DNA of 34,852 nucleotides from a virus: IMG/VR virus record IMGVR_UViG_3300026985_000012, positions 1-34,852 of that record; one strand, written 5' to 3'. Below, piece by piece: positions 1 through 34,852 of the stretch; positions within the stretch are counted from its first letter, which is position 1, and the number at the start of each line of letters is the position of its first letter. Under the pieces are notes generated by a model. The model was not told where the DNA came from and ran no database searches. It saw nothing but the letters and a program-made list of their open reading frames with translations. Both the position numbers and the translations under genes were made by a program.

Positions 1-222
1 ATGACGACGTACGGCTGCCGCATCTGCGACTTCTCAACCACGAGTCCGACCGGGATGTCGTCGCACGGGCGGAAGCACCGGAACGAGTTTGAGAAGATCG
101 TCGGCCGTCGACCTGAAGACTACGACGAGGTTGTCACGTTGCTCCGGGATGGAGAGGCGCCCGCTGACTACGACGGCGAGACAGGATCGCCGGCCACACT
201 GGAGGAGTTCGCCGATGCCTGA
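1..222 (+). CDS. C2H2 zinc-finger protein
   Basis: Y-G-C-R-I-C-x12-H-G-R-K-H is a classical C2H2 spacing; acidic C-terminus; stop overlaps next ATG. Confidence 0.8.
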   Translation: MTTYGCRICDFSTTSPTGMSSHGRKHRNEFEKIVGRRPEDYDEVVTLLRDGEAPADYDGETGSPATLEEFADA

Positions 223-538
223 GGACTGCCCGAACTGCGAGACGGACCTCCTCGTCACTCGGTCCTCTCGACGAGACTGGCGCTTCGAGTGCCAGGGCTG
301 CGAACTCCGGTTCGGCGCCACCGACGTCGAGTGGCTTCCGTACGACGCCGTCGACACGTGGTTCGTCGTGGTGACGCACTTCGGCAGTGCCCTCCACACC
401 TCTCGGACGTGCATCCCGCCGTCGTCGACGGTCGAGACGCTCACACCAGAGGAAGCGAGAGCGCACGACTACGGTCGCTGCGGGACATGCGCGTTCCAGG
501 CGACAGACGCCGACGACACTGCGAGGGCCGACGCATGA
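215..538 (+). CDS. Small Cys-rich zinc-binding protein (107 aa)
   Basis: ATG at 215 overlaps upstream TGA (ATGCCTGA); CPNC, CQGC, H-x4-C and CGTC motifs. Confidence 0.8.
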   Translation: MPEDCPNCETDLLVTRSSRRDWRFECQGCELRFGATDVEWLPYDAVDTWFVVVTHFGSALHTSRTCIPPSSTVETLTPEEARAHDYGRCGTCAFQATDADDTARADA

Positions 539-648
539 GCGAGCGCTATCCCGACGAGGTCGTCGAGGCGGTCGCGAAGAAGTGGCGCATCCCTGAGCCA
601 GAGGCCCGACGACTGCTCGCGACGAGCGACATGGAGGTCGGCCGATGA
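535..648 (+). CDS. Hypothetical protein (37 aa)
   Basis: ATGA overlaps at both ends; MSERYPDEVVEAVAKKWRIPEPEARRLL, helical. Confidence 0.65.
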   Translation: MSERYPDEVVEAVAKKWRIPEPEARRLLATSDMEVGR

Positions 649-905
649 CCGAGACGCTCGACATCGCAGACCTCCCGCGGACGATGCGTGAGCGCCTCGC
701 CGAGGTGCCGTCGACGGCGGTCGTCGTCTACCTCCACCTCCGTAACGAGGGTGGCCCGCGGACCATCGAGCAGATCGCTTACGAGACGGTCCGACCAGAG
801 CGCTCCGTTCGCCGGGCGCTCCGACAGCTCCACGACGAGGAGCTCGTCTCGTGCTCGCCGCGACACACCGATCCGCCGAAGTCCGAATGGGAGGCTGACG
901 GGTGA
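645..905 (+). CDS. Winged helix-turn-helix regulator
   Basis: VYLHL..EGGPRTIEQIAYETVRPERSVRRALRQLHDEELV matches the wHTH pattern. Confidence 0.8.
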   Translation: MTETLDIADLPRTMRERLAEVPSTAVVVYLHLRNEGGPRTIEQIAYETVRPERSVRRALRQLHDEELVSCSPRHTDPPKSEWEADG

Positions 906-930
906 CCGCCAAAATGGCGATCGTGCGACG

Positions 931-937
931 ACTTAAG
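931..937 (+). promoter_or_regulatory. Candidate TATA box for the late/packaging transcript
   Basis: ACTTAAG in a stretch (906-1045) that does not translate as halophilic protein; upstream of the run of + strand late genes. Confidence 0.3.
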
Positions 938-1045
938 CGTGGGGACAAGCAACAGTCGGGTGACGACGCATCGCCACATGATCCCGAGCCCGTGAGGGCG
1001 ATGACAGGGTCAGTCCAACAGCCGTATGCTTCTCCGAGTTCTCCG

Positions 1046-1528
1046 ATGTCCACTACTCAACAGTCACTCGACGAGTTCGCGAGCCGTCGCGAGGTCATCC
1101 CCGGCCGCGTCTTCGAGCGCTACCTCTGGACCAACCCCGAAGTCTGCTCGGAGTGTTTTGCCCGGGTCCGCACCGAACACGAACTCACCGTTGACGACTG
1201 GGGGAACACTGTCTCCGAGCTCAACCGGTCGGGCTCGGGTATCCAAGGATACGACAACGTCAACGGCGGCGGGGTGTACCTCCCGCGAACGTTCTGCGAG
1301 GAGTGTGGTGGTCGGGGGCGTGCCGACCCCGATCCTGACTCGAAGCTGCAGGCGACGCGCCGGGGCTCGCGCATCGGCGATCGCCTCGAGGAGCAGGATA
1401 TCGCCGTCGACCGACCGGCACTCCGCCGAGCAGTTCGGACGCTCAAGTCCAAGCCCGAGCTCGTCGGTCTTGACAAGGAGATCTACGAGCGCGCCACGAA
1501 GATCGCCGTCCGGAGGGCGCAGCGATGA
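1046..1528 (+). CDS. Zinc-binding protein with N-terminal PIP-box-like motif
   Basis: CSEC and CEEC pairs; QQSLDEF near the N-terminus; start chosen at ATG 1046 (GTG 902 is the alternative). Confidence 0.75.
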   Translation: MSTTQQSLDEFASRREVIPGRVFERYLWTNPEVCSECFARVRTEHELTVDDWGNTVSELNRSGSGIQGYDNVNGGGVYLPRTFCEECGGRGRADPDPDSKLQATRRGSRIGDRLEEQDIAVDRPALRRAVRTLKSKPELVGLDKEIYERATKIAVRRAQR

Positions 1529-1704
1529 GCCTCTCGCAGTACGGGCGCGTCGAGTTCCCGTTCGGTGATCGACACCTCATCGGCGACGCCGTCGACTTCG
1601 AACCCGCCGGTGATGTCTCCGGACCCGACGGCCTCCTGGTCGTCGACGTCGAGGGGCTCACCTACCGCGTCGAGGAGTCACGAGTCGAGCGGTTGGACCA
1701 GTAG
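1525..1704 (+). CDS. Hypothetical protein (59 aa), stop codon inside the tRNA
   Basis: Below the ORF-track cutoff; ATGA overlap with upstream gene; MSLSQYGRVEFPFGDRHLIGDAVDFEPAGDVSGPDGLLVVDVEGLTYRVEESRVERLDQ; TAG at 1702-1704. Confidence 0.7.
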   Translation: MSLSQYGRVEFPFGDRHLIGDAVDFEPAGDVSGPDGLLVVDVEGLTYRVEESRVERLDQ

Positions 1705-1768
1705 CTCAGTCTGGGAGAGCACGACGCTGAAGCCGTCGCGTGCCGCGGTTCGAATCCGCGCTGGTCCA
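1695..1768 (+). tRNA. trnF: tRNA-Phe (GAA), CCA not encoded
   Basis: Complete cloverleaf: acceptor GGACCAG/CTGGTCC + A73, D-stem GCTC/GAGC with GG, anticodon stem CGACG/CGTCG, loop CT-GAA-GC (anticodon 1729-1731), T-arm CGCGG-TTCGAAT-CCGCG. Confidence 0.95.
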
Positions 1769-1930
1769 TGTCCCGTGGGGCGCGCCTTCTCCGGAAGGCC
1801 AGGTCACCCCCACGGGAGTGCTGAGGCACACGAGCGGCCGGCGAGCCTCTCGCACTGACGCCGGTCTATCACGAGCGGAGGGCGTTCCATGTTCGGTTGT
1901 AGTTACGCAAACCCTCAAGTCCGGTCGCCT

Positions 1931-2032
1931 TGCGACGCCACAGGTGTGGTCACGGACGGCTCTATGGGCTCGGGCGAAACCAAAGCCTGAGACGGGCCTC
2001 CCCCGTGCGGGGTTCGATACCCCGCGTCGCCT
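1931..2032 (+). ncRNA. tRNA-like structured RNA with an elongated anticodon-position arm
   Basis: T-arm CGGGG-TTCGATA-CCCCG (2008-2024); acceptor-like GCGACG/CGTCGC (1932-1937/2025-2030); D-like hairpin CCAC-AGGT-GTGG; long arm 1951-2007. Confidence 0.5.
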
Positions 2033-2039
2033 TCGACAG

Positions 2040-2165
2040 ATGTCTCGGTCTCACGACAAGCCGCCGATCCCCTCGCGGTATCGCCCCGATCGCTACCCAG
2101 CGTGTGGTTGCCACGTCGACGCCGCGGTCCCGTGTAACTGCCAGTCCTCAGCTGATGTCTCATGA
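2040..2165 (+). CDS. Possible Cys-rich microprotein (41 aa)
   Basis: ATG 2040, CGCH and CNC motifs, ATGA overlap with next gene; not acidic, so uncertain. Confidence 0.4.
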   Translation: MSRSHDKPPIPSRYRPDRYPACGCHVDAAVPCNCQSSADVS

Positions 2166-2470
2166 GTGTCCAACCAGCCCGCAAATGGTACCATCGCGAC
2201 GAGGCTGTCGACGAGTACCGCACGACGCTCAGGGAGGATGGTGAGCAGCTCCCGATGCTCCGGAAGCTGAAGATCATCCGTGCGATCGTCGTCAACATCG
2301 GGATCATCGTCCTCTCGACGTACGCGATCTTCCGCGGTGGGGACCCGACGCTGCTCGGCTTCCTCGCCCTCGCCGTTCTCGGTGCGTACAACGGCCTCGA
2401 ACTCGGCGACTACCTCGCACTCGTCCAGGCGTACAACGAGGTCCAGACTGAAGCCGACAGCGAGGAGTAA
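2162..2470 (+). CDS. Small membrane protein, two predicted TM helices (holin candidate)
   Basis: Hydrophobic IIRAIVVNIGIIVLSTYAIF and LLGFLALAVLGAY segments, acidic C-tail. Confidence 0.75.
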   Translation: MSVQPARKWYHRDEAVDEYRTTLREDGEQLPMLRKLKIIRAIVVNIGIIVLSTYAIFRGGDPTLLGFLALAVLGAYNGLELGDYLALVQAYNEVQTEADSEE

Positions 2471-2539
2471 CTGATCGCCCCAGTGTGCGGGCCGTGTCAC
2501 GCTGGGGAGCATCGAACCCTCAACTCAGAACCTCAACTG

Positions 2540-2926
2540 ATGTCTAACGCAATCACCGTCACGATCGCACCGAACGATAAGTATCGAGAGGTCATCCACG
2601 GCTAGCTCCCAGACGATGAGCCGGTCCCGGAGACCGAAGCCGAGTACCAGGAGCGTGAGCACGCCGATGCCGCTGACGACTACCAGGAGCTCATCGCTGA
2701 GGCGCCGACGGCCGACGAGATCAACATGGACCGCGAAGAGATGGAGACGCTGTCGTGGGACATACTCTCCGTCGCGAGCGATCCAGACCTCGCGGCGAAG
2801 GTCGCGACCTACTTCGACGGTGTCGACTCCGACGAGCCGACCGACCTCATCCGGGCGAAACTCCGGCTACTCGATGTCGATATCTACGTCGACGCTCAGG
2901 TCGCCGCCCGCGAGGAGCTACGGTAA
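2540..2926 (+). pseudogene. Acidic hypothetical gene interrupted by an in-frame TAG (nonsense allele or readthrough)
   Basis: ATG 2540, 21 codons, TAG 2603-2605, then the same frame continues as acidic protein (LPDDEPVPETEAEYQERE...) into the 2726-2926 ORF. Confidence 0.6.
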
Positions 2927-2932
2927 CACATC

Positions 2933-3508
2933 ATGACTGAGGACCTCACCGAGATCGACGGCGTCGGCGATGCGATAGCGGAGCAGCTGCGCGACGCCGG
3001 CTTCGAGACCGTCGCCGACGTCGAGGGCGCGACCGTCGATGAGCTCGCCGACGTCCACATGCTGGGTGAGGCCTCCGCGAAGGCGATCCTCGACGACGAT
3101 GACGGCTCCTCGAAGGGGCGAGACTTCACGATCGACGAGAGCGACCACGAGGACATCCTCGAGGCAGCTCGGCTCGGGAAGTCCGAACGTGGCTGTGCCC
3201 GTGCAGCCGGCGTCTCGTCGTGGGCACAACTCGATCGATACCTCGACGCCCACGACGATTTCCGGAGCAGCTTCGAGCGCGCTCGCGCACGAGGCGAGTC
3301 CGAGCTCATCGACGGCGGCCTTCGCGACGACGACGTCGACACGTCGATGGCGAAGTTCCTCCTTGCCTCCTCGTTCGACTACAAGAAGACAGAGAAGCGC
3401 GAGGTCGAGGCTGACGTCGACCAGACGACGACGCACGAACTCGGCGAAGACGAGAAGGAGATCGCCCTGGAGGCCATCCGCGAGATGCAGGAGCGTGAGT
3501 CCGCATGA
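2933..3508 (+). CDS. terS: Terminase small subunit with N-terminal helix-hairpin-helix domain
   Basis: Directly upstream of terL; DLTEIDGVGDAIAEQLRDAGFETVADV is HhH-like; central HTH (ILEAARLGKSERGCARAAGVS). Confidence 0.75.
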   Translation: MTEDLTEIDGVGDAIAEQLRDAGFETVADVEGATVDELADVHMLGEASAKAILDDDDGSSKGRDFTIDESDHEDILEAARLGKSERGCARAAGVSSWAQLDRYLDAHDDFRSSFERARARGESELIDGGLRDDDVDTSMAKFLLASSFDYKKTEKREVEADVDQTTTHELGEDEKEIALEAIREMQERESA

Positions 3509-5100
3509 GTGCTGAACAGAAGATCGCCGACGTCGCGACGGGCGAGGATCTCGGGGGGAAGCGGGACCTCCTCAACCCGTGGGATCCTGAGACGCCGGCG
3601 ACGATCCTCGACGCCGCGAACGAGCTCTGTCGGGGCTACATGCGCGACGAGCGCGACGGCTACCACCAGCTGGGCGATCACCACGGCGAGTGGCTGCGCC
3701 TCTTGGACGACGAGCGGAAGCTCGTGCTCAACTGCCACAGGGACGGGTTAAAGACGACGACGGTGCTCTGCTACATCCTCCTCCGCCTGGAGTACGACGA
3801 CGGCTTCCGCGTCATCTGGGCGATGAACAACAAGGGGATGACGAAGAAGAAGACGGACCTCGAACTCAACCGGTTCGTCGAGCGGAACCCGTGGCTCACC
3901 AACCTCCAGGAGGACCAGCGCCGAGCCGACACGATCGACCTGAAGGAGTTCGGCAACGGATCGACGCTCGTCGCGACGTGGCTCGACGGCGGGATCGACG
4001 GCGACCGCGCGCACCTGCTCGTCCTCGACGACCTGATCAAGGCACGCGGCGACGGCGACCCGGAGGACGTCCGCGAGTGGATCGAAGGGTCGGCCGTCCC
4101 TGGTGTGAAGGACGACGGCCGAACCGTGCTCATCGGGACGCGGAAGCGAACCGACGACCAGTACCAGCACTACCGGTCGATGCCGGCGTACACCGCCGCG
4201 GAGTTCCCCGCGGTCCTCGAGTACTGGGAGCAGGGCAACGCGACCGACGACGACCTCGAGGAGCGGCGCCCGCCCGAGAAGTACTACACCGAGGTCACCG
4301 ACCCGTGGAACCCCGACCAGACGGTCCACGTGCTGTGGCCGGGTGCTCGTGGCCCGGCGTGGCTCGCAGACAAGCGTGACGAGATGGCCGACTTCCGCTT
4401 CTGGCGGGAGTACTGCCTCACGTTCATCGGCGGGTCGGGGAACCTCGTCGACAGTGACGCCATCAACCTCGGCGTCGACGACGGTGGGTGCTCCATCCGC
4501 GACAGGTCGCCGCCACGGAAGTACCGCGCCGGGAAGGGCGAGGCGATCGTCGTCGGGCACGACCCGGCGATGTCACCCACGGGCGACGACGCGGCGTTCG
4601 TCGTCCAACTCCTGCGACGGAGTGGCGAGCGCGTCCTCCTCGACGCCCACGCCGAGAAGGGCATGTCGCCCTCTGGCGTGAAGGCTCGCCTCCAGGAGTA
4701 CGACCGCCGGTACGACCCGGCGCTGATCGTCATCGAGGACAACGGGATGCAGCAGTACGTCGTCGAGGACGCCATCGAGTTCTCGCCGGCGCTGCGCTCG
4801 AAGGTGACCGGCCTGTCGACGACGTCGTCGAAGCACTCGTGGGAGAACGGCATCCCGCGCCTTCGGACGCTCGTCGAGCAGGGTGGCATCCAGTTCTACC
4901 GCGGGCATGACGCCACTGAGGACTGGGTCCAGGCAGCACTCTCGCTCGAGCTCGACGACGGAAAGCTGCAGGGCCACACGCCCGACCTGATCGCGGCGTG
5001 GTACATGGCCGAGCAGGGGCTGCGCCGGTTCGAGTACGGCCAGGATCGCGACGCCGGCGACGACGATGACGATGACTCCACTGGAGTGAGCTACCTATGA
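3505..5100 (+). CDS. terL: Terminase large subunit
   Basis: Walker A-like HRDGLKTT, Walker B LLVLDDL, IGTR coupling motif, RNase H-like nuclease VGHDPA...DD and PDL. Confidence 0.93.
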   Translation: MSAEQKIADVATGEDLGGKRDLLNPWDPETPATILDAANELCRGYMRDERDGYHQLGDHHGEWLRLLDDERKLVLNCHRDGLKTTTVLCYILLRLEYDDGFRVIWAMNNKGMTKKKTDLELNRFVERNPWLTNLQEDQRRADTIDLKEFGNGSTLVATWLDGGIDGDRAHLLVLDDLIKARGDGDPEDVREWIEGSAVPGVKDDGRTVLIGTRKRTDDQYQHYRSMPAYTAAEFPAVLEYWEQGNATDDDLEERRPPEKYYTEVTDPWNPDQTVHVLWPGARGPAWLADKRDEMADFRFWREYCLTFIGGSGNLVDSDAINLGVDDGGCSIRDRSPPRKYRAGKGEAIVVGHDPAMSPTGDDAAFVVQLLRRSGERVLLDAHAEKGMSPSGVKARLQEYDRRYDPALIVIEDNGMQQYVVEDAIEFSPALRSKVTGLSTTSSKHSWENGIPRLRTLVEQGGIQFYRGHDATEDWVQAALSLELDDGKLQGHTPDLIAAWYMAEQGLRRFEYGQDRDAGDDDDDDSTGVSYL

Positions 5101-6998
5101 GTTCTGACACCACCGACGACGCTGGCGACCAAGTCACGTTGTCCGTCGAGACGCTGGGGAACAAGTCGGCGATGACCAAGGCGGAGGAGACGACGCAGCT
5201 GGACGAGCGTCGCATCGCGACGGACGTCGGTCGCGGGATCGTCCCGCCGTACGACCCGGGCGTCCTCGCGTCGTTCCAGGAGATCAACGAGACGCACCAG
5301 GCGTGCGTCCGCAAGAAGGCGCGCTACGAGGTCGGCTACGGCTTCGACATCGTCCCGCACCCGAGCGCCGACGAGCCGGACAAGGACGAGGACAGCGAGT
5401 ACTCAGCCGCTCGAGACTTCTGGTACGGGTCAGACAGTCGGTGGCAGATCGGCCCCGAGGGGACGGCGACGTCGACGCCCGAAGAGGTGCTCGAACTCGC
5501 CCGGCAGGACTACCACGGGATCGGATGGGCCAGCCTCGAGATCCTCGTCGAGGGCGACGGCACGCCGGTCGGGCTCGCCCATGTGCCGTCGGCGACGACG
5601 CGCGTCCGGAAGACGACCACGGAGACCGAAAACGGCGAAGAGGTCATCAAGAGCGGTCACGGCTACGTCCAGATCCGCCAGGGGCGCCGGCGGTACTTCG
5701 GCGAGGCCGGCGATCGGTACGGCGACGACCCGACGTTCGTCGATAAGGAGACGGGCCAGGTCGAGAGTTCCGCCGACGAGCTCCCGAACGGGCCAGCGAA
5801 CGAGCTCATCTTCATGCCGAACCCGTCGCCGCTGTCGCTCTACTACGGCATCCCCGACTGGGTCGCCGCGATGCAGACGATGGGCGCCGACCAGTCCGCC
5901 AAGGAGTGGAACCACGACATCTTCGAGAACCTCGGCATCCCGTACTACGCGATCAAGGTGACCGGCGGCACGCTCACTGAGGACTCCAAGGACGAGCTGC
6001 GGGAGCTGATGGACAACCTGAAGGGGTCGCGGTATCGGACGGCCATCCTCGAGGTGGAGGACTTCGAGTTCGAGGAGGACAACCCGCTCCAGGACGGCGA
6101 CCCCTCGGACGTCGAGATCACGCTGGAGCCGATCGGCTCGCGGGAGGACCTCGACATGGAGTTCGAGCAGTTCCGCGAGCGCGCCGAGCACGAGATCGCC
6201 AAGGTCCACGAGGTGCCGCCGATCCTCATCAACGTGACGTCGACGTCGAACCGGTCGAACTCCGAGGCGCAGGTGCAGGAGTTCGCGAACGACGTGATCG
6301 CGCCGGAGCAGGCGAAGTTCGAGGCGCGGCTCTACAAGATCCTCCACCAGACGGCGCTCGGCGTCGACGACTGGACGATCGACTTCGAGCTCCGCGGCGG
6401 GGACAACCGGAAAGAGGAGGCGCAGCTGGCCGAGCAGCGTGTCCGGGCGATGCGGCTCGCCGGCGTCGGCACCGTCAACGAGGCCCGCGAAGAGCTCGGG
6501 CTGGAGCCGCATGAGGACGACGAGATCGGCCAGATGACGCTCCAAGAGTTCGAGTCGTTCTACTCGGACACCGGCGGGGGCGGCGAAGGAGACGGCGAGA
6601 CCGAGGCCGCACGCCCGATCGGTGCGCCGCCGAAGGAGAAGCAACTCGGGACACGCGACTGGGCGACCGTCGAGTCGTCGCTCGCGACGAAGGACGCGAT
6701 CGAGACGACGCAGTTCTCGAGCTCGAACCTCGACGAGGGACTGTACGACATCGAGGCCCAGGAGCTGTACCTCTCGTTCCAGCGTGAGAATGGGGAGTCC
6801 TCGCTGTACGTCTACGTCAACGTCCCGAACTCGGTGTGGGCGTCACTGAACAGCGCGGGCTCGGTGGGATCGTACCACTACGAGAACATCCGTCTCGAGT
6901 ACCCGTACCTAGAGGTGACGAACTTCCACGATCGCCTCCCCGAGGGCCCGGCGCCCGATTCGGAGGACGTCCCCGACGACATCCCGGACGACATCTGA
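5097..6998 (+). CDS. Portal protein with C-terminal KTSC domain
   Basis: Follows terL; PBSX/HK97-portal-like motifs (YYGIPDW, IAKVHEVPP, NRSNSEAQ, TVNEAREELGLEP); KTSC-like SSNL..GLYD...L.L.F......YVYVNVP...SAGSVGSY..ENIR..Y at 6711-6917. Confidence 0.9.
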   Translation: MSSDTTDDAGDQVTLSVETLGNKSAMTKAEETTQLDERRIATDVGRGIVPPYDPGVLASFQEINETHQACVRKKARYEVGYGFDIVPHPSADEPDKDEDSEYSAARDFWYGSDSRWQIGPEGTATSTPEEVLELARQDYHGIGWASLEILVEGDGTPVGLAHVPSATTRVRKTTTETENGEEVIKSGHGYVQIRQGRRRYFGEAGDRYGDDPTFVDKETGQVESSADELPNGPANELIFMPNPSPLSLYYGIPDWVAAMQTMGADQSAKEWNHDIFENLGIPYYAIKVTGGTLTEDSKDELRELMDNLKGSRYRTAILEVEDFEFEEDNPLQDGDPSDVEITLEPIGSREDLDMEFEQFRERAEHEIAKVHEVPPILINVTSTSNRSNSEAQVQEFANDVIAPEQAKFEARLYKILHQTALGVDDWTIDFELRGGDNRKEEAQLAEQRVRAMRLAGVGTVNEAREELGLEPHEDDEIGQMTLQEFESFYSDTGGGGEGDGETEAARPIGAPPKEKQLGTRDWATVESSLATKDAIETTQFSSSNLDEGLYDIEAQELYLSFQRENGESSLYVYVNVPNSVWASLNSAGSVGSYHYENIRLEYPYLEVTNFHDRLPEGPAPDSEDVPDDIPDDI

Positions 6999-7081
6999 CA
7001 CAGCTCACCGATGACCGTCAGCGTGGGAGCGCCCGACTCCCCACGCGAGCGAGGTACGACCGGGGCAGACGGATTCTGAAC

Positions 7082-7192
7082 ATGAGCAACAGCGATAAAG
7101 AGCGCGGCGAGAAGCGCGGCGTCATCGAGACCGGTCGTATCACGAACGACGACGAGGACGCCGACGACTCCGCCGCCGACGAGGAGGACTGA
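7082..7192 (+). CDS. Hypothetical acidic peptide (36 aa)
   Basis: ATG 7082, MSNSDKERGEKRGVIETG...DEED, ends 3 nt before the protease start. Confidence 0.55.
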   Translation: MSNSDKERGEKRGVIETGRITNDDEDADDSAADEED

Positions 7193-7195
7193 CAC

Positions 7196-8455
7196 ATGCC
7201 AGTCCAGCGAGACGAACAGCGCTTCGAGAAGCGAGTCGACTACCTCGCCAAGGACTCCGACAACCGGACGGCCACCGGCGTCGTCATGGTCCCGAACACG
7301 GTCGACCATCACGGCGACTGGGGGCGCCCCGAGACGATCGAGACGTTCGCGACCCAGTTCGGCGCGTTCATGGACGTCGAGGAGGCCGACGGCGGCGTCA
7401 TGCACGCCGTCTGGCCCTCCGACTGGATGACGCTCGAACGGAACGAGATCCTCACCGAGGCCGAAGAAATCGGCGGGGACACCGTCGACGCCGGCGCGTG
7501 GGTCCAGACCTGGGCGTACCACGACGACGAGCTGTGGAGCCTCGTCGAGGACAACGTTCTCGGCGGCCACTCCATCGGCGCGATCAACGTCAAATGGGAC
7601 TACGTCGGGGACGATCCCGGCGAACTCCCTGACGGCGTCACTGTCCCTGACGAGGTCGACGTCAACGAGTACTGGGAGCTGACCGACGGGATCGTCCAAG
7701 AGGTCAGCGCCGTCGACTTCCCTGCGGTCCCGGACGCCCAGATCCTCTCGACGTCGAAGGCGCGGGCGGCGACTGCAGAGAAGCGCCTCGCCGACCACCT
7801 CGGAAACCCCGAAGGGTTCATCGAGGAGGCGATGGACCGCGGCCACTCCGAGGAGGAAGCCGAGCGGATGTGGGACGTCCTCGACCGCGCGGTCAGCGTG
7901 GACGGCGCCGGCGAGCCCGGCGCGAAGAGCAAGCTGACCAGCGCGGCGACGGCGTTCCTCAACCGGCTCGCAGGGTCCGATGACGACACCGGGTCTGAGG
8001 CCTTGGGCGACGGCGCGCGGACACAGGCTGACAAGGACGCTACCGGCGGCGACACGCCGGACGACACTACCAACATGAGCAACGACGATCCGATGGCCGA
8101 CGCCCCGCCGTGGGCGAAGGCCCTGGACGACCGCATCGACTCCCTCGAGTCTGAGAAGGACGCCGGCGAGGGCAGCAACGACGATCCGATGGCCGACGCG
8201 CCGGAGTGGGCAAAGGACCTCTCCGACCGCATCGACGAAGTCGAGGCCGAGGCAACGACAGATGACAAGCCCGAGTGGGCGAAGAGCCTCGAGCAGCGCG
8301 TCGACGACATCAGCAAGCAGACCGGCGCGACCGAGAGCCAGCAGCTCAACGGCGCGGAGAAGGGCGGCGACGGCGACGGTGTCGACGAGCGCTCGGCGTT
8401 CTTCACCCCGCAGTCGAAGATGCACGAACTGGCTGACAGCCGCGGAGGGCGGTGA
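7196..8455 (+). CDS. Prohead protease (XkdF-like) fused to scaffolding region
   Basis: Between portal and capsid; ATGVVMVPNTVDHHGD, MHA, GHSIG, EVSAVDFPA motifs; helical repeat-containing C-terminal third. Confidence 0.85.
   Translation: MPVQRDEQRFEKRVDYLAKDSDNRTATGVVMVPNTVDHHGDWGRPETIETFATQFGAFMDVEEADGGVMHAVWPSDWMTLERNEILTEAEEIGGDTVDAGAWVQTWAYHDDELWSLVEDNVLGGHSIGAINVKWDYVGDDPGELPDGVTVPDEVDVNEYWELTDGIVQEVSAVDFPAVPDAQILSTSKARAATAEKRLADHLGNPEGFIEEAMDRGHSEEEAERMWDVLDRAVSVDGAGEPGAKSKLTSAATAFLNRLAGSDDDTGSEALGDGARTQADKDATGGDTPDDTTNMSNDDPMADAPPWAKALDDRIDSLESEKDAGEGSNDDPMADAPEWAKDLSDRIDEVEAEATTDDKPEWAKSLEQRVDDISKQTGATESQQLNGAEKGGDGDGVDERSAFFTPQSKMHELADSRGGR
8078..8199 (+). repeat. 26-nt exact direct repeat at a 96-nt period (scaffold repeat)
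   Basis: AGCAACGACGATCCGATGGCCGACGC at 8078-8103 and 8174-8199; protein SNDDPMADAP(P/E)WAK, third degenerate copy DDKPEWAK. Confidence 0.9.
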
Positions 8456-8461
8456 TATACC

Positions 8462-9433
8462 ATGAGTACTGATAACTACGGCGGCATGACGGGCGTGCGG
8501 AAGTCGAACGAGGGCGTTCTGAAGGACGTCGCGCCGGGCGACCTCTCCGGCGGCGTGATGCCGCGGGACCTGTTCGAGGACTGGTACCAGCGGGTCCAGG
8601 ACACCTCGCAGCTGCTGAGCATGGTCCGGACGGAGGTTCTCCCCCGGCCCAAGATGGAGCTCGCGCGGATCGGCGTCGGCGAGCGGATGCGGCGCGGCGC
8701 CGGCACCGAGGAAGGGACCAGCGGTGGCTCCGCGGAAGTCACCACGGACGGCATCGAGATGGATGCCGAGAAGGGTGTCCTCTCGTGGGACCTCCCGCGT
8801 GAGACCGTCGAGGACACCATCGGGCAGGTCGACGAGATCGTGCTCGACAAGATGGCCAACCAGTGGTCCGTCGACACGCAGGACCTGGGAATCAACGGCG
8901 ACACCGCCGACGCCTCTGGGGGCGACTCGCAGGCGTTCCTCACACAGAACGACGGCTGGCTGAAGCTCCTCAACGACCGGACTGACACGAACACCTACGA
9001 CCACGCCGGCGGCGCCATCGACACGTCGCTGTTCCACGAGGCACGGGCAGCGCTGCCGAACAAGTTCAAGCGCTCGGCTGAGGTGCAGGAGCCGGTCTAC
9101 ATGATGAACCTCTCGCAGATCGAGAGCTGGGAGTACAAGCTGACCCAGCGCGAGGACCCGCTCGGTGCGGCCGTCATCTTCTCGGACGATGACCTCACGC
9201 CGTTCAACTACGACGTCTACGGGTTCGCTGGGTGGCCCGAGGGCACGGCGCTGTTCACCTACCCCGAGAACCTCATCTACGGCGTCTGGCGAGACACCGA
9301 GGTCGAGGTGCTCGACGCGACGGACAAGACCGCCGAGAACGACCTGTGGGCCCGCTACTTCATGCGGACTCGCGACGACTTCCAGGTCGAAGATGAGGAG
9401 GGCGCGGTCCTCATCAACAACGTGGCCGTCTGA
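8462..9433 (+). CDS. Major capsid protein (HK97 fold)
   Basis: Position, 323 aa, GGVMPRDLFEDW, DLGINGD, NDGWLK motifs; SD-like GGAGGGCGGTGA upstream. Confidence 0.9.
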   Translation: MSTDNYGGMTGVRKSNEGVLKDVAPGDLSGGVMPRDLFEDWYQRVQDTSQLLSMVRTEVLPRPKMELARIGVGERMRRGAGTEEGTSGGSAEVTTDGIEMDAEKGVLSWDLPRETVEDTIGQVDEIVLDKMANQWSVDTQDLGINGDTADASGGDSQAFLTQNDGWLKLLNDRTDTNTYDHAGGAIDTSLFHEARAALPNKFKRSAEVQEPVYMMNLSQIESWEYKLTQREDPLGAAVIFSDDDLTPFNYDVYGFAGWPEGTALFTYPENLIYGVWRDTEVEVLDATDKTAENDLWARYFMRTRDDFQVEDEEGAVLINNVAV

Positions 9434-9444
9434 GGTGTCTACTG

Positions 9445-9831
9445 ATGGCACGAGTGCGGTACACGGCTGACGGTGGGCACTACCGCGTCGGGGGTCACGG
9501 GTTCGACCCCGGCGACGAGAAAACGGTCGACGCGGAGCTGGCGGAGTACCTCGCTGATGTCGACGACTTCGAGGTGATCGACAGGGGTGACGCCCCCGAC
9601 CAGGAAGACGAACCGCCTGACGAGTCCGCCGCGGACGACGATGCAGAGGCTGAGGCAGAGCCCAACGAGTTCGACGTCGGGGCGTTCCTCGATCGGACGC
9701 CGGTCGAGGACGTCGCCGACGACATTCGCGCCGGCGAGGCCGACGAGCACCTGGAGGCCATCGACGAGGCGGCCTCGAGGGTGACCGTCCAGGACGCGAT
9801 CGGCGAGCGCCGGGCCGAGCTGGAGGGGTAA
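9445..9831 (+). CDS. Head-associated protein
   Basis: GAGGTG SD; small beta N-domain, acidic linker, helical C-domain; directly after capsid. Confidence 0.75.
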   Translation: MARVRYTADGGHYRVGGHGFDPGDEKTVDAELAEYLADVDDFEVIDRGDAPDQEDEPPDESAADDDAEAEAEPNEFDVGAFLDRTPVEDVADDIRAGEADEHLEAIDEAASRVTVQDAIGERRAELEG

Positions 9832-9834
9832 CTG

Positions 9835-10143
9835 ATGCCCTCTTGGTACGCGAGTGCCATCCTCGCTGACTCGAAGGCGTTCGGCGCTGCCGAGACGGCG
9901 ACTGCCGATGTCTCGCAGTTTCACACGCCGGCCATCTGTGTCGCTCTCGAGGGTCTCGGCGGGAGTGCCGAGGACACACTCACCATCGAGATCGTGGGCG
10001 ACGCCGGGACCTACGAGGTCGACAGCCGGACGCTCTCGGCGGCCGGGAGCTACGTCGTCGACGTCCCGCAGGCGGACGAGGTGCGGCTGACGAGTGCGAA
10101 CGGCACGACCATCTCGGCGGAAGCGCGGAACAACCCGAGGTAA
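9835..10143 (+). CDS. Hypothetical virion protein (beta-rich)
   Basis: In head-neck operon, halophilic composition. Confidence 0.7.
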   Translation: MPSWYASAILADSKAFGAAETATADVSQFHTPAICVALEGLGGSAEDTLTIEIVGDAGTYEVDSRTLSAAGSYVVDVPQADEVRLTSANGTTISAEARNNPR

Positions 10144-10149
10144 CACCAC

Positions 10150-10893
10150 ATGCCCACAGGGTACTGCACGCTCGAGGACCTCCGCCGCGCGCTGCGGGAG
10201 GCTGACCTCCCGGGCGACGTCGCGCAGGACGAACGGATCGCCGTCGACGCGATCGTGGCGGAGACCGAGCCGCTGCAGAAGTCACTCAAGCGGCACTGGT
10301 ACGCGGCCCAGGGCGACGACATCCTCGACGAGGCGACGGCGATCGACATCCCGACGACGCCCAACACACGGGACGACGAGTACGACATCCCGACCGGCGC
10401 CGCCCAGCTCGTCGGCGAGCCCGCGACGCCGAAGACGTCGCAGGGCGACTACGCGAAGATCGACCTTGCACGGCGTGACGCCGACGCTGTCGGCGCGCTC
10501 CACGTCCGCACGGAGGACGGCACCTACGAGGACTGGGTGGCGAGCGACGACTACACGGAGGGCTCGTGGCCGCCCTCGAGCGAGGACTACTACCTCCGAG
10601 TCAACAACGGCGGCTGGTCGCGGCTCTACCTCGACACGACGAACTTCCTCGAGGAGGGCGAGGACGACGAGTACGTCCTCGACAGCTGGGCGAACGCGAT
10701 CTACATGGAGTTCGACTACGGCCACGAGGGCATCCCGCGGAACGTCCGCCGGGCGGTCGCCCTGCGCGCCGGCGCCGAGCTCGTCGAGGAGGCCGTCATC
10801 GAGGTTCCCTCGAACACGACGCTGTACAACGTCGAGACGAAAGCCGACAAGATGCGCTCGAAGGCTGACGAGCTCCTCGAGGTGTACCGATGA
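10150..10893 (+). CDS. Head-tail adaptor (gp6/gp15-like)
   Basis: N-terminal GYCTLEDLRRAL and C-terminal YGHEGIPRNVRRAVAL are typical of connectors. Confidence 0.75.
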   Translation: MPTGYCTLEDLRRALREADLPGDVAQDERIAVDAIVAETEPLQKSLKRHWYAAQGDDILDEATAIDIPTTPNTRDDEYDIPTGAAQLVGEPATPKTSQGDYAKIDLARRDADAVGALHVRTEDGTYEDWVASDDYTEGSWPPSSEDYYLRVNNGGWSRLYLDTTNFLEEGEDDEYVLDSWANAIYMEFDYGHEGIPRNVRRAVALRAGAELVEEAVIEVPSNTTLYNVETKADKMRSKADELLEVYR

Positions 10894-11204
10894 GCGACTC
10901 TGACGACACCACTGACGAGAAGCCTGACCTCGCCGAGATGGGCTCCAACCGCGACGGCGACGTCGACGAGGAGACGGCCGGCACCACCGAGGCGGACTAC
11001 CGGTGGCGCTGGCTGTCGACGATCTGGGCGCTCGCCTACGGGCTGGGCTTCCCGGTCTGGGCGCTGGTCGTCGGCGTCGACGTCGGCGCCGCGCTCCTGA
11101 GCGCGCTCATCCTCGCGTGGGGCGGCACCGTCGTGTACGTGATCGGCCCCGAGAACGTCCGCGCGTGGCAGGAACTCCGCGGCGGCACAAGCGGGGGTAA
11201 GTGA
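10890..11204 (+). CDS. Membrane protein, two TM helices (holin-like)
   Basis: WLSTIWALAYGLGFPVWALVVG and ALLSALILAWGGTVVYVIG; acidic N-terminus; overlaps at both ends. Confidence 0.75.
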   Translation: MSDSDDTTDEKPDLAEMGSNRDGDVDEETAGTTEADYRWRWLSTIWALAYGLGFPVWALVVGVDVGAALLSALILAWGGTVVYVIGPENVRAWQELRGGTSGGK

Positions 11205-11665
11205 TGAGCTGGGAAGACGCCGCCGCCGAGGCCGCGCTCGACGAGGCCGCGGTGCAGTACATCGGCGCTGACGGGTTCATCCCGAACGCGATCGAGGCGG
11301 CCCACGAGCGGCTCCGCGAGTACGCCCGCGAGTTCGAGTACCGTGTCGAGAGCGTCATCGACTCGCTCCAGGGCCCGGAGATCATCGAGCAGTCCGACCG
11401 GCACTTCACGATCCGGTTCGGCTGGGACCACGAGGCGGCGCCGTACCTGGAGTGGGGGACGTCGGACCACACGATCGAGGGGAACCCGATCCTCTCGTTC
11501 ATCTGGGAGGACCGCCACGACCCGCCGGACTGGGTCGCCGAGGAGTACGAGCGCGAGGGCGGCGGCTACCGTGTCTTCTTGCCAGAGGTCGAGGTCGCCG
11601 GCGTTCGCGAGACGCGCTTCGCGAGGCACGCCCTCGACTGGCTGAGGCGTGAGGTGGCGTCGTGA
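11204..11665 (+). CDS. HK97 gp10-like neck/tail-completion protein
   Basis: AAPYLEWGT motif and C-terminal ETRFARHAL; neck position. Confidence 0.7.
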   Translation: MSWEDAAAEAALDEAAVQYIGADGFIPNAIEAAHERLREYAREFEYRVESVIDSLQGPEIIEQSDRHFTIRFGWDHEAAPYLEWGTSDHTIEGNPILSFIWEDRHDPPDWVAEEYEREGGGYRVFLPEVEVAGVRETRFARHALDWLRREVAS

Positions 11666-12183
11666 CGGCACCCGAGACGCAGTGGGTGTTCGACACGCTC
11701 GCGTCGATCACTGACGGCACAGCGCTCGCGTGGGGCTCCGTGGCCGACGTCGCCGACGGCGCCGTCCCGGTCCGCCGGGTCGACCGCAACGAGTCGGCGA
11801 TCTACGACGGCAGCGGCATCCGGGAGCGGAAGGGCGACTTGATGAAGTCGAACTACATCAGCGCCGCGCTCGTCGACGACGACGAGTCGCACGGCGGGTT
11901 CGGCGACGAGTACAACGCCGAGGCCATCGTCTCGCTGCGCGTCGAGGGACTCACCCATCGCGAGCACGGGCACATCGACCCGGACGGCAACGACGGAATC
12001 GACTTCACCACGTTCTACGGGCTGGTCCGCGACGAGCTCCAGGCGAACGACGAGCACCCGGCTGTGGCCGGCCGCGGCTACCACACGCTGTTCCTCGACA
12101 ACGGGACGAACCGGAGCCGGGACTACGCCGACTTCTACGACTTCCGCGTCGACGTCCGCTTCGACGGCTTTGCAGACAGCTGA
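11662..12183 (+). CDS. Putative tail terminator
   Basis: GTGA overlap; last gene before the tail tube; 173 aa. Confidence 0.6.
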   Translation: MTAPETQWVFDTLASITDGTALAWGSVADVADGAVPVRRVDRNESAIYDGSGIRERKGDLMKSNYISAALVDDDESHGGFGDEYNAEAIVSLRVEGLTHREHGHIDPDGNDGIDFTTFYGLVRDELQANDEHPAVAGRGYHTLFLDNGTNRSRDYADFYDFRVDVRFDGFADS

Positions 12184-12235
12184 TCACACACCATGATTCC
12201 AACGACCAACACGACTGACGGAGGCGGAGGTACAG

Positions 12236-13195
12236 ATGCCAACTGGCGGTAACGTCGACGTTGCGTTCGTCCACGAGCCGGTCGGCGACTACGGCGCCGA
12301 CCCGACCGACTCGACGTACAAGACGCCGGGACGGAACGGGACGATCGACACGCTGGAGTTCGACAACAACACGACTCGGCAGCGCAACTGGAGCAACGAG
12401 ACCGAGGAGACGGTCGAGGGCGTGTTCGACGGCTCGTTCGACCTCTCGTTCGAGCTCGTCGACCCGTGGTTCCTCAACCAGGTGTTCGGCGCTCCACCGA
12501 CCGCCGGCGGCGAGGCCGAGGCACCCTACTCCTACACGTGGGAGTTCGTCACCGGCGAGATGCAGTCGGCACGGTGGTACGTCGGCGCCGACCTCGTCAA
12601 CGGCTTCGCGGAGCGGGCCCTCGAGGGCGTCGTCTTCAGCCAGATGGACGTCGAGATCTCCATCGGCGACCCCGTGAGCGTCTCGCTGTCTGGCTTCTAC
12701 GCTGACGAGACGCCGAACACGTCGTTCACCCCGGGCACGCAGCCGAAGGTGGACGGGACGCCGCTCATCTTCCACGGCGGCTCGATCAACATCCCGACCG
12801 GGACAGAGATCGTCCGCCCGCAGTCGGCGACGCTGTCGGTCTCGAACGGTGCCCGCCCGCAGCGCGAGTGGGCACGCAGTCCCGCCGCGGCTGTCACGGG
12901 GAACATCGAGCCGACGCTGAACCTGCAGTCGATCGTCACCGAGACTGACCTCCTCGACCTCGGACTCGGCGGAAGTGACGGCGTCGCGACCACCGTCGAC
13001 GGCGCCGCCGACGGCGAGCTCGCCTTCCAGTCGCCCGGTGCGAACTCGCTCACGTTCGACATGAGTGGCATCACCCACTCCACCTACTCGTGGGACAGCA
13101 TCGGCAACGCCGAGGAGGACCTCACCGACGGCAACGATCTCACGATCGACCGGCTGACGGCCGTCGCCGAGGCGGCGGCCGCGGAGGCCAAGTGA
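12236..13195 (+). CDS. Major tail (tube) protein
   Basis: GGAGGT SD; 319 aa beta-rich, PYSYTWEF motif; precedes chaperone and TMP. Confidence 0.85.
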   Translation: MPTGGNVDVAFVHEPVGDYGADPTDSTYKTPGRNGTIDTLEFDNNTTRQRNWSNETEETVEGVFDGSFDLSFELVDPWFLNQVFGAPPTAGGEAEAPYSYTWEFVTGEMQSARWYVGADLVNGFAERALEGVVFSQMDVEISIGDPVSVSLSGFYADETPNTSFTPGTQPKVDGTPLIFHGGSINIPTGTEIVRPQSATLSVSNGARPQREWARSPAAAVTGNIEPTLNLQSIVTETDLLDLGLGGSDGVATTVDGAADGELAFQSPGANSLTFDMSGITHSTYSWDSIGNAEEDLTDGNDLTIDRLTAVAEAAAAEAK

Positions 13196-13740
13196 TGCCC
13201 CGCGACGTCATCGAGCTTGACCTGGAAGAGGAGGCCGACCGGATCGCAGAGCGACTCGACTCGATCGCGACGGCGCAGGTCGACGGCGAGATCACCTCGG
13301 AGCAGGCAGCACAGCTCGCAGGTGGGCCCGAGCAACGGATGTACGCGATCGAGAAGGCGCTCGACGAGTACGGCGCCGATGCAACGTGGTCGATCCGCGC
13401 GTTCACACCGGGGGAGAAGGCAGAGCTCACCGGCCTGATCAGTCGGGCGAAGGAGCAGGCCGACCAGGCGAGTCGCGACGTCGACGTCGAGGCGATGCTC
13501 GACAACTACTGGGCCGGCGCCGGCCTCGTCGACGCGCCGTTCCTCGAGGACGGTGCCGAGCTCCAGCAGCGGATCGCGGCCGTGCGTGACAAGCCGTCGC
13601 CGTACCTCGCGGAGTGGATCGCGAACCGCGTGACCGAGGAGAACACCCTGGGAAACGGGCGGAGGAAGAGCTACTCCGAGCGTGTCGCGGCCGAGAAGCA
13701 GGCCGCGTCGGACGAACCTACCTCGGACGAGCCATCCTGA
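13195..13740 (+). CDS. Tail assembly chaperone (gpG-like)
   Basis: TGATG overlap with tail tube stop; 181 aa acidic helical; slippery site near the 3' end. Confidence 0.8.
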   Translation: MPRDVIELDLEEEADRIAERLDSIATAQVDGEITSEQAAQLAGGPEQRMYAIEKALDEYGADATWSIRAFTPGEKAELTGLISRAKEQADQASRDVDVEAMLDNYWAGAGLVDAPFLEDGAELQQRIAAVRDKPSPYLAEWIANRVTEENTLGNGRRKSYSERVAAEKQAASDEPTSDEPS

Positions 13741-13856
13741 TGTACTGCGGGTTCTCGCCCGCACAGTTCGATGAGTTCAGCTGGCGCGACGTGGAGATCC
13801 TCATGACTGCCTTCCCCTACCTCCAGCATCCGCCTGTCGAGGTGACCGATGACTGA
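13650..13856 (+). other. -1 ribosomal frameshift site G-GGA-AAC and gpGT-like extension
   Basis: X-XXY-YYZ heptamer at 13650-13656 in the chaperone frame; the -1 frame is open to TGA 13854-13856, overlapping the TMP start. Confidence 0.8.
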
Positions 13857-15078
13857 GTTCGAGACCCAGAACACCGTCGACGTCGTCGTCGACGATCGGT
13901 CGCTCACCGAAGCCAAGGCCGACGTCGAGGACGCGCTCTCCTCGGTGCCGCTCGACGTCCAGGCGTCGGTGTCTGGCGGCGGAGGGGGCAGTGAGGTCGC
14001 CGCCCGCGATCGCGCTCGCCAGCGGCAGCTGCTCACGACACAGACCGACTCGATCGACGAGCTCCGTGAGGAGTTCGCGGAGAACGACGTCGAGGGCGAG
14101 TGGCAAGAGCAGCACGCGCTCTCCCGCGAGCGGAATCGGTTGCTCCAGCAGATCGCCGAGAGCATCGACGAGGGGAACTTCGACCGGGCGTCACGCTCCG
14201 GTGGCTCGCTCGGGATGATCATGGGCGGTGGCGCCCTGCTCGGCGTCGGTGCGCTGTCGGGCGTGCTCTCGAGCTTCTCGTGGCCGTCGCTGCCGAAGTT
14301 CGACGCTCCCGACTGGCTGCCGCCGGAGATCGAGAAACCTGGCTGGATACCGATAGGGATCGAAGAGCCATCCGAAGCACCGGTCGAAGATCCGGCGGAG
14401 GCGCCGGTCGCGGATCCAAAGGAGGCTCCTGTTGAAGAGCCAGAAAAGGCAGAGGTCGAGAATCCTCCAAAGGCAGAAGCCGAGAAGCCACCAGACGCAG
14501 AGGTCGCAGAACCAGACTTTAAAGTTCAGGTCGAAGAGCCAGAGGCATCTGGCGAGTCGGCTAGTGAGAGCACCGGGCCGAGTGCGCTGAAAACGATCTT
14601 TGGGCTATCAGCTCTCGGTGCGGGTGGCGCAGGAGCTTACGTACTCCGGAATGCCGGCTCTACAGCAGCAAGAGGGGCTTCCGGCGCTGGCGCGTTCCTC
14701 ACACCCGAGATGACCGGTGCGACCAATCAGGACCAGTTCAACCAGCGACGTCGATCCTTCAACAAGCAAACGCCGGACTGGCTGCAGCTCCCGGAGATGG
14801 AAGGCGAGAATAAATATCCGGGATCGGTGTTCACTGCCGAGGGGAGACAGGCGCAGGTCGAGGGTGTCCGCGAGCTCGTGAGTGCGATCAACGACTTTCG
14901 CGAAGATATTCGCAGCACCCAGGAGGACACGTCTTCGACCCGCAGCACCAACGTCAACGTCGAGAGCAACGTCACGGTCGACGGCGCGACACGGCGTGAG
15001 GTTGAGCGAGCTGCTGAGAGTGCGAAGCAAGAGGCGCTCCGCGATTTCGAGAGGAAGATTAGGAGTCGCCGGCCGTGA
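13849..15078 (+). CDS. Tape measure protein (short, 409 aa)
   Basis: Position after chaperone; coiled-coil N-region, two hydrophobic Gly-rich segments, helical C-end. Confidence 0.7.
   Translation: MTEFETQNTVDVVVDDRSLTEAKADVEDALSSVPLDVQASVSGGGGGSEVAARDRARQRQLLTTQTDSIDELREEFAENDVEGEWQEQHALSRERNRLLQQIAESIDEGNFDRASRSGGSLGMIMGGGALLGVGALSGVLSSFSWPSLPKFDAPDWLPPEIEKPGWIPIGIEEPSEAPVEDPAEAPVADPKEAPVEEPEKAEVENPPKAEAEKPPDAEVAEPDFKVQVEEPEASGESASESTGPSALKTIFGLSALGAGGAGAYVLRNAGSTAARGASGAGAFLTPEMTGATNQDQFNQRRRSFNKQTPDWLQLPEMEGENKYPGSVFTAEGRQAQVEGVRELVSAINDFREDIRSTQEDTSSTRSTNVNVESNVTVDGATRREVERAAESAKQEALRDFERKIRSRRP
14362..14544 (+). repeat. Degenerate 8-aa (24-nt) Pro/Glu repeats within TMP
   Basis: EEPSEAPV/EDPAEAPV/ADPKEAPV/EEPEKAEV/ENPPKAEA/EKPPDAEV/AEPDFKVQV/EEPE; A-rich codons. 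Confidence 0.8.
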
Positions 15079-15256
15079 CGCTGATGGACAGTTTCACGCG
15101 GAGACGCCACAGGTACACCGTGAGTATCAAAATAAACACCGAGGCAATCCCCAACGTGGCGTCTCCTCGGGTGTAGGCGATTGCTGCTGAGGAAGCGAAC
15201 CCCGTTAGTGCAAACAGCTCAACAACCCACTCTCGGGGGTCGTAACCGATGCTCAT
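15059..15256 (-). CDS. Antisense small membrane protein (moron-like); alternative start 15316
   Basis: MSIGYDPREWVVELFALTGFASSAAIAYTRGDATLGIASVFILILTVYLWRLR, two TM helices; fills the 247-nt gap between tail genes. Confidence 0.65.
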   Translation of the reverse strand: MSIGYDPREWVVELFALTGFASSAAIAYTRGDATLGIASVFILILTVYLWRLRVKLSISVTAGDS

Positions 15257-15325
15257 AGGGTCGATGTCGACGGCCGCGAGTAAAGAGGTTCGGGCAAACG
15301 ACGAGCGCGATTCCATTCATACCAC

Positions 15326-15991
15326 ATGACTGACCTACCACCAGCTGACCGCATCGCCACCATTGAGATCGAGGGCGATCCCGACGGTGACGGGCGTCGC
15401 ACTGCCACCTTCCAGCTCTACACTGGCGGCGAGCAGGGGCTGAGCATCAACGAGGAGCAACGCACGGAGGTGCGCGCCACGCCCGGCTCGGCGGCGCTCG
15501 CACTCATCGACGGGACGATCGGCGATTTCGTCGACGCGCCCATCAACAAGGACCTGTTCATCAACTTGGGCAGCTCGCAGTTCGCAGTTACGATCGACTT
15601 CAACAGCTGGGAGGGCGCGACCGGCCCCGAGGGCAACCCACTGCAGTGGGGCGATACGGGCGACCCTGATACGTTCACGAAGAGCGACGCCACGGGCGAG
15701 CACCCGACGCGACAGATAGCCTGCTTCTTCTGGTGGCTGCGCAACACGCGCGTCTCCTCGGTGAGTGGCGAGCTCTTCCCCGGCGCCGGGATCGCCGGCG
15801 ACGGCCCGGCAACACTCAGCTACGGCCAGTACCGCGAGGGCGGCGTGTACGACCCGCTCCAGGTCGTCTTTGAATCACCCGGCGCCGACTTCCCTGGTGA
15901 GTCGATGAGCACGTTCACCGGACAGATCACCTGCATCGAGGCGATCGACGCGGGCGACCCGATCGACGCCGTCGCGAGGACGACCAAATGA
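15326..15991 (+). CDS. Minor tail protein (distal-tail position)
   Basis: First + strand gene after TMP; halophilic composition. Confidence 0.65.
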   Translation: MTDLPPADRIATIEIEGDPDGDGRRTATFQLYTGGEQGLSINEEQRTEVRATPGSAALALIDGTIGDFVDAPINKDLFINLGSSQFAVTIDFNSWEGATGPEGNPLQWGDTGDPDTFTKSDATGEHPTRQIACFFWWLRNTRVSSVSGELFPGAGIAGDGPATLSYGQYREGGVYDPLQVVFESPGADFPGESMSTFTGQITCIEAIDAGDPIDAVARTTK

Positions 15992-17175
15992 CCCGACGCT
16001 ACTACCGCTCGGAGATCTCGGAGAGCAGCATCGCCAGCAATCGCCTCGACGCGTCCCGCGCCCAGCTCTCCCGGCAGGGTGTGCTCAACGGGAGCGGCCG
16101 CGTGGAGCGGGTATCGGGCGAGGCCGCGGACATCCGTCTCGACGTCGACTACCGCGGGAAGTTTGCGGAGCGGATGGCCCGCGAGCTGCGGGAGATCCTC
16201 TCGTCGAACGACATCGAGGCGGCGCCCTTTGCAGCCGTCGAGGCGTCGCAACCGTCCGACTCGTACTACACCGCGGAACTCGTCGACGACGAACCGGCGA
16301 TGCCGCAGGCGGCCGGCGCGGTCAGCGTGGGCGCCAACCTGACCGAACAGGGGACGCGCAAGGAGCAGACGATTACCGTCGACACCTCGCCGAGCCAGCC
16401 CTCACCAGGCCACCCGTTCGGTAACGACACCACCGGGTACATCGGCATCCCCGCGGATGCCCGGCGCGTCCGCATCGTCGACTCCACCTCGCAACCCACC
16501 CAACGCTCGCGACCGACGCCGGTCGCGACCGTCGACGCCGAACACGGCGCTATCGACCTGTACGATGCGACCGCGGAGTCGATCGACGAGCCGACCTACC
16601 TGTACGACCTCGCCTACGAGCTCCAGGGCGACGTCGATCCGGGGGTGTGGGACACGTACGGTCATGGCTCGATCCGCGACGCGGACGGCGTCGTCGCGTG
16701 GGGGCGCGTGTTTGCGACGAGTCACGACTTCGGCGCCGACGCGATCGTCCTCGAGAACGGTCTGCTCCGGATCACGATCGACGAGCCGACGAACGCCGAC
16801 GCCACGGCTCTCCTCGAGGCCGAGACCTACGACGCCGGCGCCGACGCCTGGACCACGATCAACCTGCCCAGCTATGACGCCGACTTGGACACGGACTGGC
16901 AGCCGGCGGACGTCGACCTGACGCATATCGGGCAGGCCTCGGTCCGAGCGCAGGTCGAGTTCGAGGCGGTCGCCGGCACCAACCAGGGCGACATCGCGAC
17001 GGTCGACGTCGAGCTCGAGCGCGGCCAATCCGACCTCGAAGTGTGGATCCCGAGGAGCGTGACTGGCGAGCTCCCGCCCGACCTGGAGGCGTTGCTCACC
17101 CCGATCGCGTCGACGAGCATCGTGGACAGTGGCGTCGAGCAGGGGCTCGTCGCTCGCGAGGAGGTGCGTCTGTAG
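15988..17175 (+). CDS. Minor tail protein
   Basis: ATGA overlap; 395 aa beta-rich acidic protein in the tail-tip module. Confidence 0.65.
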   Translation: MTRRYYRSEISESSIASNRLDASRAQLSRQGVLNGSGRVERVSGEAADIRLDVDYRGKFAERMARELREILSSNDIEAAPFAAVEASQPSDSYYTAELVDDEPAMPQAAGAVSVGANLTEQGTRKEQTITVDTSPSQPSPGHPFGNDTTGYIGIPADARRVRIVDSTSQPTQRSRPTPVATVDAEHGAIDLYDATAESIDEPTYLYDLAYELQGDVDPGVWDTYGHGSIRDADGVVAWGRVFATSHDFGADAIVLENGLLRITIDEPTNADATALLEAETYDAGADAWTTINLPSYDADLDTDWQPADVDLTHIGQASVRAQVEFEAVAGTNQGDIATVDVELERGQSDLEVWIPRSVTGELPPDLEALLTPIASTSIVDSGVEQGLVAREEVRL

Positions 17176-18729
17176 ATGCCGACCGAGACGATCACTGCGG
17201 ACACGGACTGGACCGTCCCGGACGGCGTCTTTGCGGTGACCCTGACGCTCGAGGGCGAGCGCGGTGGGTCTGACGACTTTAGCGGGACCGATTACGGCGG
17301 ACCGGGCGGGCGCGTTGTTGGCGAGCTCGAAGTCCGTCCGGGCGAGGTGCTCTACATCCGGGAGACGCCCGGCGGGACCGGTGCTGCGGACGGTGGCGAC
17401 GCGATCGACGTGCGGACCAGCGGCACGTCGCTCGAGGACCGCATCGCCATTGCCGCTGGCGGCGGCGCCGGCGGCGAGGGCTCACAGACCGGGACTGCGT
17501 TCGGTGGCGCCGGCGGCCCGGCGACCGGCGCTGACGGCGAGAACGGCTCGTCGGGTGGGACGCCGCCGACTGGCGGGACACAGTCATCCGGCGGAGCGGG
17601 GTCAGGCGATGGGTCGAACGGGTCGTTCGGCGCCGGCGGCGACGCTGGAACTAACGACTCCAACGCGGGCCACGGCGGCGGTGCCGGGTTGTTCGGCGGT
17701 GGTGGCGGCGAGTCGTCCGGCGTGTTCGGTGGCGTCGGCGACTCGGGCGCCGGCGGGTCGAACTACGTCGACGGGCTCGACAGCGTCATCACGAACGAGC
17801 GGGGGACCTCTGGTCGCGATCACACCGACGGCGGGCTCGTCACGATCGAGTACGAACCAGTCGCACCCGAGAACCTGACACGCTCGGAGACCACCGCTAC
17901 GAGCACCACGGTCACGTGGGATCCACCGACGCTCCCACCGGAGGTCGACTCGCTCGATCTGTACCGCGTCTATCGCGATCTCGGTGCTGGGTCTGTGCGT
18001 ACTGACTACGCCGAGGTCGCCACGCGTGACCCGGGACAGACGACCTACGACGATGTGGGGTTGCTCAACGGGCGGACGTATCACTACCGCGTCGGCGCCG
18101 ATCTCACGGCCCCCGAACTCGACGAGCGGGACAAGCCGACTGCGATACCCGACAGCGGAGTAGAGGACTTCGAGAGCGGGACCCTCGACCCCCAGTGGGT
18201 CGACACATCCTACCTATCCGCTACGACGACACGGCCGTGGAACGGGAGTTATAGCGGCGAATCTGACACTGGCGGATCGACGATCTCCGCACCACTGTAC
18301 GATTGGCAGTTCGGTGGTGGAAATGCTTACCAGTTGGCCTCGTTCTCGATGTTCTACTGGGAACAATCCAGCGGAAATGGGGGCGAAGGCTGGCGATTCG
18401 TCGACGAGAACAACACAATCGCGCTTGGGGTTGCATCAAACAACCCCCAACTTGTTGTTGAGGACAACAACGGGAACGAACAGGTAGCTGATCCATCTTG
18501 GCTTGATACAGAGATGTGGATCAAAGTCGACGTGTCGTTCGATTGGGGTGCCGGAACGTTCGATGTGACATGGACCGACGCGGAAACACAATCAAACTCC
18601 TATGTTGAGAGTGGCCGCCCACTGATTAGCACGTCGCCAGTCGACACGCTGCGCGGGCAGACCTACAACGGCGGTTGGGGTGCGGGACCGACTGTCCACT
18701 GGATCGACGATTTAGAGGTCACAATTTGA
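17176..18729 (+). CDS. Tail adhesin: glycine-rich domain + FN3 + lectin-like C-terminal domain
   Basis: GGPGGRVVGELEVRPGEVLYI and GGxGG runs; FN3 (APENL..TVTWDPP..YRVYR..YDDVGLLNGRTYHYRV) 17863-18108; Trp-rich, more A/T-rich C-terminal part. Confidence 0.8.
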   Translation: MPTETITADTDWTVPDGVFAVTLTLEGERGGSDDFSGTDYGGPGGRVVGELEVRPGEVLYIRETPGGTGAADGGDAIDVRTSGTSLEDRIAIAAGGGAGGEGSQTGTAFGGAGGPATGADGENGSSGGTPPTGGTQSSGGAGSGDGSNGSFGAGGDAGTNDSNAGHGGGAGLFGGGGGESSGVFGGVGDSGAGGSNYVDGLDSVITNERGTSGRDHTDGGLVTIEYEPVAPENLTRSETTATSTTVTWDPPTLPPEVDSLDLYRVYRDLGAGSVRTDYAEVATRDPGQTTYDDVGLLNGRTYHYRVGADLTAPELDERDKPTAIPDSGVEDFESGTLDPQWVDTSYLSATTTRPWNGSYSGESDTGGSTISAPLYDWQFGGGNAYQLASFSMFYWEQSSGNGGEGWRFVDENNTIALGVASNNPQLVVEDNNGNEQVADPSWLDTEMWIKVDVSFDWGAGTFDVTWTDAETQSNSYVESGRPLISTSPVDTLRGQTYNGGWGAGPTVHWIDDLEVTI

Positions 18730-18775
18730 GCGACTCGGTGTCCGGGTATATCCCACCAGATAGCAAACACTAACA

Positions 18776-21700
18776 ATGCCAACCTACCAAAGCGACCTCT
18801 CGACCGAGGTACAGGCGACGACGATCCTGCCGGAGCCGTCGACACCCACTGTCTCGGGCGTCGACGCCGACAGCGCAGCCTACGCGTGGGGCGCCTCCCA
18901 CACGAACGGCGAGACGCGCGTCGATTTCCGTGCGGACGGGGCGAGTGGCTGGACCACCGCGGAGGTCGTCGCCAACGACACCGAGCAGGCGACCCTGTCG
19001 AGCCTCCTCAATGGGCAGCTGTACGATGCCCGCGTCGTCGCGCAGACCTCGGACGCGGAGTCGGCCTCGCCGGTCGCGACGTTCCAGACACTGCTCCCGG
19101 ACGAGCCTCTGCAGCAACTTGACAACGGCGTCCTCGACGAGATCACGGTTGCCCGCGACCCGGCCACCAACAACGGGATCGTCCGCTACCAGATCCGCGA
19201 GGAGGGGTCGTCGACGTGGGACTCGTCGGCCGCGGGGTTCGGCGAGCAGACGGCCGCATTCGACGCCGATGTCATCTTCACGGGGCTCCTCGACGGTGAG
19301 CGCTACGAGGTCCGCGGGCGGACCGAGACGGACTACGTCACCGGGACATGGACCGACCCACTGTCGATCCAGACGCGGTTTCCGGGCTCGGACAACCTCG
19401 ACGTCACTGGCACCACGACGACGAGCGTCACGCTGGGGTGGGACGAGAACGCCGACAACGAGGCCGGTCAACTGGTCATCCGGGAGCGCCGCCTCTCGGA
19501 CGGATCGTGGGGGCGCGAGCGTGAGATCATCGACGCCGGCGTCAACACGGAGACGTACACGGACGACACGGTCCAGCCCGATCGGGAGTACCGCTATCGG
19601 ATCCGGTCGTTTACTGAGCACGCCGAGGCTGAAAGCAACACGACCACGGCGACGACGCCGGCGCTCGGAGATGTCCGCGGCCGGCGCGTGCCGACCACAG
19701 GGCCGTACGTCGAGGTCGAGACGCCCGACCGCGCAGCGCCACTGACGCCGACGATCACGGGGATCGACTGGTCGCCCGATGTCAACACGCGCCCGACGAT
19801 CGAGGTGACGGTGCCGCAGTCCGACCGCTGGGACGCACTCACAGGCGAGCGCATGTGGGTGTGGCTCGACGGCACGCAGCTCCCGATCGACACGCTAGAG
19901 GGAACGCGCAAGACCGAGGGGAGCGGTGGCGCCGCGACGGTCCTGGAGGCGAGTGGCGCCGCGCAGCTCGACGAGTACACTGACGATATCCAGATCGACG
20001 CGCGGGAGAACCATCTCGCCGCCGAGGACCTCATCGCGGAGTACACCGACTACGTCGCCAACGTCGACGACCCGGCGACCGACACACGCTCGGACGTGCT
20101 GATGCTCCAGGAGTCCGGCGCCGCGCTTGAGGAGCTTCTCGTCGACGCGATCGGGGCGACAGACCCGCTCGGAGTCCGCCAGAGCGACGGCATCCGACGG
20201 CTCCAGACCGGGTGGTTCGTCGAGGCTGAGGATACAGAGACCACGCTCGGGTCGTATCTCGCGGAGAACTACGGCGACGCCGGGGCGTGGTCTGGCGGGC
20301 AGGCCCTCCGACTCAACAGCGCCGGCGACGAGTTCGAGGTCTCGTTCGACCTCGATCACGAGGTCCCGCAGAGCGAGCTCGTGTTCGACCTGCTCGAGGC
20401 CGTCGAGGGTGAGTCGCCTGCGTTCGACATCGCGTTCGACGGCAACGTCGTCGAGTCGATTCCGGAGGGTGGGATCGGGAGCGACGCGGACCAGTTCGAC
20501 CTCTCGTGGGGGCCGGGGTTCACGCTCAACGCCAACGGCGCCGTCTCGCCCGGCTCACACTCGGTGACGGTGACGGTGACGCTGAACGACAACAATGCCG
20601 AGCCGACCGGCGACATGTGGGTCGATGCGACGCACGTCCGCGACGATCGCGACTCGTTCACCTTCGACGACACGCCCTCGAACGGCGTCGTCGACGGCCC
20701 CGAGCAGTTCCCGGGCACCATCACCGTCGTGTTCGATGACGTCGGCAGCGTCGAGCAGGTGATCGCCGGCGAGTTCTCCGTCGAGATGTCTAACACCGAC
20801 GGCGATCAGGCAATCGCCATCTCCAACGACGAGGGAAGCACCTGGATCGAGGCGACCAACAGTGAGACGGTCTCCGGGAGCTTCGCGAGCGCGACCCAGC
20901 AGATCCGCGCCCGGGTGACGCTCTCAGGGTACGCGTCTGACCCGTCGCGATCGCCGGCGCAGGCGGACAGCGGCCAGTCCGTCGACAACATCGAGCTGCT
21001 CGCCGACCTCGAGGACACGCCCGTCCTCCTCGACAAGCAGTACCGGGACCGGATCGCGGCCGTCCTCGCGGACATCGCCGAGAACGGGCGCATGGTGTGG
21101 GAGGCGCGCCGCGATCCGGGTGCCGACCCGCACGACCCGACCGGCATCATCATCGAGTGGACGCAGATCGGCCAGCGGTCGCGGGCGTCGGCGGCGCCGG
21201 CGACCAGCCTCGAGACGCGCACCACCATCGAGGACGCCTACGAGCGCGTCGTCGTCTTCGGGAAGAGCAAGGGTGTCCAGGGCGTCACGTGGAGCCAGGG
21301 CGCGAACAGCTCGCTGACCGGGCTCGGGAACGCGTGGATCGTCCCCGACTCCGAGCGCATCTACGACCCCGACACGGACGAGGAGTTCGTGCGCGGCGAC
21401 GACTACCGGATGCGGTGGGACGTCGGCGGGATCGAGATCCTCGACAGCGGGTCGATGAGTACGGGGACGACGTACGCCGCCGACTACGACTACCGCTACC
21501 GGGGCGAGGCAACGACGCCATCCGTTGAGGCGAGCGAGGCGCGCACGGTCGAGCGGCAGATCCCGGGCGCGACCTCCGACCGCGAGTGCGAGCAGCTGGC
21601 GCTGTCCGTGTTGAAGGACGTCCAGGACGAACAGGTGGAGGCGACGCTCACGCTCGTCGAGCCGGCGCCGGACGTGCCGCTCGTCGAGGCGATCTCGCAT

Positions 21701-21850
21701 CCCCGGCTCCCGGAGGGCGCCCAGGAGATCCGCGGGGTGGAGCGGTCCGCGACGTCCGAGCGGACCTACCGACTGGCCAACCGGCGGACGGCCGGGGAGA
21801 TCGTCGACGACCTCCGCGAGGACTACGAGTCGCTGGCCGACGTGGTCTGA
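18776..21850 (+). CDS. Large tail-tip protein with three FN3 repeats and a carbohydrate-binding-like module
   Basis: FN3 signatures LNGQLYDARV, LDGERYEVRG, PDREYRYRIRS; EAED...WSGG..L.L jelly-roll-like segment; C-terminal YERVVVFGK hub-like region. Confidence 0.8.
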   Translation: MPTYQSDLSTEVQATTILPEPSTPTVSGVDADSAAYAWGASHTNGETRVDFRADGASGWTTAEVVANDTEQATLSSLLNGQLYDARVVAQTSDAESASPVATFQTLLPDEPLQQLDNGVLDEITVARDPATNNGIVRYQIREEGSSTWDSSAAGFGEQTAAFDADVIFTGLLDGERYEVRGRTETDYVTGTWTDPLSIQTRFPGSDNLDVTGTTTTSVTLGWDENADNEAGQLVIRERRLSDGSWGREREIIDAGVNTETYTDDTVQPDREYRYRIRSFTEHAEAESNTTTATTPALGDVRGRRVPTTGPYVEVETPDRAAPLTPTITGIDWSPDVNTRPTIEVTVPQSDRWDALTGERMWVWLDGTQLPIDTLEGTRKTEGSGGAATVLEASGAAQLDEYTDDIQIDARENHLAAEDLIAEYTDYVANVDDPATDTRSDVLMLQESGAALEELLVDAIGATDPLGVRQSDGIRRLQTGWFVEAEDTETTLGSYLAENYGDAGAWSGGQALRLNSAGDEFEVSFDLDHEVPQSELVFDLLEAVEGESPAFDIAFDGNVVESIPEGGIGSDADQFDLSWGPGFTLNANGAVSPGSHSVTVTVTLNDNNAEPTGDMWVDATHVRDDRDSFTFDDTPSNGVVDGPEQFPGTITVVFDDVGSVEQVIAGEFSVEMSNTDGDQAIAISNDEGSTWIEATNSETVSGSFASATQQIRARVTLSGYASDPSRSPAQADSGQSVDNIELLADLEDTPVLLDKQYRDRIAAVLADIAENGRMVWEARRDPGADPHDPTGIIIEWTQIGQRSRASAAPATSLETRTTIEDAYERVVVFGKSKGVQGVTWSQGANSSLTGLGNAWIVPDSERIYDPDTDEEFVRGDDYRMRWDVGGIEILDSGSMSTGTTYAADYDYRYRGEATTPSVEASEARTVERQIPGATSDRECEQLALSVLKDVQDEQVEATLTLVEPAPDVPLVEAISHPRLPEGAQEIRGVERSATSERTYRLANRRTAGEIVDDLREDYESLADVV

Positions 21851-21913
21851 CGACCGAGGACCGATGAGCGTCCGCTCCGCGTGGCGGGCGTGAGGCTACG
21901 AGCGCACTCCTTC

Positions 21914-22573
21914 ATGACTGCACCTATCGACACTCTGAGTCGCATCGCTATCCAACACGCCTCCCTCATCGCCCCGGTCGTGGCGATCGTGTTGCTCGTC
22001 GCCGCCCGGCGTCACCTCGGTGGGTGGCCCGACCTGTGGCGAGCTCGGCGTGCCGTCCTGCCGGTCGTGGATCGCCTCGCCGACGGCGACTACGATGACG
22101 AGCTCGATGTCGTCGACGACCGCGTCGGCGTCGACCTCGAGGCCGCGGCCGAGGCGCTCCCCGAGAAGACCGGACTGCCGCTCCAGGCGCGGGAGTTCGT
22201 CGGGACGATCGACGCGGCTCCCGCCGAGGTGCGTGAGGAGCTCCAGTCGATGCCGCGCGTCTACCCGAACACGCTCGCGAGCATCCAGTACGAGGTCGTC
22301 GACGGCGACCGCATCTGGGAGGTTGGCTCCTACGCATACCGGCCGGAAGGCTTTCTGGGTGGCTGGCAGTATCACGTCCGGCTCACCCCGACGCAGGACG
22401 GTCGGACGCGACTCTGGGCGCACTACGAGCGATCGGCGTGGCGCTATCCCGTGCGGCACTACAACGGCGAAGGATGGGACGCCGATCACGGTGTTCGAGA
22501 GGTGGCGTCGTGGTTCGCCAGTGACACGCGGTTCGCGCCGAGCGATCGTGCGGTAGCTATCATCGACATCTAG
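21914..22573 (+). CDS. Membrane-anchored hypothetical protein, last late gene
   Basis: N-terminal TM (LIAPVVAIVLLVAA); WQYHVRL, LWAHYE, PVRHY motifs; ATG 21914 preferred over GTG 21881. Confidence 0.75.
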   Translation: MTAPIDTLSRIAIQHASLIAPVVAIVLLVAARRHLGGWPDLWRARRAVLPVVDRLADGDYDDELDVVDDRVGVDLEAAAEALPEKTGLPLQAREFVGTIDAAPAEVREELQSMPRVYPNTLASIQYEVVDGDRIWEVGSYAYRPEGFLGGWQYHVRLTPTQDGRTRLWAHYERSAWRYPVRHYNGEGWDADHGVREVASWFASDTRFAPSDRAVAIIDI

Positions 22574-22586
22574 GAGTCTCTTCTCA

Positions 22587-23098
22587 CAGACGGCACCACT
22601 TCCGCCGGTCTAGTGGTCTTTTTACGACTGGGAACACAAGTGTCGTCTGCCGGGATACTCGTAGTTATCGTACGAGAAACCGGCACATAGTGGTAGGCAC
22701 CAATACCACGGCTAGGTGATCGGGGAAACCCGTCAACTGAAACCGGTGTGAGCGCCTACGACTCTCACATCCTTTCGCGGTTCTTCAGAAGATGAGTATG
22801 AATGCCCTGGCTCTCGCCAGGGGCCGGAGCTGCCTACGCCCCGGTGGTTCGTGACCGCAGGTACGAGAGCACATAGGCCCCGAAGACGACGAGGAGCCCG
22901 TAGTGCCGCAGGCCTGCGGCAACGAGAGCGGTACCACCAATCGTTCCGGCCACGGCGGTATTCCGCACCGGTGGGAGGTCGACTCTCAACATTCCTTTCT
23001 CGCCGGGTCGGCGTCAGCCGCACCGACTTGCGGGCGCTTTGACACGACCGCTACCATCGGTAGGGGGTGGTCCCCCTAAAAGGTCCGCCACCGTGTCA
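22587..23098. ncRNA. Hairpin-dense non-coding region, candidate structured RNA
   Basis: At least eight stems including CGGG-GAAA-CCCG, CCCTGGC-TCTC-GCCAGGG, an 18-bp palindrome and TAGGGGG-TGGT-CCCCCTA; no halophile-like ORF. Confidence 0.4.
22595..22623 (+). terminator. Candidate late-operon terminator
   Basis: ACCACT/AGTGGT stem followed by TTTTT (22619-22623), ~45 nt after the last late stop codon. Confidence 0.5.
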
Positions 23099-23124
23099 CT
23101 TTGTCTACGCCGGCCGATCACCCG

Positions 23125-23358
23125 TCACGCGAAATCGCCAAGCGCGCCCTGGCCGTCCGCCCGCGTCGTGTCCTGTCCGCGGCGGACCTCCTGACACTCG
23201 GCGCAGAGGAAGTCGCCGGCGATCGTCGTGTGCTCGGTCGCCGTCCCGCAGCGCTCGCAGTGGCCGTCGGCGCAGCTGGTGCAACGCATCTCGCCGTCGA
23301 CCTCGACGAGGACGGCGCCGTTCGATCCGACGCCGCACTCGATACACTCAGTGCTCAT
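23125..23358 (-). CDS. Double zinc-finger protein with C-terminal PIP-box-like motif
   Basis: CIEC, CTSC, CERC, CAEC; ends QGALGDFA. Confidence 0.8.
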   Translation of the reverse strand: MSTECIECGVGSNGAVLVEVDGEMRCTSCADGHCERCGTATEHTTIAGDFLCAECQEVRRGQDTTRADGQGALGDFA

Positions 23359-23587
23359 CGAACTCCCTCCCCATCACGAAGACATCGTAGCCAGCGACCA
23401 GCATCGCGATCCCGAGGGCGGTGAGTAAGAGTTCCTCTCCGTAGCTCCTCGCAGCCGCCGAGAACAGCAGGAGCACGAGGCCGAGCGCGGACAGCTGAAA
23501 GAGCCGGACGAGTAGCCGGTGGACGTACGACACGATGTCCGAGATGACATCGGCCGAGCCGGCGTCGCGATCAGTACACTCAGCCAT
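23348..23587 (-). CDS. Small membrane protein (two TM helices)
   Basis: LLVRLFQLSALGLVLLLFSAAA and LLLTALGIAMLVAGYDVFV. Confidence 0.75.
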   Translation of the reverse strand: MAECTDRDAGSADVISDIVSYVHRLLVRLFQLSALGLVLLLFSAAARSYGEELLLTALGIAMLVAGYDVFVMGREFDEH

Positions 23588-24209
23588 CGACCATCGCGTC
23601 GCGGGCGCGCTTCAGCTCGGCGACGTCGTACGCCTCGTTGCCGCCCTGATCGGCGTGGCCCTCCTTCACGAGCTCGCGGAACGCGCCCTTCACGACCGGA
23701 TCGGGCGCACCCTCAGCCACACCGAGGACCTCGTGCGGGTCGCGATCGGGCTCGGGCTCGACGGCGATCACGTCCGGACCCGACTCGTCACCAGGCGGCA
23801 GGCGAGCCGTCGCGAACTCGTCGTGGCCGGTCTTCACCGGGCGGTCCGACATCCGTCGCTTCTCCTCGACGTACAGCCCGATCGTGCGGATGTTGTCGCG
23901 AAGGTCGGTGTAGCGGTCACACGCGACCGCGTACTGCTCGCCGTCCTTCGTCCACCGGGCTACGGCACCGGGATCGTCCGGGTTCGAGTCGGCGTATGGA
24001 AGCCCGTCGGACTTCCGGTGTGGGGCGGCCGTGGAGAGCCGCCAGTCGTCCGCGCCGACTCGGTCGAGCAGCTCGGTGTCGAGCCGGGAGATCGCCTCGT
24101 GCTTCGTGACGGAGTACTTCGACGTCCGCTCGCGCCGCCGCGGCGAGGTGCGCTCGGCGAACGCCGGCCAGTCGAGCTCGCCGGCCGTCCGGTCAGTCGT
24201 CGACGGCAT
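23580..24209 (-). CDS. Phage-type protein with C-terminal J (DnaJ) domain, HPD changed to HAD
   Basis: DPHEVLGV......VKGAFRELVKEGHADQGG; N-domain DPGAVARW...ACDRY..LRDN; GGAGG SD before ATG at 24209. Confidence 0.85.
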   Translation of the reverse strand: MPSTTDRTAGELDWPAFAERTSPRRRERTSKYSVTKHEAISRLDTELLDRVGADDWRLSTAAPHRKSDGLPYADSNPDDPGAVARWTKDGEQYAVACDRYTDLRDNIRTIGLYVEEKRRMSDRPVKTGHDEFATARLPPGDESGPDVIAVEPEPDRDPHEVLGVAEGAPDPVVKGAFRELVKEGHADQGGNEAYDVAELKRARDAMVDG

Positions 24210-24384
24210 CGATCTCCTCCAGCGTTGTCGCGTTCTCGTGGAGCTCGAGCACGCGCTCCTTCGCGTCGGCCGCCTTCGACGCGCACTCGTTCGAGTCGCC
24301 CCTCGCTGCGGCCTCGGTCGCATCGGCGAGGTCGCGGTAGGTCTCCTCGAGGGCGCCCTCGTCGATGACGATCGGGTTAGCCAT
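24193..24384 (-). CDS. Hypothetical helical protein (63 aa)
   Basis: Acidic, coupled by overlaps within the leftward operon. Confidence 0.7.
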   Translation of the reverse strand: MANPIVIDEGALEETYRDLADATEAAARGDSNECASKAADAKERVLELHENATTLEEIDAVDD

Positions 24385-24568
24385 CGTTGATGTCCTCCGT
24401 GAGGCAGGCTTCGTTACAGTAGTACTCCTCGCTGTACTCGGTGACGCCGTTGTACCGCACCACGACGTGGGTATCCATCCCGGGCGTGGTAACGACCGGG
24501 TCGCCGCAGTTGCCGCAGGGTTCGGTGTGATCGAGTTCCGCCTCCTTACGTTCTGCTACGTCACCCAT
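24377..24568 (-). CDS. Treble-clef-type zinc-finger protein
   Basis: CGNC ... YCNEAC. Confidence 0.75.
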   Translation of the reverse strand: MGDVAERKEAELDHTEPCGNCGDPVVTTPGMDTHVVVRYNGVTEYSEEYYCNEACLTEDINDG

Positions 24569-24920
24569 CTCCGATCACCTCGCAGGCCGCCCGGACGTGG
24601 CGGCGGAGCGCGTCGACGTCCTGTTCCTCGATCGCCTCGCCCGCAGCGCGGACGTGCCGCTTCAACTCTTCGACGTCGTCCTCCTGGTCGCCGTCGTCGC
24701 GAGGGTCGTCGACGAGCTCCCAGAGCCCGCGGGCAAGGTTCTCGACGTGCCCGTGCTCATCGAGCCGCCGGAGCCGCTGGTTGATGTAGGTCTGCTCGAC
24801 GTCCGTTTGCTCCGAGAGGTAGCTGGGGGATGCTCGGCCCTCATGGAGCGCGTCGAGGATCTCTCGGTCCGCCTCGTTCAATTGCCGTGGTTCAAGCACT
24901 GGCTGGGCTTTCGCCGCCAT
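24561..24920 (-). CDS. Winged-HTH repressor (phiH1 repressor/MarR-like), repressor A
   Basis: LNEADREILDALHEGRASPSYLSEQTDVEQTYINQRLRRLDEHGHVENLARGLWEL; divergent from an early operon. Confidence 0.85.
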   Translation of the reverse strand: MAAKAQPVLEPRQLNEADREILDALHEGRASPSYLSEQTDVEQTYINQRLRRLDEHGHVENLARGLWELVDDPRDDGDQEDDVEELKRHVRAAGEAIEEQDVDALRRHVRAACEVIGDG

Positions 24921-25100
24921 GGGCTAACTATCCTTGCGAACCTTAAGTAATTACTGTTGGTGCTACTCAATAGTTCTAACTAATAGTTAGATATAAGTAC
25001 CCACAGGATAGACTTGTTAGTAGGAAGCGCGGGACGCCGGTCAAAATCTGGCCGGGGCGTGTTTGGACCACGCCCGACCGCGCTGTCCACTAACGACAGC
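24921..25100. promoter_or_regulatory. Divergent promoter/operator region A
   Basis: A/T-rich; TTAAG on minus strand ~25 nt before the repressor ATG; TATAAG 24992-24997; perfect inverted repeat TCTAACTA-A-TAGTTAGA 24975-24991. Confidence 0.75.
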
Positions 25101-25484
25101 ATGTCAACCACGAATCCGACACCCCAAAACGGTTCTGCTAGCACCGACAGCGATGCGGACACGATCACCGACCTGCGCGACCTGCGTCGCGGCGACGAGG
25201 TCGTCTTCGGCGACCGGCAGCGCCCCCTCGAGGTCGTCGACGTCGGCGTCCGCACCGTCACCGACGAGCGCATCGACGCGCAACTGGAGACGCCGCTGGT
25301 GCGCGTCCAGGGCGACTGGGACGGCGCCGTCGACCGCGTCCTCGCGCACAAGCTCAACCGCTGGGACGATGGCATCCGCCTGGAGGAGCTCGACGCGATC
25401 GTCGCCTGCGAGGGCGCCGACCTGCAGCGCGGCGAGGTCGTGACCGTCCAGCGCGTCGCCCGCAGCGAGGAGGTGGAAGCATGA
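25101..25484 (+). CDS. Hypothetical early protein (SH3-like beta)
   Basis: ATG 25101; DLRRGDEVVFGDRQRPLEVVDV. Confidence 0.7.
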   Translation: MSTTNPTPQNGSASTDSDADTITDLRDLRRGDEVVFGDRQRPLEVVDVGVRTVTDERIDAQLETPLVRVQGDWDGAVDRVLAHKLNRWDDGIRLEELDAIVACEGADLQRGEVVTVQRVARSEEVEA

Positions 25485-25879
25485 ACGTCAGAGCCACGTC
25501 CCTCACGGCGAACTACAACCACACGCTCGCGATGAACGCCGGACGCGAGCTGGAGCAGGAGGGCCGCACAGTTCACCTCTCATCACTCGACGTCGAGTGT
25601 TCCGCTGAGACCGCCGATCGAGACCGGACGCAGTTCGAGTTCCACTGGGTCGTCGATCAGGAGGCAAGTGACATCACACTCGAGACGGTCAAGACACCGC
25701 ACGATGACAGCGCGCCGGCAGACCGTCTCAACGCGGCTGCCGAGCTCGCGGACGATGTCGTCCACGAGTTCCTCGTCGATGTCGATCTCGACATGACGAT
25801 GACAAATCCGCTAACCACGCCGGGCGTCCAGGGACGTGCGGATGTCTTCTCCGACCTCGAGGTGACGGCCGATGCCTGA
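25481..25879 (+). CDS. Hypothetical protein
   Basis: ATGA overlap; acidic. Confidence 0.7.
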   Translation: MNVRATSLTANYNHTLAMNAGRELEQEGRTVHLSSLDVECSAETADRDRTQFEFHWVVDQEASDITLETVKTPHDDSAPADRLNAAAELADDVVHEFLVDVDLDMTMTNPLTTPGVQGRADVFSDLEVTADA

Positions 25880-26273
25880 GCAGGGTGCCATCGACGCCGA
25901 CTTCGACGACGCCGAGTCCCCGTACGAAGAGCGCGTCGCCGACGCCCTCGAGGACGTCCGCACCGAGCCCGTCCCGGGTAGCCTCGCGATCGACCTGGTG
26001 ACGCGCCAGCTGCTGTTCGTCCGCTCGAAGGTCGCCGACACGCTCGGCGAGTACTACGAGCAGGAGAACTTCGACCTCGCGACGTACGGGCCCCACCCGT
26101 GGCTGCCGGTGTCGGTCGACGACGCCGCGTACGAGTGCTACTACGTCAACGACCTCTCGCTCGACAGCCTCGACGAGCTCGGAGACCTCAACGACTACGC
26201 ATTTCCTGAAGGACGGCTGGCCGTCGTCGGCGTTGAGCAGGCCTGGGCCGAGGGGGGTGTCGGTGATGTCTAG
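25872..26273 (+). CDS. Hypothetical halovirus-type protein
   Basis: Acidic; YECYY and YAFPEGRL motifs; overlaps at both ends. Confidence 0.75.
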   Translation: MPEQGAIDADFDDAESPYEERVADALEDVRTEPVPGSLAIDLVTRQLLFVRSKVADTLGEYYEQENFDLATYGPHPWLPVSVDDAAYECYYVNDLSLDSLDELGDLNDYAFPEGRLAVVGVEQAWAEGGVGDV

Positions 26274-26646
26274 CGCCAACGCCAGTGACGTCGTCGACGC
26301 CACGACGGGCCCGGGCACGTTCGACGAGCGCGCGGCGAAGGCACTCACTGAGTCGATGACGGTCCTCGACGACTCGCTCGAGCACGACCTTCGCGATGAG
26401 GAGTTCCGCGTCTACACGCCGACCGGGACGTACACCGTCGACATGGTGGCAGAGACGTGCGACTGCCCCGACGCGCTCCACCGGGGCGTCCGGTGTAAGC
26501 ACCAGCGCCGTGTCGACTACGCTCGCGGCGCCGTGCCGATCCCGGGGTGGGTCGACCGGTCGGCGATCGACCCGCAGCTGGGCCAGCATCTCTCGGGGAG
26601 TCCGCGCATCGCGACGATGGACGGTCGGACGGAGGTGCTCGACTGA
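26266..26646 (+). CDS. SWIM zinc-finger protein
   Basis: YTVD....TCDCPD..HRGVRCKHQRRV = CxC-xn-CxH. Confidence 0.85.
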   Translation: MSSANASDVVDATTGPGTFDERAAKALTESMTVLDDSLEHDLRDEEFRVYTPTGTYTVDMVAETCDCPDALHRGVRCKHQRRVDYARGAVPIPGWVDRSAIDPQLGQHLSGSPRIATMDGRTEVLD

Positions 26647-27065
26647 TGGACGACGACATGGGTCACGCCTCGTCGGTCGCTGAGCAGCTGCGGCAGGCCG
26701 AGGAGGACGGCGACATCCCGGCGTCGAGTCCCGAGCGGAGCTCGATCCGACTGGCCGTCGACGGCGAGCTGCTCGACGCCAACAACCCGATCGACTACCT
26801 CGTCGCGCTGCTCCTCGAGGGCAAGCGCTACGACGGCAACTGGGACGGCGACGAGATGGAGCTCACGAAGTGGGCGATCGCCTCGTGGTGCCAGGAGATC
26901 GGGTGGGCTCCGGACCTCACCGGCTACGAACCTGGCGAGCAGGTCGACCGCGGCGACGAGATCCCGTACTGCAACGCGGCGTTCTACACCCACGAACTCC
27001 ACGGCGGTGCGGGCGCCGTGCTCTCGGACACCGACGATACCGACCAAGAGGGTGACGATGCCTGA
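26646..27065 (+). CDS. Hypothetical protein
   Basis: TGATG overlap; acidic. Confidence 0.7.
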   Translation: MDDDMGHASSVAEQLRQAEEDGDIPASSPERSSIRLAVDGELLDANNPIDYLVALLLEGKRYDGNWDGDEMELTKWAIASWCQEIGWAPDLTGYEPGEQVDRGDEIPYCNAAFYTHELHGGAGAVLSDTDDTDQEGDDA

Positions 27066-27210
27066 TCAAGACGCCGATGACGTTGCTCACGTCCCGGTAG
27101 ATCCATCCGTCCCGGTTGAAGCGCCGCCGTCCGAGGGGTTCGACCCCGATGAGGTGATCGAACGGTGGAAACAGATCGAGTCGAACGGGGGTGACGCCCT
27201 TGCCGAGTGA
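27058..27210 (+). CDS. Hypothetical protein (50 aa)
   Basis: GGTGA SD, ATGCCTGA overlap. Confidence 0.6.
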   Translation: MPDQDADDVAHVPVDPSVPVEAPPSEGFDPDEVIERWKQIESNGGDALAE

Positions 27211-27454
27211 TCGATCCGGAGACGAAGTCGATCATGACGATCTCCCCACGATCGAGTACGTCGGCGCCGACGGCGTCCGTCGCGAGCTCGACTTCCAGCG
27301 GGCTCCCCACGCACCCTGGCGAGCGCTGCTCGTCGAGAGTGAGGAGACCGACGGCGAGATGCGCCACGTCGGGACCGAGCAGCTGTCCGAGCTCCGGATC
27401 GACGGCGAGGCGCGGGCGGCCGTGTCGCTGGTCGACGTGCTCGAGGGGCCGTAG
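27191..27454 (+). CDS. Hypothetical protein (start uncertain, TTG 27200 possible)
   Basis: Acidic, beta-rich; abuts next ATG. Confidence 0.65.
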   Translation: MTPLPSDRSGDEVDHDDLPTIEYVGADGVRRELDFQRAPHAPWRALLVESEETDGEMRHVGTEQLSELRIDGEARAAVSLVDVLEGP

Positions 27455-27694
27455 ATGCGGTCGTTCAGCTCGCCAGAGACACACTTCGAGATCGTGCCCT
27501 CGGGCAGCCCACCGAGCGTCGACGGGCTCTCGATGACGGAGCCGAAGTACCTCCGGTGTAGCGCGTGCAGCGCACAGGTCCGTATCGACGGCCCAGACGA
27601 GACGCAGACGACGATCGACAACCTACCGCACGACCGCGACTGCCCGCAGCGCGGGGTCGCGAGTCGGTACTACGAAGACCGGTTCGTGCGGTAG
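27455..27694 (+). CDS. Small zinc-binding protein
   Basis: CSAC ... HDRDC. Confidence 0.75.
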   Translation: MRSFSSPETHFEIVPSGSPPSVDGLSMTEPKYLRCSACSAQVRIDGPDETQTTIDNLPHDRDCPQRGVASRYYEDRFVR

Positions 27695-27717
27695 GACTAC
27701 TTTCACGCCCTGGCATC

Positions 27718-27722
27718 TTTTC
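27718..27722 (+). terminator. Oligo-T candidate terminator of early operon A
   Basis: TTTTT 24 nt after the stop of 27455-27694. Confidence 0.4.
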
Positions 27723-27815
27723 TCAACTGCCCTAACAGTCAGCGAGCGGTGACTGTCGCCCGACGGATGGCCTCCGTACATGTGATTTCACTTTCAGCTC
27801 GGCCAAGAATTCGCA

Positions 27816-27822
27816 TTATATA
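27816..27822 (+). promoter_or_regulatory. TATA box for a probable leaderless transcript
   Basis: TTATATA centred ~28 nt upstream of ATG 27847. Confidence 0.55.
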
Positions 27823-27846
27823 CTCCCCACGTCTCATCGAAGTTGC

Positions 27847-28119
27847 ATGTCGACACAGCGTCACGCCCCACCGGAGCCTCCGTCGGCGACGATCGACGCC
27901 GACGAGGTCGTCACGATCGACCGCACCCAGACGCCCGACCGGTGGCGCTACACCTGCCCCTACGGGCACACCGACTGGGATCGCACGAACTGTCACGCGT
28001 GGTGTCCGGCTTGCCGCCAACTGAACGAGTCCGGGCTCGACGTCGACCCCGAGCACTACCGGATCCTGGATAAGAAACGCGAGGTGATGATCCCGTGGGA
28101 GCAGCTGGAGCTGGAGTGA
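27847..28119 (+). CDS. Zinc-finger protein
   Basis: YTCPYGH..W....HAWCPAC. Confidence 0.8.
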   Translation: MSTQRHAPPEPPSATIDADEVVTIDRTQTPDRWRYTCPYGHTDWDRTNCHAWCPACRQLNESGLDVDPEHYRILDKKREVMIPWEQLELE

Positions 28120-28244
28120 CCCCGGAAGTGAGGCCCCGGTTTATGTCTCCCGCGCCGGCAGGCGAGTGTGTGGTCTCGACGACTACCCCCTCCGAAATAC
28201 ACCCCCTGCTTATCGGGAGTGCGAGCAACAGGCAAACCGGGATG

Positions 28245-28541
28245 TCAGGAATCAGTCGGCTCGAGCTCGGCGGCGTCGAGTTCCTCGTCGAGGTAGGCGC
28301 GGCCGTCGTCAGTGAGGCGATAGAGTCCTTCGACATCGGCGACGCGTTCAGTCAGGCCGTAGCGCGCAAGCGCAGACATCCGCATACTAGCGTGGCTTGC
28401 CGTACACACGCCGAGGTTCTCGATCGCCTGTGGTGTAAGATTCCCCTCGTCGCGGAGGTGTTCCATAATACGCCCGTCTACTGGGCGCATCCAGTCTGCG
28501 CGCTGTCTAACCACGCCCCGATTTGCGGTAGTAGTGCTCAT
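28245..28541 (-). CDS. phiH1 repressor-like winged-HTH protein, repressor B
   Basis: RQRADWMRPVDGRIMEHLRDEGNLTP...RMSALARYGLTERV..GLYRLTDDGRAYLDEELDA is the family pattern. Confidence 0.88.
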   Translation of the reverse strand: MSTTTANRGVVRQRADWMRPVDGRIMEHLRDEGNLTPQAIENLGVCTASHASMRMSALARYGLTERVADVEGLYRLTDDGRAYLDEELDAAELEPTDS

Positions 28542-28744
28542 GAGACTATCGATATAGTGAATTACGGTGGTGCTACCTATAATATTGATGGTAATACACA
28601 GACTAGTGTTAGTAGTACCTTAACAAGTTATTTGTAGGAGGGGCCGCAAGTACCAGTTGACCTGGCCTTCGCGGGAAAACCCGCCGGCGCTGCAACGCCG
28701 ACGGCCGGTCACCCTAGCAAAACCCTCGTGACGAGGGTTTTCAG
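28542..28744. promoter_or_regulatory. Divergent promoter/operator region B
   Basis: A/T-rich; shares AATTAC, TGGTGCTAC, CACAG and TGTTAGTAG in the same order with region A. Confidence 0.75.
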
Positions 28745-29296
28745 ATGACCATGAGTACGTTAGACAACCGGGGTCAAAAATCCGGCCCCAACGATGAGCG
28801 GACCGAATCCAAGTACGTCCGTCGAGAGATGAGCTCGTCCGCAGTCCCGTATATGCGGACTGAAGTCAACAACTACGGCCACGTCGTGTGGCGCCAGAAG
28901 ACATCGAATCAGGAGAATATTTCTGTTCCTGTCCACCGGCTACTACTCGTCGCTGAATACGGCGTTGATGCCGTCGTCGGGAAACACGTCCACCACAAGA
29001 ACGAGATTCCATTCGACAACCGTATCGAGAATTTAGAGCTACTCGATCCCGAGGAGCACAGCCGACACCACAGCGAAGGATCCGACATCAGCGATGTTGA
29101 GCTCCTCGCCGATTTGCGAGCTGGTGCTGCTGTTCTCGACCGGCGTCCGAAGAAGTGTGACGTCAACAACTGGGGGAGCTACCACAGTTCGACTTACTAT
29201 AGACGGTTCGACGGCGACTGGGATGAGATCTGCTCACTGGCAGGTATCGACGAGGGCGGAAACATCGACGGCGACTGGTGGAGGGAGCAGGAATGA
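28745..29296 (+). CDS. HNH endonuclease with C-terminal homing-endonuclease-associated repeat
   Basis: VHRLLL...HVHHKNEIPFDNRIENLELL...EH..HH; C-terminal ELLADL....L.R.P......WGSYHSSTYYRRF..W...C..AG. Confidence 0.85.
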   Translation: MTMSTLDNRGQKSGPNDERTESKYVRREMSSSAVPYMRTEVNNYGHVVWRQKTSNQENISVPVHRLLLVAEYGVDAVVGKHVHHKNEIPFDNRIENLELLDPEEHSRHHSEGSDISDVELLADLRAGAAVLDRRPKKCDVNNWGSYHSSTYYRRFDGDWDEICSLAGIDEGGNIDGDWWREQE

Positions 29297-29463
29297 GCGA
29301 CTCAGGTACGAGGTCTGCTCATGACCCCAACGACGGCAGTACCGACACCGAGTACGAACAGCGACAGTATCAGTTCGGCGGCGACTACGTCATCAGCTCC
29401 AGCGCCGCGGCAGGCGCATGGGTAAGCGCGACGTATCCCACCGACCTCATGGAGGCTCGGTGA
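29293..29463 (+). CDS. Hypothetical protein (56 aa)
   Basis: ATGA overlap; ends AWVSATYPTDLMEAR. Confidence 0.65.
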   Translation: MSDSGTRSAHDPNDGSTDTEYEQRQYQFGGDYVISSSAAAGAWVSATYPTDLMEAR

Positions 29464-29702
29464 TGACCGTCGACGACAACCTTGTCGAGGTGGTCGAGCA
29501 GCTGCCCGACGCTGACCCTGAGAGTATCGTCCAAGCGGACGACGGGCACGGTCACTTCGTCTTCAACGCTGACGCCGACGAGCAGGATGTCGATCAGATC
29601 GACGAGGTGCTTGAAGCGGCCGGCTACGAGCGCAACGGACACCTCTCGGTTCCCGGGATGGACCAGCAGAACTTCACGCCGATCGAGGAGGATGAGGAGT
29701 GA
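29463..29702 (+). CDS. Hypothetical acidic protein
   Basis: TGATG overlaps at both ends. Confidence 0.7.
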   Translation: MTVDDNLVEVVEQLPDADPESIVQADDGHGHFVFNADADEQDVDQIDEVLEAAGYERNGHLSVPGMDQQNFTPIEEDEE

Positions 29703-30130
29703 TGCCGGCCGACTACTCCGACGTCGACGTGCGCACCACCCAGTGCGCATATCCACGGTACGACTACGAGGATACGACATCGGTGTTCATGCGCGGCAAT
29801 TCGGGCACCTTCCACGCCGACAAGCGCTGTCCGAATCTCCTCATGCACGCTGACGAAGACCACGCCGACCTGGGCGATCGCGAGAAGGTTGTCTGCATGG
29901 ACGAGCGCCCGCTTCCAGACATTCTCTCGACGTGGCTCGACCCGGTCAAAGCGTGCACGTACTGCACACTCCCGATGATGGAGACTGCGCGAGTCGCCGT
30001 TCAGCAGGACGGGATGAGCGCTCGGATGCTCAAGATATTCGAACGTGGTGAACAGCGCGTCCATACTCGTGTTCGTCGGACACCGTCCGGCGAGACGACC
30101 GTCTCCGAGTCAGCCGAGGTGATCGACTGA
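29702..30130 (+). CDS. Putative zinc-binding protein
   Basis: FHADKRC ... CTYC. Confidence 0.7.
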   Translation: MPADYSDVDVRTTQCAYPRYDYEDTTSVFMRGNSGTFHADKRCPNLLMHADEDHADLGDREKVVCMDERPLPDILSTWLDPVKACTYCTLPMMETARVAVQQDGMSARMLKIFERGEQRVHTRVRRTPSGETTVSESAEVID

Positions 30131-30861
30131 TGCGCGCGACGATCCTCGGGCTCGCCCGCGACGAGATCGCCGATCCGTCCATCGAGAGCCGTGTCGAGAA
30201 CGCCACCTACCCGGCGATCGACGCGACCGCCTACGAGCGGCTTGACGGCACCACGGTGTACGCCGGCGACGCTGCGGCGAAGATCGACACGGAGCGCGAG
30301 ACGATCTACGTCTCCGACGATGCGATCATCACTGAGACTGAGAAGGGTAAGGAGGACGTCTTCTGTGAGTGGATCGCCGACCTCACCGAGGGCTGGCTCG
30401 GCGTCAACCGCTCGGACGGCGACTGGCTGTTCGACACGCTCGGCGCTGCGAATGGAACGCTCATCGAGCGCGCCCAGATCGACGTCGACGGCTTCGCCGA
30501 GTACCTGAGCGACTACCCGAACGCCGACGCGTGGAACACCACGCAGACGCGGAGTCTCGACGCTGACGACGACGCCGAGGAGTCGACGATCAAGTACCAC
30601 GACGCGGCGCACCTCTCGGAGACGGGCGGCAGTCGGCAGACGACGATGCTCGGGTTTGAGTACTGGTGGGACGGCGACTACGTCCGCGGTGTCGTCTCCG
30701 AGAGCGGCTACGTCGCACTGTTCGACGGCGGGGACAAGGCCGGGACGTACGCGGCGTTCATCAACTCGGAGATCCTGCCGTTCGCGTCGCTCCCCGAGGA
30801 GTACCAGGGCGCGCTCGGCGACGCTCGCGACGCCCAGGAGGTGAGCGCCGATGGCGAGTGA
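30130..30861 (+). CDS. Hypothetical protein (243 aa)
   Basis: Long acidic ORF with coupled ends. Confidence 0.75.
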   Translation: MRATILGLARDEIADPSIESRVENATYPAIDATAYERLDGTTVYAGDAAAKIDTERETIYVSDDAIITETEKGKEDVFCEWIADLTEGWLGVNRSDGDWLFDTLGAANGTLIERAQIDVDGFAEYLSDYPNADAWNTTQTRSLDADDDAEESTIKYHDAAHLSETGGSRQTTMLGFEYWWDGDYVRGVVSESGYVALFDGGDKAGTYAAFINSEILPFASLPEEYQGALGDARDAQEVSADGE

Positions 30862-31090
30862 TCGCCCGCGTAACGAGGGTGTCGAACGCGACGAACTCCC
30901 CACGGAGGTGTACGCGCGTCACACTGACTTCACGACTGTCGGTATGAAGACGACGGTCGCGCGTCGGATGGTGGGCTGGCTTCGTGAGTACGCCGACTAC
31001 TGCGAGATCGCGGGCAACGACGCGAGTGCCGACGCTGCGCGATCAATCGCGAGCCGACTCAACGCTGAGGTGGGCGCCGATGCCGAGTGA
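30851..31090 (+). CDS. Hypothetical protein
   Basis: Overlaps at both ends; helical C-half. Confidence 0.65.
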   Translation: MASDRPRNEGVERDELPTEVYARHTDFTTVGMKTTVARRMVGWLREYADYCEIAGNDASADAARSIASRLNAEVGADAE

Positions 31091-32027
31091 CGAGCACTCG
31101 GCGACGACCGACGTCGTCACGCTCGCGAAGACCGCCGACGGGCTCGGCGAGTCGGTCGCCCGGCGCCTCGAGGACCACGGCATCGAGACGGTCGCGGACA
31201 TCCTGATCGCCGACGAGGGTGCGCTCACGGACGTGCCGTACGTCTCCGACCTGCGCGCCGACACGCTGCGCGAGGTCGCCAGCCGCATCGTCGACGACGA
31301 GCCGGCACCGGAGCCGCGCGACATCGACCTGGAGGCGACCGAGAGCGTGGTGAGCGAGACCGCGATCCCGCTGTCGGTGCGGCGCGGAGAGGCGGTTCTC
31401 GCGAAGAGCGCTGGGAAGGGGTCGAAAGACATCTACCACACGCGGGCCTGCCACGTCGTTCGTAGCTGCGACGGCCTAATCGAGCGCGAGCCACGCTACG
31501 TCGAAGATCGTGACTACGAGGAGTGCCAGTTCTGCGCAGACCCAGAGACCGTAGCTCGGAACAGTATGAAGTCGTCACAGTCGGATGCTCCCGACCCGCT
31601 CGTCGACCCACGCGAGGTCGTTCTCGAAGCGACGATCGGCGAGAAGCTGAATCTCACGATGGCCGACCGTGACGGCTACGCGTGTGCATGGGCTGTCATC
31701 GACGTCGACGAGCCGACGACGTGGGAGACGCCGACCGGCGACACCTGGCAAACGCGCCGGATCCGGATCTCCCAGAAGATGAACGGCGAGGAGCACTACT
31801 CGGAGTGTGACCTCGTCGTCGCCGCGGACGAGGTCCGGCTAGAAGACCCGCCCGTGAAGCGACAGAGCGCGCAGCCGAACGCGCCCAGCTGGCGTCTCGA
31901 GTCGGTCGGGGCCGTCGGTCGCGTCGCCCCGTCGACACACGCGCAGCTGCAGGGCCGGCTCGAAGACCAGGACGCGAAGCCCGAGGGCGACGACTCTTGG
32001 CGGAAGTACCAGCGGGGTGAGGCATGA
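31080..32027 (+). CDS. HhH-domain and zinc-motif protein
   Basis: DGLGESVARRLEDHGIETVADIL (HhH); YHTRAC ... CQFC; ATG 31080. Confidence 0.75.
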   Translation: MPSDEHSATTDVVTLAKTADGLGESVARRLEDHGIETVADILIADEGALTDVPYVSDLRADTLREVASRIVDDEPAPEPRDIDLEATESVVSETAIPLSVRRGEAVLAKSAGKGSKDIYHTRACHVVRSCDGLIEREPRYVEDRDYEECQFCADPETVARNSMKSSQSDAPDPLVDPREVVLEATIGEKLNLTMADRDGYACAWAVIDVDEPTTWETPTGDTWQTRRIRISQKMNGEEHYSECDLVVAADEVRLEDPPVKRQSAQPNAPSWRLESVGAVGRVAPSTHAQLQGRLEDQDAKPEGDDSWRKYQRGEA

Positions 32028-32155
32028 GCACCCAGTACCGCGTCGTCGACCGCGTCGCTCGCGAGACGGGGAAGAAGCTCGCCGAGACGGACGCCGTTCT
32101 CGCACATGACGACGAGGAGGCGTACGTCCTCGAGGAGGTGGAGGATGAAAACTGA
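32024..32155 (+). CDS. Hypothetical protein (43 aa)
   Basis: Not in ORF track; GGTGA SD, ATGA overlap; MSTQYRVVDRVARETGKKLAETDAVLAHDDEEAYVLEEVEDEN. Confidence 0.65.
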   Translation: MSTQYRVVDRVARETGKKLAETDAVLAHDDEEAYVLEEVEDEN

Positions 32156-33011
32156 TCCCGGTAATAGGGGGGAGGAGAACCGGGATGCAGATGCACCTCT
32201 GACAGGCGGGGACAGTAGCCCCAACAACAACGTAACATCCGCCAAACAAATAAGTTCGCTACCCAGAAACAACGCCCTGATTGCTGACGGCGGGACGACT
32301 GCATCCGAGATCGTCGACGAGCATCGCGAACACGCATCCGACCCTGACGAGTATCGGCACGACTGCTCGACCGGGCGGACACGTGAGGTCGTCACCGAGT
32401 GGGTCGCCACGCACGTCGACGACTACACGGTCGCATCGTCGTCGAAGATTTACAACGACGTCGACGCCGACGACGTCCGCATCCAGGACATCGGCCGGAC
32501 GCTCGGCAGTCGGCATGTTGGCGAGACGCCCGACGGCTTCCTCGAGGATGTCGAGCTCGGGAAGTGGCGCGACAGCAAGCCGATCAAGTGGGAGTTCACT
32601 CGCATCGCTGGCGAAGCGACGGGGGTGAGCGCTGGACAGACTCTCCGCAAGCCCGAGCTCGTTCGCGACATCTCGGCGGCGCTCGATACCGATGTCTCCG
32701 AGGGCTACAACTGTCACCACGACCACGAGACCGAGCGGGTCGACATCCGCATCTCGTGGCTGCGCACCGTCCTCCGAGCAGTCGCGACGGCCGTCGGTGA
32801 CGACATCGAGTCGTACCTGAGCGACGAGCAGCCCGAGCACGTCGACGATCCGGTTGACCAGCTCACCAAGCTCGGCGTGAGTCGCGTGCTCGAACGCGTC
32901 CTCGATACCGATGACCGCCTCGGTACGAGTGACGGGTGGTCCCGCTCGACGCTGCTCGTGGTCCACGAAGTCCTCGTCGAAGGTCGCGACCCGAGCGAGG
33001 TGGACGCATGA
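32145..33011 (+). CDS. Hypothetical protein (288 aa)
   Basis: GGAGG SD before ATG 32145; acidic; LIADGG motif. Confidence 0.7.
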   Translation: MKTDPGNRGEENRDADAPLTGGDSSPNNNVTSAKQISSLPRNNALIADGGTTASEIVDEHREHASDPDEYRHDCSTGRTREVVTEWVATHVDDYTVASSSKIYNDVDADDVRIQDIGRTLGSRHVGETPDGFLEDVELGKWRDSKPIKWEFTRIAGEATGVSAGQTLRKPELVRDISAALDTDVSEGYNCHHDHETERVDIRISWLRTVLRAVATAVGDDIESYLSDEQPEHVDDPVDQLTKLGVSRVLERVLDTDDRLGTSDGWSRSTLLVVHEVLVEGRDPSEVDA

Positions 33012-33100
33012 GGTGGTCACTCCGGATCACGGCGCAGTGGGTGACGCTCGGCGCCGCCGTTGTGCTCGGCGCGATGCTCCTCATGGAGGTGGGGCTGTGA
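33008..33100 (+). CDS. Single-TM micropeptide (30 aa)
   Basis: MRWSLRITAQWVTLGAAVVLGAMLLMEVGL; ATGA and GTGA overlaps. Confidence 0.6.
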   Translation: MRWSLRITAQWVTLGAAVVLGAMLLMEVGL

Positions 33101-33435
33101 GTATCGACCCTGTCGAGGTCATCACCCCGCACTGCGCCGGGCGGATGCACGACCGGACGACCGGCGAGCTCGTCTCCGCCGCGGTCGCGTACGAGCGTGG
33201 CGTCACCGTGACGATCCCGACGACCGCGCCGGTCCCGGATCACGACGAGGCTGTCTACGACGAGCTGACGGACACGGTCGTGTTCAGGCGGGATCGTGCG
33301 CTCGTGACGGTGTACGGGCTTTCGCCGGCGCACCTCACGAACATCAACGGCGTCGCCGTTGCGGCCGCTGTCGACGAGCAGTGCGAGACGGAGTACTGTG
33401 CGAAGATCGATCCGCGGAACCTGGAGGGCTACTGA
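33097..33435 (+). CDS. DUF4258/RelE-like fold protein (possible RNase)
   Basis: ITPHCAGRMHDR ... VVFRRDRALVTVY resembles the T-x-H-A-x-x-R-M-x-x-R ... V-T-V pattern. Confidence 0.55.
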   Translation: MSIDPVEVITPHCAGRMHDRTTGELVSAAVAYERGVTVTIPTTAPVPDHDEAVYDELTDTVVFRRDRALVTVYGLSPAHLTNINGVAVAAAVDEQCETEYCAKIDPRNLEGY

Positions 33436-33587
33436 TGAGCACGACTACGGACGACACGATCGACGACCCGGCCGAGAAGCTTCGCGAAGACGAGGAGACG
33501 CTTGAGTTGTTCAAGCGACTCGCCGACTCCGACGCACAGTGTGCCGAACGGTTCCAGCGGGCGCTCGAGAAGGCAGGGGTGCGCTAG
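33435..33587 (+). CDS. Hypothetical acidic helical protein (50 aa)
   Basis: TGATG overlap; converges on the integrase stop. Confidence 0.65.
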   Translation: MSTTTDDTIDDPAEKLREDEETLELFKRLADSDAQCAERFQRALEKAGVR

Positions 33588-33592
33588 CGATG

Positions 33593-34852
33593 TCAGTCCA
33601 ACAGCAGCTGGCTGAGGATCGGGTCATCACGGAGCCGGTCGCGAGCGGCGATGACGTCCTCGGCCTCGACGTCCAGGTCGTCGCGCGCAGCGGCGACGGC
33701 GTCCTCGACCATCTCGTCGTCGAGCTCGTCGACGCGCTTCGCCGTCTCGGCGTCGAGGGCCGTCCCGCACCACATGCAGAGGTCGTTATCGGCGGGCGTC
33801 TCCCGGTCACACCGGTGGCAGACGATGGGGGCGCGGACTTCGTCGTCTTCCTCGAGGTCGACGTCGATCCCGTGCATGGCCGCGAACTTCGCCTCCTGCG
33901 TCTCCCCAGAGAACTTGGCGACGTAGCGGGAGATGACAGGCGACCCACGGGCGCGGCCCTGTCGGTCCTCGATGAACGCCTGGGACTTCTCCTGCTGGGA
34001 GAGCCAGTAGGCGTTCGACTTCCGGAAGTTGGTCGGCGTCACGGGCAGATCGACGTCGGCTCGCCCAGCCGCCTCCTTGAAGATCTTCAAGAAGAGCTGG
34101 TAGCTGACGCGCTTCGGCTTGTTGAGGTGGCTCCAGACGAAGTCGTCGCCCTCGCCGGGGTGGCTGGCCTGCCAGCGCGAGACCCACGGGATCGACCGGA
34201 TGAGGTGGACGTCGTGTTCGCCACGCTTCCCGTCGACGCGGACTTTGACGGAGTGCTCCGAGTCGGAGATCTGGTCGAGCGTGAGGTCGTAGAGCTCACC
34301 GCCACGGAACCCACCCTCGAACTGCAGGGCGATGAGCGCCTTGTCGCGGTCGTTGTGACAGGCGTCGATCATCGGCCGGACGTGCGTGTCCCAGTCGAGC
34401 ATGTCGGCCTCGTCGGGCTCGGGCTGGTAGTCACGCGTCGTCTGCGTGGAGATCCAGTCGTGCGTGTCGGGGATCTCCTCGCCGCGGGTGGTGTGTTTGG
34501 CGAGCATCCGGAAGGCGACGCGATAGTCCCGGTTGGTCTCCTGGCTCCCCTCCTCGATGTCGTAGGTGTCGTGGATCCAGCGGACGATGACCTTCGCGGC
34601 GTCTTTGGCGGCGTCGAAGTCCTCGTCGTCGCGCTCGGGGAGGATGGTCTCGACGAGCGCAGTGTCAGCGTGCTCGCTGGCTCGCGTGTTGTGCCGGAGG
34701 AGCTTCTCGTGTCGGTGCCAGCCGTACTCTTCGCGACGGAGCTTCAGCTCGTCGGAGAACGCGAGCAGGAGGTCACGATCGGCGTCACTCCCACCGCGAT
34801 CGCCGGCCTGGAGCTTCTCGCGGAGCGTGTCGACGGCGTCCTTCCCAGCCAT
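33593..34852 (-). CDS. int: Tyrosine integrase with C-terminal zinc ribbon
   Basis: GGFRGGEL (R), DGKRG (K), TPTNFRKS (R), SRYV (Y); CHRC...CMWC ribbon. Confidence 0.93.
   Translation of the reverse strand: MAGKDAVDTLREKLQAGDRGGSDADRDLLLAFSDELKLRREEYGWHRHEKLLRHNTRASEHADTALVETILPERDDEDFDAAKDAAKVIVRWIHDTYDIEEGSQETNRDYRVAFRMLAKHTTRGEEIPDTHDWISTQTTRDYQPEPDEADMLDWDTHVRPMIDACHNDRDKALIALQFEGGFRGGELYDLTLDQISDSEHSVKVRVDGKRGEHDVHLIRSIPWVSRWQASHPGEGDDFVWSHLNKPKRVSYQLFLKIFKEAAGRADVDLPVTPTNFRKSNAYWLSQQEKSQAFIEDRQGRARGSPVISRYVAKFSGETQEAKFAAMHGIDVDLEEDDEVRAPIVCHRCDRETPADNDLCMWCGTALDAETAKRVDELDDEMVEDAVAAARDDLDVEAEDVIAARDRLRDDPILSQLLLD

Follow-up and report, generated by a model that had tools for sequence, protein, structure and literature searches.

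Downstream of the tRNA-Phe gene of Halorubrum virus BJ1 and of the provirus Humcor1 (Graaviviridae) lie 320–440 unannotated bases, the tRNA-Phe being the sole annotation at the locus, and the question addressed here is what this stretch encodes. A related copy is present in an IMG/VR provirus record, which was analysed over its whole length of 34,852 bp (the window; G+C about 66%, estimated completeness 82%) and which both viruses match at positions 1525–2036 with 72–76% identity. The original prediction, made from the window's sequence, proposed that a structured RNA of about 160 nt lies between tRNA-Phe and a second tRNA-like fold and could be excised by host tRNA-processing enzymes. No description of such a cassette RNA was found in the Humcor1 paper or in a halovirus review (PMC4284463). 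The features of the locus, together with those of a distant region of the window that is complementary to part of it, are collected in Table 1.

Table 1. Positions of the cassette, its neighbouring genes and the early-operon leader in the window
Feature	Position	Strand	Remarks
59-aa ORF, phrog_37636	1525..1704	+	function unknown; ORF family also precedes the cassette in relatives
tRNA-Phe(GAA)	1695..1768	+	Rfam tRNA 62.2 bits; ARAGORN gives 1694–1769
H1 tiered hairpin	1771..1817	+	asymmetric internal loop with conserved AGGUCA; covariation
Anti-leader segment GAAGGCCAGGTCA	1794..1806	+	3' strand of inner H1 stem plus AGGUCA loop
Linker with conserved ACGAG	1818..1833	+	GTGC/GCAC hairpin here weakly supported
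Long-range helix, 5' strand GCGGCCGG	1834..1841	+	covariation
Variable multi-hairpin insert	1842..1920	+	ends in conserved CAAACC..CAAG; 77–170 nt in relatives
Long-range helix, 3' strand CCGGTCGC	1921..1928	+	covariation
tRNA-like element, non-decoding	1932..2031	+	discriminator C2031
TerS	2933–3508		downstream of cassette
TerL	3505–5100		downstream of cassette
TATA-like box TTATTTGTAG	28628..28637	+	about 28 nt upstream of leader; conserved in relatives
Structured leader (LE) of rightward early operon	28656..28744	+	folded, compensatory changes; no Rfam match
Target TGACCTGGCCTTC	28658..28670	+	perfect complement of 1794–1806; predicted leader 5' end

Homologues were sought by pattern scans of IMG/VR, of one genome per prokaryote species and of metagenomes, followed by an nhmmer pass. 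With chance matches of the pattern scans set aside (L007, L011–L014, L018–L020 and L082), 41 distinct homologous cassettes of about 260 nt (1770–2031 in the window) were collected from BJ1-like Halorubrum virus and provirus loci, and nine Halorubrum species genomes carry the cassette. A covariance model of the tRNA-like element finds one strong copy per host genome, always within a provirus (five host genomes), and in samples of 151 genomes each it matches 4 genomes from the family and 2 from the class. In an alignment of 38 sequences, the 44 tested pairs are 95.7% paired, compared with 80.7 ± 0.6% for shuffled sequences and 36–43% with slid partners, and 22 of these pairs have changed on both sides. 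The frequent G-U pairs indicate an RNA read from the + strand. Folding energy of the spacer is not beyond chance (z = -1.31) and that of the tRNA-like element is moderately unusual (z = -2.57); the case for structure rests on the comparative evidence. Rfam holds no family for the cassette or the leader, and a scan of 1600–2250 at E <= 10 gave no match to any phage sRNA family. The conservation and covariation that the original prediction had expected of homologous loci are both present, with strong compensatory base changes across about 40 distinct loci. Comparison of these relatives shows that the BJ1-like (Graaviviridae) temperate Halorubrum siphoviruses share a non-coding RNA module, at 1770–2031 in the window, that is structured, conserved and virus-specific.

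One reading frame is open across the module in the window (1740–2165), and tRNA-like attP sites are common in haloviruses (PMC8707807), so that a protein-coding stretch or an integration site was considered; either is extremely improbable. The open frame is a chance occurrence because 22 of the 41 relatives have stops in all three + frames, and the indels among them are not multiples of three. As for integration, the Humcor1 record ends at its att site with the cassette 2.7 kb inside, viral genes flank the cassette on either side, and the compensatory changes preserve pairing, not identity to the host. Both readings were rejected on these grounds.

The spacer begins with the nested hairpin H1, in which TCCCGTGGGG/CCCCACGGGA (1771–1780/1808–1817) encloses GCCTTC/GAAGGC (1784–1789/1794–1799). 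This hairpin, already recognized in the original prediction, is retained in relatives with compensatory changes: its outer tiers are 96% paired and seven pairs have changed on both sides, including CG/UA swaps, as counted on a structure given by hand (RNAalifold, run on a misaligned MAFFT alignment, returned none). The other stems first drawn in the spacer fare differently. GTGC/GCAC (1818–1829) pairs in only about 70% of relatives, which also do not conserve the hairpin GGCCGGCG/CGCCGGTC, the 5' half of which pairs instead at long range. The resulting helix, 1834–1841/1921–1928, is 100% paired in 38 sequences with three pairs changed on both sides, and it appears in the unconstrained minimum free energy (MFE) structure of nearly all relatives. 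It closes an insert in which the proposed GAGGG..GCGT/ACGC..CCCTC stem is specific to the window. The repeat CACGAGCGG, noted as occurring twice, stands for its first copy, which lies within a conserved motif, and not for the second, which is not conserved. A conserved CTT (1929–1931) joins the long-range helix to the tRNA-like element, T1931 being invariant and T1930 nearly so. Hammerhead, K-turn/K-loop, box C/D, RNase P P4-like and SRP-like motifs were sought by eye and discarded, their defining positions being absent or unconserved.

The tRNA-like fold proposed at the 3' side of the cassette is upheld: it retains an acceptor, a T arm and an elbow. This element, referred to here as the mimic, pairs 6 bp in its acceptor, 4 bp in a D-like hairpin that has GG in the loop and 5 bp in a T stem whose loop reads GTTCGAT; its arm of 57 nt is built of three helices. 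Pairing reaches 100% in the acceptor and D-like hairpin and 99.5% in the T stem, and compensatory changes occur in each; the 57-nt arm also covaries, and of the GG in the D-like loop G12 is invariant and G13 nearly so. The acceptor/T stack comprises 11 bp versus the canonical 12. Every Rfam score of the mimic falls below threshold (tRNA-Sec 21.8 bits, cutoff 47; mascRNA RF01684 19.1 bits, cutoff 42.5), RF00005 does not match 1932–2031 even at E <= 10, and ARAGORN at default settings, with introns on or off, reports nothing there.

It is very improbable that this element hides a decoding tRNA, such as an amber suppressor interrupted by an intron, with the conserved CUA of its CUAUGGG loop as anticodon. 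The element has an elbow and a perfect T arm, and CUAU is invariant in 36 sequences; where an anticodon arm would be expected, however, three covarying helices are found, with a tip loop of 9 nt and internal loops of 2x4 and 6x2, and the supposed anticodon region within these helices is 98–99% paired with six pairs changed on both sides. There is no bulge-helix-bulge among these loops, the acceptor has 6 bp, the variable loop and the 8-9 linker are missing, and CUAU is lost in two relatives (L072 and L074). An intron-bearing or suppressor tRNA was rejected on the fold, the covariation, the failure of the ARAGORN intron search and the Rfam tRNA model, and this loss of CUAU. A 'variable-arm' hairpin of the single-sequence MFE fold (1992–2006) was likewise set aside: it is 90% pairable with zero covariation, and the long-arm fold is preferred. 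Positions 3 and 7 of the tip loop (1976–1984) covary between GAAACCAAA and GAGACCCAA (A..A or G..C), which suggests, on covariation, a closed loop exposing ACC. No complement of the tip loop or of the CUAUGGG loop occurs in the window.

On the 5' side, the tRNA-Phe(GAA) of the original prediction is genuine, being called by both ARAGORN and Rfam. Among the 41 cassettes the element upstream of H1 is tRNA-Phe in 25, tRNA-Asn in two (L042 and L043), tRNA-Trp in one and a mini tRNA-like element in 11, and it is cut off by contig ends in the remaining two. In one relative (L008:6259-6541, - strand) two tRNAs, Phe and then Trp, precede the cassette. The mini element has only a 5–6-bp acceptor stem, one hairpin and a T arm; it is maintained by compensatory pairs (GUCAC/GUGAC, GCCAC/GUGGC and CCGUCG/CGACGG), goes undetected by ARAGORN and has no Rfam family at the sampled loci. 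The distant relatives L073 and L074 are devoid of any upstream tRNA and still contain the spacer and the mimic. The tRNA-Phe of BJ1 was earlier explained as compensation for codon usage (PMC4284463); that the upstream tRNA is interchangeable suggests a role as a processing handle, besides or instead of such compensation.

The stop codon of the 59-aa ORF (1702–1704) sits within tRNA-Phe, and in relatives with the mini element it falls in the loop of that element's hairpin (GGGGUAGGCCCC), so that processing and full translation would compete on one transcript. On the other side of the cassette, a 41-aa Cys-rich ORF (CGC...CNC; 2040–2165) begins 9 nt past the mimic and overlaps the next ORF (2162–2470, phrog_18714) through ATGA, and in BJ1-type relatives a different conserved sequence, ACCCCTCCGTTTCCACTCCAGATG, comes after the mimic.

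These features lend themselves to a model of release by host enzymes. The module would lie in a long + strand transcript between the tRNA or mini element and the non-decoding mimic; host tRNase Z would most likely cut after the upstream element (after A1768 in the window) and RNase P before the mimic, at a predicted site between 1931 and 1932. The predicted products are an RNA of about 160 nt (about 1769–1931), with its ends tucked into H1 and the long-range helix, and a tRNA-like RNA of about 100 nt. The base of H1 and the predicted tRNase Z end are 0–2 nt apart, three nucleotides (CUU) separate the long-range helix from the predicted 3' end, and the base preceding the mimic is U in 38/38 aligned sequences. 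RNase P recognizes its substrates through the acceptor stem, T arm, elbow, U(-1) and a single-stranded linker. In vivo, RNase P and tRNase Z of Haloferax volcanii free an RNA that has a t-element on either side, as with an engineered t-element-flanked icrRNA, and the natural 5' end of 5S rRNA is made by tRNase Z at a t-element (PMC4326828). Because of this direct haloarchaeal precedent and the anatomy of the cassette, excision of the RNA of about 160 nt by the two enzymes is plausible. Against it stand the two distant relatives that have no upstream tRNA and the 11-bp acceptor/T stack, and the helix ending 3 nt upstream of the mimic might hinder RNase P.

The proximity of that helix to the acceptor stem would also suit a single RNA of about 260 nt, in which tRNase Z alone makes both ends and the mimic is kept as a 3' domain for stability, CCA addition or protein recruitment. 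That the mimic is the most conserved part of the cassette (78% column identity), and that spacer and mimic persist together in the two relatives that have no upstream tRNA, point in the same direction. This arrangement is nevertheless judged rather unlikely, as the invariant U(-1), the single-stranded CUU, the acceptor, the T arm and the elbow are recognition features of RNase P and the t-elements of Haloferax are cut by both enzymes (PMC4326828).

A possible function of the RNA emerges from a search of the window for complements of conserved single-stranded cassette motifs. The AGGUCA loop of H1 and the adjoining strand of its inner stem are complementary to the predicted 5' end of a leader (LE) that precedes the rightward early operon. 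This leader, a folded stretch of about 90 nt, is conserved in at least 13 genomes and lies at the end of an AT-rich, divergent, switch-like intergenic region (28542–28744) with the conserved promoter motif AAGYTATWTGTAGG. We infer its transcription start from the TATA-like box alone. Its 5' strand (28658–28667) pairs in cis with 28703–28711, GGCCGG(G)UCA, around two hairpins, and a further hairpin (28723–28737) precedes the ATG at 28745. The latter, CCCUCG-UGA-CGAGGG, is followed by UUUU before the start codon (28723–28741); of the two, only the hairpin is conserved. The gene that follows the leader in BJ1 and Humcor1, the first of a long rightward operon, is that of a PadR-like or putative regulator, and a winged-helix repressor gene faces the leader in BJ1. 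The protein encoded after the leader is not conserved across relatives. Regulator and target are on the same strand, 27–41 kb apart in the proviruses and about 10 kb apart on the virion map of BJ1.

Several observations bear on this complementarity. In BJ1 and in Humcor1 the 10-mer occurs exactly twice, once in the H1 loop and once in the leader, and a control with the reversed pattern gave no match. A contiguous H1–leader helix of 12–19 bp is possible in 11/11 genomes that have both elements, plus G157, these 12 canonical genomes being mutually related and counting as few independent events. Beyond the invariant core the bases of leader and H1 covary (UUC/GAA, UCCG/CGGA and ACG/CGU), and in comparisons of matched with mismatched genome pairs the matched pair is better (permutation p = 0.015). 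In three genomes the H1–leader pairing is the best local duplex between cassette and leader, at -34 to -39 kcal/mol, compared with about -27.5 ± 2.3 to 3.9 kcal/mol for shuffled leaders, although the z-score of the trans duplex is modest (about -2.3, in two of the three). In sequence, the H1 segment nearly duplicates the 3' strand of the leader itself, A-U taking the place of the cis U-G. The 5' strand of the leader is invariant over 11–12 nt and its cis partner drifts to G-U, which is the pattern that a competitor for that strand would give. A 6-nt match of the linker CACGAG to the leader's second hairpin was discarded because BJ1 does not conserve it. It is speculation that the freed 3' strand of the leader pairs with GACCC beside the start codon, a match of only 5 nt.

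An independent lineage presents the same relationship with different sequences. In the G087 genome, a homologous leader of the same architecture and with the same promoter motif lies 38.5 kb downstream of the cassette (L074), on its strand. The 5' end of this leader, GUCCCAUCCACUC, is unrelated to the canonical leader start, and the cassette contains its perfect 13-mer complement, GAGUGGAUGGGAC, in a hairpin loop inside the domain of the long-range helix and outside H1. By our estimate, about 0.3 such 13-mers are expected by chance anywhere in 80 kb and on the order of 1e-4 to 1e-5 on the predicted target zone of about 10 nt. Three other genomes give the pairing no confirmation. G071 (L073) has a leader-like promoter and no convincing complement, G165 has a divergent H1 with only an 8-nt candidate complement, and G223, which contains a cassette, has no leader within 60 kb because the provirus is, by its composition, apparently truncated. 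The G223 cassette is identical to L021 and lies in an apparent remnant provirus of about 25 kb (G223:C1:750000-776000; L145–L146).

Complementary sequences of this kind could also be read as DNA, with the leader-start sequence and an inverted copy in the cassette both binding the viral repressor or the PadR-like protein. The predicted start point of a divergent promoter, beside a winged-helix repressor gene, falls on the leader site, whose 11–12-nt invariance would suit an operator, and two operator copies could co-evolve with their protein. In both lineages, however, the cassette copy belongs to a covarying RNA structure, where it occupies an unpaired loop at a different place in each, and this placement argues for RNA–RNA pairing over a DNA operator. 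Where the two copies differ, the changes are of G-U type, and BJ1 and Humcor1 hold only these copies. Moreover, the inverted repeat of the leader is spaced variably (46–53 bp) and includes G-U pairs, and thus fits an RNA stem, not the fixed geometry of an operator. A DNA operator is accordingly regarded as improbable.

The reading that we favour, at a probability of about 0.5, is that the cassette encodes a processed anti-leader riboregulator that is released by host enzymes and acts in trans on the early leader. We infer the trans-acting step from the conserved and covarying complementarity. The exposed segment at 1794–1806 would base-pair with the first 12–19 nt of the early leader (28658–28670), imitating and out-competing the leader's own 3' strand. 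Remodelling of the 5' terminal stem could then alter the stability or translation of the early message, and the outcome may be a delayed feedback or immunity loop at the genetic switch. It is proposed more tentatively that the host-cut RNA times or locks the early operon through this strand displacement at the 5' end and that the co-released mimic, in which the 57-nt arm is conserved, has a second function, such as recruiting or acting as a decoy for a host factor that binds tRNA.

Another role for the cassette would be pure punctuation, in which the cleavage sites, in the manner of plant mitochondrial t-elements, separate the mRNA of a replication module from that of the packaging module and the spacer has no function in trans. 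Genes are tightly packed on a single strand around the cassette, the upstream ORF stops within the tRNA, a small ORF starts just past the mimic, and t-elements are known to separate mRNAs (PMC3858429). Punctuation, on the other hand, needs no covarying RNA of 160 nt, no invariant AGGUCA loop and no conserved 57-nt arm, and it leaves the complementarity to the leader in two lineages unexplained; it is considered unlikely.

The locus represents a new RNA family with a well-supported structure. Released as proposed, it would be a natural counterpart of the t-element release engineered in Haloferax, and the riboregulator reading, if true, would give archaeal viruses their first described regulatory RNA circuit acting in trans and their first natural ncRNA bracketed by tRNAs. 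That reading makes a testable prediction: at the lysis/lysogeny switch, 1794–1806 should pair with the bases that open the leader of the early operon. A non-decoding mimic with an intact elbow is also an object for the biology of archaeal RNase P, tRNase Z and the CCA enzyme. To our knowledge, how archaeal viruses regulate their genes has hardly been explored. A single RNA regulator of such a virus was found described in the literature, the cis-antisense T_ant of PhiH, which resembles the proposed RNA in pairing with an early lytic transcript so as to change its fate (PMC4284463). T_ant is encoded in cis on the opposite strand with long complementarity, whereas the proposed regulator is encoded in trans, on the same strand about 10 kb away (virion map), with a seed of 12–19 nt, and so lacks the opposite-strand encoding of the T_ant type.

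With respect to processing, the nearest comparison is with the haloarchaeal t-elements, from which a flanked RNA is freed by tRNase Z at its 5' end and RNase P at its 3' end (PMC4326828). Haloferax belongs to the same family as the virus host, the mini tRNA-like element of 11 relatives resembles a t-element, and the mimic has an acceptor and T-arm fold adjoining non-tRNA RNA, as t-elements do. In contrast to those elements, the module is viral and contains a new RNA of about 160 nt with its own conserved fold, its processing is predicted, and the conserved 57-nt arm of the mimic exceeds the needs of processing alone. Eukaryotic MALAT1/mascRNA and the gammaherpesvirus TMERs are similar in that RNase P/Z cleavage at a tRNA-like structure ends a neighbouring ncRNA, whose structured 3' end adjoins the tRNA mimic; the cassette, however, has neither a triple helix nor miRNA hairpins and falls short of the mascRNA model. 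We know of no trans-acting anti-leader function for the t-elements of plant mitochondria or for dicistronic tRNA–snoRNA genes. In these systems, which are unrelated in sequence to the cassette, tRNA enzymes also free the neighbours of a tRNA from a common precursor (PMC3858429).

In terms of function, the proposed RNA is closest to antisense regulators of temperate phages that pair in trans with an operon leader of their own phage and control lytic functions. Satellite phage P4 encodes one of these, the CI RNA, an antisense immunity RNA matured by RNase P and similar to the C4 RNA of phages P1 and P7. A tRNA-like feature mediates the maturation of C4 by RNase P (PMC3858429). The cassette shares with this type an exposed segment complementary to a leader of its own virus (in 12 genomes, with a different 13-bp pair in G087). 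C4 and CI are bacterial, however, and the cassette has no sequence or Rfam similarity to the C4-type family, its predicted target is the extreme 5' end of the transcript, its regulator mimics the leader's own 3' strand, and its proposed release signals are whole flanking tRNAs. By sequence, the module belongs to none of the families compared here.

Follow-up and report, generated by a model that had tools for sequence, protein, structure and literature searches.

A conserved tRNA-like structure closes a candidate tRNA-bracketed non-coding RNA cassette in BJ1-like Halorubrum viruses

Introduction

In the MALAT1 and MEN-beta RNAs, RNase P generates the 3' end of the upstream RNA by a cut that also releases a small tRNA-like RNA, and a structured region shields the newly made end. 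The tmRNA and the bacterial YrlA (Y RNA-like) RNA mimic the acceptor and T arms of tRNA, have a reduced D region, and carry a long helix in the anticodon position. To our knowledge, very few structured non-coding RNAs are known from archaeal viruses.

In haloarchaea, the name "t-element" refers to a tRNA-like structure upstream of the Haloferax volcanii 5S rRNA and to related elements (PMC4326828, citing Hoelzle 2008, 2012). An RNA flanked by two t-elements is released in vivo with defined ends, and a synthetic construct in the order t-element, crRNA, t-element was processed in vivo (PMC4326828). Among haloviruses, HrrHF2_450 of HF2 has been interpreted as the remnant of an attP, with a match to a host tRNA in the 3' part of the latter (PMC8707807).

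Herein, a tRNA-like structure (TLS) from a haloviral provirus is described. It is read here as a putative processing module of tRNA-like shape to which a conserved, probably functional arm has been added, and which brackets a structured RNA. The papers on BJ1, Humcor1, and Hlac-Pro1 report tRNA-Phe only or leave the TLS unmentioned, and no Rfam family reaches its threshold on the TLS.

Results

Architecture of the tRNA-like structure

The window, meaning the whole 34.9-kb stretch of DNA that was analysed, is a provirus with caudovirus genes (small and large terminase, and a fusion of portal protein and KTSC domain) and, at its right end, a tyrosine integrase. The TLS was found on its plus strand with the following parts.

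1932-2031, plus strand: TLS, a 100-nt four-way-junction RNA, from the covariance model (114.3 bits, the sole match in the window) and covariation
1932-1937, plus strand: acceptor-like stem, 5' strand GCGACG, pairing with 2025-2030; 100% of cells paired, 3 of 6 pairs compensatory
1938-1949, plus strand: D-like hairpin CCAC-AGGT-GTGG, a 4-bp stem with a tetraloop; 100% paired, 2 of 4 pairs compensatory
1951-2007, plus strand: 57-nt arm in the anticodon position, made of h1, h2, h3, an internal loop, and a terminal loop
1951-1955 with 2003-2007, plus strand: arm helix h1, CACGG/CCGTG; 98% paired, 3 compensatory pairs
1958-1962 with 1994-1998, plus strand: arm helix h2, GGCTC/GGGCC; 99% paired, 3 compensatory pairs
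1963-1968 and 1992-1993, plus strand: arm internal loop TATGGG//AC; 5 of 8 bases invariant
1969-1975 with 1985-1991, plus strand: arm helix h3, CTCGGGC/GCCTGAG; several register and sequence variants
1976-1984, plus strand: arm terminal loop of 9 nt, GAAACCAAA; 6 of 9 bases invariant
2008-2024, plus strand: T arm CGGGG-TTCGATA-CCCCG, a 5-bp stem with a canonical 7-nt loop; 100% paired, 3 of 5 pairs compensatory
2025-2031, plus strand: acceptor 3' strand CGTCGC (2025-2030) and discriminator C2031; CCA is not encoded

An earlier note on this DNA had proposed a tRNA mimic with an acceptor-like stem, a canonical T arm, a GG-bearing D-like loop, and a long arm. All of the sequence features it listed were found where it had put them, and every helix covaries. 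The T arm, with its 5-bp stem and 7-nt UUCRANN loop, runs directly into the acceptor 3' strand. The D-like tetraloop is AGGT in the window and UGGN in relatives; both of its G's are conserved, one being invariant and the other kept in at least 90%. The discriminator column reads C26/G4/T3 in the alignment of 34 distinct sequences.

The TLS departs from a tRNA at several points. The acceptor stem has 6 bp, not 7, and no linker follows it. The D-like loop has 4-5 nt compared with the 8-11 nt expected of a canonical D arm. The junction holds a single unpaired base, T1950, without tRNA positions 8-9 and without a variable loop. A true L-shape with a D/T elbow is not assured, given the near-absence of junction linker bases. 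The anticodon arm is replaced by the 57-nt three-helix arm, which ends in the 9-nt loop and has no conserved U33 or anticodon.

The fold of the window sequence alone had a z-score of -2.2. The four-way-junction fold was calculated at -46.4 kcal/mol, compared with an MFE of -51.2 kcal/mol for a different fold, which is 4.8 kcal/mol lower. Taken by itself, the window sequence is weak support for the four-way junction; judged from the alignments below, the relatives settle the structure.

Homologues and covariation

Relatives were gathered from five sources, namely BJ1 and Humcor1, viral contigs, genome contigs, a covariance-model scan, and metagenomes. Positions 1600-2036 of the window share 72-76% identity with Halorubrum virus BJ1 and with the Halorubrum coriense provirus Humcor1, both of the Graaviviridae. 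A pattern scan of IMG/VR viral contigs gave 16 true homologues, and a scan of genome contigs gave 8, every one in a Halorubrum species. The covariance model, built from the first alignment, located the TLS in 12 of 74 Halorubrum genomes, each with a single copy, and in 2 of the 151 genomes that sampled the class as a whole. The metagenome scan added 21 more contigs with a TLS, hypersaline metagenomes being among their sources.

Two alignments were compared. In the MAFFT alignment of 17 sequences, which is free of any bias toward the structure, 97.0% of cells were paired, compared with 38-44% when the partners were slid, and 15 of the 32 pairs changed on both sides. RNAalifold recovered unaided, from these 17 sequences, all helices save the outer pairs of h3. 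In the alignment of 34 distinct sequences, which was fitted to the structure and therefore leans that way, 96.7% of cells were paired versus 37-44% in the slid controls, with compensatory changes in 17 of 32 pairs and in all six helices. The homologues keep all of the helices and not the T hairpin alone, in line with the earlier note. Among relatives, h3 takes the forms CTCGGGC/GCCTGAG, GGAG-T-GGC/GCC-CTCT, and GGTAGGC/GCCTACT, and the length of the TLS is held at 97-103 nt. Judged by these comparisons, the four-way junction at 1932-2031 is real and strongly conserved, and the TLS is under purifying selection rather than decaying.

G-U pairs are frequent on the plus strand (for example, pair 39-61 is GU in 17 sequences and pair 41-59 in 16), which is the strand of the tRNA-Phe and of the flanking genes. 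These frequent G-U pairs indicate that the conserved signal resides in the plus-strand RNA, not in the DNA.

A "variable-arm" hairpin, ACGGG/CCCGT, appeared in the single-sequence MFE structure and was rejected as a conserved fold. It was 89% pairable with no compensatory change, and one of its pairs was broken in 15 of 34 sequences. The 89% pairability is reached because G pairs with both C and U. This hairpin may still form as a minor conformer.

The conserved cassette around the TLS

The TLS is the 3' module of a conserved cassette composed of a 59-aa ORF, a tRNA-Phe, a structured RNA of about 160 nt named X, and the TLS. The parts upstream of the TLS are as follows.

1525-1704, plus strand: 59-aa ORF (BJ1 ORF42-like, phrog_37636), from the ORF list and a PHROG match of 1.5e-31
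1694-1769, plus strand: viral tRNA-Phe(GAA), the 5' bracket of the cassette, from ARAGORN and Rfam tRNA (62.2 bits)
1769-1931, plus strand: X RNA, the structured non-coding segment from tRNA-Phe to TLS, conserved and with indels that are not multiples of three
1771-1817, plus strand: P1 hairpin of X, with outer stem 1771-1780 pairing with 1808-1817 and inner hairpin 1785-1798, from RNAalifold and the window MFE
1796-1806, plus strand: conserved single-stranded AGGCCAGGTCA in P1, kept in most loci and absent from two (L007 and L018)
1832-1842, plus strand: 5' strand of the long-range helix P-LR, GAGCGGCCGGC, pairing with 1919-1931
1908-1913, plus strand: single-stranded CAAACC motif, present in 21 of 23 distinct loci and echoing GAAACC of the TLS arm loop
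1919-1931, plus strand: 3' strand of P-LR, GTCCGGTCGCCTT, which is the 5' leader of the TLS and includes the upstream GTCGCCTT

The stop codon of the 59-aa ORF falls within the tRNA-Phe gene. The ORF is linked to the TLS: in all 9 of the 9 loci found via the protein, a TLS lies about 230-250 nt downstream. The AF2 model of the protein is a small SH3/Sm-like beta barrel (pLDDT 79.7), and a fold search with it returned weak, generic SH3-like, Tudor, and Hfq matches at E about 0.1. The Tudor and Hfq matches to this predicted fold serve as a lead, not as evidence. A Pfam search of the neighbouring small ORFs gave no match.

In most loci, a tRNA-Phe precedes the TLS by 160-260 nt. In one locus (L006), a tRNA-Trp stands directly before X, and in six loci an anticodon-less mini-tRNA takes the place of the tRNA-Phe. 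The mini-tRNA has 47 nt and consists of a 6-bp acceptor, a GGGG-UAGG-CCCC hairpin, a 3-nt linker, and a T arm. Its fold is conserved, with 97.9% of cells paired and 4 compensatory pairs across the six sequences. One mini-tRNA (L095) scored 34.5 bits against mascRNA, below the threshold of 42.5, and the mini-tRNA region of another locus (L016, 1665-1744) scored 27.1 bits against tmRNA, with a threshold of 47. The filling of this slot by a tRNA-Trp or a mini-tRNA indicates that it needs a tRNA shape, not the decoding of Phe.

X starts, in every locus, 0-2 nt downstream of the preceding tRNA or tRNA-like element, and its last base directly precedes the TLS. Its layout is P1, a linker, P-LR enclosing a variable insert, and the CAAACC motif. 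P-LR comprises 11 bp, with 99.4% of cells paired and 3 pairs compensatory, and the slid controls reached 18-52%. In a search for a promoter of the cassette's own, the only AT-rich hexamer in range was TAGTTA (1900), which is not conserved, and no convincing conserved promoter was found before the cassette. The structure, conservation, linkage, and strand of the TLS are direct observations.

Searches against known RNA families

At Rfam gathering thresholds, the tRNA-Phe alone was found in the window. A relaxed Rfam search of the window region and seven homologous loci returned only sub-threshold matches of the tRNA-Sec, mascRNA, and tmRNA types, all of them to tRNA-like parts; in X, no family was shared by the loci. 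The two closest matches of the TLS were mascRNA and tRNA-Sec, both sub-threshold. The window TLS scored 21.8 bits against tRNA-Sec (threshold 47) and 19.1 bits against mascRNA (threshold 42.5). Across loci, the scores ran from 21.8 to 26.1 bits for tRNA-Sec (RF01852), the sole tRNA-clan family matched, versus the threshold of 47, and from 19.1 to 29.2 bits for mascRNA-menRNA (RF01684), under the gathering score of 42.5. The tmRNA families gave no match to the TLS at the E-values searched, and RF00005 gave none to 1932-2031 even at E up to 10. ARAGORN found nothing at 1932-2031, with its default settings or with the intron option. A run with lowered thresholds produced a tRNA-Leu(gag) call there, which is implausible and at odds with the covariation.

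Proposed processing of the cassette

The locus is probably a tRNA-bracketed non-coding RNA cassette of BJ1-like (Graaviviridae) Halorubrum siphoviruses and proviruses, in which the TLS is the 3' module that host tRNA end-processing enzymes would cut out. The TLS keeps what these enzymes read, namely the acceptor/T coaxial stack, the canonical T loop, and the GG-bearing D-like loop. Together with the t-element layout, the upstream slot that requires a tRNA shape, and the finding of no conserved promoter, these retained features point to the cutting of a longer transcript. Of the three roles put forward in the earlier note, that of a processing signal fits this context best.

In the proposed mechanism, the cassette would be transcribed within a long viral transcript. 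Host tRNase Z would cut after the tRNA-Phe and again after the TLS, and host RNase P would cut at U1931/G1932. The predicted products are the tRNA-Phe, the X RNA, the downstream mRNA, and a TLS RNA of about 100 nt, which would probably receive a CCA tail. X would have a helix closing each of its ends, P1 the 5' one and P-LR the 3' one. What we infer from the locus is the cleavage, the addition of CCA, and any partner of the TLS.

P-LR is paired up to position -1 and abuts the acceptor stem. This arrangement might hinder RNase P, and it fits an uncleaved RNA of X and TLS equally well. Since P-LR reaches -1, the access of RNase P is uncertain.

A possible function of the 57-nt arm

The unpaired bases of the arm are, by alignment, the most conserved part of the TLS. 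Among the 34 sequences, the invariant bases are UAU and GG of the internal loop, the AC facing them, and 6 of the 9 bases of the terminal loop. Since these bases are nearly invariant, the released TLS probably also binds a specific partner through the arm. The conserved arm argues for a further function beyond processing. A pure processing signal would not need such an arm, and to that extent the processing explanation is incomplete.

One such function is a tentative proposal, which adds to the processing model and does not replace it: the released TLS would act as a decoy or adaptor for a tRNA-recognising factor, with the arm loops as the binding site. Candidates for this factor include a host anticodon nuclease, for which the earlier note had suggested a decoy, or another tRNA-targeting defence, a modification enzyme, the CCA-adding enzyme, and the 59-aa SH3/Sm-like protein. 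The near-invariant unpaired arm bases, superfluous to a processing signal, speak for it, as do the mini-tRNAs of the same cassette, which manage without the arm, and the strict linkage of the small beta-barrel ORF to the cassette. However, no host RNA carries the same hairpin: a search of five Halorubrum genomes for a host copy of the arm hairpin gave an exact match in the provirus only. The fold matches of the ORF are also weak, at the E-value given above, and the fold is generic.

An all-against-all scan of the alignment columns for tertiary pairings found no convincing extra helix. A pairing of AACC in the arm loop with GGTT in the T arm has 4 bp only and was treated as chance.

In its fullest form, this proposal makes the TLS a free-standing viral RNA with a tRNA shape and a CCA tail, whose invariant arm would serve to recruit or trap a specific host or viral factor, for example a tRNA-targeting defence nuclease, an enzyme that modifies or processes tRNA, or the 59-aa Sm/SH3-like protein; we regard this possibility as rather doubtful. 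If it is true, the small ORF, tRNA, X, and TLS form a dedicated viral module for RNA expression and RNA effector function. We know of no such RNA-effector module described for archaeal viruses.

X and TLS as one RNA

It is a serious rival reading, unlikely but less so than the readings discussed further below, that X and TLS stay joined as one RNA of about 265 nt, whose 5' end (after the tRNA-Phe) and 3' end would both be made by tRNase Z, possibly with CCA. The TLS would then be a 3'-terminal domain that stabilises the RNA or recruits factors, with P-LR stacking coaxially on the acceptor stem. The tRNA-like structures at the 3' ends of plant RNA viruses offer a parallel. The position of P-LR, which covaries and ends at -1 directly against acceptor G+1, agrees with a joined RNA. 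X and TLS were never apart in the loci examined, and the AAACC motif occurs both in X and in the TLS loop. However, with U at -1 and -2 and only weak G-U and A-U pairs at its end, the leader would be able to open, and t-elements with structured flanks are cut in Haloferax (PMC4326828).

Readings contradicted by the relatives

The earlier note had also pointed to a conformational switch in which GCGACG alternates between an upstream and a downstream GTCGC. The repeat on which this was based does exist: GTCGCCTT occurs twice, at 1924-1931 and 2026-2033, so both partners are present in the window, and the single-sequence MFE uses the upstream hairpin. However, this 8-nt direct repeat is peculiar to the window, being found in 1 of 23 loci. 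The leader GTCGC pairs fully with GCGAC in 2 of 23 loci only, whereas the acceptor stem is paired at 6 of 6 positions in 23 of 23. Changes in the acceptor 5' strand are matched by the 3' strand and not by the leader, which covaries with 1832-1842 instead. The switch is therefore highly improbable and, going by these loci, is already contradicted at the family level.

The suggestion of a decayed intron-containing tRNA did not hold up either. As a decoding gene, the element would be an amber suppressor (CUA), or a tRNA-Arg(CCU) in a relative, from which the splicing endonuclease would remove the distal hairpin. In its favour, CTCTA (1960-1964) of the window allows the reading C32-U33-CUA, the sequence there can be sketched as an imperfect bulge-helix-bulge, and the ARAGORN call at lowered thresholds was obtained. 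However, the would-be U33 columns 30 and 31 read C19/G11/T4 and C28/T5/G1 in the 34 sequences, and the U33 and anticodon columns belong to h2, where they covary with the columns they pair with. This covariation indicates that the imagined anticodon differs between relatives. A 3-4-3 bulge-helix-bulge has 3-nt bulges on opposite strands with 4 bp between them; the internal loops of the arm have unpaired bases on both sides (2+4 nt and 6+2 nt) and 5 bp between them, and no register yields a spliced 5-bp stem with a 7-nt loop. The conserved bases sit within the supposed intron, the TLS is under purifying selection, and the empty default ARAGORN intron search and the tRNA-Sec scores given above also stand against a tRNA gene. 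The intron-containing reading is hardly credible and is already contradicted by the comparative data, as far as the alignments can tell.

The least probable reading, already contradicted, is that the TLS acts as DNA. It would then be the core of an attP used to integrate into a tRNA gene of the host, comparable to the tRNA-like gene of halovirus HF2, or else a pac site or an origin. Temperate haloviruses often have tRNA-like attP sites (PMC8707807), and this virus encodes a tyrosine integrase. However, free Humcor1 is 100% collinear with the provirus integrated in Hrr. coriense over a 3.3-kb stretch that spans the TLS, the two being identical for 1.5 kb to either side of it, so recombination does not occur there; the BJ1 integrase lies 5.7 kb from the TLS; the compensatory changes include many G-U pairs, meaningful only in plus-strand RNA; and the 5' half covaries with the 3' half, which is not required of an attP core.

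Discussion

The TLS combines an unusually clear comparative signal with a defined and testable architecture. Should the processing model hold, the RNase P and tRNase Z of the host would be used by a family of archaeal viruses to cut both a non-coding RNA and the neighbouring mRNAs out of one long transcript. The cassette would then be a natural counterpart both of the t-element system engineered in Haloferax and of the animal MALAT1/mascRNA pathway. The conservation of the arm points to an interaction at the interface of tRNA, virus, and host. Culturable systems are at hand in BJ1 and in the inducible Humcor1 provirus of Halorubrum coriense. An Rfam entry for the TLS family would prevent its being misread as a broken, intron-bearing, or suppressor tRNA.

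Comparison with known systems

The halovirus tRNA genes and tRNA-like attP genes, such as HrrHF2_450 of HF2 (PMC8707807), resemble the TLS in being tRNA-derived and poorly scored by tRNA finders. In contrast to HrrHF2_450, the TLS lies inside the provirus without being the crossover site, and it shows covariation at the RNA level over its whole length.

Archaeal intron-containing pre-tRNAs likewise have a long extra hairpin that extends from the anticodon position with bulges on both strands. The TLS differs in that it lacks a canonical 3-4-3 bulge-helix-bulge, conserves neither U33 nor an anticodon, and would give no plausible product on splicing, and its sequence conservation falls in the would-be intron.

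With tmRNA and YrlA, the TLS shares the acceptor/T-arm mimicry, the reduced D region, and the long helix in the anticodon position. However, the arm of the TLS closes in a 9-nt loop, and the TLS has neither an mRNA-like domain nor a Ro-binding stem architecture.

Like mascRNA at MALAT1 (RF01684), the TLS is a tRNA-like structure at the 3' end of a longer non-coding RNA, which P-LR would protect here. The MALAT1 system is eukaryotic, and its protection comes from a triple helix, whereas a long-range helix would serve in the cassette. With sub-threshold Rfam scores, the parallel is a resemblance in mechanism only, drawn by analogy, with no homology.

The cassette is best read, by analogy, as a natural version of the haloarchaeal "t-element" design. 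In both, a tRNA-shaped RNA adjoins another RNA whose end it would define: the TLS abuts the 3' end of X, and the upstream tRNA or mini-tRNA lies within 0-2 nt of the 5' end of X. The expected cutters would likewise be RNase P and tRNase Z, and the layout of the cassette matches that of the synthetic construct. The TLS differs in being viral and in carrying the conserved 57-nt three-helix arm, and the 5S t-element is not known to have such an arm. As for minimal shape, the mini-tRNAs have no anticodon arm, and the TLS has no anticodon but a large conserved arm. The mini-tRNAs of the six loci are probably a closer structural match to the t-elements than the TLS itself.

Replacement of the tRNA upstream of X

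In six relatives, the tRNA-Phe gene 5' of the structured non-coding RNA X was replaced by an anticodon-less mini-tRNA of 47 nt. Its parts are an acceptor of 6 bp, a hairpin with the sequence GGGG-UAGG-CCCC, a linker of 3 nt and a T arm. All six relatives keep this fold, with four compensatory pairs, which lie in the T stem. In a further homologous locus, L006, a tRNA-Trp(CCA) stands between tRNA-Phe and X, and X lies directly 3' of it.

Positions of the mini-tRNA and of the L006 tRNAs in the homologous loci
L005:1856-1902, mini-tRNA
L016:1705-1751, mini-tRNA
L011:9061-9107, minus strand, mini-tRNA
L039:3251-3297, mini-tRNA
L095:1775-1821, minus strand, mini-tRNA
L134:244-290, mini-tRNA
L006:6259-6333 and 6468-6541, both minus strand, entry for tRNA-Phe and tRNA-Trp(CCA)

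Motifs within X and the TLS arm

The long-range helix of X is closed by GGC..[insert]..CAAACC-N-CAAG (window 1908-1919), and its CAAACC was found in 21 of the 23 loci. The arm of the tRNA-like structure (TLS) carries an echo of this GGC..CAAACC motif, GGC-GAAACCAAA-GCC (window 1973-1987). One factor might have a site at each of the two motifs, or they could have arisen by duplication. Within P1, the 5' hairpin of X, the single-stranded AGGCCAGGTCA (window 1796-1806) is kept in most relatives; L007 and L018 have a short unrelated hairpin in its place.

The spacer 3' of the TLS

In the BJ1-type loci, the spacer of about 40 nt that separates the TLS from the gene after it, an ORF43-like exonuclease, is conserved as far as the ATG, with the pattern TTCGAGACGCA..TGACA..CCCCTCCGTTTCCACTCCAG-ATG.

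Conserved spacer
L001:1948-1990, with equivalents in L020, L006, L012, L055, L058 and L097

A TATA-like box is absent from this conserved spacer in the BJ1-type loci, as fits a processed mRNA 5' end rather than a promoter.

Other genes of the window

Window 33593-34852, minus strand, ORF of a tyrosine integrase that matches Pfam Phage_integrase at 54 bits
Window 5097-6998, portal protein with a C-terminal KTSC domain
Window 28745-29296, separate ORF with HNH_3 and HNH-repeat domains
Window 1525-1704, 59-aa acidic ORF, phrog_37636

The integrase ORF has its first base at the final position of the record, and the provirus boundary was therefore cut either at the integration module or within it. 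In BJ1 an MCM/replication block lies between integrase and cassette; this block is absent from the record. The HNH domains suggest a homing-endonuclease-like gene of the lysogeny/early region.

The 59-aa ORF is strictly linked to the cassette (9/9 loci), and its stop codon falls within the tRNA-Phe gene. Its product was modeled by AF2 as a small SH3/Sm-like beta barrel, and it might bind the RNA; the fold matches of the model, to Tudor, chromo, Hfq and YaeO, are weak (E ~0.1).

Follow-up and report, generated by a model that had tools for sequence, protein, structure and literature searches.

Several assemblies are held together by a beta-strand that one polypeptide lends to another. In chaperone-usher pili, each subunit is an Ig-type sandwich without its C-terminal strand G, and the N-terminal extension of the next protein fills the groove beside strand F in antiparallel orientation, a process that involves a dedicated chaperone, an usher and polymerising subunits. 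The tail fibres and spikes of phages show a different kind of modularity, namely the exchange of C-terminal receptor-binding domains. In the myomesin:obscurin-like-1 complex (5fm5), an Ig fold that is incomplete by itself is reported to be completed by a second polypeptide, which results in a mechanically stable joint (PMC5222588). The tail fibres of virus HFTV1 attach at the N-terminus of the baseplate hub gp44 (PMC12494034; PDB 9h4p), through a joint described as hydrogen bonds and Mg2+ coordination, with neither a split domain nor an FN3 arm reported (PMC12494034).

Here we describe a tail locus in which a gene border runs through an FN3 domain. It lies in a 34,852-nt stretch of viral DNA (IMG/VR record IMGVR_UViG_3300026985_000012; hereafter the window), which carries the siphovirus tail-tip module of a Graaviviridae-like, haloarchaeal virus present as a provirus. 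Modelling suggests that the second gene product, gp1024, probably supplies the last strand of an FN3 domain in the first, gp517, and so docks an exchangeable, putatively sugar-binding adhesin on the tail hub. The features of the locus are as follows.

15988-17175, plus strand: 395-aa protein upstream of the gp517/gp1024 pair, conserved with BJ1 ORF65, Humcor1 gp095 and HRTV-DL1 ORF22
17176-18729, plus strand: gp517, with a glycine-rich domain, an FN3 ending after strand F, a linker ending in AIPDS and a low-GC ConA-like lectin domain
17176-17850, plus strand: glycine-rich domain (gp517 residues 1-225), resembling the TNF-like/Gly-rich (TG) domain of ALK/LTK
17863-18108, plus strand: FN3 strands A to F without strand G (gp517 residues 230-311), from Pfam, AF2 and PDB alignments
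18109-18157, plus strand: linker ending in AIPDS (gp517 residues 312-327), putative left homology arm
18158-18735, plus strand: exchangeable low-GC block, with the lectin-fold domain (gp517 residues 328-517), its stop codon at 18727-18729 and a further 6 nt or so
18736-18775, plus strand: conserved intergenic element, putative right homology arm, with a TATA-like box at 18747-18752
18776-21850, plus strand: gp1024, a baseplate-hub homologue that opens with a 17-residue strand-G-like peptide followed by three complete FN3s
18776-18826, plus strand: orphan strand G of an FN3 and candidate donor strand (gp1024 residues 1-17), from conservation, fused homologues and the two-chain model
18827-19675, plus strand: N-terminal arm of three complete FN3-like domains (gp1024 residues 18-300), from Pfam fn3 and Pur_ac_phosph_N matches and alignment
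19676-21850, plus strand: baseplate-hub core (gp1024 residues 301-1024), from PHROG 18315 and the HFTV1 hub 9h4p

The two genes are 46 nt apart and in different frames (offset +1). From its position, the 395-aa protein upstream would be expected to be a distal-tail protein or a baseplate-tail connector.

The FN3 domain at the gene border

The N-terminal part of gp517 matches PHROG 33719 (E 1.4e-31). Its glycine-rich domain gives a weak match to PF12810 (E 0.0063, below the cut-off), is modelled by AF2 with a pLDDT mostly of 83-96 (five 10-residue blocks at 69-78), and has LTK/ALK TG domains as its top Foldseek matches. The FN3 that follows is recognised by Pfam fn3 (PF00041) at residues 230-308, corresponding to profile positions 2-68 of 84, and both gp517 (26.4 bits) and gp1024 (37.1 bits) score above the gathering cut-off of 25. 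The AF2 model of gp517 contains six confident strands in this region (A 232-237, B 243-249, C 259-268, C' 279-284, E 290-294, F 302-311), strand G is absent from it, and pLDDT is below 50 from residue 316. Likewise, FN3 chains from the PDB align to gp517 only as far as residues 304-310, leaving their own last 16-25 residues unaligned. Within the gp517 chain, the seven-stranded FN3 sandwich (A, B, C, C', E, F, G) is thus represented by A-F only, with the C-terminal strand missing and a groove beside strand F, as in a donor-strand acceptor. The full-length AF2 model, built on a shallow alignment, does not resolve residues 316-517, the C-domain among them, and the lectin domain might contact the open FN3 edge in cis.

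The counterpart of the gap is found at the beginning of gp1024, of which residues 9-1021 align as one continuous stretch with residues 411-1434 of a fused homologue, L021, where PHROG 33719 and PHROG 18315 lie in a single 1437-aa chain. Because this alignment is unbroken, the N-terminal peptide of gp1024 can be read as strand G of the preceding FN3; correspondingly, hhalign of gp517 against the same fused protein leaves a clean 18-residue gap exactly at the expected FG loop and strand G. In a further unbroken relative, P0013, strand F continues into strand G without interruption, and the G sequence is near-identical to the gp1024 peptide. Judged by sequence, from unbroken FN3 arrays and the natural fusion, the strand missing from gp517 is the opening peptide of gp1024, and the original prediction that one FN3 is divided between two genes, gp517 stopping after strand F and gp1024 opening with strand G, is borne out (Pfam, AF2, L021, P0013). 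This orphan strand is the best-conserved N-terminal segment, only moderately better than its neighbours (mean pairwise identity 0.73 vs 0.44-0.62 elsewhere), and its canonical strand-G sequence is retained among proteins sharing 49-58% identity.

The three FN3s that had been proposed downstream in gp1024 were recovered by Pfam matches and alignment. Beyond them, PHROG 18315 matches residues 102-1022 (E 3.1e-210) and the HFTV1 baseplate hub 9h4p matches residues 434-746 (E 6.5e-15); with this homology to a solved hub and, by synteny, a position after the tape-measure and connector genes, gp1024 has the marks of a siphovirus baseplate hub of the HFTV1 gp44 type.

The lectin-like block and its exchange

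An A/T-rich block encoding a Trp-rich, lectin-like domain had been noticed between the FN3 and gp1024, and both of its traits hold. The GC content is 0.560 (GC3 0.639) for 18157-18729 vs 0.704 and 0.689 in the flanks, and a GC content as low occurs in just 1.55% of same-size windows of the 34.9-kb record. The encoded domain, which is resolved when folded alone with 37 relatives, adopts the jelly-roll beta-sandwich of the ConA-like lectin/glucanase fold (AF2 pLDDT 94.3, pTM 0.89), with legume lectins and galectins as the leading PDB folds in Foldseek and PL-14/PL-20 lyases also matched (E about 1e-6 to 1e-5, TMq 0.5-0.62). Neither a Pfam family nor, in a PDB sequence search, any structure matched it. 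Its homologues comprise 195 representatives in many domain contexts, and tblastn of the phage collection returned only a partial Humcor1 match, to this domain. The modelled fold suggests that the domain may bind sugars and have an effect on host range.

Exchange of the block is seen in L005, the flanks of which are 88-97% identical to the window and enclose an unrelated 442-nt block between sharp breakpoints; a different cassette at the same junction had indeed been anticipated. DNA identity with L005 collapses at 18157/18158 on the left, and the right breakpoint lies at about 18733-18736, so that the block itself stands, whereas the limits first assigned to it (18109-18775) have to be drawn in on both sides. 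The window/L005 exchange ends about 6 nt past the stop codon, leaving the stop-to-start region outside the swapped block. On the left, AIPDS-type motifs also precede unrelated C-domains in P0003, P0007, P0011, P0012 and gene 2 of L007, and on the right the intergenic element is conserved in L005, L006, L007 and L008. The TATA-like box of this element has its centre some 26 nt (24-29 nt) ahead of the gp1024 ATG, a spacing that, in the light of haloarchaeal promoter geometry, suggests that the element may be the promoter of a leaderless gene 2 transcript. The view of the gp517 C-domain as an exchangeable, compositionally foreign lectin-like module is supported; among relatives, this domain is not always homologous.

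No direct or inverted DNA repeats flank the exchangeable block, and the window contains no copy of the L005 cassette. The hallmarks of an invertase- or shufflon-type switch, flanking inverted repeats together with an alternative cassette in the same genome, are therefore absent from the window, in agreement with the original prediction of a switch that uses no invertase. The L-T-x-P motif noted at both junctions is a coincidence, since its second copy is non-coding, lies four codons downstream of an in-frame TAG (18761-18763) and is not conserved in L006-L008; on these grounds, and given the lack of flanking repeats, it was rejected as a junction signature or target-site duplication.

Gene borders inside FN3 domains among relatives

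The border between strands F and G seen in gp517/gp1024 also occurs in L005, L006, L007, L008, L010 and L012. In L010 the spacer is 1 nt, there is no cassette, and gene 1 ends five residues past strand F, which is too few for the FN3 to be completed in cis. Whole genes occupy the site in L007, L026 and L028. A second border (Class A) falls within the FG loop of the FN3 that follows and is found, with no cassette, in at least 13 relatives (BJ1, Humcor1, L011/L014, L013, L016, L019, L020, L023, L029, L031, L033, L040-42, L043). Class A borders have a 0-2 nt spacer and no insert, and their spacings are in-frame, a 1-nt overlap or +2; in L014, L019, L020 and L031 an ATG immediately follows the stop in frame. 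A third FN3-internal border possibly exists in L022. Depending on the relative, the border position is empty or is occupied by a short tail, by one or two additional domains, or by entire genes. Fused versions, which had been expected among relatives, exist as well (L021, L024, L025, L030, P0013), and L024 carries the lectin family of gp517 in cis with the hub. These fused forms were recovered by a profile scan; an IMG/VR single-protein scan with gp517 gave no matches, and a search for longer proteins found only unrelated giant glycine-rich proteins.

Since L010 is split without a cassette and at least 13 relatives are split in the next FN3, gene borders inside FN3 domains are a trait of the family, within which they recur widely. 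In the hub tree the junction states are scattered by recombination, and the order of events could not be read from it. The borders may go back to only two or three ancestral events that recombination has spread, which would make their recurrence weaker evidence than the number of loci suggests.

These relatives bear on how the two genes arose. One ancestral protein, some 1330-1440 aa long and made up of the Gly-rich domain, the FN3 array and the hub, could have been cut in the FG loop by a foreign cassette comprising linker, lectin, stop, spacer and start, so that one event produced both genes and a host-range switch; we regard this as possible but rather unlikely. Fused proteins of the required kind exist (L021, L024, L025, L030), and from such an ancestor a single event would suffice per split class. 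The block is also compositionally foreign, and the sequence past strand F resembles an inter-domain linker, as if pasted from another Ig/FN3-array gene. However, neither the spacer nor the gene 2 start belongs to the recombining block, L010 is split without any cassette, and the Class A borders have no insert; target-site duplications and terminal repeats are lacking, and the hub tree gives no polarity. The part of the original prediction in which the cassette created the two genes is not upheld, given the position of the spacer and start, the case of L010 and the at least 13 cassette-free Class A splits.

Strand donation and its likeness to known systems

Completion of the FN3 in trans, as first proposed, is predicted by a two-chain model of gp517 residues 225-335 and gp1024 residues 1-105, which scored ipSAE 0.80, 0.78 and 0.79 over runs (0.79 vs 0.01 for the best of 3 controls, range 0.00-0.01), a mark attained for 58 of 80 solved complexes and for 2 of 110 mismatched pairs. 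The alignments were shallow (11 and 6 rows); runs share at least 93% of contacts, with a partner pLDDT of at least 91. In the model, gp1024 residues 1-19 are in contact with gp517 at strand F (296-313) and at strand A (228-244), and contact pairs 302:15, 304:12 and 306:9 follow the antiparallel F-G register. Residues 312-335 of gp517 itself, although present, are not used for closing the FN3, and modelling gives no completion in cis. The complex score may also mirror the model's memory of the intact FN3 fold, as halves of split domains tend to pass such a test.

The explanation we favour, with somewhat better than even confidence, is that strand donation by gp1024 forms a docking socket on the N-terminal arm of the hub, with exchangeable adhesin modules. 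gp1024 is the baseplate hub, with an arm consisting of a string of FN3 domains, and gp517 would be an accessory adhesin with two candidate binding modules, the N-terminal glycine-rich domain and the C-terminal ConA-like lectin. The gene border cuts a single FN3 in its FG loop, so that gp517 retains strands A-F and gp1024 begins with strand G; the N-terminal 17 residues of each hub subunit would insert antiparallel to gp517 strand F and complete the sandwich, fixing one adhesin to each hub arm in the manner of donor-strand exchange in pili. We infer both the physical donation of the strand and this stoichiometry. With socket (FN3 A-F) and plug (strand G) on separate polypeptides, anything could be encoded between them. 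The lectin domain would be replaced by homologous recombination between the AIPDS linker arm and the intergenic-element arm, with binding specificity changing at the population level and not by a within-genome switch. It is about an even bet that split FN3 domains are a general plug-and-socket system of haloarchaeal siphoviruses, with the FG loop as a safe harbour in which adhesin domains or whole genes are inserted, lost or exchanged without disturbing assembly; L022 may be a variant of it in which gene 1 donates strand A instead.

It is improbable that the split is a neutral relic with no role in docking, in which gp517 would bind the tail by other surfaces, its FN3 being six-stranded or covered in cis by the linker or lectin, and the gp1024 peptide would be a flexible leftover. 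The small number of independent split events (two or three), the bias of AF-type models towards completing known folds and the unresolved linker and C-domain of the full-length model are consistent with such a relic, but both independent borders, and possibly the third in L022, lie inside an FN3 and not at the inter-domain linkers, where neutral fission would be best tolerated. Additionally, the orphan strand has kept its canonical sequence across divergent proteins, the residues left after strand F in L010 and in the Class A proteins are too few to close the sandwich, and the two-chain controls scored close to zero. Rejoining of the frames in translation by programmed frameshifting or stop-codon read-through, which would make the FN3 whole and the split only apparent, would suit the in-frame ATG directly after the stop in L014, L019, L020 and L031, but is hardly credible and was rejected for the window, where a 46-nt gap, the +1 offset, the further in-frame TAG at 18761-18763 and the whole lectin domain intervene, and it fits the relatives inconsistently, no single recoding rule accommodating the Class A spacings.

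If strand donation is real, it would explain how a constant hub can carry freely changing appendages and would provide a rule for reading hypervariable tail-tip genes, namely an FN3 ending after strand F and a next gene starting with strand G. Among virus tails, the plug-and-socket pair would be the first described case of a donor-strand type joint, and it would bring a viral member to the few assemblies in which Ig folds completed in trans form the joint; our literature search found no direct precedent for donor-strand or strand-complementation joints in phage tails, which is weak evidence of absence. It would also offer protein engineering a compact, naturally evolved split-FN3 tag-and-catcher pair, probably adapted to high salt. 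Even without strand donation, the locus remains a clean case of receptor-binding module exchange in an archaeal virus, with mapped breakpoints.

As an exchange system, gp517 is like phage fibres and spikes in its conserved N-terminal anchor, sharp junctions, foreign base composition and unrelated distal domains in near-identical backbones; unlike in those, the exchanged unit lies between the two parts of a divided FN3, with a linker motif on one side and an intergenic element on the other. Its glycine-rich domain recalls the glycine-rich tail adhesins of hafunaviruses and T-even gp38 (PMC8651126), the common point being such a domain at the tail tip, which in haloarchaeal viruses is implicated in host range; the likeness is one of description, and the gp517 domain differs in resembling the ALK/LTK TG fold. 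With HFTV1 gp44, gp1024 shares a homologous hub core, and as the fibres of HFTV1 attach at the N-terminus of that hub, they may by analogy serve as a structural precedent for gp517 docking; the HFTV1 fibre gp42 is a trimeric beta-helix, which sets it apart from gp517 in architecture. The myomesin:obscurin-like-1 complex (PMC5222588) is alike in that another polypeptide contributes the strand by which an Ig-type domain is completed, but it is a eukaryotic muscle pair encoded by non-adjacent genes, with no gene border through one domain. Pili come closest through the missing strand G and the groove beside strand F, here predicted to be filled by the N-terminus of the partner; in contrast to pili, the domain is an FN3 in a virus tail, the predicted joint is heterotypic and terminal instead of forming a polymer, neither a chaperone nor an usher is evident, and strand F of the socket protein is followed by another domain. 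gp517 and gp1024 may thus share a working principle with donor-strand systems, a similarity that we do not extend to membership.

Anatomy of the divided FN3 domain

The IMG/VR record is a provirus with an estimated completeness of 82%; of the named viruses, the Halorubrum siphoviruses BJ1 and Humcor1 (Graaviviridae) and HRTV-DL1 are closest to it. In the window, a candidate adhesin, gp517 (17176-18729), is followed by a baseplate hub, gp1024 (18776-21850).

Organization of the gp517-gp1024 locus
Conserved 395-aa protein: directly before the gp517-gp1024 pair
gp517, residues 1-225: glycine-rich domain (N-terminal part of PHROG 33719; ALK/LTK TG-like fold)
gp517, residues 230-311: FN3 domain
gp517, 16 residues: linker with AIPDS at its end
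gp517, 190 residues: C-domain
gp1024, 17 residues: N-terminal peptide
gp1024, after this peptide: three FN3-like domains
gp1024 core: match to PHROG 18315 (E 3.1e-210)

Within gp1024, residues 434-746 are similar to the HFTV1 baseplate hub of known structure (9h4p, E 6.5e-15). The glycine-rich domain (window 17176-17850) has a confident fold, and among solved structures it best resembles the TG (TNF-like/glycine-rich) domains of the human proteins ALK and LTK; in archaeal myoviruses, host range is determined by glycine-rich adhesins (PMC8651126).

The original prediction that gp517 carries FN3 strands A-F and gp1024 opens with strand G is borne out. The Pfam fn3 model covers positions 2-68 of 84 and no further, solved FN3 chains align to gp517 up to strand F only, and the AF2 model shows six confident strands, A-F, with confidence gone from residue 316. 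Compared with L021, a natural single-ORF fusion, a gp517-type profile shows one clean gap of 18 residues, precisely where L021 has its FG loop and strand G, and the gp517 residues past strand F pair with the next inter-domain linker. From residue 9 on, gp1024 aligns unbroken to internal sequence of L021 and of another single ORF, L024; thus, its N-terminal peptide corresponds to the preceding FN3's strand G in those proteins. The related protein P0013 has an unbroken F-loop-G-linker version, with a strand G near-identical to this peptide.

Exchange of the lectin-like module

The A/T-rich block noticed at the end of gp517 is recovered by a GC scan: 18157-18729 has a GC of 0.56 and a GC3 of 0.64 (flanks: 0.69-0.70 and 0.81-0.91), and a GC this low occurs in just 1.55% of equal-sized windows of the record. 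Two further blocks fall below 0.60 (573-nt windows), at 28021-29583 and at 14411-15463, the latter reaching from the 3' part of the 13849-15078 ORF into the sequence beyond it. Folded using 37 relatives, the C-domain is predicted to be a ConA-like lectin/glucanase sandwich (pLDDT 94.3), in agreement with its earlier description as lectin-like. Its family is widespread and unnamed (195 representatives at E up to 0.001), occupying N-terminal, internal, C-terminal and stand-alone positions. Three proteins of 2700-4600 aa (P0029, P0053, P0061) each hold three to five copies of the cassette-type domain, which thus extends outside viruses and tail proteins. Since anatomy, composition and C-domain fold all agree, the descriptive part of the original finding is correct, and the observation holds up, in a sharper form than at the outset.

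A metagenomic contig, L005, matches the window at 88% identity as far as 18157 and at 96.8% from 18733 on; between these points, about 575 nt of the window are replaced by an unrelated block of 442 nt, likewise poor in GC (0.526). The aligned breakpoints are knife-sharp, the left one directly after the AIPDS codons and the right one about 6 nt beyond the stop codon, so that the exchanged unit includes neither the intergenic element nor the gene 2 start. At least four distal domains of relatives, unrelated to one another, follow a linker of the AIPDS type, and the intergenic element (18736-18775) is conserved in the window, L005, L006, L007 and L008, five loci with the same type of gene border (Class B). 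Within this element, a TATA-like box at 18747-18752 has its centre some 26 nt (24-29 nt) ahead of the ATG; this geometry agrees with that of a promoter for a leaderless haloarchaeal transcript, and the hub gene would then have a promoter of its own. No direct or inverted repeats were found flanking the exchanged block, consistent with the predicted lack of an invertase-type switch; transposition and an invertible switch are rejected. The L-T-x-P motif once read at both junctions is a coincidence, its right-hand copy being non-coding and not conserved. Judged from these alignments, the distal binding module is swapped by ordinary homologous recombination; in phages, such exchange is well known for distal receptor-binding modules. 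Anatomy and module exchange, taken jointly, are close to certain.

Gene borders in related loci

About 40 loci, from an IMG/VR profile scan and contigs with homologues, establish that the split is a family trait and not a by-product of the window's cassette. Besides the window, Class B, with the border in the FG loop of the same FN3, comprises L005, L006, L007, L008, L010 and L012, in which gene 2 opens with the same conserved peptide.

Content between strand F and gene 2 in Class B loci
L010: three residues, stop, one nucleotide
L012: Ig-like domain
L006, L008: Ig-like domain plus lectin or LamG-like domain
L007: short tail plus separate 301-aa gene

In Class A (which includes BJ1, Humcor1, L011/L014, L013, L016, L019, L020, L023, L029, L031, L033, L040-42 and L043), gene 1 runs just a few residues past strand F of the next FN3 and has a conserved acidic tail, and gene 2 opens with MP, followed by six strand-G residues and an LPDE linker; L026 and L028 share this start, but with extra genes in between. 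The Class A junction is fused in gp1024, and the window's junction is fused in Class A proteins. The fully fused versions sought among relatives were also found: L021 is a single 1437-aa protein joining the FN3-array part of PHROG 33719 to PHROG 18315, and L024, L025 and L030 are single ORFs with N-terminal ConA-like modules in place of the L021-type start, the window's lectin family lying in cis with the hub in L024.

Several loci show further peculiarities. In Class A loci L031 (5340-5400), L014, L019 and L020, the ATG of gene 2 comes directly after the gene 1 stop codon, in the same frame, and one read-through event would restore an intact FN3 and a fused protein. Humcor1 gp100 (L001:3170-6727) has two ConA/LamG-like domains, one homologous to the window cassette, seemingly nested in its last FN3 between the early strands and strands E-F, and the gene border then divides the same FN3 behind strand F. 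At L022:4640-4760, gene 1 (LamG-like plus Ig-like) ends with an apparent FN3 strand A, overlaps gene 2 by ATGA, and the hub-type gene 2 begins at strand B, with the hexamer GACATC on either side; this may be a third kind of intra-FN3 border, between strands A and B, or an assembly frameshift.

In the hub-core tree, junction states are scattered, with Class A loci surrounding the window and L005; thus, the N-terminal module moves by recombination, and the tree gives no order of events. Order is all that separates our preferred explanation from the original one-step proposal, in which a cassette cut an ancestral fusion. The original interpretation is partly right: its FN3 split and module exchange stand, but creation of both genes by the cassette is not supported, as the split is a family trait present also in the cassette-free L010. 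We consider the one-step proposal unlikely.

Predicted strand donation between hub and adhesin

In two-chain models of gp517 residues 225-335 with gp1024 residues 1-105, built from self-supplied alignments, the ipSAE was 0.80, 0.78 and 0.79 in three runs, against 0.01 for the best of three controls; in the calibration of the method, 58 of 80 solved complexes reach this score, as do 2 of 110 mismatched pairs, counts that are only rough for this pair because of the self-supplied alignments. The runs share at least 93% of contacts, with a partner pLDDT of at least 91. In the modelled interface, residues 1-19 of gp1024 run along strand F (296-313) and strand A (228-244) of gp517. The normal antiparallel F-G register is seen in the pairs 302:15, 304:12 and 306:9, and gp517's own residues 312-335 are available and left unused. 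The modelling thus supports the proposed completion in trans, although a split domain may score well from the model's knowledge of the intact fold.

Independent hints point the same way. The orphan peptide is the best-conserved stretch of the hub N-terminal region (mean pairwise identity 0.73 vs 0.44-0.62), the residues past strand F are too few for sandwich closure in L010 and all Class A proteins, and both border classes fall within a domain, not at a linker; the L022 junction may add to these. In the solved HFTV1 virion, the homologous hub has its N-terminus as the attachment site of the fibres (PMC12494034). That the split is a functionless relic is quite improbable, and rejoining of the two products in translation is scarcely credible.

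Intra-FN3 gene borders recur across this virus family, and strand donation probably joins both products, a broader claim than the original one. By analogy with HFTV1, a hub trimer would extend N-terminal FN3 arms, the first 17 residues of each plugging into the open FN3 of one gp517, which would display its glycine-rich and lectin domains; the lectin domain is traded between viruses through two homology arms, the AIPDS linker and the intergenic element. We favour this whole picture, with some reserve.

Full-text literature searches turned up no phage or archaeal virus tail described as having a split FN3 or a donor-strand joint, and the papers on Humcor1, archaeal tailed virus taxonomy and HFTV1 mention neither. 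Chaperone-usher pili use donor-strand exchange, a working principle like that predicted here. The Ig fold that obscurin-like-1 and myomesin complete in trans is similarly alike in principle (PMC5222588). Unlike the pili, the window system forms no polymer, and because of this, and because its strand donation is predicted, gp517 and gp1024 are classed with neither system.

Follow-up and report, generated by a model that had tools for sequence, protein, structure and literature searches.

A convergent small membrane-protein gene and candidate antisense RNA in haloarchaeal proviruses

Beyond the tail genes of a haloarchaeal provirus we identified a cassette which we interpret, with moderate confidence, as a convergent pair composed of the mRNA of a small membrane protein and an antisense-acting RNA of ~140 nt that would mask the start codon of this mRNA. 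The interpretation draws on a comparison of the region across metagenomic relatives, in which a short gene on the minus strand is followed by a conserved, structured element containing a second copy of the gene's own start region. At ~450 nt, the cassette is a concrete candidate with a clear prediction, namely that positions 22759-22779 pair with 22967-23002. All coordinates refer to the IMG/VR provirus record of 34,852 nt that was analysed over its whole length and is called the window here.

Provirus setting and distribution of the cassette

The record has an estimated completeness of 82%. Its terminase, portal and tail genes share 64-78% DNA identity with those of the haloarchaeal siphoviruses CGphi46, BJ1 and Humcor1 (Graaviviridae) and of phiH and PhiCh1, and a tyrosine integrase is encoded at its right end (33593-34852, minus strand). 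The integrase has weak, sub-threshold C-terminal zinc-ribbon matches (DUF7575/DZR), and an HNH homing-endonuclease-like gene with an HNH repeat (PF13392, PF18780) is located at 28745-29296. Near the left record end lies a tRNA-Phe (GAA) with 62 bits in Rfam, which may be virus-encoded or mark an attachment site; it is the sole Rfam pass in the whole window (1695-1768), and ARAGORN likewise reported this one tRNA-Phe in the window (1694-1769) and no tRNA or tmRNA in the gap studied here.

This gap spans 551 nt (22574-23124) between the last plus-strand late gene (21881-22573; 230 aa, phrog_6788) and a minus-strand zinc-finger gene (23125-23358; 77 aa). The 77-aa protein has weak FYVE, FPG/IleRS and DksA-like zinc-finger matches, and its gene overlaps by 11 nt the preceding gene (both within 23125-23587), which encodes a 79-aa protein that looks like a two-helix membrane protein.

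A first-pass annotation made from the letters of the window alone had described most of the gap as the largest non-coding gap of the genome, filled by a single hairpin array that could act as a viral ncRNA. All the stems it listed are present, at or within 1-2 nt of where it had placed them, and the impression of a folded region held up against dinucleotide shuffles, with z = -3.2 for the plus and -2.4 for the minus strand of the gap. It had also recognised no known RNA family, in agreement with Rfam, where nothing reached the gathering threshold in the gap and the best matches within 22400-23300 had 14-17 bits (E > 1). An Atlas feature search gave sub-threshold matches only, and sigma-70 and intrinsic-terminator scans are not informative for archaea. 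The gap is not non-coding, however, as positions 22834-22992 of its minus strand encode a 52-aa ORF under purifying selection, and instead of forming one array the hairpins belong to at least two convergent units and to promoter and terminator DNA. What survives of the proposed ncRNA is an element at ~22649-22790, whereas about a third of the array is coding and the rest is made up of the leader, promoter and 3' hairpin of the other strand.

All homologues stem from a large protein collection and its short metagenome contigs, and they represent seven lineages only: A (the window, L010 and L011), B (L012), C (L013 and L014), D (L016-L018), E (L021 and L022), F (L023) and G (L024 and L025). The entire gap, beyond the ORF alone, aligns with these metagenomic relatives. 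On every contig that extends into the downstream flank (found for all lineages but B), the small gene and a homologue of the 230-aa late gene converge; in lineage D, an extra gene of 221 aa is inserted between cassette and late gene (L016:1797-2462), divergent from the putative small RNA. The left flank of the cassette is variable, judging from the genes that precede the small gene on the lineage-C contig L015, where a 64-aa acidic and a 51-aa four-cysteine (zinc-ribbon-like) protein replace the zinc-finger gene (L015:46-434). On L023, the cassette adjoins a gene for a 659-aa HNH-repeat protein.

The cassette is accessory and present in a subset of Graaviviridae-like haloarchaeal proviruses. 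Neither the protein profile nor a covariance model of the element (R1) found a copy in the complete relatives CGphi46, Humcor1, BJ1, G001 and G002. In the complete related provirus G002 (L009), both flanking genes are present and only ~60 nt apart, and in blastn searches against phage records only the flanking late gene was conserved in CGphi46, Humcor1 and BJ1. Protein-guided scans of viral, metagenome and genome contig collections, using the 52-aa protein or the family alignment, gave no confirmed loci, and exact-pattern scans of contig collections for the invariant RNA motif and the leader motif found nothing. A locus in G001 (31505-31596, minus strand; L026:1501-1592) contains the same 12-nt GAAA hairpin as the element, followed by a second hairpin with an A5 loop. 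It scored 13.7 bits with R1 (E ~0.09), with no homologue of the small ORF and no late gene nearby, and was rejected as a true member because it shares the 12-nt hairpin and nothing else; the hairpin could be there by chance or represent a shared RNA module.

The small membrane-protein gene and its mRNA

The small ORF (22834-22992, minus strand) encodes a hydrophobic protein of 52 aa with a predicted two-helix hairpin. Homologues in the large protein collection (P0002-P0007, P0009 and P0010) are 45-88% identical to it, and across the seven metagenomic lineages the ORF has zero indels and pairwise dN/dS values of 0.18-0.54; on this basis the ORF is protein-coding and under purifying selection. 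Variable columns are distributed as 19/15/29 over the three codon positions, third positions being the most variable. AlphaFold2, run with the family alignment, placed helices at residues 8-25 and 29-51 (pLDDT 78), the second of which is the conserved hydrophobic one, while the first is only weakly hydrophobic in lineages E-G. With 50-52 aa and GRAVY values of 0.4-1.2, the peptide family falls within the small (<60 aa) and hydrophobic range that is used as a criterion for type I toxins. No matching family was found in Pfam, PHROG or PADLOC, and a profile search of 1.84 billion representatives yielded two weak matches outside the query's own cluster, one of them the 50-aa family member P0007. 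A perfect 18-nt palindrome (22904-22921), for which the first-pass annotation had considered protein binding, is part of this ORF, is disrupted in the closest relatives and is taken to be a chance occurrence within coding sequence.

The protein would add a new family of small membrane proteins, encoded where the tail module ends; in bacterial tailed phages, this region often contains the genes for lysis. Its size and helices are compatible with a holin and the gene lies just past the tail genes, yet it is on the opposite strand and has its own putative promoter; no lysin was found nearby and the 52-aa protein has no PHROG holin match. We know of no lysis gene that has so far been identified in archaeal tailed viruses.

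The putative promoter contains a TATA-like box (23075-23083, minus strand). Haloarchaeal promoters have their TATA box centred near -27, and from this geometry the mRNA would start at 23051/23052, ~27 nt past the box, and carry a leader of 60 nt (22993-23052, minus strand). In the window and four further lineages (B, E, F and G), the first 28 nt of the leader are identical and a T-rich box precedes this conserved start by 28-29 nt. RNAalifold predicts two stem-loops in the leader, one at the 5' terminus (23030-23051) and a second at 23007-23027, the latter being the GTCGG/CCGAC stem of the earlier annotation. Contig L010 has a different leader sequence in which the 5' stem is nevertheless formed. 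The TATA-like box may also end the operon of the upstream zinc-finger gene; a T4 box that possibly terminates this operon lies in the same place. The inverted repeat TGACACG/CGTGTCA (23040-23098), part of the formerly proposed array, is present in the window, where it covers the promoter and the first bases of the mRNA, but it is not kept in the relatives.

At the other end of the gene, a GC-rich hairpin of 7 bp (22805-22822, minus strand; the previously noted CCCTGGC stem) begins 11 nt past the stop codon. All lineages have a hairpin at this position, with the sequence replaced in E-G. In group 1 of the homologues its loops are of the GNRA type on the minus strand, and two independent substitutions (lineages C and D) create U.G pairs on the minus and C.A mismatches on the plus strand. 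These GNRA loops and minus-only wobbles assign the hairpin to the mRNA, of which it putatively marks the 3' end or which it may stabilise. The small-protein mRNA is therefore predicted to be structured at both its 5' and 3' ends.

A conserved structured element downstream of the gene

Past the hairpin lies the element that would specify the candidate small RNA (22649-22790, plus strand; ~140 nt, with both ends deduced from sequence features). Identity over 22640-22780 amounts to 90-91% with the closest relatives (86-88% for the ORF) and 63-75% with lineages B and C, and its Jukes-Cantor divergence is 0.25-0.74 of the synonymous divergence of the neighbouring ORF. As the element diverges more slowly than the synonymous sites of the ORF, it must be under constraint. 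This constraint is not that of a coding sequence: none of the indel lengths in the element (1, 2, 4 and 14 nt) is divisible by three, the mini-ORFs of different lineages use different frames across an invariant 11-nt motif that surrounds the GAAA hairpin, and a 1-nt deletion in the window turns a 19-codon mini-ORF of the relatives into ATG-TGA. The deletion affects the downstream copy of the start region (copy 2, see below), and mini-ORFs starting from copy 2 were rejected as coding, since their lengths and frames vary between lineages. The region at ~22649-22790 is thus very probably a conserved, structured, non-coding, RNA-like element.

In the window, the element folds with z = -3.2 on the plus strand, and a core of ~150 nt beats shuffles in ten homologues, with a mean z of about -2.2 for the plus and about -1.6 for the minus strand. 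The predicted plus-strand fold comprises a 5' hairpin (22648-22685), with which the candidate RNA begins, and a long-range helix (22693-22698 with 22754-22759) that encloses an invariant GAAA-tetraloop hairpin (22721-22732); the bases complementary to the start region lie in the 3' tail, beyond the long-range helix. The covariance model R1 scored 97.5 bits at the element and had no other match in the window. In group 1, RNAalifold found few covarying pairs on either strand, and structure alone therefore does not decide the strand. In group 2, compensatory changes are evident: the helix flanking the GAAA hairpin changes four of its five pairs between lineages E/F and G with pairing kept, and the extension of the hairpin itself has two compensatory pairs. 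A further kind of co-variation, that of copy 2 with the start region, is described below.

The available strand evidence modestly favours the plus strand and is suggestive, not decisive. On shared helices, 24 cells contain wobble pairs that only the plus strand allows and 5 contain wobbles restricted to the minus strand, corresponding to ~12 and 4 independent events, a count that is partly circular because some of the helices were predicted on the plus strand. At the GAAA hairpin, for which the first-pass annotation had preferred the plus strand from its GNRA loop, L010 and L023 have U.G or G.U variants, whose minus-strand counterparts would not pair. A second GNRA hairpin is seen on the plus strand of group 2 and includes a wobble in lineage G. 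Moreover, the plus strand carries a T5 run, the usual archaeal termination signal, directly 3' of the segment complementary to the start region in four of the seven lineages (C, E, F and G); the remaining three have no clean T-run, with T4 in L010 and T/C-rich stretches in the others at this position. Fold z-scores are better on the plus strand in six of the seven lineages. Taken together, wobbles, GNRA loops, T5 runs and a conserved TATA-like box upstream lend mild support to the earlier preference.

A promoter for the candidate RNA might be found at the end of the late operon (22595-22624, plus strand), where a 9-nt motif (22595-22603) conserved in lineages A-D is accompanied by a local hairpin (22596-22616) and a T5-A box (22619-22624), with constant spacing between motif and box in the same four lineages. 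The box is located ~27 nt upstream of 22649, the first base of the first hairpin, and motif and box together suggest that the RNA starts near this base. The T5-A box could be the terminator of the late operon, a TATA box, or both. In lineage D, motif and T/A box are kept even though the element is not beside the late gene, which argues for a promoter of the RNA's own.

A repeat of the start region that co-varies with it

The translation-initiation region of the small gene (copy 1; 22967-23002, minus strand, with the start codon at 22990-22992) is the predicted antisense target. Copy 2 is a direct repeat of this region, first found as repeats D2, D5 and D8, and its reverse complement forms the anti-TIR segment of the candidate RNA (22742-22779, plus strand), followed by a T-rich stretch (22780-22786). 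Copy 2 begins 43-57 nt past the stop codon in most lineages and 87 nt past it in B, where there is an insertion. In no lineage does the start region have a better local match in the DNA downstream.

Copy 2 co-varies with the start region of its own lineage. The start regions diverge strongly between lineages, sharing on average 9.4 of 23 positions, and in an ATG-anchored, gapless comparison copy 2 shares a mean of 14.7 of 23 positions with its own copy 1 versus 8.9 with those of other lineages. In a 7x7 matrix of alignment scores, the cognate combination is best in all seven columns and in six of the seven rows, and the identity assignment is the unique best of 5040 permutations for alignment scores and duplex energies alike. 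Predicted cognate duplexes have -28 to -40 kcal/mol in narrow windows and are best in every row and column, while energies from wide windows are dominated by unspecific GC pairing; for 22736-22789 with 22962-23018, the predicted duplex has -50 kcal/mol. A single-base difference between lineages A and B in the first codons is found in copy 1 and copy 2 alike. In B and L011, the copies have lost their similarity upstream of the ATG and ~14 nt of pairing are left.

Two copies in the same sense cannot pair with each other, so that the simplest reason for their co-variation would be an RNA from the opposite strand across copy 2 that pairs with copy 1. In a scan of the window, the start region ranked ~8th-10th among 13,924 windows as a partner of the 3' part of this RNA, with -43.1 compared to -44.9 at the best unrelated site. 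In such a GC-rich genome, the start region cannot be told from other sites by pairing energy alone, and specificity rests on the co-variation. Sequences complementary to the start region within the mRNA itself, as well as complementarity to the leader further downstream, were looked for and proved inconsistent between lineages.

Proposed mechanism and alternative explanations

We propose that a minus-strand promoter near 23079 drives a short mRNA with the structured 60-nt leader, the 52-aa gene and the 3' hairpin, while a structured small RNA would be made convergently from the plus strand, from ~22649 to ~22790. The 3' third of this RNA, as the reverse complement of the start-region repeat, would pair with the start codon and its flanks; such pairing would block translation of the 52-aa protein and possibly trigger decay of its mRNA. 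The logic of the cassette looks like that of a bacterial type I toxin-antitoxin module, and if the peptide were toxic or otherwise active, it might function in provirus maintenance, exclusion or the timing of lysis.

The same observations could be accommodated differently if the element were transcribed from the minus strand as a structured 3' UTR of the small-protein mRNA. Its hairpins would then stabilise or terminate the transcript, and the repeat would be a relic of a partial tandem duplication, its copies held alike by gene conversion, or a decoy in cis for a factor that binds the start region. Read-through into the element is plausible, as there is no strong minus-strand T-run between the ORF hairpin and the element. 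The minus strand also beats shuffles (mean z about -1.6) and is preferred clearly in lineage C and marginally in L010, four wobble events favour it, and further short similarities between the ORF and its downstream DNA point to an origin by duplication. What makes a 3' UTR unlikely in our view is the co-variation, for which a same-sense copy, unable to pair, offers no simple mechanistic reason; gene conversion of 15-35 nt would have to recur in seven lineages, or a binding factor would have to co-evolve. Plus-strand wobbles, GNRA loops and T5 runs would also be left unexplained.

Antisense control might do without a separate RNA gene if plus-strand transcripts of the late (tail-gene) operon carried the anti-start sequence in their 3' untranslated tail and thereby silenced the small protein in the lytic phase. 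The conserved arrangement, convergent to the late gene wherever the flank is present (all lineages except B), would suit such a tail, as would the short distance of ~75 nt between late stop codon and element in lineages A-C and the short, perhaps leaky T5 stretch at 22619-22623. We nevertheless regard it as rather improbable given that lineage D keeps motif and T/A box despite an intervening 221-aa gene on the opposite strand, and that in lineage E the late gene is followed by a T5 run and then by a separate TATA-like box (T4 in lineage G). Very improbable, finally, is that the region acts as DNA, be it an origin, a packaging or recombination site or a set of protein-binding palindromes, or that it is a functionless, decaying remnant. 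It does contain several inverted repeats, including the perfect 18-nt palindrome and the 59-nt nested repeat at 23040-23098, and the direct repeats flanking the ORF could mediate its deletion. Both of these inverted repeats are unconserved, however, the palindrome moreover being part of an ORF under selection, and strand-asymmetric wobbles and GNRA loops point to RNA. The replication origin offered by the first-pass annotation finds no counterpart in the region, which has a GC content of 0.65, no iterons, no AT-rich unwinding stretch, no shift in GC skew and repeats that are two-copy short matches only; besides, an essential origin could not be missing from complete relatives, five of which lack the cassette. 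Neutral decay is excluded by conservation below the synonymous rate.

Comparison with known systems

Bacterial plasmids and prophages commonly carry type I toxin-antitoxin modules, and the convergent pair that we favour has its closest architectural parallels there. In the par locus of plasmid pAD1 from Enterococcus faecalis (Fst / RNA I - RNA II), the genes for peptide and RNA converge with a hairpin between them, direct repeats transcribed in opposite directions make the RNA complementary to the translation-initiation site of the toxin, and the toxin mRNA has a 5' stem-loop (PMC7472228). The provirus cassette resembles par/Fst in its small hydrophobic peptide, putatively convergent genes, intervening hairpin, repeat-based complementarity, predicted 5' stem-loops of the mRNA and location on a mobile element. 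In contrast, there is no sequence similarity in peptide or RNA, and the peptide has two helices and lacks the PXXXG and tryptophan features of Fst. The candidate RNA is also longer (~140 nt versus ~40 nt in par), and the intervening hairpin is apparently confined to the mRNA, whereas that of par is a shared bidirectional terminator. Unlike par, the cassette resides in an archaeal virus with TATA-type promoters and T-run termination, and its pairing is predicted. Membership in the Fst/Ldr family was rejected, as there is neither a Pfam match nor motif similarity and the likeness is architectural only.

A membrane peptide on a prophage combined with a convergent antisense RNA is likewise found in bsrG/SR4 and txpA/RatA of Bacillus subtilis and in CD0977.1/RCd11-type modules of Clostridioides difficile phiCD630-1. 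The prophage type I modules of C. difficile reportedly contribute to the maintenance of the element. In these prophage modules complementarity arises from overlap of the 3' ends of the transcripts, whereas in the cassette the strongest conserved signal is a complementarity that would act in trans on the start codon by way of the repeat.

A 2025 paper lists type I modules from three bacterial phyla only, and according to a June 2026 preprint on SSV1, no type I system had yet been discovered in Archaea (bioRxiv 10.64898/2026.06.17.732947). The same preprint proposes that an antisense small RNA to a putative toxin (a291 / T3E) of this Saccharolobus fusellovirus is antitoxin-like (bioRxiv 10.64898/2026.06.17.732947). 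T3E, cis-antisense within a 291-aa ORF, is backed by transcript data and lacks comparative support, whereas the cassette, known from sequence alone, combines a 52-aa hydrophobic peptide with a repeat-based anti-start segment and its co-variation. Among the 12 top-ranked matches of our literature search there was no relevant paper on a type I toxin in haloarchaeal genera. We tentatively suggest, while regarding it as doubtful, that the cassette is the first bona fide archaeal type I toxin-antitoxin family, in which a provirus membrane peptide is silenced by a convergent RNA through repeat-encoded start-codon complementarity, and which serves maintenance, abortive infection or the exclusion of competing viruses and evolved independently of par/Fst. 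Even without toxicity, comparative genomics would here have yielded a virus-encoded small RNA of Archaea together with an identified, albeit predicted, target, which is rare.

The Halorubrum virus BJ1 has a different small gene in the same genomic position: ORF3 encodes a strongly hydrophobic protein of 37 aa and is convergent to the homologue of the late gene. Homology to the 52-aa family was not detectable and, by eye, its start region is not clearly repeated; ORF3 may be an analogous small membrane-protein moron. In the BJ1 record (1838-2093, L004), ORF3, with a GRAVY of 1.04, is followed by a T7 run/terminator and two hairpins.
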